A stretch of DNA of 30,617 bases from a virus. Taxonomy: Duplodnaviria > Caudoviricetes. The stretch lies in the IMG/VR virus record IMGVR_UViG_3300020235_000165, positions 1 through 30,617 of that record. One strand, written 5' to 3'. Each line of letters opens with the position of its first letter. Positions within the stretch are counted from its first letter, which is position 1. A program made the position numbers and the translations under genes. Of this stretch, positions 1 to 30,617 are shown piece after piece. A model generated the notes under the pieces. The model saw only the letters and a program-made list of their open reading frames with translations, did not search any database and was not told the DNA's origin.

Positions 1-2099
1 ATCTTGCACCGGCCGATCTTGTACGTGGCAGCGTTACCACCAGCGAATGAACTTGTTGTCCCGTCCATTAGCTTGAACCTGAGAATAAGATCAGATACAT
101 CCACATTAAATCTAGGGGTAAAGTCAACTTGCAACCTGTAATACTGAAGAAATCCTTGTCCTGATGCGTAAGCTGGTTGTGACCGCTGATCATCCATAGT
201 CTTGCTTGTCCACGTATCATCATCAGCGACCCACGTTGAACCGAGTACTGTTGTACCATCGCAAAGTCTAGCCTCTAAACGGAAATTCCTATCTGCCTCA
301 ATGCCCATGTCATAAACCATAGTCTGCATTGTGTATAGTTTATCTTCCTCAAGGTCTTCAAGTGGAATAGTGCATTCCAGTTTGCGAACTGCTGTATTGC
401 TATCTTCCGTCCACGTATACGATGAAATTCCAGCACGGACATTATATTCTGAATCCTTATTTGATGTATCTTCGGCAAGAGAATCTCCAGCCGGGGATAA
501 CGTCCAGAATGAATCATTAAGCAATTTCTCAATAGCGGGATCAATAAGATTGACGGCTCTCTCCCATGTAGGAAACTCAGTGAATACTAATTGTGCATCG
601 GGTATAGTTTTCTGTGTCCCAAATTGTGCCCAATTCCATAGCATCCATTCAACGCCAATTTCCTCACGAGCAAACTTAAACAAATCGCGCATAGGCCATA
701 TGCCGGGATGTGTTAATGTACCTGTCGGTATCGGCCAACAAAACTTCCACGCCTTACTTTCATTACCGGGGTCAATTCTATATGAATCAAATTGCATTGA
801 ATGGGATAAACGTTGATCAGGGAATGCTGCATGTATTCTCTGAAATACATTGTAGATTCTATCAGTTTCATAAGTCCCAGTCGGCGCTTCTGAAAGGGAC
901 TTAGCATATGGAAATAAATCAGGACCGGATAAAATCATATTGTTTTGCGGGGGTGATAACGCTCCAAGCGTAGCCCTCACATCAGTTATGATGTCAAAAA
1001 ATTCTCCTGTTCTTGTGCTGCCGTCAGAAAGAAAATTCATAAACATGAAGTGATTATAATCTGGCATTTGTATACAGATAGTTTCGTAAATGCTAACCAG
1101 ATTTACAATCCATTGATCGCATTCAGGGGTGGTGAGCGTTGGCTTTTGTGAGGTTTCAGACATAACAACCCCAGCGAATCCAGGGTAGCCGTTTAATTCA
1201 GTCGCCAAATCAACAATCATAGCCTCAAATGCGTCAGAACAAGTTAGCTCCCACATATTAGCATCCCATTCACCGCTCGACCCGGACTGAAACCCTAATG
1301 TCACCAGCCAAGGGGGTGTCGGTTCAATAGAATTAAAACTGCGCCACATTGGAAATACTAATAACCGTTGACCATTGTCAGAAGCTAACTGACAAGCAAA
1401 TTTAACATCCGTCCAATCGTAGACTGCTGACCCCGATGAACCTGTATCAATGTCAGACCAGAACCAGCGTCTAGAAACCATAGCAAGGTCGGTTAATGAA
1501 GTCATTGCGTCTAATTGTTCAGCATCCCTGTCGGCATTTGTTTTACTAGGGCTGCGCATTTCAATACCGATAACGTGACCCTTGGGCGTGTTCACATCTG
1601 GGTCACCTGCGACTGGTGGCGGGGTCGCCTCTGTTGTCAGCCAGAAGCGCACAAACTGCCATGCGTCAGTAATTATACCTACATACCTGAGAACCCCCAT
1701 CGAGTATTGAGTATCGAGTAGTAAATTATCTGGTGTGTTTAGTACCACGCCTGACGCACCTACCAGTCTAACTCCGCCCGCTCCCAATTGATTTATAATA
1801 AATTCAGTGCCATCAGGGTATGGAACAGCCGCATTTGTAGGGACAGTGATAAGAACCTCTGAGGCAGCCGCTATATCCAGATTTTTGTTAGCGTCGCCAA
1901 TTTCTAAGGTATAGTCACCATTTAAAAATACATTTTCCCTAGGTGTATTCCGCTTCGCCCATGTGCCTAAATGATCCGCTCGTATCTCTTTTAAGTCACC
2001 CCCACTCTCTGAAACGTCGGCAACAGGAAGCAAGTCGCCTGATTCAAGAGTATCAGCAGTAAGCGGGTCTGTATCAGTTGGAAATGTCGTGTCAACCAT
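1..2099 (-). CDS. Tail fibre/tailspike with putative glycoside hydrolase (clan GH-A-like TIM barrel) domain; 3' end runs off the window (~699 aa visible)
   Basis: Absent from the ORF track because it has no stop in the window. Manual translation from ATG 2099 is open to position 3: MVDTTFPTDTDPL... N-terminal tail-fibre-type module YTLEIGDANKNLDIAAASEVLITVPTNAAVPYPDGTEFIINQLGAGGVRLVGASGV. Then RRWFWSDIDTGSSGSAVYDWTDVKFACQLASDNGQRLLVFPMWRSF..PTPPWL and GFAGVVMSET, resembling GH42/GH5-like barrels. Confidence 0.75.
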   Translation of the reverse strand, partial: MVDTTFPTDTDPLTADTLESGDLLPVADVSESGGDLKEIRADHLGTWAKRNTPRENVFLNGDYTLEIGDANKNLDIAAASEVLITVPTNAAVPYPDGTEFIINQLGAGGVRLVGASGVVLNTPDNLLLDTQYSMGVLRYVGIITDAWQFVRFWLTTEATPPPVAGDPDVNTPKGHVIGIEMRSPSKTNADRDAEQLDAMTSLTDLAMVSRRWFWSDIDTGSSGSAVYDWTDVKFACQLASDNGQRLLVFPMWRSFNSIEPTPPWLVTLGFQSGSSGEWDANMWELTCSDAFEAMIVDLATELNGYPGFAGVVMSETSQKPTLTTPECDQWIVNLVSIYETICIQMPDYNHFMFMNFLSDGSTRTGEFFDIITDVRATLGALSPPQNNMILSGPDLFPYAKSLSEAPTGTYETDRIYNVFQRIHAAFPDQRLSHSMQFDSYRIDPGNESKAWKFCWPIPTGTLTHPGIWPMRDLFKFAREEIGVEWMLWNWAQFGTQKTIPDAQLVFTEFPTWERAVNLIDPAIEKLLNDSFWTLSPAGDSLAEDTSNKDSEYNVRAGISSYTWTEDSNTAVRKLECTIPLEDLEEDKLYTMQTMVYDMGIEADRNFRLEARLCDGTTVLGSTWVADDDTWTSKTMDDQRSQPAYASGQGFLQYYRLQVDFTPRFNVDVSDLILRFKLMDGTTSSFAGGNAATYKIGRCK

Positions 2100-2109
2100 G
2101 AGTATATCT

Positions 2110-4659
2110 CTAATTAATAGTGGTTAATCCAGTCTTAACGCCGCCCACAAGGACGTTAAGCTCCGTAACAACTCCGCCTACATAGACGTAAGTATTACCA
2201 TCATAAGTATCAGGTTCGGTGAGCACCCTTAATGTTTGCTGTGATTTGACGCCTATACGGAGTAGTTCTTTATAGTATCTATCTGATGTTATACTTTCTA
2301 TATTTCCTAAATCTACCTCTACTGCAACAGCCTCCAACCAATCTATAGCGTCTACTATATTCCAGTTTGTACCACTAGATGCTCCAGTACTAAAGACATG
2401 CGTAACTAAACCGATACTTTGGAATCCGTGCATAGCCGTTATCTTTATCGCACGATCAATCATCTTTGTTTCGTCAAATGCGTAAGTAGTCCCGCCCCAT
2501 GACATGCCAGATACAGAAAGAAACTCCTTGCCCACAGTACCTGATGGTGGATATACGGTAGCTGTGTCCCACGTCCCTGTAATACCGCGAGCAGACTTAA
2601 AGCCTTGATTGATTAAAGCCTGTCTAGCGTAATTATCCCGGTCAGAGGGGTTGCCATTCTTCCAAGCGTTATTGGGATAAACATAGTGGTCTAAGTTTAA
2701 GGCATAATTTGGGTCTATAGCAACTAAGAGAGCCTTATTATCAATGAGAGTTTGCTCAGCCTCGGCTGTGCTATCATGACTATTCAACGCAGGTCCATCA
2801 TGAAGGATAACCTCACAGTAAGGAGAATCGAACTGCTCATCCATTTCTGCAAATGAAATTCTTTGACCTGAACCAATTCCATCAGCTATCCAAGCAGAAA
2901 TAATACGAAGTTCAAGCCGCTCTATTGCTTCAAAGAATGTCTCAGACCTTGCCGGGTCTTCAATTCGCATAATCGAGTGGTTAGCGTCATCATTCCATAT
3001 CTTAAGACTGGGAGACACACCACCACCTTGAACAATGCTATTAATAATAGCTATCTTATAATCATTAGGTTCGGCTGGAACACGGTAGGCGCCCATAGCT
3101 ATCGGTGTAATTTGTATTTCTTTTATACCGGCTGTTCTGTCCCAACCCCCACCGGACTCTGTAATAATAGTTTCTGGATGCGTATAAAATTCAAGATCGG
3201 CAATTTCATCAGCAAGCTCAGGTAATATTACAATCTCTGACCCGCCTATCTCCGCCATAGTGTTTAATCTATATTGCCACGTAGTATACCCGACACCATC
3301 ATGAGTAAACCGAATATCGTACCCTACCGCAGTCCCACCACCTGCTGATGGAAACATAAGGTTCAATCTAATTGGTTGGTCTGTATTCGTCAGGGCGACA
3401 TTACTTCCATAGGCAAGAGTAAGTACTCCATCAGGACCATCACTTACTGCACCGACTTGAAGCGCATGTCCATATATGTTAGGGACTTGTGTATTATTCA
3501 CAGCATCAACGCCGTTCGTCCCAGCGGTAATAGTTAAATTCGAATCAGCAACATCACCTTCAAACAAAGTTTCAATTATTGGGTTAAGACGAAGCCTTGC
3601 ATTCTGGTTAACGAACGCACTACCCTCAACATTCCATAATGCAAAGCTACTTCCATAATGAATGCCATCGCGCCAATCTAACGCTATAAGGTCCCCACCT
3701 TGATAGATAATAGGTTGAACTCCCGTTGGTTTGTACGCCGAACCTGGACTGCCTAAATCTACCGGGTCACCTGATGAAGAACGGAACTTACTAATGTCAC
3801 TTGTCGGTATAAATCCAGCAGCGATTACAAAGTCCCCCATCCAACCATCTACACTCTGAACATTATTTCCTGGATACGTCCGTCCCATCAATGCAAGATA
3901 GTTACCAGCGTCCATGCCGGGGGCTTTTACATCGTCAACGCTTAAAGTTTGCGACACTCCGTCTATCATATAATTGCTTAGAGTATTAGGTCCATCCCAA
4001 CTTATTATGACATGATGCTTATCCAAATCTGTCTGCACAATGTTAACAGACATCATAACAGACAAATCAACGTTATCCAAAGACATTTGTATCGTGCCAC
4101 CACTTGTAGTGACTCGACGTATATAATTGTTCACACCCCCCGCAGTTAGTGACTGCGCGGTGACAAACAAATAGGTTGTCGCTGCTGCGGCCTCCTTAAA
4201 CTGATACCAAAAACTTATATGTCCGGTCGGCATGTTAGGAACTGCGGTAACGGGAGATATCAACCACTGGTCAATATCTGAGTAAATAAAATTCTGCTCA
4301 TACAGCGTAGCCCCGTCCATAACGAGTGCGCCATTAGAATCTGTAAGGAAGCCATTAAGAATCCCTCCCCCAACCCCTGCGAAGTCTACTGTACAGAGCC
4401 GACCATCCGCAGTAATCCCCTCCCCATTCCTCATATAAGCAGGGGCTTCATTAGCAATTATGTTAATTCCGGCAGGAGAAGTGAGTCTACCATTGATCAT
4501 CTGGGCATTTCCAATATCGCCTGTGACCAATAACGTGCCGTCAGCTTTGACGGCTTGTCCATGAATAATCGATGCCCCCGCAGGGAGGACACTACCGGCA
4601 ACTACCTCAGCTTGTATGCGGGCGTCGTCGTTAACTCTAAGACCATGTAAGATAGACAT
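2110..4659 (-). CDS. Tail-associated protein with LamG/ConA-like region and C-terminal polysaccharide deacetylase (NodB/CE4-like) domain
   Basis: 849 aa ORF in the virion module. HISFWY...KHHVIISWDG...YMIDGV...GWMGDFVI is LamG-like. CE4-like motifs occur in order: KIWNDDA, EVILHDGPALNSH, HYVYPNN, GFKSARG, GLVTHVF. Confidence 0.65.
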   Translation of the reverse strand: MSILHGLRVNDDARIQAEVVAGSVLPAGASIIHGQAVKADGTLLVTGDIGNAQMINGRLTSPAGINIIANEAPAYMRNGEGITADGRLCTVDFAGVGGGILNGFLTDSNGALVMDGATLYEQNFIYSDIDQWLISPVTAVPNMPTGHISFWYQFKEAAAATTYLFVTAQSLTAGGVNNYIRRVTTSGGTIQMSLDNVDLSVMMSVNIVQTDLDKHHVIISWDGPNTLSNYMIDGVSQTLSVDDVKAPGMDAGNYLALMGRTYPGNNVQSVDGWMGDFVIAAGFIPTSDISKFRSSSGDPVDLGSPGSAYKPTGVQPIIYQGGDLIALDWRDGIHYGSSFALWNVEGSAFVNQNARLRLNPIIETLFEGDVADSNLTITAGTNGVDAVNNTQVPNIYGHALQVGAVSDGPDGVLTLAYGSNVALTNTDQPIRLNLMFPSAGGGTAVGYDIRFTHDGVGYTTWQYRLNTMAEIGGSEIVILPELADEIADLEFYTHPETIITESGGGWDRTAGIKEIQITPIAMGAYRVPAEPNDYKIAIINSIVQGGGVSPSLKIWNDDANHSIMRIEDPARSETFFEAIERLELRIISAWIADGIGSGQRISFAEMDEQFDSPYCEVILHDGPALNSHDSTAEAEQTLIDNKALLVAIDPNYALNLDHYVYPNNAWKNGNPSDRDNYARQALINQGFKSARGITGTWDTATVYPPSGTVGKEFLSVSGMSWGGTTYAFDETKMIDRAIKITAMHGFQSIGLVTHVFSTGASSGTNWNIVDAIDWLEAVAVEVDLGNIESITSDRYYKELLRIGVKSQQTLRVLTEPDTYDGNTYVYVGGVVTELNVLVGGVKTGLTTIN

Positions 4660-4664
4660 TAGTA

Positions 4665-4691
4665 ATTGAAGGGGGAGAACCCCCCTTCAAT
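4665..4691 (-). terminator. 11-bp perfect stem-loop directly upstream of the 849-aa gene start
   Basis: ATTGAAGGGGG-AGAAC-CCCCCTTCAAT. The U-tract is weak, so it may be an attenuator or processing signal. Confidence 0.5.
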
Positions 4692-4696
4692 CTATC

Positions 4697-5023
4697 TTAC
4701 GCTGCTGCGTCGGCTACTTGGGTAACACTCTTGACCCAACCAAATTCGTTGTCCACGAATGCAACTGCCGAACTAATATAAGCTCCCGAGCCATCAGTTG
4801 CCTGACCTGCTGCCGAAACAGTAATATCAGTCTGCGATGCAGCAATCGCACCACCAGCCTGAACATAACGATAAGTGAAGCCATCATTACCAATGACAGT
4901 TGTGTTCGCTTCGAACTCAGCCGCTTGCCCTTCCGCAGATACCGACTCTCCATCTTCAATCAAGATACGACTATCGAGGTTTAGAGCCCCGAGTAATCCA
5001 CTTGTCGTTGCTACATTTGCCAT
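4697..5023 (-). CDS. Small virion protein downstream of the capsid gene (possible decoration/cement protein), 108 aa
   Basis: Start reassigned to ATG 5023, which follows an AAGGAG SD. Ala/Gly/Thr-rich beta-type sequence (GFTYRYVQAGGAIAA...NEFGWV). Confidence 0.6.
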   Translation of the reverse strand: MANVATTSGLLGALNLDSRILIEDGESVSAEGQAAEFEANTTVIGNDGFTYRYVQAGGAIAASQTDITVSAAGQATDGSGAYISSAVAFVDNEFGWVKSVTQVADAAA

Positions 5024-5038
5024 CTTACTAAACTCCTT

Positions 5039-5066
5039 AAAAAAGAGCGGGGGAACACCCCCGCTC
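5039..5066 (-). terminator. Rho-independent terminator after the major capsid gene
   Basis: Minus strand GAGCGGGGG-TGTT-CCCCCGCTC followed by TTTTTT. Confidence 0.85.
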
Positions 5067-5086
5067 AACTCGTCTGGTGGGGAGAA

Positions 5087-6037
5087 TCAGGCTCCGTTCA
5101 GACGACCCTGGAACTTCGAACCGCTTACGGTCAGGTTTCCAGCCCAAGCCAGAATCTGTACCTCAGCGTCTTGGTTCGTTGCGTACCGACGATTGGGCGA
5201 GAGCGGAACCATATTCCGTTTCGCATGTGGACGGTAGTGGAGATAGTCAGTATTCAACCAGAAACTGGTGCTGGCTGGACATTGACCTCCGATACCACCG
5301 TCGAGACACACATCGGCGTCCATGTACTTAAGGGTAGGGAAGCCAAGCTTGCCCACTTCAGGTGACATGAATCGTTGGTGCTGCTGCAGACTCTCAACAT
5401 ACAGAATCCACAGCAAGTTATCCACCATGATAAGGTCAGGGCGGTCGTTGCCACGAACCAGATTAGACCACATAGTGTTGAACAGCGTTTGGATGTTGCC
5501 ACTGGTCGCCGTAGTCGTATTCACATACGGAACCCAGAATGCCCATGTACCTCGAGCGATACCTCCATAAGTCCCGGTTCCAATAATGGCAGCATCTAAA
5601 CCATCTATCTGCTTACCACTAAACCCGGTTCCATCAGAGTATAGGCCGAGCGACATGTTGTTCGCCATTGTCTTTTCGGCAATTGAGAGACGACTGTCCA
5701 TCAGGTCAATCATCTTTTCCTTGCCAGCGTTCTGGAGCATTTCCAGACCAGACATGACGACCGGAGCCGCACACTGCTTGATGTCATATTCGGCTGCAGA
5801 AATAACATCACTTACGCCAACGGGTAGGACGTCGTACCCGCTATACCAACCGAAGTTCTGGTTCTCAGCAAAGCTGAGTTCCTGAAGGATTTTGTTACCA
5901 CCAGAGAACGTTTTCATGTTCCCATTCATGGACAGTTTCTTCAGAACGGCATTGTTGTTTGTGACATTATCAGCAACCTTCTTGCTACGATTTTCAATCG
6001 TAGTAGCGAGGATATCGCTAATGTTTGGGAAGGCCAT
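5087..6037 (-). CDS. Major capsid protein
   Basis: 316 aa starting MAFPNISDILATTIENRSKKVADNVTNNNA, typical of a widespread podovirus capsid family. It follows the scaffold and has its own promoter, a GAGGA SD and a terminator. Confidence 0.85.
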   Translation of the reverse strand: MAFPNISDILATTIENRSKKVADNVTNNNAVLKKLSMNGNMKTFSGGNKILQELSFAENQNFGWYSGYDVLPVGVSDVISAAEYDIKQCAAPVVMSGLEMLQNAGKEKMIDLMDSRLSIAEKTMANNMSLGLYSDGTGFSGKQIDGLDAAIIGTGTYGGIARGTWAFWVPYVNTTTATSGNIQTLFNTMWSNLVRGNDRPDLIMVDNLLWILYVESLQQHQRFMSPEVGKLGFPTLKYMDADVCLDGGIGGQCPASTSFWLNTDYLHYRPHAKRNMVPLSPNRRYATNQDAEVQILAWAGNLTVSGSKFQGRLNGA

Positions 6038-6162
6038 TGATGTTCCTCAAGTTAAGGGTGGAAAGAAGTGCCTCAGCATGGGGCGTTATCGCCTTGCTCT
6101 CTCCGAACTTGGGGAACTCTCGGTTAGACCGTGGGAGTCCTAGCTCTTTTGAAGTCCCATTT

Positions 6163-6191
6163 ACTATAACACATGAATATAAGAAGCGCAA
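6163..6191 (-). promoter_or_regulatory. sigma70-type promoter for the capsid gene
   Basis: TTGCGC-N17-TATAGT with a TG extended -10 element. Confidence 0.7.
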
Positions 6192-6197
6192 CCCTTA

Positions 6198-7274
6198 TTA
6201 ACGTTCTTCAGCAGCAGCCCACGCTCTGCTTATATCATCAGACACTGAACTTCCAGCTTTGGCGGAATCAACCTCCCCCGAAGAACCTCCGGGCTTTATG
6301 CTGGCCGCTGCTCGCTTACGCCGAGAAGCTGCATCGTCAGCCCCGTTAGTTGGAGTCCTAGCCGCTATAACCTTCTGTATATCTGGGCGGATACTAAGTG
6401 CAGCATCATACGCCTGTTGAATATCCATAAGTTGACCTCGGTCAGCCGCATCAACAAGCAATGCAGACATTGCTTCTTTAACATCATGAAAAAATTCGTT
6501 CTTAGGGTCAGCCATGAACGTTTCAATCTTCTGGTTAGCTGCGTAGACGTTTTGTTGATCTTCCTGAGGTGCCTGCTCCTGCGCCCCACCGACACCCTGA
6601 GCCATGCGTATACGCTCGTCCACCATAGCCTGAATATCTTGGGGTTGTGCTTCACCAGCGTCCTCACCAGTGAGCATACGGTCAAGCATGTTTACATCAA
6701 CGCCGTAGTCTCGTATCAACTCAAGCATGATACCAGCTTTTTGCTGAGGAGAACCTACCTTAAGACCAGCAGCCGTTTGGAAAAGAAAACTAGCTGCCGC
6801 CATCGGGTTACTACCCTCGGCAGCAATGAACGGCATGTAAGGCTGAACCATCCGGCTAAACGTGTCTGTGAAGTGACGAGCTCCAGATGTTACCTGAAGA
6901 GCCTGAGTTATCTCAGTCTCTCTACGTTCAATTTCAGCTTTAGCTTCAGCAGGGATTTTTCCCCATGCTTCTCTGGCATTAGGTTTCCAGGAAACAGGCG
7001 CACGACCTTCGTCGTCCTTCTCCCCTTTCTTTTCGCCTCCTTCCTCGTCCTTAACATCCTCTCCAGTCGGTTCCTCCGGGGGGGTTTCATCCCCTTCATC
7101 TGCCGAGAGCTTATCTTCCACTGGCGGATCGCCAACGTCACCTTCAAGTTCTTCTGATCCTGAAGGCTCCTTAGGCTCTTTTGGTGCTGGTTCATTATTA
7201 TCCTCTGTACCTTCGATTTCATCAAAGGCTGCTGATAACTCGTCTGCGCGGGTTACTTCTTCTTCTTCTGGCAT
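6198..7274 (-). CDS. Capsid scaffolding protein
   Basis: Acidic disordered N-terminus, APVSWK...WGKIP motif, helical body and basic C-terminal tail. Located between portal and capsid genes. Confidence 0.75.
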   Translation of the reverse strand: MPEEEEVTRADELSAAFDEIEGTEDNNEPAPKEPKEPSGSEELEGDVGDPPVEDKLSADEGDETPPEEPTGEDVKDEEGGEKKGEKDDEGRAPVSWKPNAREAWGKIPAEAKAEIERRETEITQALQVTSGARHFTDTFSRMVQPYMPFIAAEGSNPMAAASFLFQTAAGLKVGSPQQKAGIMLELIRDYGVDVNMLDRMLTGEDAGEAQPQDIQAMVDERIRMAQGVGGAQEQAPQEDQQNVYAANQKIETFMADPKNEFFHDVKEAMSALLVDAADRGQLMDIQQAYDAALSIRPDIQKVIAARTPTNGADDAASRRKRAAASIKPGGSSGEVDSAKAGSSVSDDISRAWAAAEER

Positions 7275-7603
7275 TAGTAATCTCCACCATTATCATGTAT
7301 AGCTTTTCTTATATCCTCTACGCGGCCATCTTTACCAGCCAAGAATACCTTTTCATGTTCTTTACGGTTAATATCCCCCTGATTACCCCAGTCCTCAAAA
7401 CTGACCACATTATGACGGTGATTATGCCGACGAAGTGCGCTACGTGAACCGACGACCTTACCACTCACGCTTGAAACAAACGGCTCAATATCATTCAAGA
7501 CTCTTGGAGCCTTGTTAGGAGCTACCTCGTCCATATGAACAGCGTGCTCTTCAGAAGACCTGAGCTTAAAATCGACCTTACTCTGTATCCACCTAGTCCG
7601 CAT
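7274..7603 (-). CDS. Hypothetical head-module protein (109 aa)
   Basis: Probable start ATG 7603 overlaps the portal stop. Contains DIEPFVSSVSGKVVGSRSALRRHNHRHNVV, a type often seen between portal and scaffold. Confidence 0.65.
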   Translation of the reverse strand: MRTRWIQSKVDFKLRSSEEHAVHMDEVAPNKAPRVLNDIEPFVSSVSGKVVGSRSALRRHNHRHNVVSFEDWGNQGDINRKEHEKVFLAGKDGRVEDIRKAIHDNGGDY

Positions 7604-9695
7604 CTCTTTCCTTCTTCCTTGCCAAATCAGCCTTAACTTCTTCAACATAAGTGGCTACTGAACCCTTAGCCTCGTCTACAATAGTATCTATCATGCCCTC
7701 AGCCTGCGACTGCCGTATTCCCTCATCTGCCTGAACAGTTTCTTCCAGCACATTTAGCTCACCTGTAACAAATATCTTCTTCATATCCTGTTCAAAGTCA
7801 GCCAGCATTTTCTCCATATCTCCGCCGAACTTAGTTTGCAGCTCTTCCATCTTACTTTGATGCTTCGCCTGCTCAGCCTCCATCTTATTCTGGTGCTTCT
7901 GCTGCTCGGCCTGCATGTTAGCCTCAGATTTCGCCTTCTCTGCTGCAATTTTCGGGTCTTCTGGCTCCTGCTTCGGCGGGGCTTTAAACATTTCGTCAAG
8001 GGCTTTATCTATCACGCCCTCAATTTCCTGGCTACCCTTGAATCCAGCAAGTCCCCATTTCAGTAACTGTACGAGGACAGGTCCTGCTTCGGGGGCTTCC
8101 TTGACTAAGCCTGACCCGGCTTGGAGGAACGTACTCAGGGCGGTGAGGTACTCTGTCCGCTCACTGCGTAGCTGAGCATAGTCAACCATAGCCACCGACT
8201 CAGCTTTAACTTCAACTCGCCATAGCCCAAAATCGGAGGACTTAATAAGCTGGATGGCCGGCTCTGCCATCTCCGCATCATTCGTATACTGTATATTAGA
8301 CTGTTTGGCTATAGTCTCAGGTTGGAAGTGCTTAGATATAACCTCGGCCTTTAGCAGCATCAAACCAGTGGCGAAATTGGCGAACTCATCCTGAAGTGCC
8401 TGGATACGGATACTACCGAACTTAGCCTTCAGCTTGTCACTCGCAGCAGCCGTGTACTGGTCGCTAGACCCCCGCATGATATCAGCGAGGCCTGTAATCT
8501 GGTGGAGCAGCGCAATGTTTTCATCACGTAACTCGCGGAGCTGGTTAAGAACACCTGCTACCTCACCAACAGGATACCAATCCATTACTCCCTTCAACCC
8601 ACCCTTCTCAGCCAGAACTGCCCAACTATCTACAGGTATGAGCTCATTCTCCAGCCCCTCCTTAAGAATACGTTGGAGTTCGCCACATTGCTTGTCATAT
8701 ACACCTACGACCTTAATAGCCCGCGTGATGTTCGCTATGCGCGTCTCAAGCCGGTCAATTTCATTATATAAGTCTTGCGCCATACAAAAATCTGGTTTCG
8801 GCATGAACAAACTGGTCGTCACATTTGCAACCATTGGCGTAGGAGTAGGATAGAACCCATGTAACTCTAGGGGGTCATCCTTTTCATCCAATAGCTGGTC
8901 ACAGCCCTTTGTCCACCAATAGACCTTATTATCACCTTCGTGCCAAATTTCCCAAACTTCAGCTTCTTCTGTAAGCGAGGTAAAATCAGAATCTGTGCTT
9001 TCATATGATTCCTCAGAGTAAACCTTTCGCTTGCTATACTCCGCTTGATTAGCTGCGTCCTCACCGAACCTAGCCTCCATAGCCTCCTTATCCATATAGC
9101 TCTTAAAGGCTTCCCACCGACGTTCCCCCCATGTGCGAGTCCATGACCACAGGTAATCCCGCCAGTGAATATAATCTATGGAGGCATTTTCCCACAGAAG
9201 TTGCCCCTCAACCTCAGTTACTTCCCCGTCTTCGCCCTCCACTTCCATCATTTCAGCTTCATACTCATATCGAACCCGAGCAGTGCCGAGTCCTGGTATT
9301 AACCGATCTTGAAGTGCTTGACGTAAAACATCGGGGATATTTTCTCCAGGGTCCTCAATGGAGTTATTCAGCATACGGCCGAGCATAAGGCTGGCGACGC
9401 GGGCTTGGTCGTCATCTGAGTCGGCATGTTTTCGGGTAACGTCTACTTTCGGCAGTTTGCCGAACAGCATGGAGCTTACTATAGTGATATTAGCGTGGAA
9501 GAGATTTAGCTTGGCTACTTCGTAGTCGCCATCAGTCTCCCCCTGCGTTTTACGATTATCCAAGTAACGATCGTTAACTTGATCCCCCTGCTTATGGAAC
9601 CTTCGCACCATTTTCTGAGCAGCTTCGATCTCCCTTGACCACCGGTCGGCTGGAGTTTCCCGTTCGGTGACGTCCTCAGATTCTTCGTGAGCCAT
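7593..9695 (-). CDS. Portal protein (podovirus-type, long C-terminal coiled-coil)
   Basis: 700 aa directly downstream of TerL, with a Q/E/K-rich helical C-terminal barrel. Confidence 0.85.
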   Translation of the reverse strand: MAHEESEDVTERETPADRWSREIEAAQKMVRRFHKQGDQVNDRYLDNRKTQGETDGDYEVAKLNLFHANITIVSSMLFGKLPKVDVTRKHADSDDDQARVASLMLGRMLNNSIEDPGENIPDVLRQALQDRLIPGLGTARVRYEYEAEMMEVEGEDGEVTEVEGQLLWENASIDYIHWRDYLWSWTRTWGERRWEAFKSYMDKEAMEARFGEDAANQAEYSKRKVYSEESYESTDSDFTSLTEEAEVWEIWHEGDNKVYWWTKGCDQLLDEKDDPLELHGFYPTPTPMVANVTTSLFMPKPDFCMAQDLYNEIDRLETRIANITRAIKVVGVYDKQCGELQRILKEGLENELIPVDSWAVLAEKGGLKGVMDWYPVGEVAGVLNQLRELRDENIALLHQITGLADIMRGSSDQYTAAASDKLKAKFGSIRIQALQDEFANFATGLMLLKAEVISKHFQPETIAKQSNIQYTNDAEMAEPAIQLIKSSDFGLWRVEVKAESVAMVDYAQLRSERTEYLTALSTFLQAGSGLVKEAPEAGPVLVQLLKWGLAGFKGSQEIEGVIDKALDEMFKAPPKQEPEDPKIAAEKAKSEANMQAEQQKHQNKMEAEQAKHQSKMEELQTKFGGDMEKMLADFEQDMKKIFVTGELNVLEETVQADEGIRQSQAEGMIDTIVDEAKGSVATYVEEVKADLARKKERDAD

Positions 9696-11010
9696 AATTT
9701 ATCCTACGTTCTCGTTCCTTAAAGAGGTCTTCCAGCTTCCAGTTTGCTTCCGGACCCATTGTAGTCGGTATATTTATTCTATTCGGGTCAGCCCGTATTA
9801 TACGCTCCTTGGCTACTAATGCAAGGTATCTAAAAGCATCAGCTCCATGAGAACTCCAATCATGTAATGGCTTATCACTAAACGCTTTAGTGTCCGGATC
9901 ATACTGGCGACGATATGCTCTAAGTGTCTCTATACCATCAGAGCACTTGGTTGAATCAAACCAGCATGAGTTGAGTACAAGTCTTGCTGCATCAATTCCA
10001 TGCTGTACTTTGAGGTTGGGCGTGATATCAATTGGGAAGCCGGCATCTCTAAACTGCTCAACTGTGCTGCGTCCTGTTTGAAGAGTTTTTGCCTTGGCAT
10101 CGTGAGGTAGCCAAATCTTTTCGAATTTGTACCCTGTAAAGGATAGATGGTTGAAATAATGGTCAAGTGGTTGGCTGTGATTCTCGTAATAATCGATGAT
10201 AGCAATTCCGTCTGGCCGCTCCTGCCAAAACCAGAACGCAGTGGAATCGGTAAAGCCGAGATCACAAGCCGCGTGGACCTTAAATTGGTCATCATATAGC
10301 GTAGTCGCAGAGATTTGACCCGTTGACTCAAGAAGGTTGATAGTTGCGGCATAGTACGTCCCAAGTACCGCTGCGTCAAAGCTACATTCAAATTCTTGGT
10401 CATATTCCTCTTCTGTCATTTGTGACCGAAGCTCTGCAAGCACTTCGTCACTTAGTATCCCAGTCTCCGACGCTTTTAGCGTGAAGTTAAACCAATTATC
10501 TTCAACTAAACTCCGCTGATAAATCTTATAGAAGTGATTTCGTCCTTTGGGGGTGCCGATAAAGACTGCCCAACCGTCTCGGTCTGCGAGGGTAGGCAAA
10601 ACCACTTGACCCCAAAGGCTCGGCCTACAATCGCCAAACTCATCAAGCACAACACCGTCAAGATAAATACCACGCAAAGCATCTGGATTGTCCGCACCAT
10701 AGAGGGTAATTTTAGCTCCATTGAAAAGTCGAACAGAGAGCTCAGACTCTTTAGCTTGGACGATAGCTTGTTCGCCATATTCTTTGACATATTGCCAAGC
10801 GATTTCCTTAGCTTGACGATAGTAGGGTGCGATATAGCCATATCTAGGGTTTTTCTTCTCAGTGTAAGAAGCTCTTTCCAAGAGTTCGTTAACGCACGCG
10901 ACAGTCTTTCCTGCGCGGCGGTGCGCCACTCCACAAGCAAATCTGTGGTGCCTTTGATGAAACGGGATAAATTGCGTTCTTGGGTCATAATGAAATACTA
11001 TGTCAGCCAT
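9676..11010 (-). CDS. terL: Terminase large subunit
   Basis: Walker A AHRRAGKT, Walker B GVVLDE, coupling motif IGTPKG, nuclease DLG...D and HDWSSHGADAFRY. Confidence 0.95.
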   Translation of the reverse strand: MADIVFHYDPRTQFIPFHQRHHRFACGVAHRRAGKTVACVNELLERASYTEKKNPRYGYIAPYYRQAKEIAWQYVKEYGEQAIVQAKESELSVRLFNGAKITLYGADNPDALRGIYLDGVVLDEFGDCRPSLWGQVVLPTLADRDGWAVFIGTPKGRNHFYKIYQRSLVEDNWFNFTLKASETGILSDEVLAELRSQMTEEEYDQEFECSFDAAVLGTYYAATINLLESTGQISATTLYDDQFKVHAACDLGFTDSTAFWFWQERPDGIAIIDYYENHSQPLDHYFNHLSFTGYKFEKIWLPHDAKAKTLQTGRSTVEQFRDAGFPIDITPNLKVQHGIDAARLVLNSCWFDSTKCSDGIETLRAYRRQYDPDTKAFSDKPLHDWSSHGADAFRYLALVAKERIIRADPNRINIPTTMGPEANWKLEDLFKERERRINYGSRRI

Positions 11011-11398
11011 TCTTGGCTCGTAATGCGTGAGTTAAGAAGTAAAAAGCCATGATTCCTGAAAATGGGTAGAACACATAGTTCCCCATAAGCGTCATAAGGG
11101 CGTCTTTCGCTGCGGTCGCGCCTTCGCTTCCAGCAAAGGAGGCTATTACAGCGAAAGACGCTATGGCGATGACTAAAATCAGCCATATAAAGGTAACGCC
11201 GAAGGCTAAGTATCGCCTAGCAATATTCTGCGATTGGGTAGCCTTCTGGAAGTCAATAAAAGTGGTAAGAAGCTTCTGACTAGCTTGGGACTTCTCTTCG
11301 CTAGTAAAAAATAAAGCATCTATACCTTTAATCCCGGCATCAAGAAGTTTCTCACCATTATCGCCTTTACCAAATATTCCTTTCAATAAACTAAACAT
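11003..11398 (-). CDS. Putative holin (3TM/GTA-holin-like)
   Basis: IDALFFTSEEK...RRYLAF followed by hydrophobic TM segments and a basic C-terminus. Close to the endolysin. Confidence 0.6.
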   Translation of the reverse strand: MFSLLKGIFGKGDNGEKLLDAGIKGIDALFFTSEEKSQASQKLLTTFIDFQKATQSQNIARRYLAFGVTFIWLILVIAIASFAVIASFAGSEGATAAKDALMTLMGNYVFYPFSGIMAFYFLTHALRAKNG

Positions 11399-11577
11399 CA
11401 GGGTCTACCTCTGCGTGGATGTTTCTTCCTATTCAGGGCTGCTGCCCTCACTTGCCGGACCGCTGTCCTTTCTACCCGGACTTCCTTCGCTACCTCCTTC
11501 GAATCCTCTTTATCCGCTAGCGTCACTACCGCCGGGGGATTCAGCGGGTTCTTAGGTATCGCTATTCTTGGTCTCAT
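11398..11577 (-). CDS. Small basic hypothetical protein (59 aa), not in the ORF track
   Basis: MRPRIAIPKNPLNPPAVVTLADKEDSKEVAKEVRVERTAVRQVRAAALNRKKHPRRGRP*. It fills the gap exactly, with an ATGA overlap upstream and a TGATG overlap downstream. Confidence 0.65.
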   Translation of the reverse strand: MRPRIAIPKNPLNPPAVVTLADKEDSKEVAKEVRVERTAVRQVRAAALNRKKHPRRGRP

Positions 11578-12032
11578 TGTATTTCACCTACAATTTCGAA
11601 GTGTCCCAAATCCTGAAATGTTTGGTCGTCCATAATAATTTCGTCCATATCCCAATTCCCGCCCCATCGCACAGCGATGCCCTCGTCCGCACAGGCCATC
11701 TCAAATGCTCCCGCTAAGTGGATAAATGCTTTATGATCTTCCCACGGAATTTGAACGCGCTGCTCCGTGTTCCACGGGGCTATATCTATCGCACCGGCGC
11801 GGCGGCCACTCCCTCGCTGGAGTATAATACCGTCAGCGTCGCGATTATGCTTAGAATCAGGCCAGCGTTTCTTAGAAACGCCCTCGACGAACAGTTCGTT
11901 TTGTTCTTCTGCATACCGAGCTCCAGAGAGTACAGCAAAATCTCTGATTTTGAGTACGCATTGCGCAGCTCTACCAAGACGTACGTCTATCGTAGATAGT
12001 ACGTTCTGCGATTTTGTACCAAATTTATTCAT
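11574..12032 (-). CDS. Endolysin, peptidase M15 (L-Ala-D-Glu peptidase-like)
   Basis: Probable start MNKFGTKSQNVL at 12032. Motifs R..EEQ..L, SKH, AIDIAP, RWGGNWD and DLGHFE carry the Zn ligands H-D-H. Confidence 0.88.
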   Translation of the reverse strand: MNKFGTKSQNVLSTIDVRLGRAAQCVLKIRDFAVLSGARYAEEQNELFVEGVSKKRWPDSKHNRDADGIILQRGSGRRAGAIDIAPWNTEQRVQIPWEDHKAFIHLAGAFEMACADEGIAVRWGGNWDMDEIIMDDQTFQDLGHFEIVGEIQ

Positions 12033-12408
12033 TGAGGACAATGGGGCAGACGAGGGAGTCTGGCTGGCCGTCGAAGCTATGCTTACGGTTCTTCGCCATC
12101 GCGAAAGCCGAGAATGCGTCTCGTAATATGTCCAAGCCTTTGAGAGTGATTCTACCCTCGCATTTCGAAACGAGTAGGTCCCCGATAACGATTGACTTGC
12201 CATCGGCGAAATTTTGCCTAGAGAATGTCTCGATGACATTAAGTTTTCCAGTAAAGAATTCTCTAATTTCGGTTTCAACCTTAGTGTCCTCCGCAATGAC
12301 GAAATTTACTGTCGCTATTTCCACGGAAAAGCCGGGGAAGAACATTGTGATTGCAATCACAATGGCGGTCACACCCGCCGCCGCAGCACCAATCTTGACA
12401 ATACTCAT
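12025..12408 (-). CDS. Membrane-anchored/secreted hypothetical protein
   Basis: N-terminal hydrophobic segment. Translationally coupled to both neighbours. Confidence 0.6.
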   Translation of the reverse strand: MSIVKIGAAAAGVTAIVIAITMFFPGFSVEIATVNFVIAEDTKVETEIREFFTGKLNVIETFSRQNFADGKSIVIGDLLVSKCEGRITLKGLDILRDAFSAFAMAKNRKHSFDGQPDSLVCPIVLNE

Positions 12409-12767
12409 TGGTGATGCTCTCGTTCTATCCTCTCCGCTGTTGACTGTCGCCGTCCCATATCGTCAAGGCGTTTGCCTAGCTTTATATCCCCCTCCTTACT
12501 AGCTACTTCAACAGACGATATACGGCGATGTATGTTCACCACTTCACCTTGATATATTTCCACAGGAACGTATAGCTCCTCTTCAATACTTGCGACGCGC
12601 TGCTCTAATACTGCGTCGGCAGCATTATCGTCATACATATACTGCTGCATCTGGTTCCATGCACCGAAGAGTGACACGCCTAGCACTAAGAGAAAAGGTC
12701 CCGAAAACTGATTAACTGCGTTTAAAAAGGAGCCAAGTTTCCCTACCCTTTCACCGTCCTTATGCAT
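12405..12767 (-). CDS. Single-TM coiled-coil protein (lysis-associated?)
   Basis: ATG 12767 follows a GAGGAG SD. One TM (FSGPFLLVLGVSLFGAW) is followed by heptad-like helices. Confidence 0.6.
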   Translation of the reverse strand: MHKDGERVGKLGSFLNAVNQFSGPFLLVLGVSLFGAWNQMQQYMYDDNAADAVLEQRVASIEEELYVPVEIYQGEVVNIHRRISSVEVASKEGDIKLGKRLDDMGRRQSTAERIEREHHQ

Positions 12768-13098
12768 CGTGCTCCTCAAACTCAGCTTCTAAAACTTCAC
12801 CATCTAGGACGGTACGTGGTATTGAATGTATGATTTTTTGTTTCGTATTTCCCAGGTTGAAGTCCTGGCTCGCGGCAGTCGGCATAAGCTTAGAGTAAAG
12901 CTTGTAAAACTCGCCTTCATTAGTGTGAGCCCAGTGAGCTAGACGGGGTGTCCCGCCGATAAGCTCAAATGCGTCGTGGAACGCAGCCGCTACCATCTTA
13001 CGGTTTATCTCGCGTGGGATGTGTTGAACTTTGTTCAACACGTCGCCCATCTCTTTCAATTCCTCAGGAACTACGAGATCGAAATTAAACTCATCCAT
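12760..13098 (-). CDS. terS: Terminase small subunit (putative)
   Basis: AAFHDAFELIGGTPRLAHWAHTNEGEFYKLYSKLMP matches a common TerS pattern. First gene of the packaging operon. Confidence 0.7.
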   Translation of the reverse strand: MDEFNFDLVVPEELKEMGDVLNKVQHIPREINRKMVAAAFHDAFELIGGTPRLAHWAHTNEGEFYKLYSKLMPTAASQDFNLGNTKQKIIHSIPRTVLDGEVLEAEFEEHDA

Positions 13099-13104
13099 GT
13101 GCGC

Positions 13105-13133
13105 AGTGTACCACACGAAGTATGTTCATGCAA
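13105..13133 (-). promoter_or_regulatory. sigma70-type promoter of the terS/lysis/terL operon
   Basis: TTGCAT-N17-TACACT with TG extension; the -10 ends 6 nt before ATG 13098. Confidence 0.7.
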
Positions 13134-13265
13134 GCGTGAGTCATGCCGCTCTGCAGCATGTTTTTCGACGCACCGTGGCTATAGGGGTGGAGTGATTGTT
13201 TTTGTGTTTGTGAATTTAAAACGTCAGGGGGGTACTTGTTTTTTGCAGTGCAGCTAACGCAACGC

Positions 13266-13293
13266 AAAAACAAGCCCCGCGTTGCGGGGCTTG
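13266..13293 (-). terminator. Rho-independent terminator of the 79-aa gene
   Basis: Minus strand CAAGCCCCGC-AAC-GCGGGGCTTG followed by TTTTT. Confidence 0.85.
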
Positions 13294-13313
13294 CATTGTA
13301 CCGCGTTTTATGC

Positions 13314-13553
13314 TTACGCTTTGCACAGCCACTTGCGCCGTATTGCATACCCCGTAAAAGTAGTATGGTTACGGGGTTTAAGCAGCGCGGTTATTTGCGC
13401 CGCCGTTAAGCCCTTGGGGCTTGCCTGTAATGCCTTTGTTACTATAGCCCACGTTGCGGCGTTACCTTGCGCCGTGTTTTTAGCAGGGTTATATGGCCGC
13501 TTTACATTAACAATATAAAGCGGTGCCTTTTGTACTGCTTGGGGTTGTGCCAT
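13314..13553 (-). CDS. Small basic protein lacking Asp/Glu, putative DNA-binding; paralog of 15073..15312
   Basis: Has its own promoter, AAAAGGT RBS and terminator. Shares (K/R)PYNP...N..TWA.(I/V)...L...H..F.GY..R with 15073..15312. Confidence 0.8.
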   Translation of the reverse strand: MAQPQAVQKAPLYIVNVKRPYNPAKNTAQGNAATWAIVTKALQASPKGLTAAQITALLKPRNHTTFTGYAIRRKWLCKA

Positions 13554-13598
13554 AACAATTACCTTTTAAGCTACATGTAGCAACACGCTACATTGCCC

Positions 13599-13627
13599 AC
13601 TTTAAAGCATAACTGTTACAATAGCAA
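13599..13627 (-). promoter_or_regulatory. sigma70-type promoter of the 79-aa gene
   Basis: TTGCTA-N17-TAAAGT. Confidence 0.55.
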
Positions 13628-13665
13628 CCCCCTTATGTTGCAACGCAACATACACCCGCCCGTCG

Positions 13666-13818
13666 TCGGATGTCTGACTTAGCTTGGTTAGGTTCAGACT
13701 CAGACGTCAGACTTCTGACTGGTTAGACTTGCATCCGACAGTTACCTGTGCTTGTGGTACGCTCTGATTCAGAGCGTATCAGACTTCCGACTCAGACCTC
13801 TGACTAGGGGTCATCTGA
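13666..13818. repeat. Array of 14 TCNGA(C) short repeats
   Basis: TCNGA at 13666, 13673, 13694, 13700, 13707, 13714, 13734, 13763, 13769, 13779, 13786, 13792, 13799 and 13814. Includes the palindrome TACGCTCTGA-T-TCAGAGCGTA (13758-13778). Confidence 0.9.
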
Positions 13819-13824
13819 TTTCCT

Positions 13825-14103
13825 GGTAACAAGGTAACGTTCTTATGGGGGGTAAAATTGCTTTACGTAGGAAATATATATATTTACACCTATTTAATAA
13901 ATAGGAAAAACTTTGTTACCTTGTTACCTTTTGCTCAGAATGGGGCTACCAGTGGTCTGAGCTAGGTAACATCCAAGGTAACAAAGTACGGTTCTGCATG
14001 TTACCATCAGACTGAATCAGCCCTACTTTGTTACCTGATGTTCGACTAATGGCTTGCCGCAAGCCAACATCTGCCCTTAGTCAACTAATACTTTGTTACC
14101 TGA
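13825..14103. repeat. GGTAAC/GTTACC iterons around an AT-rich core; putative replication origin
   Basis: GGTAACAAGGTAAC (13825-38) and its exact reverse complement GTTACCTTGTTACC (13915-28) flank AAATATATATATTT and CCTATTTAATAAATAGG. TACTTTGTTACCTGA is directly repeated at 14024 and 14089. Confidence 0.7.
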
Positions 14104-14107
14104 CGGG

Positions 14108-14353
14108 CTATTTAACCAGCTTTAGGACACCATATTTCTTAAAGTAATCTTCCGCAGCAGCAGTGTCAAGGTGCATTTGCCGCCCCGCTTCGTGCCAGTC
14201 TGCTAGATTGGCGGCACATTCCTTAATGGTGGCAAATGGTCCTTCGTCGCCCATGTTGGGTTCCATACCACTGGGATTTTCGCGCCAGTACCAGCCGACG
14301 TCGAGTTCAGCGTCGTTGCCCTGTGGGTAGTACTCGATTGTATATGTGTTCAT
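14108..14353 (-). CDS. Hypothetical early protein
   Basis: 81 aa with a GWYW...EGPFAT motif common in small phage proteins. ATGA-coupled to the upstream gene. Confidence 0.7.
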   Translation of the reverse strand: MNTYTIEYYPQGNDAELDVGWYWRENPSGMEPNMGDEGPFATIKECAANLADWHEAGRQMHLDTAAAEDYFKKYGVLKLVK

Positions 14354-14625
14354 GAATCCACCTTTATTACTACGTCATAAAGCCAGTACGTATTCGTACC
14401 GGCCGAAAAATACGCGGCGTGGCCGTCACCCGACTGGCGGCTTAACCATGTCGTCCGCTTACGCTTTGCGTAAGACCACACATTAAATCGCACGTTGCCG
14501 TAGGAGTTACATCGTAGGATGTAACCGCCATTTAAGACTTCCGCCACTTGTATGACGTGCTGGCCGTTGCCCGAATTACGCATAAGGTCACCAACTACTG
14601 CCTTGCGTCTAACCTTTAATAACAC
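14350..14625 (-). CDS. Hypothetical early protein
   Basis: GTG start after an AAGGAG SD, with an extended -10 promoter (TGTGG-TATAAT, 14649-14659) upstream. Confidence 0.65.
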   Translation of the reverse strand: MLLKVRRKAVVGDLMRNSGNGQHVIQVAEVLNGGYILRCNSYGNVRFNVWSYAKRKRTTWLSRQSGDGHAAYFSAGTNTYWLYDVVIKVDS

Positions 14626-14689
14626 TATGATTCTCCTTGCTATACCTTATTATACCACACATCCTGGCTTGTCTCCTAATCTTATTTGT

Positions 14690-14718
14690 TTGCATCGGAC
14701 AACGACCAATGTTACAGT
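14690..14718 (+). promoter_or_regulatory. sigma70-type promoter
   Basis: TTGCAT-N17-TACAGT, divergent from the minus-strand promoter at 14649-59. Confidence 0.6.
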
Positions 14719-14743
14719 TAGGTGTGTATAAAAAGGAACTACC

Positions 14744-14980
14744 ATGTACGAAATACAAATATTGGATGAAGTAAATGGGACTGATGTACGTCACAAGTAC
14801 ACAGACCGTCGTAAGGCACAAATCATATTTCACCGCCTGCGGACGTACCACTGGCAAAAGGAAGTTGTGTTTAACGACTTAGCTAAGAACATCTGCATTG
14901 CCTTTAGCATGGCAGGAAGTCGTAAGCATACCTTGTGCGAAGACCTACGACCAGCCCACAGTGGGAATCGCCGTAAGTAA
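14744..14980 (+). CDS. Hypothetical early protein
   Basis: AAAAGGA SD and upstream promoter. Confidence 0.65.
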   Translation: MYEIQILDEVNGTDVRHKYTDRRKAQIIFHRLRTYHWQKEVVFNDLAKNICIAFSMAGSRKHTLCEDLRPAHSGNRRK

Positions 14981-14981
14981 C

Positions 14982-15010
14982 TTGCATCTACCGTGGACAC
15001 ATGCCATACT
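14982..15010 (+). promoter_or_regulatory. sigma70-type promoter
   Basis: TTGCAT-N17-CATACT with TG extension. Confidence 0.6.
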
Positions 15011-15072
15011 GTATCTACGGTGGGGCAAGCCCATCGTCCCCTAACGGGGTTTCTAAGTTAAAAGGAAATATT

Positions 15073-15312
15073 ATGTCTAAAGAACCAAAGTACAAATTGG
15101 GCGATAAGCCCTATAATCCCAAAGCCGCCCACAACGTGATTACATGGGCAAAAATCAAGCCACTGCTTGAAGCTAAGGGTGGAGTCATAGCTAAATCCCT
15201 ACGGGACGCGTTGGGTGAAGCCGTGGTAGGTGACGAAAACCAGGAATTGCGACCACAGCATAACGACTTCCTGGGGTACATGCTACGTGGACACCACATA
15301 GTCCAGAAGTAA
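15073..15312 (+). CDS. Small protein, paralog of the 79-aa GA/TC-free gene
   Basis: ATG 15073 after AAAAGGA. KPYNPKAAHNVITWAKIKPLL...HNDFLGYMLR. Confidence 0.8.
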   Translation: MSKEPKYKLGDKPYNPKAAHNVITWAKIKPLLEAKGGVIAKSLRDALGEAVVGDENQELRPQHNDFLGYMLRGHHIVQK

Positions 15313-15325
15313 AAGTAAGACGCAC

Positions 15326-15357
15326 AAAAAAGCCGGGGCGAACGCCCCGGCTTTCTT
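15326..15357. terminator. Bidirectional Rho-independent terminator
   Basis: AAAAAAGCCGGGGCG-AA-CGCCCCGGCTTTCTT between convergent genes. Confidence 0.85.
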
Positions 15358-15372
15358 ACTACACCAATCCGC

Positions 15373-15609
15373 TTAGGCGACTTGCTTAAGCGGTTCGATG
15401 TTGGGAAGGGGGTCCCCATTGTGGTGATTGCGGGTTAATTCCGTAGTCAGGTCGCCCGCTATGTGTAGGTAAACCGACAGGTCGTAAATTGCCAGTTCGA
15501 AATCCGCAAGCTTGGACGGGTCGTCGGCAAGTTTAATGGCCGCGTCCAGTCCCTTAGTTGCGCGTTGTACGCGGTCTTTAATCGCGTCTAAATGTGTTTT
15601 TTGGTTCAT
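15373..15609 (-). CDS. Hypothetical helical protein
   Basis: AAAAGGA SD; promoter TTGCAT-N17-CACACT at 15637-15665 on the minus strand. Confidence 0.7.
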   Translation of the reverse strand: MNQKTHLDAIKDRVQRATKGLDAAIKLADDPSKLADFELAIYDLSVYLHIAGDLTTELTRNHHNGDPLPNIEPLKQVA

Positions 15610-15680
15610 GACTATCCTTTTATGTAGGTACTATGTAGTGTGCCACGGCCAGCCCTCGGATGCAACAGCGGGGCAGGGAC

Positions 15681-15709
15681 TTGCCCTGGACGTGCGTCCG
15701 GGCTATACT
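15681..15709 (+). promoter_or_regulatory. sigma70-type promoter
   Basis: TTGCCC-N17-TATACT, back-to-back with the minus-strand promoter at 15637-65. Confidence 0.6.
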
Positions 15710-15736
15710 TAACTGTAGCAATTAAAGGACATAGTT

Positions 15737-15931
15737 ATGAAAATCAAAGCGTATTGGATGGTCTATGTATGGCCTGCAAATAGTCTTGACGACTGGCACT
15801 TTGCGGCGGAAGTCTTGCCTACCATGTGGTCAGTAATCAAGTTAATATTCAAGTTATGGTGGGACAACAGTGGCGACCGTTATGCCATTGTTAGACACGT
15901 TACCGACGACGACAGCATACAAAGGTTCTAA
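15737..15931 (+). CDS. Hypothetical protein
   Basis: AAAGGA SD, 64 aa. Confidence 0.6.
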   Translation: MKIKAYWMVYVWPANSLDDWHFAAEVLPTMWSVIKLIFKLWWDNSGDRYAIVRHVTDDDSIQRF

Positions 15932-15932
15932 T

Positions 15933-16205
15933 ATGAACGTAGTGTTAAGATGTAAAAACTGGGAAACGGAACAGCATAAGGACCACCATCAAGACTTTGG
16001 TGATTACCATTTGGAAATGGATGTACGGGGTACTGACCTCGACATACTGGATTGGCGCAGTGTTAAGCGACTAGGAACGTATGTGGAATACACCATAAAG
16101 CCGGGAACCAGTATTTGGGACCTGATGCGGCTGTGGGAACAGCTAGGCGATACCAAGTGGTTTTACGAAATAAGGGTAACGCACGACACTAAAATTTGGT
16201 CTTAG
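15933..16205 (+). CDS. Hypothetical protein
   Basis: ATG 15933 immediately follows the upstream stop, with an AAAGG SD. Confidence 0.6.
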   Translation: MNVVLRCKNWETEQHKDHHQDFGDYHLEMDVRGTDLDILDWRSVKRLGTYVEYTIKPGTSIWDLMRLWEQLGDTKWFYEIRVTHDTKIWS

Positions 16206-18243
16206 GAACCCTGCGGGCTTTGCGGGCGTCCCGTATAACGTCTGTGGTGACCTTATCTCCGCAGGAGATGTCGTATATCCTTACTGGTTTGTTTTCGATT
16301 TTCACCAAGCCATAGTTCGGTACTCCATGTGTGACCAGTTTATGGCCGATTTGACGCGTCAAACCACGTGATGGTTCTTCGCCGCTGCGTGTTACATATG
16401 ACATCCCCAACTCCTCCGGTGTGACATAAGGGCAGTCCGTGTCTAGTATAGCCTCCCACTCGTCTTTAAGGTCAATAACAAACTGTTCAATAGAGTCACG
16501 TGCAAGCTCCACCATAAGCTGTCTTTCTCTAGTTTGTGGGGCGTCCGCGCGTGGGTCATATGTAGTAAGATCACGTGACCGTAAATAACGTAGGAATACT
16601 CCAGGACCATTCTTGGGAAGCCATTCGCGTGCAACATGCTCAACCATAGATGCTGGAGCAGGATTGGTTTCCCCGTAACCAATGACAAAGGCTTTACGGT
16701 CGTACTCACCAATGGCGAGGCAATCCATGTTATTTGAAGTGAATGCCATGAGGAAGCACTTCCTAACCTCATACTGAGCCTTATTCTTTTGTTCATACAT
16801 CACCGTTTCAGCAGTTGCTATGTCTTTAAGGAGGTTAGACTCTTTAACCATTTGATCGCGTCTTGACGCGGTAAAGACTTCTTCCATGAAAACATAAGTC
16901 GCAAGTGTCCACGGATTAAAACGTGCAGTGAGGTCGTCACGACGTATTTTCCGTCCCCATTTTCCAAAGATAGGTTTATAGATTCCTTCGAGGAGAAGCG
17001 TCTTACCTGTTCTCCCTCTAGTAGACACAAGCACGATATAGGTGCCTGGAGGTCGACCGGGGTGTTGAACGTTCCAGGCCAAAGTGTCAAGAAATTGGTC
17101 GTATACTCCATCATCATTTATCTGGTGAGCTATGAGCTTTAGTAGTGGCTCAACGTCACCGTCAGACTCCTCTATTGTGTCGTCACGGAATAGGTTAACG
17201 AATTCGCCCTCCACGAATGGAGGGCGACTAGGGTCAAATTCCATGCTTTTGACCACTCTGCGGTCACTCCAAGCTAACCACTCCTCCGGTATGCGTATTT
17301 CCTTTGGATTACCCTTTTGATTGACTACAATTATCCGCCTGTGTCTATAGTTTACGTTCTTGAAATCTCCTGATTTCATCGTAAAGCCAGTTTCTAGCTC
17401 ACATATTTCGCTTGTCTCTCTTACAAGGACGACTTCGGTATTCATTTTAATCAGTTCGGCTAATCTTCCGGTAGGCGTAGCTTCGATTCCGTCTTGTAAA
17501 AGCCAGTCAAGGGTATTGTCTGCACCTTCAGCCTTCCAGAATTCGTTAAGGTCTTGTTTAGCTCCGTCAGTTCCTTCCGGGACATTATGTATTGTAACTC
17601 GCAATCCCCTGTCAATAAGAGCCGACGCAAGGTCGTTTTGAGCTCTCTGGACTTCCCAGTTTGTGGCCGCGTCAGAGTCAAAGATGATGCGGACTTCTTT
17701 AATGCGTTCGATAGGTAGAGCGGCAAGCTCTTGGACCAATCCTTTTTTGGTGTAACCACAAGCGACTCCATTAAGTCCAATGGAATGTCGTCCGGTAAGC
17801 TTATAACTAAGCATCGCCTTGATAACTGACTCATGTATGTCTACCTCTATTTCTTTTTCGTTAATCCAGTCACAATCAGGATGTAACCATGCGTGAAGCG
17901 GCACTTTGGGGGGACAGAACGTCTTACCCCACCCCTTTCGGGTGTCCATTTGGGCAGCAAAGCCCTTTAGGTCGCCTATAACTCGGGCGGATACCCAATC
18001 GATAAGCTTATTAGAGTAATCCCAATGAGGGCAGCAGACAGTATACCTGTTTTGATTTTCTGGTCTAAACTTGTAGATATTAAGGAGGTAGTCGAACGGT
18101 ATTATCCGCCCTCCTATTTTTTGTAAGTCTTGTCCACTAATTCCTCGTTCAATTAAATAAGCCTGTACGTCTACAAATGACTGCGGCTGACTTTCTATTG
18201 ATTGAGTTGGGTGTTGATATCCATAAATCTGTTCGGCTTGCAT
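16189..18243 (-). CDS. Primase-helicase (N-terminal Toprim/DUF3854-like domain + SF3 helicase)
   Basis: Toprim-like HESVIKA, IGLNGV, IIFDSD and KQDLNEF. SF3 Walker A GRTGKT, Walker B FMEE, motif C FTSNN. Confidence 0.85.
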   Translation of the reverse strand: MQAEQIYGYQHPTQSIESQPQSFVDVQAYLIERGISGQDLQKIGGRIIPFDYLLNIYKFRPENQNRYTVCCPHWDYSNKLIDWVSARVIGDLKGFAAQMDTRKGWGKTFCPPKVPLHAWLHPDCDWINEKEIEVDIHESVIKAMLSYKLTGRHSIGLNGVACGYTKKGLVQELAALPIERIKEVRIIFDSDAATNWEVQRAQNDLASALIDRGLRVTIHNVPEGTDGAKQDLNEFWKAEGADNTLDWLLQDGIEATPTGRLAELIKMNTEVVLVRETSEICELETGFTMKSGDFKNVNYRHRRIIVVNQKGNPKEIRIPEEWLAWSDRRVVKSMEFDPSRPPFVEGEFVNLFRDDTIEESDGDVEPLLKLIAHQINDDGVYDQFLDTLAWNVQHPGRPPGTYIVLVSTRGRTGKTLLLEGIYKPIFGKWGRKIRRDDLTARFNPWTLATYVFMEEVFTASRRDQMVKESNLLKDIATAETVMYEQKNKAQYEVRKCFLMAFTSNNMDCLAIGEYDRKAFVIGYGETNPAPASMVEHVAREWLPKNGPGVFLRYLRSRDLTTYDPRADAPQTRERQLMVELARDSIEQFVIDLKDEWEAILDTDCPYVTPEELGMSYVTRSGEEPSRGLTRQIGHKLVTHGVPNYGLVKIENKPVRIYDISCGDKVTTDVIRDARKARRVPKTKF

Positions 18244-18288
18244 CCCCGTACTGTCCTATGTTATACTACGTATTCATAAAACCCTTCG

Positions 18289-18325
18289 CCCCGCCGGGAT
18301 TTACCTCTGCCCTGCGGGGCTTTTT
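18289..18325 (+). terminator. Rho-independent terminator-like hairpin in the primase leader
   Basis: GCCCCGC.GGG...CCC.GCGGGGC followed by TTTTT. Confidence 0.65.
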
Positions 18326-18366
18326 ATTATGCCACATGACTATTGTATCGCACAAGTGAGTTTATA

Positions 18367-19131
18367 ATGGAAATCGTAAATTGTTCCAGCTACGTTCAAC
18401 CAGAAGATAAAATCACAATGAAGCCAGGAAAGTTCTGGAGTCAAGGTCATATACTCGCTGAAGGTGGCGGAGTATATGATGAGGACCATTTAGAAAAACA
18501 CTGTCAAGAAATGCTTACATATCCCCCAGATACATTACACTTGAACAACATGGAAGGAGAGATGGGGACACGTCGTGAGCCGTTGCAATACTTCATTGAT
18601 ACCTCAGACCCAAGCCAAGTCAGCGAAACAGCAGTATCTATTCGTCGGGACACTGCCAGATATATTAACGTCCAGCATCCCTCTATAAGACAAGTGTTCT
18701 ATATGCTGCCGGAGAACTCCGGTGCTGTATACTGGAACCCTAAGAAGTGGGGAGTTCCGGTGATGCAGCGTGAGGTTGACTACTTAGCGGTCAGTAAGTG
18801 GTTGCCTGATATCACCATCAGTGCGTACTGGCCTTTCGCTCCTGACAGCATTAGCAAATGGGACAGAGCTAAGTGGACCACCCAAACAGAATCAGAAATT
18901 TCTAAGGCTAAGATTATTCACGGTAAGAACCCCTATATAACGATAACTGCAAACTCTACTGGTTCTGCATATCGTGAACCACGACAACGTGGACCAGAGC
19001 TGGAGTATAACACTTTCAAATTCATTCTTGATAGCTGTGTCCGTTGGCGGGTTCCTATAATTTACTGGGATTGGACTGGGCATACCCTTGAGTGGTGGAA
19101 TCAAATGCTACTCTGGCAATACTCTAAGTAA
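18367..19131 (+). CDS. Hypothetical protein (~254 aa; possibly an alpha/beta barrel enzyme)
   Basis: Long Trp/Tyr-rich ORF. Start uncertain (TTG 18343 or ATG 18367). Confidence 0.6.
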   Translation: MEIVNCSSYVQPEDKITMKPGKFWSQGHILAEGGGVYDEDHLEKHCQEMLTYPPDTLHLNNMEGEMGTRREPLQYFIDTSDPSQVSETAVSIRRDTARYINVQHPSIRQVFYMLPENSGAVYWNPKKWGVPVMQREVDYLAVSKWLPDITISAYWPFAPDSISKWDRAKWTTQTESEISKAKIIHGKNPYITITANSTGSAYREPRQRGPELEYNTFKFILDSCVRWRVPIIYWDWTGHTLEWWNQMLLWQYSK

Positions 19132-19178
19132 CACTATCACACCTTGTATATAGGCCACCAGCCGGGGCAATGACTCGG

Positions 19179-19207
19179 TTGCTTCCGCTTGCCCTCTATT
19201 ATATAAT
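19179..19207 (+). promoter_or_regulatory. sigma70-type promoter
   Basis: TTGCTT-N17-TATAAT. Confidence 0.65.
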
Positions 19208-19235
19208 TGTAGGGTAGAAGGTAAAGGGTAAACTC

Positions 19236-19439
19236 ATGTTCACAAAAAAGGTAGGGGACCAGATACTTGTTAAAGCAAGTAAGTTCCTAGGCACTCCCGC
19301 AGAATGGGCTGACGTAGTGGAAGTAAACAGCGATCACTACCTTGTCAAAATTGATGGTGAGGACTGGGAAGGAGAGGTAGACCATGATGGTGTGGTTTTG
19401 ATGTCCGGACCATTTGAAGGGTTTGTGAGGGCAGAGTAA
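19236..19439 (+). CDS. Small SH3/Tudor-like hypothetical protein
   Basis: KVGDQILV...ADVVEV...YLVKIDG pattern. Confidence 0.6.
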   Translation: MFTKKVGDQILVKASKFLGTPAEWADVVEVNSDHYLVKIDGEDWEGEVDHDGVVLMSGPFEGFVRAE

Positions 19440-19597
19440 TGATATATGACCACATACCAAGATGTAAAGAATGTACCGGTGAAAGATTACATGGGCAGAG
19501 CGATTATAAGTACCCGGTCTATACTCAGGGTCTGTGTTACAAGCACTGGCAAATATTCTGTGAGGTAAGGGCAAAAAGGGTGAATTGTAATGAATAA
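19439..19597 (+). CDS. Small Zn-finger-like protein (52 aa), not in the ORF track
   Basis: MIYDHIPRCKEC...GLCYKHWQIF...*, with a TAATG overlap with the upstream gene. Confidence 0.55.
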   Translation: MIYDHIPRCKECTGERLHGQSDYKYPVYTQGLCYKHWQIFCEVRAKRVNCNE

Positions 19598-19784
19598 GGA
19601 ACCATGTCTATGTGGCGCAACAGATTGCCCACGTTGTTATCCCGGATGTAATGACCCCCCTGAACAAAATGAGGATGCTGCATACGAGGAGTGGCGGCAA
19701 AAACAGATTGACCGTGGTATGGAAGCACTAGATGAGATAGATACTACGGGCAGGAAAATGGACCGGTATGGGAGCTTAGACTAG
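19590..19784 (+). CDS. Small Cys-rich protein
   Basis: CLCGATDCPRC motif followed by D.AYEEWR. Confidence 0.65.
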   Translation: MNKEPCLCGATDCPRCYPGCNDPPEQNEDAAYEEWRQKQIDRGMEALDEIDTTGRKMDRYGSLD

Positions 19785-19842
19785 CATCAGCCCATGCTCT
19801 ATGGTATAATAGTGTCTGGTAGTTAATATAAGGAGTAGCAAC

Positions 19843-20169
19843 ATGAAAGCAGGTGAACAAGTAGAGGTATGTGAAGTAGATATATGGCTTGTACCTCGGC
19901 CATCGTATGAGCAGAGTGAAGCAAAGCCCGAAAAGGTAGAGCTTCAGGTAGTTGCAAAGGACGCCAAAAGCTATACGGACGGGGCGTTCTTTGTAGGCTC
20001 AGTACCCATAAGTATCTGGCTACCCAGTGATTACGATGAAGTACAGGGGCAAGTGGACGCACTGGAACGGAATAAGGTAGAGCTGAAGGATAACGCTTTA
20101 CTTGGCGAAGAAAGGCTGGACGCTAAGATACAAAGCCTGCTCGCCCTACCGCACCTGACAGATGAATAA
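19843..20169 (+). CDS. Hypothetical protein
   Basis: AAGGAG SD; upstream TAGCAT-N17-TATAAT; C-terminal KIQSLLALPH. Confidence 0.7.
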   Translation: MKAGEQVEVCEVDIWLVPRPSYEQSEAKPEKVELQVVAKDAKSYTDGAFFVGSVPISIWLPSDYDEVQGQVDALERNKVELKDNALLGEERLDAKIQSLLALPHLTDE

Positions 20170-20413
20170 AGCAAGCATTGGAGAAAGGAAAATGAGCAGA
20201 GTAACAGCGAGTAATGGAAAGAAGCACCTGCGTCAAGCGGCGCGGGATTTGCAAAGTGCGAAGGATGACTTAGCGTTTGCTATTAGGGATGTGAACACCG
20301 ACCCTAAGCAATTCGCGCTTGGTTATATTGACGACGTAGAGGCTCGGCTGGCTATGGTGACGCGGGCATTAGCAAAGGCGCGTACATCAATAAGCGGTCA
20401 AGCCGCCGATTAG
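20162..20413 (+). CDS. Hypothetical coiled-coil protein
   Basis: Overlaps the upstream gene. An alternative start at 20192 follows AAGGA. Confidence 0.6.
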   Translation: MNKASIGERKMSRVTASNGKKHLRQAARDLQSAKDDLAFAIRDVNTDPKQFALGYIDDVEARLAMVTRALAKARTSISGQAAD

Positions 20414-20459
20414 CCCGTCGAGCATTACATCATGGCGGGCGGGTACACCAGCCCGCCCC

Positions 20460-20488
20460 TTGCATGAACTTATCGAATGGGCTATACT
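20460..20488 (+). promoter_or_regulatory. sigma70-type promoter of the replication operon
   Basis: TTGCAT-N17-TATACT, preceded by a GGCGGGC/GCCCGCC hairpin. Confidence 0.7.
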
Positions 20489-20511
20489 AGCCCTATAATA
20501 AGGGGATAAAA

Positions 20512-20898
20512 ATGGACCTGGAACAAATGGCTGCACTGGCCGACGAGTATAATGGTACTCGTAAAGCAAGACTTGAACTCAACCGGGAAGCTAAAGTATT
20601 ACAAGATGAGGAAACTCTACTTAAGCTGCAACTAATTGCAGAAATGAAGGAAGCCAAGTCGCGAGGTATAGGGGGTCAAACCTGTACCATTGAATTAAAG
20701 ATTCAGCAAGAACCTACCGTGGAAGACTGGGACCTCGTTAGGGCGTACATTGTTGAAAACAACGCATGGGATTGTATGAATAAAGCATTGAACGCAAAGG
20801 CCATCAAAATTAGGGCTGAGGACGATGTGGTAGTTCCTGGAATTGCATGGTTCCCAGTAGAAAAGTTATCGGTACATCAGCTAAAGGATAATGAGTAA
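20512..20898 (+). CDS. Conserved phage replication-module protein (Gam/Gp157-like architecture)
   Basis: N-terminal coiled coil, V.DWD.V..YI and C-terminal VPGI. Confidence 0.6.
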   Translation: MDLEQMAALADEYNGTRKARLELNREAKVLQDEETLLKLQLIAEMKEAKSRGIGGQTCTIELKIQQEPTVEDWDLVRAYIVENNAWDCMNKALNAKAIKIRAEDDVVVPGIAWFPVEKLSVHQLKDNE

Positions 20899-21611
20899 TG
20901 AGTAAAGAGCTAACAACATGGGAAAAGAGGCTTGCAGACGATGCTAAAGACGTCGCCAAGCTTGAGCAACCCACTACCACTAAGATATCGTTGCGTAATG
21001 GGATTTTATCTATTGACGACCAACCTTTGGAGGGCAACAAAATGATGTGTGTCATAGTTGGCGCACTCCATGAGCAGGTCAAGTATAACGAAGCTTGGTC
21101 ACCAGACAAGGTAATCCCCCCGGCCTGTTATGCTCTACATGCAGAACCGGCAGCGAAAGGGGCAATGGCTCCTGATGACAACGTACCTGTCCCCCTTAAC
21201 GAAGACTGTAATACTTGTCAGCTACGCCAGTTCGGCAAAAACCGTGAAAAACCTGAGTGTCAAAGCCGTAGACGTATCGCAGTGGTGGCCTGGAATAGTG
21301 ACAACACGCTGGCCGATGACATTTATACCATGAGTTTCCCACAGTATAGCTCGGGCAAGCAGTTTTCAGCCTATGCTAATGAGGTATCCCTGCGTGAGCA
21401 GCGACCACCGTGGGGTGTCATTACTGAGGTATCAGCTATGCCTCATCCAAAGTGGCAGTTCTTAGTACAGTACGAAACCAAAGGGCTTGTGCCTGACGAC
21501 GTTATGGGCGCGGTCTATGTAAAAGTGGATGCTGCTCAGGCTGCGTTGTCTATGCCGTATGATATGACCATAAAGGACGAAGCAATACCGTCAGTTAAAG
21601 GAACTAACTAA
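20898..21611 (+). CDS. Putative ssDNA-binding/recombination protein
   Basis: Sits directly upstream of PolA. P.CYA...P...C..C...FG...C...RRIAV pattern. Confidence 0.55.
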   Translation: MSKELTTWEKRLADDAKDVAKLEQPTTTKISLRNGILSIDDQPLEGNKMMCVIVGALHEQVKYNEAWSPDKVIPPACYALHAEPAAKGAMAPDDNVPVPLNEDCNTCQLRQFGKNREKPECQSRRRIAVVAWNSDNTLADDIYTMSFPQYSSGKQFSAYANEVSLREQRPPWGVITEVSAMPHPKWQFLVQYETKGLVPDDVMGAVYVKVDAAQAALSMPYDMTIKDEAIPSVKGTN

Positions 21612-21723
21612 CAATCCCGACCCAGAGTTTCACTGGTTAAGGCGGAGGCGCGACACCGATGCCTGCAAATACCCTCCCGCGCTGGCCGGGGTTGGAGCCG
21701 TCAGCATAGTTAAGGGGAATGGT

Positions 21724-23481
21724 GTGTGGACAATTGACTTTGAGACTGAGGCAATAGATGGGAACACAATTATCAAACCGCCGCGTCCGGTTGGCGTCGC
21801 CATATACAGCGCGACCACTAAGCCAGAGTATTTTCCTATTGAGGTTGGCCGACCCATACTTGAACGAATATGGAATAGTGGTGACGAACTTCTCTTTCAT
21901 AATGCTCCGTTTGACCTTGCTGTGGCGAAAAAGTATCTTGATTTGCCAATGCCTGAATGGAGCCGTATACACGATACCCAGTATCTGGTATATCTTGCCG
22001 ACCCGTATGCTAAGACTCTTAGCCTTAAACCATCTGCCGAAAGGTACTTGGATCTTCCTCCTACAGAACAAGACCATCTACGCGCTTGGATACTTGCCAA
22101 CGTCCCAGAGGCGACCCCAAAAGATTGGGGGGCTTATATTTGCCGCGCTCCATTTGAGCTTGTTAAACCATATGCGGAAGGCGACGTTATACGGACAAAA
22201 GAACTCTACGACCTCCTGATACAAGAGCAGCCGAATGGGGCGTACAACCGGGAACGTCGGTGTATGCCCCTCTTTTATGAGGCTACAGAGCGCGGTATTC
22301 GGGTTGACCAAGAAGAATTAGAACAAGACTTAGAGCTCTACAACGGTGCTCAAAAGTTATGTGATGACTTAATTGCTGGAGTGCTACAATACAATGGCGA
22401 CCCTGACTTACTCAAGGGGGCGACTCTATGTAACGCCCTCGAATCCGCAGGAATTGTCAACCCTGAGGAATGGATACTTACACCAAAATCCGGGCAGCGG
22501 TCAACTGCTAAAGATAACATTATCAAGGTTATCAAAGACCCATATATTCTTGCCCTGCTTCAGTATAAAGGCGTCACCGCTACTATTCTACAGACTTTTA
22601 TGCGTCCTTGGGTGGACAAATGTAGAGCTGACGGGCGGCTGCATCCCAACTGGAATCAGGTTAGGGATACGGAAAGAAGAAAAGGTACTAGGACTGGTCG
22701 GTTATCTAGCGACAACCCTAATCTTCAAAACGTAATGGTTCGGTTTGACGTCCCACATATAGCCGCCCTACCTGACCCTCCCTATATTCGTAAGTACCTA
22801 CTTCCGGAGGAAGGCCATGTCTGGGCAATGAGGGATTTTAGTGGTCAGGAACTCCGCATAGGAGCGCACTATGAAGACGGTAGCCTGATGCAAGCGTATA
22901 AAGACAACCCCCGGTTAGACCCACATGGTCGGGCGCAGGAAATGATTAAGGAACTATATGGTGTTGAGCTATCAAGGAAGGATGTCAAAATTACCGGCTT
23001 CCGTATTATATATGGAGGAGGCGCACCAGCTATCGCCGGAGCTTTGGGACTTAGTATCCCCGAAGGTGCAGCCCTCAAAGCACATTATCTCGGTGCTATG
23101 CCCGGAATCAAAACCCTTATGGATAATGTATCTGCGCGGGGCAGAGCAGGGAAGCATATCACTACATGGGGAGGACGCCATTACTATGCTGAATCTCGTG
23201 ATAAAGCCTATAAGCTGACTAACTATCTAATTCAGGGTAGCGCAGCCGACCAAACGAAACAATGCTGTGCTGACTGGTACTACGAATATAAGCGTCCCCA
23301 AGATATATTTATGGCGACTGTACACGATGAGATTAACATAAGCGTTCCAGCTGATGATATACCTGAGGGTATGCAGCAGTTGAAGAGTGCTATGGACCAA
23401 GACTTTTTTGACGTACCGATGGCAAGCGAGGGCTTGGTCGGTGATAACTGGCACGACCTAAAGGAATATAAAGATGACTGA
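21724..23481 (+). CDS. polA: DNA polymerase family A with 3'-5' exonuclease
   Basis: Exo I DFETE, Exo II HNAPFD, Exo III YAEGD. TGRLSSDNPNLQN; motif A DFSGQELR; motif B RKDVKITGFRIIYG; NYLIQGSAAD; motif C VHDE. Confidence 0.95.
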   Translation: MWTIDFETEAIDGNTIIKPPRPVGVAIYSATTKPEYFPIEVGRPILERIWNSGDELLFHNAPFDLAVAKKYLDLPMPEWSRIHDTQYLVYLADPYAKTLSLKPSAERYLDLPPTEQDHLRAWILANVPEATPKDWGAYICRAPFELVKPYAEGDVIRTKELYDLLIQEQPNGAYNRERRCMPLFYEATERGIRVDQEELEQDLELYNGAQKLCDDLIAGVLQYNGDPDLLKGATLCNALESAGIVNPEEWILTPKSGQRSTAKDNIIKVIKDPYILALLQYKGVTATILQTFMRPWVDKCRADGRLHPNWNQVRDTERRKGTRTGRLSSDNPNLQNVMVRFDVPHIAALPDPPYIRKYLLPEEGHVWAMRDFSGQELRIGAHYEDGSLMQAYKDNPRLDPHGRAQEMIKELYGVELSRKDVKITGFRIIYGGGAPAIAGALGLSIPEGAALKAHYLGAMPGIKTLMDNVSARGRAGKHITTWGGRHYYAESRDKAYKLTNYLIQGSAADQTKQCCADWYYEYKRPQDIFMATVHDEINISVPADDIPEGMQQLKSAMDQDFFDVPMASEGLVGDNWHDLKEYKDD

Positions 23482-24259
23482 CATAGTACAAGGCTCGTGG
23501 CAGGACCACCTTGCAAAGAGGTCTAGCTACCACATAGATATGACTAACTTAGTTCCAACTGGACCAAAGTCATACTCCCAGTTTATATCCCACTCTAAGT
23601 GTGGATACCAATTTGCTGCGAATAAAGTGTGGAAGCACGAGGTTAAGCCAGAAGACCCTGGACCAGCACTGGTAAGAGGTAATGAGGTACATGACTCAAT
23701 CGAGAACTTCTTTAAGGGCAGCGACCACCTACACCCTGACCTTGTCAACTATAAGCAGTGGATGTGGGGGCTGCGACAAGACTATGACTGCTACCCAGAG
23801 TACAAGTGGGCATTCAGGATAGACATGAACGATACATGGACAGCAGTAGACTTTAACGACCCATCAGCTACATGGCGCGGTCTATTTGACCTAAAGCTTA
23901 TTCCTAAACGGAAAGTTGACCGTGATATAGATATACAGGAGTGGAAGACTGGGCGCATATACCCTGACCACAAGTGGCAGCGACGGCTCTACAACACAGC
24001 CTCTATTGAAGATGAACCGGGTTACGATAACTATCAAGTGACAACGGTTTACTTTGACCAGAAAAAGAATGTACCAATGATGTATCCTGGTGGTCGTGGG
24101 TCTAAGGACAGCTTTGACGCCCACAAGTTAGCGAAAGCCGGGTGGCGACATAAGGCTACATTCATGGATTGCCCCGATACATACATACCGAATCCTGGAG
24201 CTCACTGTAGGTGGTGTCCACATAGCAGGTTCAAGGGGGGTCAATGTCCCGTGGGATAA
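23474..24259 (+). CDS. PD-(D/E)XK Cas4-like exonuclease
   Basis: SYS....C, RGNEVH, GLFD, EWKTG, Q..LY and C-terminal PNPGAHCRWC...C (Fe-S ligands). Confidence 0.8.
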   Translation: MTDIVQGSWQDHLAKRSSYHIDMTNLVPTGPKSYSQFISHSKCGYQFAANKVWKHEVKPEDPGPALVRGNEVHDSIENFFKGSDHLHPDLVNYKQWMWGLRQDYDCYPEYKWAFRIDMNDTWTAVDFNDPSATWRGLFDLKLIPKRKVDRDIDIQEWKTGRIYPDHKWQRRLYNTASIEDEPGYDNYQVTTVYFDQKKNVPMMYPGGRGSKDSFDAHKLAKAGWRHKATFMDCPDTYIPNPGAHCRWCPHSRFKGGQCPVG

Positions 24260-24558
24260 GGGAAGAGAGTAAGTTAGAGCGATGGGTAGTTGATGGAGCA
24301 CAGTGCATTCAGCATAAGCTGAGTAACCTAGCCTCCACAGGCTGGCCTGACCGTATCTTTGCGTGGTCGCCCCCACGAGGACATGAGTATGTAGAGTTTA
24401 AGGCTGAGGGGGAGCCACTTAGACCGCTACAGGTATATAGGTGTGAAGAGTTGGCTAAGGTAGGACATAAGGTATTCGTAATTGATAATAGGTTTGATGG
24501 ACAAAGGTATATAGATGGCAGAATGGAACCCACATTCTTACCAAGTAAGGGCGATTAG
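24244..24558 (+). CDS. VRR-NUC domain nuclease
   Basis: ESKLE...GWPDRI...VEFKA...LRPLQ. Confidence 0.85.
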   Translation: MSRGIREESKLERWVVDGAQCIQHKLSNLASTGWPDRIFAWSPPRGHEYVEFKAEGEPLRPLQVYRCEELAKVGHKVFVIDNRFDGQRYIDGRMEPTFLPSKGD

Positions 24559-25897
24559 CTTAATGATGCAACAGGCTGCCCTCGGCCTGTTTATGAAGCC
24601 CGGACTTGGAAAGACTAGTACAGTTCTTGCCGCATTTAAGATTCTTAAAAGTAAGGGACTAATCAGTAAAATGCTATTGATAGCCCCGTTGCGCCCGATG
24701 TATAATGTCTGGCCGCAAGAAATAGAAAAGTGGAGTACATTTCATGGAATCACTTATAGCATTATCCACGGAGATAAGGAAACCGGTCTTTCCAATGATG
24801 CTGACATTTACATCATTAACCCAGAGGGACTTCTTTGGTTGTTTGACCCAAAATTTAAGCGTTTTGACCCAGAGCGATACGATATCCTCTGTGTTGATGA
24901 GAGCACTAGATTCAAAAACTCTCAATCAAAACGCTTTAAGTTACTCCGTAAGCGAATTCCCTACTTCAAGAGACGATGGATTCTTACAGGCTCTCCACAA
25001 CCTCGGGGAATTATGGATTTGTTCTCCCAAATATACATTCTTGATGACGGTAACTCCTTGGGACGATACATCACGCACTTTCGAAATAAGTATTTCTATC
25101 AACCAAACCCGTATGGAAAACAGTATGAATATGTACCCCATGACTGGGCATTTGCTGATATTGTGGAACGAATAGACCCATTAGTTATTCAAATAAATAC
25201 TGAAGACCACCTACAGATGCCCGAACTAATACGGGTCAATACAGTAGTTAGTCTTCCAGACTATGCTAGGGGGATATATGAACAGGTTGAAGATGATTTT
25301 ATTGCTAGAGTCGAGGAAGGGGTTATTGTCGCCCAGAACGCCGCAGCCGCAGGGACTAAGTGCCGCCAGATTGCGAACGGCGCGGTGTATATCGAAACAG
25401 GAGAGGTTCCTAAGAGTAGTAAGCGAGAATACGAAGTAATACATGACACTAAGATTGAAGCTTTGAAAGACTTAATAGAAGAGATAGAAGGACCGGTCAT
25501 AGTGGCCTACGAATTCCGCCATGACGTTGAGCGTATACTTGAAGTTTTCCCTAACGCCAGTGTTATCGGCGGGGGTACATCAGCCAAGAAGGGTAGCGAG
25601 ATCATTGAAGCATTTAACAGGGGCGAGGTTGACATGCTAATAGGTCATCCCGCCAGCATGGGGCATGGGTTGAACCTCCAAGCTGCTTGCTCTACTGTTA
25701 TATTCTTTGGTATACCTTGGAATTTCGAATATTATGAACAACTTATCGGGCGAGTCTGGCGGCAGGGGCAGGCAGCGGAAACGGTCATGGTGTACCATAT
25801 AGTGTGTGCTGGCACACTTGATGAAAAAGTAATACAAGTGCTCCAGGGAAAGGAACGTAGTCAAAAGCGATTATTGGAGGCACTAAGTGATAAGTGA
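24515..25897 (+). CDS. SNF2-family helicase
   Basis: PHSYQ, PGLGKT, DEST, LTGSP, HGLNLQ, QLIGRVWRQGQ. Confidence 0.9.
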   Translation: MAEWNPHSYQVRAISLMMQQAALGLFMKPGLGKTSTVLAAFKILKSKGLISKMLLIAPLRPMYNVWPQEIEKWSTFHGITYSIIHGDKETGLSNDADIYIINPEGLLWLFDPKFKRFDPERYDILCVDESTRFKNSQSKRFKLLRKRIPYFKRRWILTGSPQPRGIMDLFSQIYILDDGNSLGRYITHFRNKYFYQPNPYGKQYEYVPHDWAFADIVERIDPLVIQINTEDHLQMPELIRVNTVVSLPDYARGIYEQVEDDFIARVEEGVIVAQNAAAAGTKCRQIANGAVYIETGEVPKSSKREYEVIHDTKIEALKDLIEEIEGPVIVAYEFRHDVERILEVFPNASVIGGGTSAKKGSEIIEAFNRGEVDMLIGHPASMGHGLNLQAACSTVIFFGIPWNFEYYEQLIGRVWRQGQAAETVMVYHIVCAGTLDEKVIQVLQGKERSQKRLLEALSDK

Positions 25898-26165
25898 ACT
25901 TTTAGCAATTTCTCCGCCAGTTGAAAAGAAGGGGTTAGACCTATTGATGTGGGCAGACGAAGAAGATGTATATGTGGAAGCCATAAGTGCGGAGGGAAAG
26001 GACTTTATGGTGAGCAATGGTGCAGACATTAACCACGAAACTTTTATATTCGAGGTAGATATAGAGCTGGGTGAATTTCTAGGACTTATCCCCGAGCACT
26101 TCTCATATGGAATGGTACTTGATAATGGTGAAGTTGCTAAAATCTTACCCTCGCCCTTGCATTAG
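25887..26165 (+). CDS. Acidic hypothetical protein
   Basis: Overlaps the helicase stop. Asp/Glu-rich, 92 aa. Confidence 0.6.
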   Translation: MISELLAISPPVEKKGLDLLMWADEEDVYVEAISAEGKDFMVSNGADINHETFIFEVDIELGEFLGLIPEHFSYGMVLDNGEVAKILPSPLH

Positions 26166-26186
26166 ATTGGGTCAAGGGGTATACTA
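26158..26186 (+). promoter_or_regulatory. sigma70-type promoter of the DNA-modification operon
   Basis: TTGCAT-N17-TATACT. Confidence 0.7.
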
Positions 26187-26239
26187 CGTTTCCCTTATGG
26201 TAAGGGATATTTAGCCAATAAATAAAGAGGAGAACTCAA

Positions 26240-26527
26240 ATGGCTGTAAATCTGGCTCCCGGTGAAAGTACCGGTAAAGGTAAAGACGACAAGAAAGATG
26301 AAAAGAAAGATAGCACTACCCGTTCGCGTTTCGCAACTACATACCCTGAAACCGATAAGATCACCCTCCTGGTGACGGAGAACCCTAAGAAACAGGGCTC
26401 CAAAGCACGTGAACGATTTGAAGGCTATACCGGCGCGAAAACCGTTGGAGAAGCTCTCAAGAATGGCGTAACGTATGCAGATATTGCTTACGACGTTGGC
26501 CGTAAGTTTATCAAAGTCGGCTTATAA
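26240..26527 (+). CDS. Small putative DNA-binding protein
   Basis: Strong GAGGAG SD. NPKKQGSKARERFEGY..AKTVGEAL..G.T..DIAYD..RKFI. Confidence 0.7.
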   Translation: MAVNLAPGESTGKGKDDKKDEKKDSTTRSRFATTYPETDKITLLVTENPKKQGSKARERFEGYTGAKTVGEALKNGVTYADIAYDVGRKFIKVGL

Positions 26528-26623
26528 AGAACACGGTCTGGTCCACCACATTAACGGACAAGTGGCGGGGGTGTCATGCCCCTCGCCGCGTTACTGGATA
26601 ATAAGAAGGGGTGGAAGAGTGAG

Positions 26624-27397
26624 ATGAAGGTACTGATATGCACGTACGGACGTGCTAATAAGCAGACGACCTGGAACAGCTTGCCACAAGATATAAAAGA
26701 GATAACAACTCTTGTGGTTCAGGACAAAGAAAAAGACCTGTACCGTCCTTACCCAACTCTCGTTCTTCCACCGAATATCCAAACAATCGGTCCTACCCGC
26801 CAGTGGCTAGTTGACCACATATTTGAAAAGAAAGTTATTATGTTTGATGACGACCTTGTATTCGCCACGCGGCGTGAAGACCAACCTACCAAGTTCGTGC
26901 CCTCCACAACAAGTGACATAGAGGCTATGCTGAAGGAAATAGTAACCTTCCTCAACATATACGCAGCCGTCGGGGTAGCCCCGAGGGAAGGGGCGAACAG
27001 GGTTATAGAGCCATACAGATACTGTACTCGTATGATGCGCGTACTAGGGTTCAGGTTTGACGTACTACGGGAAGAGAATATACGCTTTGACCGAATACCC
27101 GTAATGGAGGACTTTGATGCCACCCTCCAGCTTATGCGGCTCGGGTATGAAAACGTATTACTGAATAGATGGGTGAACAACCAAGCTGGAAGTGATGTTA
27201 GCGGAGGCTGCTCAACCTACCGTACCCCAGAAATCCAGGAGCAGGCAGCGATGGGCTTGGCCGAACTGCACCCTGGATTCGTTACCGTAGTTACCAAGAA
27301 GACCAAGACTTCTTGGGGTGGAAAGGAGCGCAAAGATGTTAGAGTCCAATGGAAGCAAGCTTTCGCCAGTGCAGGAAAAGTTAGTATTCTGGATTAA
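26624..27397 (+). CDS. GT-A fold glycosyltransferase (DNA base-modifying type)
   Basis: ICTYGRA, IGPTRQW, DxD motif MFDDDL, catalytic-type EDFD, GGCS.YR. First enzyme of the modification cluster. Confidence 0.75.
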   Translation: MKVLICTYGRANKQTTWNSLPQDIKEITTLVVQDKEKDLYRPYPTLVLPPNIQTIGPTRQWLVDHIFEKKVIMFDDDLVFATRREDQPTKFVPSTTSDIEAMLKEIVTFLNIYAAVGVAPREGANRVIEPYRYCTRMMRVLGFRFDVLREENIRFDRIPVMEDFDATLQLMRLGYENVLLNRWVNNQAGSDVSGGCSTYRTPEIQEQAAMGLAELHPGFVTVVTKKTKTSWGGKERKDVRVQWKQAFASAGKVSILD

Positions 27398-28196
27398 TGA
27401 GCGAGAGCATATTCGCACAAGAAAAAGAGGGGGTATGTCCAAGCCTTGGACTGAGGACCCCACCCTACAAACCGTCTACTTCTGCAACGTACACCGCGAA
27501 GATGACAAGGTAACTCAGTGGATTAGAAACAACATACCCTACCAAGAGGATGGGCTGCACGAGTGGCGTATGATGGTCGCCCGTATGTTCAACTGGCCGC
27601 CGACATTAAAAGCTATGGATCTTATTGCTTTCTCTACTAAGTTAGAAGAGAAAATTGTTTATGGCCGACTAATATCAACTATCAACTCAATACGGGAAAG
27701 CGGAGAGAAGGTATGGGGAAATGCCTACGTGGTAACAACGTGCGGTAAGCGTATGGACAAGGGTGAGTACTGCTCACAAGCCCTAGGAGCAGCTTTCGCT
27801 AACCCCCCGCACGTTGCCCCTAACAGCACCCTCGCCGCCGCACACAAGCTCATAATGCAGTATCAGGGGTTCGCTTCCTTCATGGCAGCGCAGGTTGTCG
27901 CCGACTTAAAGAACACTATTGACCACCCTCTGGAGGGGGCGGAGGATTGGTACTCGTGGTCTGCTCCCGGACCGGGTAGTATAAGAGGGTTAAATTGGTT
28001 TTTCTATGATGACAAGTTTGGTAAGGTGTCCCCGAAAAGGTTTAATCACTACATAACCCTCGCTTGGGAAATGCTTAAGGGTCACGTGATGCTACTGTGT
28101 ATGCAAGATTTCCAGAACTGCCTGTGCGAGTTTGATAAGTACATGAGAGTCAGCACTGGAGCTGGCCGTAGTAAGAGGAAGTACAATGGAAAATAG
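27336..28196 (+). CDS. 5-hydroxymethyluracil DNA kinase-like protein (aGPT-Pplase1/HMUDK helical family)
   Basis: WINERE.I...K..G...PWTEDP.LQ..YFCNV.REDD.VT.WI, RMFNWP, FMAAQVVADL, PGPGS.RGL, QNCLCEFDKY. ATG 27336 follows AAAGGAG. Confidence 0.8.
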   Translation: MLESNGSKLSPVQEKLVFWINEREHIRTRKRGGMSKPWTEDPTLQTVYFCNVHREDDKVTQWIRNNIPYQEDGLHEWRMMVARMFNWPPTLKAMDLIAFSTKLEEKIVYGRLISTINSIRESGEKVWGNAYVVTTCGKRMDKGEYCSQALGAAFANPPHVAPNSTLAAAHKLIMQYQGFASFMAAQVVADLKNTIDHPLEGAEDWYSWSAPGPGSIRGLNWFFYDDKFGKVSPKRFNHYITLAWEMLKGHVMLLCMQDFQNCLCEFDKYMRVSTGAGRSKRKYNGK

Positions 28197-29142
28197 AAGC
28201 GTAAGGAATATCCCTAATTTTTTCACGGAAGCCATGTGGCTGCTCGGGGTTTGTGGGGACAAGCAAACCTCTAGGAACGGTAATGTAGTGACTATGATAG
28301 AACCTTGTATATTCAAGGTACATCGACCTGACGAACGTGTGCTGTTTGACCCGCTACGGGATGCTAACCCCTTCTTCCACGTAATGGAGTTCTGCTGGAT
28401 GATGGCGGGGCGGAAGGACGTTAAGTGGATTGAACAGTTTAACTCAGGTCTTAGGGAGTACGCCGAAAATGACGGCACTATTTACGGAGCCTATGGCTAT
28501 CGCTGGCGTAAGCACTTCAGTATAGACCAACTTCTACAGACAGCAAACCAGCTTAATAAAGACCCTCATACTCGCCGAGCAGTTACAGCGATGTGGGACG
28601 CCAAGTGTGACCTCTTTTACAAAAAGGATATACCCTGCAATACTCACATCTATTGGAGGATAGTAGACAGTTACTTGCATATGACTGTCTGTAACAGGAG
28701 TAATGACGCCGTGTGGGGGATGACTGGGGCGAATGCTGTTCACATGACCATGCTACAGGAATGGATGGCTGCCATGACAAACCAGAGGCTCGGTAACTAC
28801 TATGTCATGACGAATAACCTGCACTTATATACCGACCTCCATAGCGAACTACTAAAGCGCACCCCTGTCTTCGACCCCTATGCAGCAGGTGAAGTCAAGC
28901 CGCTTCGTATGTTTAAGTCAGCAGAGGAAGCACTCCTGTTTTTACAAGACGTAGAAAACTTTGTTATGGGACTACCATTCACTAGCCCCTGGATAGTGGA
29001 CGTAGCTGACCCTATACACGACGCATATCTTAATAAGCATATCCGTAAAGGACAAATAGGATACATTGTAGCAACAGACTGGAGAAAGGCATGTCAGGAG
29101 TGGACAGAAAGGCGACCATCATCCCAAGAGTCGGGTTCTTAG
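28186..29142 (+). CDS. Thymidylate-synthase-fold dUMP hydroxymethylase (5hmdUMP synthase)
   Basis: ANPFF, GAYGYRW, TRRAV, catalytic DIPCN, RSND..WG...N (Asn, implying dUMP specificity), NNLHLY. Confidence 0.8.
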   Translation: MENRSVRNIPNFFTEAMWLLGVCGDKQTSRNGNVVTMIEPCIFKVHRPDERVLFDPLRDANPFFHVMEFCWMMAGRKDVKWIEQFNSGLREYAENDGTIYGAYGYRWRKHFSIDQLLQTANQLNKDPHTRRAVTAMWDAKCDLFYKKDIPCNTHIYWRIVDSYLHMTVCNRSNDAVWGMTGANAVHMTMLQEWMAAMTNQRLGNYYVMTNNLHLYTDLHSELLKRTPVFDPYAAGEVKPLRMFKSAEEALLFLQDVENFVMGLPFTSPWIVDVADPIHDAYLNKHIRKGQIGYIVATDWRKACQEWTERRPSSQESGS

Positions 29143-29648
29143 TTAAGCGGTTCCATACTCTTCCAACTATAGTAGAGGAAACCGTAGGTCATCATTCAGC
29201 GAACGTTGCGCTTATCTGTGATATACTTACAGATGGAGAGGCTAGTAAGGAAATCATAATAGCTGCGCTCAAACACGATATACCTGAGCAGTGGACTGGA
29301 GATATCCCCGCCCCCGCTAAGTGGATTGACCCAAATTTTAACGACATGATAAAGAAGGTAGAAAAAAATTGGGCAACGCAAACTGGATATAAGATACCCG
29401 AGCTTGTAGGGGATGACCTGCTAGTTCTTAAGGCCGCTGATATGCTTGACCTCTGTTTTAAGTGTGTAGAGGAGATTACTTTGGGTAATGTGACATTCAT
29501 GCCCATATTTATCAATGGCATTCATTACCTGTCTAAGCTACCATTACAGGGTAAGGTAGCGGGAAACGTAATGGATATATGTAGTGGATTAAAGGCAACT
29601 CTGGGGATAAAGGATGAACCAACAATCATTACCACTCCAACACACTGA
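29091..29648 (+). CDS. HD-domain 5'-deoxynucleotidase (YfbR-like)
   Basis: VKRFH, ETVGHHS, ALKHDIPEQWTGDIPAPAK, LKAADMLD. Confidence 0.8.
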   Translation: MSGVDRKATIIPRVGFLVKRFHTLPTIVEETVGHHSANVALICDILTDGEASKEIIIAALKHDIPEQWTGDIPAPAKWIDPNFNDMIKKVEKNWATQTGYKIPELVGDDLLVLKAADMLDLCFKCVEEITLGNVTFMPIFINGIHYLSKLPLQGKVAGNVMDICSGLKATLGIKDEPTIITTPTH

Positions 29649-29880
29649 ACAGGTAGGGGGAAGCCACTACCAGAGAAAAGATGGTGGCGAGCAGCACTGG
29701 ACAAGGGCGTACCGTATGCAGTTCGACTGCTTCCAGTATATTATCACCAAGTGGGTGGAGCGTTGGAAATTGAAGGGCGGGGTGGAGGACTTAAAGAAAG
29801 CTCGCCATGCCCTTGATGAGTACATTAAGTTAGTTGATGAAGAAGGCGGCGCAACTGCCGCCTATGTGAATCAGGATTGA
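29614..29880 (+). CDS. DUF3310/SaV-like protein
   Basis: QVGGSHYQ...KWVERWKLKGGVEDLKKARH.L. Confidence 0.8.
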   Translation: MNQQSLPLQHTEQVGGSHYQRKDGGEQHWTRAYRMQFDCFQYIITKWVERWKLKGGVEDLKKARHALDEYIKLVDEEGGATAAYVNQD

Positions 29881-30152
29881 GTTGGTTCCTTTTACTTGAA
29901 GAGACCGAGCACTGCCTTGCCGCTCAATCCCCTGTCCGTGCCCTGCACACAAGAAGGTGGTAACTACGAAAGTGAACCGGGGGCTGCTAGTCTCTCGCCC
30001 CTAACCCCTTGTTTGTAAAGACTTTTTTAGGTACTTGCATCCTAAGGGCTCGTATTATAGCCTATAGTAAGGGTAAGGGCTGCCCTAGATGACCGCACAG
30101 GAGCTAACCTGAGCAGCCATATTTGTAGAAGTAGCGTTAAAAGGTGGGTATT

Positions 30153-30302
30153 ATGGTGGAGTGGCCTAAAAGGGTGTGGGAGCAAGGTGTTGATAGTAAA
30201 TACACGTCCCGCGAAGTGACCAAAAAAGATAAAGAACGTAGGTTCCTAGTAGACATGCAACTTGGTGCTGTTCGCCTACGAAATGTAGATAGGAGAGGGT
30301 AA
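30153..30302 (+). CDS. Small hypothetical protein (49 aa), not in the ORF track
   Basis: MVEWPKRVWEQGVDSKYTSREVTKKDKERRFLVDMQLGAVRLRNVDRRG*, with an AAGGTGG SD. Ends 1 nt before the next gene. Confidence 0.5.
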   Translation: MVEWPKRVWEQGVDSKYTSREVTKKDKERRFLVDMQLGAVRLRNVDRRG

Positions 30303-30303
30303 G

Positions 30304-30513
30304 ATGAGTAGAAAAAATATATGCGAAATACCCGGCTGTGCAGATGAAGTTAAATCTGCCGGCCTCTGTAACGCCTGTTACTCAGGGACATACTACTGGC
30401 TACAGAAAAGCCCCGGCCAACTCAACAAACGCCGGAAGCAACTTGTTCGGCTTAATTCTCGCCTTGATTATATCCAAGGCGTAACGACTATAACGAGTCG
30501 GCGAGCAGCTTAG
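30304..30513 (+). CDS. Small Zn-finger protein
   Basis: CEIPGC...GLCNACY; AGGAG SD. Confidence 0.7.
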   Translation: MSRKNICEIPGCADEVKSAGLCNACYSGTYYWLQKSPGQLNKRRKQLVRLNSRLDYIQGVTTITSRRAA

Positions 30514-30617
30514 TCCTCAGCGGGGGCGGTGAACACTCTGTCCCCGCTGGCTATTGCTGTCAACCAGTCAATAATCTCGACTGCTTGAGCAGCCTGTCCA
30601 ATCGGTACATTGACGCC
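30510..30617 (-). CDS. C-terminus of a convergent gene entering from beyond the window
   Basis: Open frame ...GVNVPIGQAAQAVEIIDWLTAIASGDRVFTAPAED*, whose stop overlaps that of 30304..30513. Confidence 0.45.
   Translation of the reverse strand, partial: GVNVPIGQAAQAVEIIDWLTAIASGDRVFTAPAED

Follow-up and report, generated by a model that had tools for sequence, protein, structure and literature searches.

A GA/TC-free gene cassette recurs among phages with a predicted thymine-hypermodification gene cluster

The window, as we call the whole 30,617-nt stretch of DNA that was analysed, comes from a phage with a podovirus-type capsid protein, the closest relatives of which belong to Stenotrophomonas phage BUCT555 and Myxococcus phage Mx8. 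Two of its regions are considered here: a cassette with one small gene that lies in DNA devoid of the dinucleotides GA and TC, and a row of genes near PolA in which a thymidylate-synthase (TS) homologue, an HMUDK_hel protein, an HD nucleotidase and a TAGT glycosyltransferase occur together (Table 1). The gene next to the cassette probably encodes the small terminase subunit (TerS), a designation that comes from its position, as no family match was found for its product.

Table 1 Features of the window discussed in the text
Feature	Position	Strand	Remarks
Probable small terminase subunit	12760–13116	minus	Located directly before TerL in several relatives
GA/TC-free island	13225–13663		Recount; gap repeated in record L001
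Intrinsic-terminator-like 11-bp stem and T tract, followed by a second hairpin	13270–13294	minus	z −3.09
79-aa basic protein without Asp or Glu	13314–13553	minus	ORF 13553–13314
Ribosome-binding site AAAAGGT, GA-free	13561–13567	minus	
7-bp hairpin where the leader is predicted to start	13575–13593	minus	z 0.37, not significant alone
Divergent promoter-like site TTGCCC-18-TG-TACAAT (9/12), overlapping the predicted promoter	13593–13622	plus	Consensus match only
Predicted sigma70-type promoter TTGCTA-17-TAAAGT (8/12)	13599–13627	minus	Ends 45 nt before the ATG
GA/TC-dense TCAGAC/TCTGA repeat patch adjoining the island	13664–13813		
GGTAAC/GTTACC direct and inverted repeats	13825–14101		Putatively origin-like
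Unpurged paralogue of the island protein	15073–15312	plus	HHalign 95%; ORF called from 15001
Small lysine-rich protein heading the modification cluster	26240–26527	plus	Never purged
TAGT glycosyltransferase (PF20691)	26576–27397	plus	
HMUDK_hel / aGPT-PPlase clade 1 type protein (PF18723)	27318–28196	plus	
Thymidylate-synthase homologue, dUMP hydroxymethylase type	28186–29142	plus	Asn at the specificity site
YfbR-like HD 5′-deoxynucleotidase	29091–29648	plus	

A preliminary description of this DNA had reported that positions 13226–13663 contain neither GA nor TC, where about 55 would be expected. The recount upheld this and placed the gap at 13225–13663 (439 nt, zero GA and zero TC); at the rate of 0.117 GA plus TC per base found across the window, about 51 sites would be expected there. 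The second-longest GA/TC gap in the window measures 41 nt, and the remainder of the genome keeps the two dinucleotides at an observed/expected (o/e) ratio of 0.94–0.95. In a 400-nt scan, the GA/TC hole reached log P −20.4, and the other dinucleotide classes reached −4.0 or weaker. All 48 trinucleotides that contain neither GA nor TC are present in the island at least 8 times each, both strands counted, and the ban is therefore on exactly the dinucleotide. TG/CA is not avoided here (o/e 1.1). An assembly artefact is excluded because a separate record with 99.8% identity (L001) contains the identical 439-nt gap, and because contigs from four public runs belonging to two studies span the island wholly or in part. 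Four variants were found inside the island (13593, 13601, 13602 and 13629), none of which creates a GA or TC. The depth of the island contig in run X1 was 11.1, compared with 4.9–7.8 for seven others among the 8 of 19 pieces listed; depth enrichment over the island was not found in runs X2–X4, and no weight is given to the depth values.

The ban had been described as covering promoter, leader, ribosome-binding site, reading frame and terminator, and all of these predicted elements do lie inside the gap. The ribosome-binding site contains no GA, the protein contains no Asp or Glu, serine is encoded by AGC and phenylalanine by TTT, and the stop codon is TAA. With the protein held fixed and the codon usage of the phage applied, about 17 GA/TC would be expected in the reading frame, and the probability of observing none is 1.2 × 10−10. 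The absence of Asp and Glu among 78 residues has a probability of 9 × 10−6. The non-coding ends of the island are purged as well, both upstream (110 nt, P ~ 1 × 10−6) and downstream (89 nt, P ~ 2 × 10−5). The purge extends to synonymous positions and to non-coding DNA and concerns both strands, which supports selection at the DNA level and not only on the protein, as had been proposed. The flanks, reported as normal, proved not to be simply so: on the promoter side, the adjoining 150 nt contain 28 GA/TC sites, a value at the 99th percentile.

Patches similar to this GA/TC-dense flank lie beside islands in L055, L060, L018, L009, L010, G032 and G029, and GA/TC-dense tandem repeats of the TCAGAC, GATC and GAGATCT types are located within about 300 nt of many islands, without being universal. 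Repeats that resemble the GGTAAC/GTTACC repeats of the window, also origin-like, occur at ~6680–6850 of L011, and TTATGTTAA/AACATAAT repeats surround the cassette in their place in G028, G045, G040 and G031. The early-gene region of the window at 14200–16000 is mildly low in GA/TC, mostly with 15–19 sites per 200 nt versus ~23.

The predicted minus-strand promoter scored under the threshold of the promoter scan, which found two sites versus 4.6 expected by chance. Similar sites also end 45–46 nt upstream of the gene in G001, G043 and G052, and a promoter-like site of this kind is present in 9 of 27 cassettes, compared with 7% of random 150-mers. Hairpins resembling the one in the predicted leader are found in the leaders of four homologues. 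Rfam matched nothing in the island and gave one sub-threshold match elsewhere, at 15322–15419.

The island protein was assigned to no family in Pfam or PHROG, a sequence match in the PDB was not found, and tblastn gave no homologue in cultured phages. Its ESM Atlas matches were all under 0.9, and Foldseek returned nothing at E ≤ 0.001 for either of the two models, which were compared by the order of their elements and by the weak matches they share. The model of the island protein (pLDDT 88) has the order strand-helix-helix-helix-strand. Its best structural match, a weak one, is an RRE domain (VIA Z 6.2, rmsd 2.5, 68 aligned), and many wHTH domains matched weakly at VIA Z 3.6–4.9. On these grounds the protein is predicted to have a winged-helix-like fold, which is a common fold.

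What the preliminary description missed is that the island gene belongs to a family of small proteins that is widespread and includes unpurged paralogues. An all-representative search with the island protein yielded 33 matches, two of which (P0005 and P0019) were repeat-driven false matches and were left out of alignment A1. Asp and Glu are absent from 41 of the 118 members collected, a proportion biased by the acid-free query that seeded the search. The paralogue encoded in the window, 1.4 kb from the island, has nine Asp/Glu residues and a synonymous GA/TC ratio of 0.73. Distant members carry the domain in fusion with a UDG-superfamily domain (P0121 and P0122, from weak Pfam matches below the cut-off) or with T5orf172 (P0114), and these three proteins are candidate modification-reading defence enzymes. 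Such fusions, and indirectly the basic charge of the protein, favour DNA binding as a property of the domain, and the island product is predicted to be a small basic winged-helix-like DNA-binding protein.

Distant paralogy with the cassette protein is possible for the lysine-rich protein that heads the modification cluster. A small protein of this kind is encoded in the same slot, between the helicase and the modification cluster, in 26 other records too, and so in nearly all relatives. A direct link between this ORF and family A2 was looked for and not found. A chain of profile comparisons joins its family to the A5 copies of the cluster (91%), these to the A5 copies of the cassette (99%) and, in the last link, the A5 to the A2 cassette copies (32%); homology between A2 and A5, joined by this chain with its 32% link, is likely. 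Several islands carry a gene of the second subfamily (A5), whose product has the same predicted element order as the first.

The TS homologue contains the motif KDIPC...RSNDAVWGMTGANAVH, as in gp58 of phage M6, and like gp58 it has Asn at the N177 site and Asp, hence not Leu, at the L143 position. Read with the dUMP/dCMP specificity-site criteria set out in the cited part of PMC13326640, these residues point to thymine as the base most likely to be modified. A TS of the dUMP-hydroxymethylase type is shared with M6, ViI, PhiW-14 and SH-Ab 15599, as far as the cited portions of PMC6449724, PMC8989533 and PMC13458397 describe them, and the HMUDK_hel protein is M6 gp55-like (~30% identity). The contexts known for thymidine hypermodification derived from 5-hmdU are, in the same portions, dinucleotides that include TC. 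The M6/ViI pathway, as outlined in the cited part of PMC8989533, has a P-loop 5-HMUDK and ADDT/PPlase2, whereas our phage has TAGT instead and neither of the two was detected. The P-loop 5-hmdU DNA kinase (PF18748) was found in none of five near-complete island records, where the positive control gave no signal either, and no P-loop kinase was matched in Pfam among the 44 ORFs of the window, which is a partial genome. Clade 2 aGPT-PPlase/ADDT (PF18724) was found in none of five near-complete relatives in a search run without a positive control. The M6/ViI-type systems prefer TG over TC, and the cited text of those papers does not mention a purged cassette. The gene set is the one reported for the HTVC023P-type pelagiphages, whose podovirus-type genomes likewise group these four types of gene close to PolA (PMC9599517, cited part); their cluster (TS, aG/PT-PPlase1, 5′-deoxynucleotidase and glucosyltransferase) is described there from sequence only, with no island mentioned in that part.

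Islands were sought in two samples of relatives. In 80 loci picked by their terminase alone and scanned for 300-nt holes, many of them too short to reach the cassette slot, three had GA/TC holes, with gaps of 504, 423 and 526 nt, that fell below log P −8. Each of the three sits on a gene of the family, and none of nine other dinucleotide classes fell below log P −8 in these 80 loci. The second sample started from 80 HMUDK_hel loci and led to 32 records of at least 30 kb, of which three were set aside and 29 were scanned nearly whole. A GA/TC hole at or below log P −8 is present in 11 of these 29 HMUDK_hel+TS records, and ten of the 11 holes cover a small cassette gene in the same slot; one record (G056) has another class, AA/TT, below −8. 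None of nine records without HMUDK_hel has a GA/TC hole of this strength, and the difference between 11/29 and 0/9 gives a one-sided Fisher p of 0.029, which ignores kinship and includes some near-duplicate records. Islands do co-occur with the modification cluster, a point that the preliminary description had proposed to check. Its question whether relatives keep the island is answered with yes for some and no for others, as 18 of the 29 HMUDK_hel records have no strong island. Islands are missing from MW202897, which has TS and TAGT without HMUDK_hel, and from as much of M6 (49 of 59 kb) and PhiJL001 (50 of 64 kb) as was scanned. TAGT was dropped as a requirement because G031, G044 and G046 have islands and no TAGT match.

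The finding is firm and holds generally for this group of phages: islands recur in divergent relatives at the same slot, next to the gene that probably encodes TerS. Among 15 cases, the first site upstream lies 22–261 nt before the start codon and the first site downstream 1–325 nt after the stop codon, with most of these distances at 40–200 nt. The purge runs 199 nt past the family gene in L018 (604–1139) and 325 nt past it in G032 (35396–36180), where a second acid-free ORF of 74 aa is located. In G046 (5107–5885), the promoter region and the 3′ two-thirds of the gene are purged, and GA/TC persists in ~170 nt surrounding the start.

Relatives show the purge to different degrees and gain or lose it readily, which the preliminary description had also missed. 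The synonymous GA/TC ratio of 27 cassette genes ranges from 0 to 1.57 (median 0.55; at most 0.05 in eight), compared with 0.82–1.26 (median 1.0) for 27 small genes linked to the modification cluster, and in all 24 genomes compared the cassette gene has a lower ratio than its cluster-linked counterpart. The coding ratio of the cassette tracks the depletion of its promoter and upstream region (rho 0.90, n = 25). Four records (G002, G030, G034 and G042) have the full TS, HMUDK_hel and TAGT set, yet their cassettes are near-normal. Sister phages with near-identical enzymes differ as well, with ratios of 0 in G028 and G045 versus ~0.75 in G041 and G055; for the sisters G050 and G008 the ratios are 0 and 0.66. 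The modification cluster is therefore not sufficient for an island. In trees of the enzymes, constructed carefully for HMUDK_hel and TAGT and only quickly for TS, purged and unpurged phages are intermixed; as the trees do not sort the phages, no residue was found to explain the purge. Something else, perhaps the host or the activity of the enzymes, sets the purge pressure. The cassettes of G041 (1827–2102) and G055 (25524–25799) are near-identical to those of G028 and G045 and encode a protein that is still almost acid-free, with TC/GA sites present at synonymous positions and in the promoter, possibly a relaxed or half-purged state.

It had also been suggested that the island is the first DNA to enter the cell. 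Of 27 cassettes, 7 are located no more than 1.5 kb from an end of their record, where 2.1 would be expected (P 0.004), and for seven control genes only 1–2 of 22–35 lie that close. This excess is a weak hint at first-entering DNA, and flanking repeats that break assemblies could equally give it.

The explanation that we put slightly above even is that the cassette avoids the phage's own TC-context thymine mark, which lets host RNA polymerase read it. The TS homologue would make hmdUMP, and HMUDK_hel, together with TAGT where present, would turn hmU in TC context into a bulky base, so that the T of 5′-TC-3′ would be marked on both strands. A cassette written without TC or GA would stay unmarked, and host RNA polymerase could read it efficiently on incoming virion DNA. 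Its product would be a pioneer factor: bound to the marked genome, it would open that genome to use by aiding transcription, like T4 MotA, or by shielding the marks. We infer the mark, its TC context, the timing and the job of the protein, and the role as pioneer factor is the weakest step of the mechanism.

The purge spans the predicted promoter, leader, codons and terminator and spares paralogous genes in the same genomes. Escape from a TC-context hmU mark had been one of the two functional models in the preliminary description, and the distribution of islands among relatives (11/29 versus 0/9) together with the dUMP-type TS gives it support of a comparative kind. In the cited parts of the literature, thymine hypermodification is context-specific, at TG or TC (PMC6449724, PMC13458397), a phage T-dioxygenase prefers NTC (PMC13229309), and bulky major-groove groups typically block bacterial RNAP, with glucosyl-hmC templates still transcribed (PMC11550810). 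The reading as TC avoidance is weakened because the characterised systems, as the cited text has it, prefer TG over TC (PMC6449724, PMC13458397), yet TG/CA is unavoided here. A fuller version, which we put forward tentatively and with more doubt than belief, is that a TC-free pioneer cassette near the genome end, often by a TC-dense patch, codes for a protein that recognises hypermodified thymine and so licenses or protects the rest of the marked genome.

The same mark might be avoided on account of another reader, the main alternative, although one that we consider unlikely. The unmarked cassette would then escape modification-dependent host enzymes, such as Brig2-like glycosylases and type IV nucleases, or silencing by its own product, and the product would shield the marked remainder. 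The UDG-like glycosylase Brig2 defends against the thymine-modified phages M6, YuA and Ab18 (10.1101/2025.10.29.685425, cited part), the domain of the island protein occurs fused to UDG-superfamily and T5orf172 domains, the purge of the whole coding region is more than promoter recognition alone needs, and host-dependent pressure would account for the differences between sister phages. However, one intact gene is of little benefit to a linear genome that has been cut at other places, unless that gene is expressed very quickly, and PADLOC matched none of seven proteins. More improbable still is a host factor that attacks plain TC/GA on first-entering DNA independently of the phage mark (an ADP-ribosyltransferase, a TC-specific deaminase or restriction). 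Like a host-driven trait, the purge comes and goes among close relatives, and the excess of cassettes near record ends would agree with such a factor; on the other hand, the nine records without HMUDK_hel have no islands, GA/TC persists outside the island at the o/e ratio given above, and every TC/GA context is gone from the island. The defences that the preliminary description had named in its second model (RM, BREX, DarT and Dnd) read 4–6 nt. That model fits poorly because all TC/GA contexts were removed, without a specific loss of any longer word.

To much the same low degree, we would credit a mark-free zone for replication or packaging, an origin or pac region in which the gene is a passenger. 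The island is located between divergent arms, beside the probable TerS gene, iteron-like repeats and a TC-dense patch, and the depleted stretch in G036 is non-coding, but island edges follow the transcription unit in the 15 cases above, the cassette is ~4 kb away from TerS in G001, G040 and G052, and the GGTAAC repeats of the window fall outside the island. Very improbable, and already largely refuted by the synonymous P and the rarity of Glu-to-Lys changes, is the view that the island is an artefact, that TC-directed deamination left it as a mutational scar, or that it merely follows from a basic protein free of acidic residues. AA/TT does peak at the island in the window (84 per 400 nt), and the family is basic anyway, with many of its members acid-free in a collection seeded by an acid-free query; however, the AA/TT peak is missing at the G001 island, and independent records and runs agree on the gap. 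In 46 non-independent pairs, acid-free homologues mostly have Ala or Gln opposite Glu, with Lys at 3 of 82 positions, and Ala, Asn or Gln opposite Asp. In G028, G045 and G032, the sole GA in the gene belongs to one conserved Glu codon. The rarity of Lys opposite Glu and the retention of this codon therefore indicate selection rather than G-to-A mutation or deamination. The least credible alternative is that the mark sits on the G of GA, as a 7-deazaguanine like that of phage iggy, and not on the T of TC. The DpdA of iggy has a published strict GA target motif (PMC10484667, cited part); against this, the cluster that is present is a thymine one, and neither TGT/DpdA (PF01702; controls 14/14) nor QueC (PF06508; controls 13/14) was found in the five near-complete island records, although a divergent DpdA could escape such a search.

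The cassette bears on the question of how host RNA polymerase starts on heavily decorated phage DNA. That a phage gives up every TC/GA step and all Asp and Glu in one gene points to a cost of its own modification, and the purged cassette singles out the gene by which the phage probably evades that cost. The cluster of TS, HMUDK_hel and TAGT is abundant and biochemically uncharacterised, and the preferred explanation, avoidance of the phage's own mark, makes a sharp prediction for it, namely a TC-context mark, for which the purged and relaxed sisters (G028/G045 and G041/G055) provide natural controls. If the fuller version of that explanation is true, islands would reveal the sequence context of an uncharacterised modification from genome sequence alone, the domain would be a new reader of modified T used by bacterial glycosylases and nucleases too, and thymine-hypermodifying phages would write an epigenetic pattern into their own sequence. 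A literature search over titles and the openings of abstracts, mostly of papers outside subscription, found no description of GA/TC-free cassettes.

As an early DNA-binding factor for a genome with bulky marks in the major groove, T4 MotA (PMC6755090, cited part) offers a functional analogy to the role proposed for the island product. Neither sequence nor fold searches gave a match between MotA and the island protein. In T4 every C carries the mark, and the motA gene is not known to be purged. Local or early purging of a motif and a pioneer gene that protects the rest are known from restriction-site avoidance and T7 gene 0.3. The cassette differs from these in that the motif is a dinucleotide and the purge stays within one transcription unit, rewrites the protein and co-occurs with the phage's own modification genes.

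Two observations concern other parts of these genomes. A stretch of 512 nt without the dinucleotide AT was found in G002 (~13947–14460; the L012 gap) and is probably low-complexity coding sequence. In the window, strain differences form dense clusters at 11649–11847 in the endolysin gene and at 8304–8322 in the portal gene, a pattern that suggests short recombined tracts.
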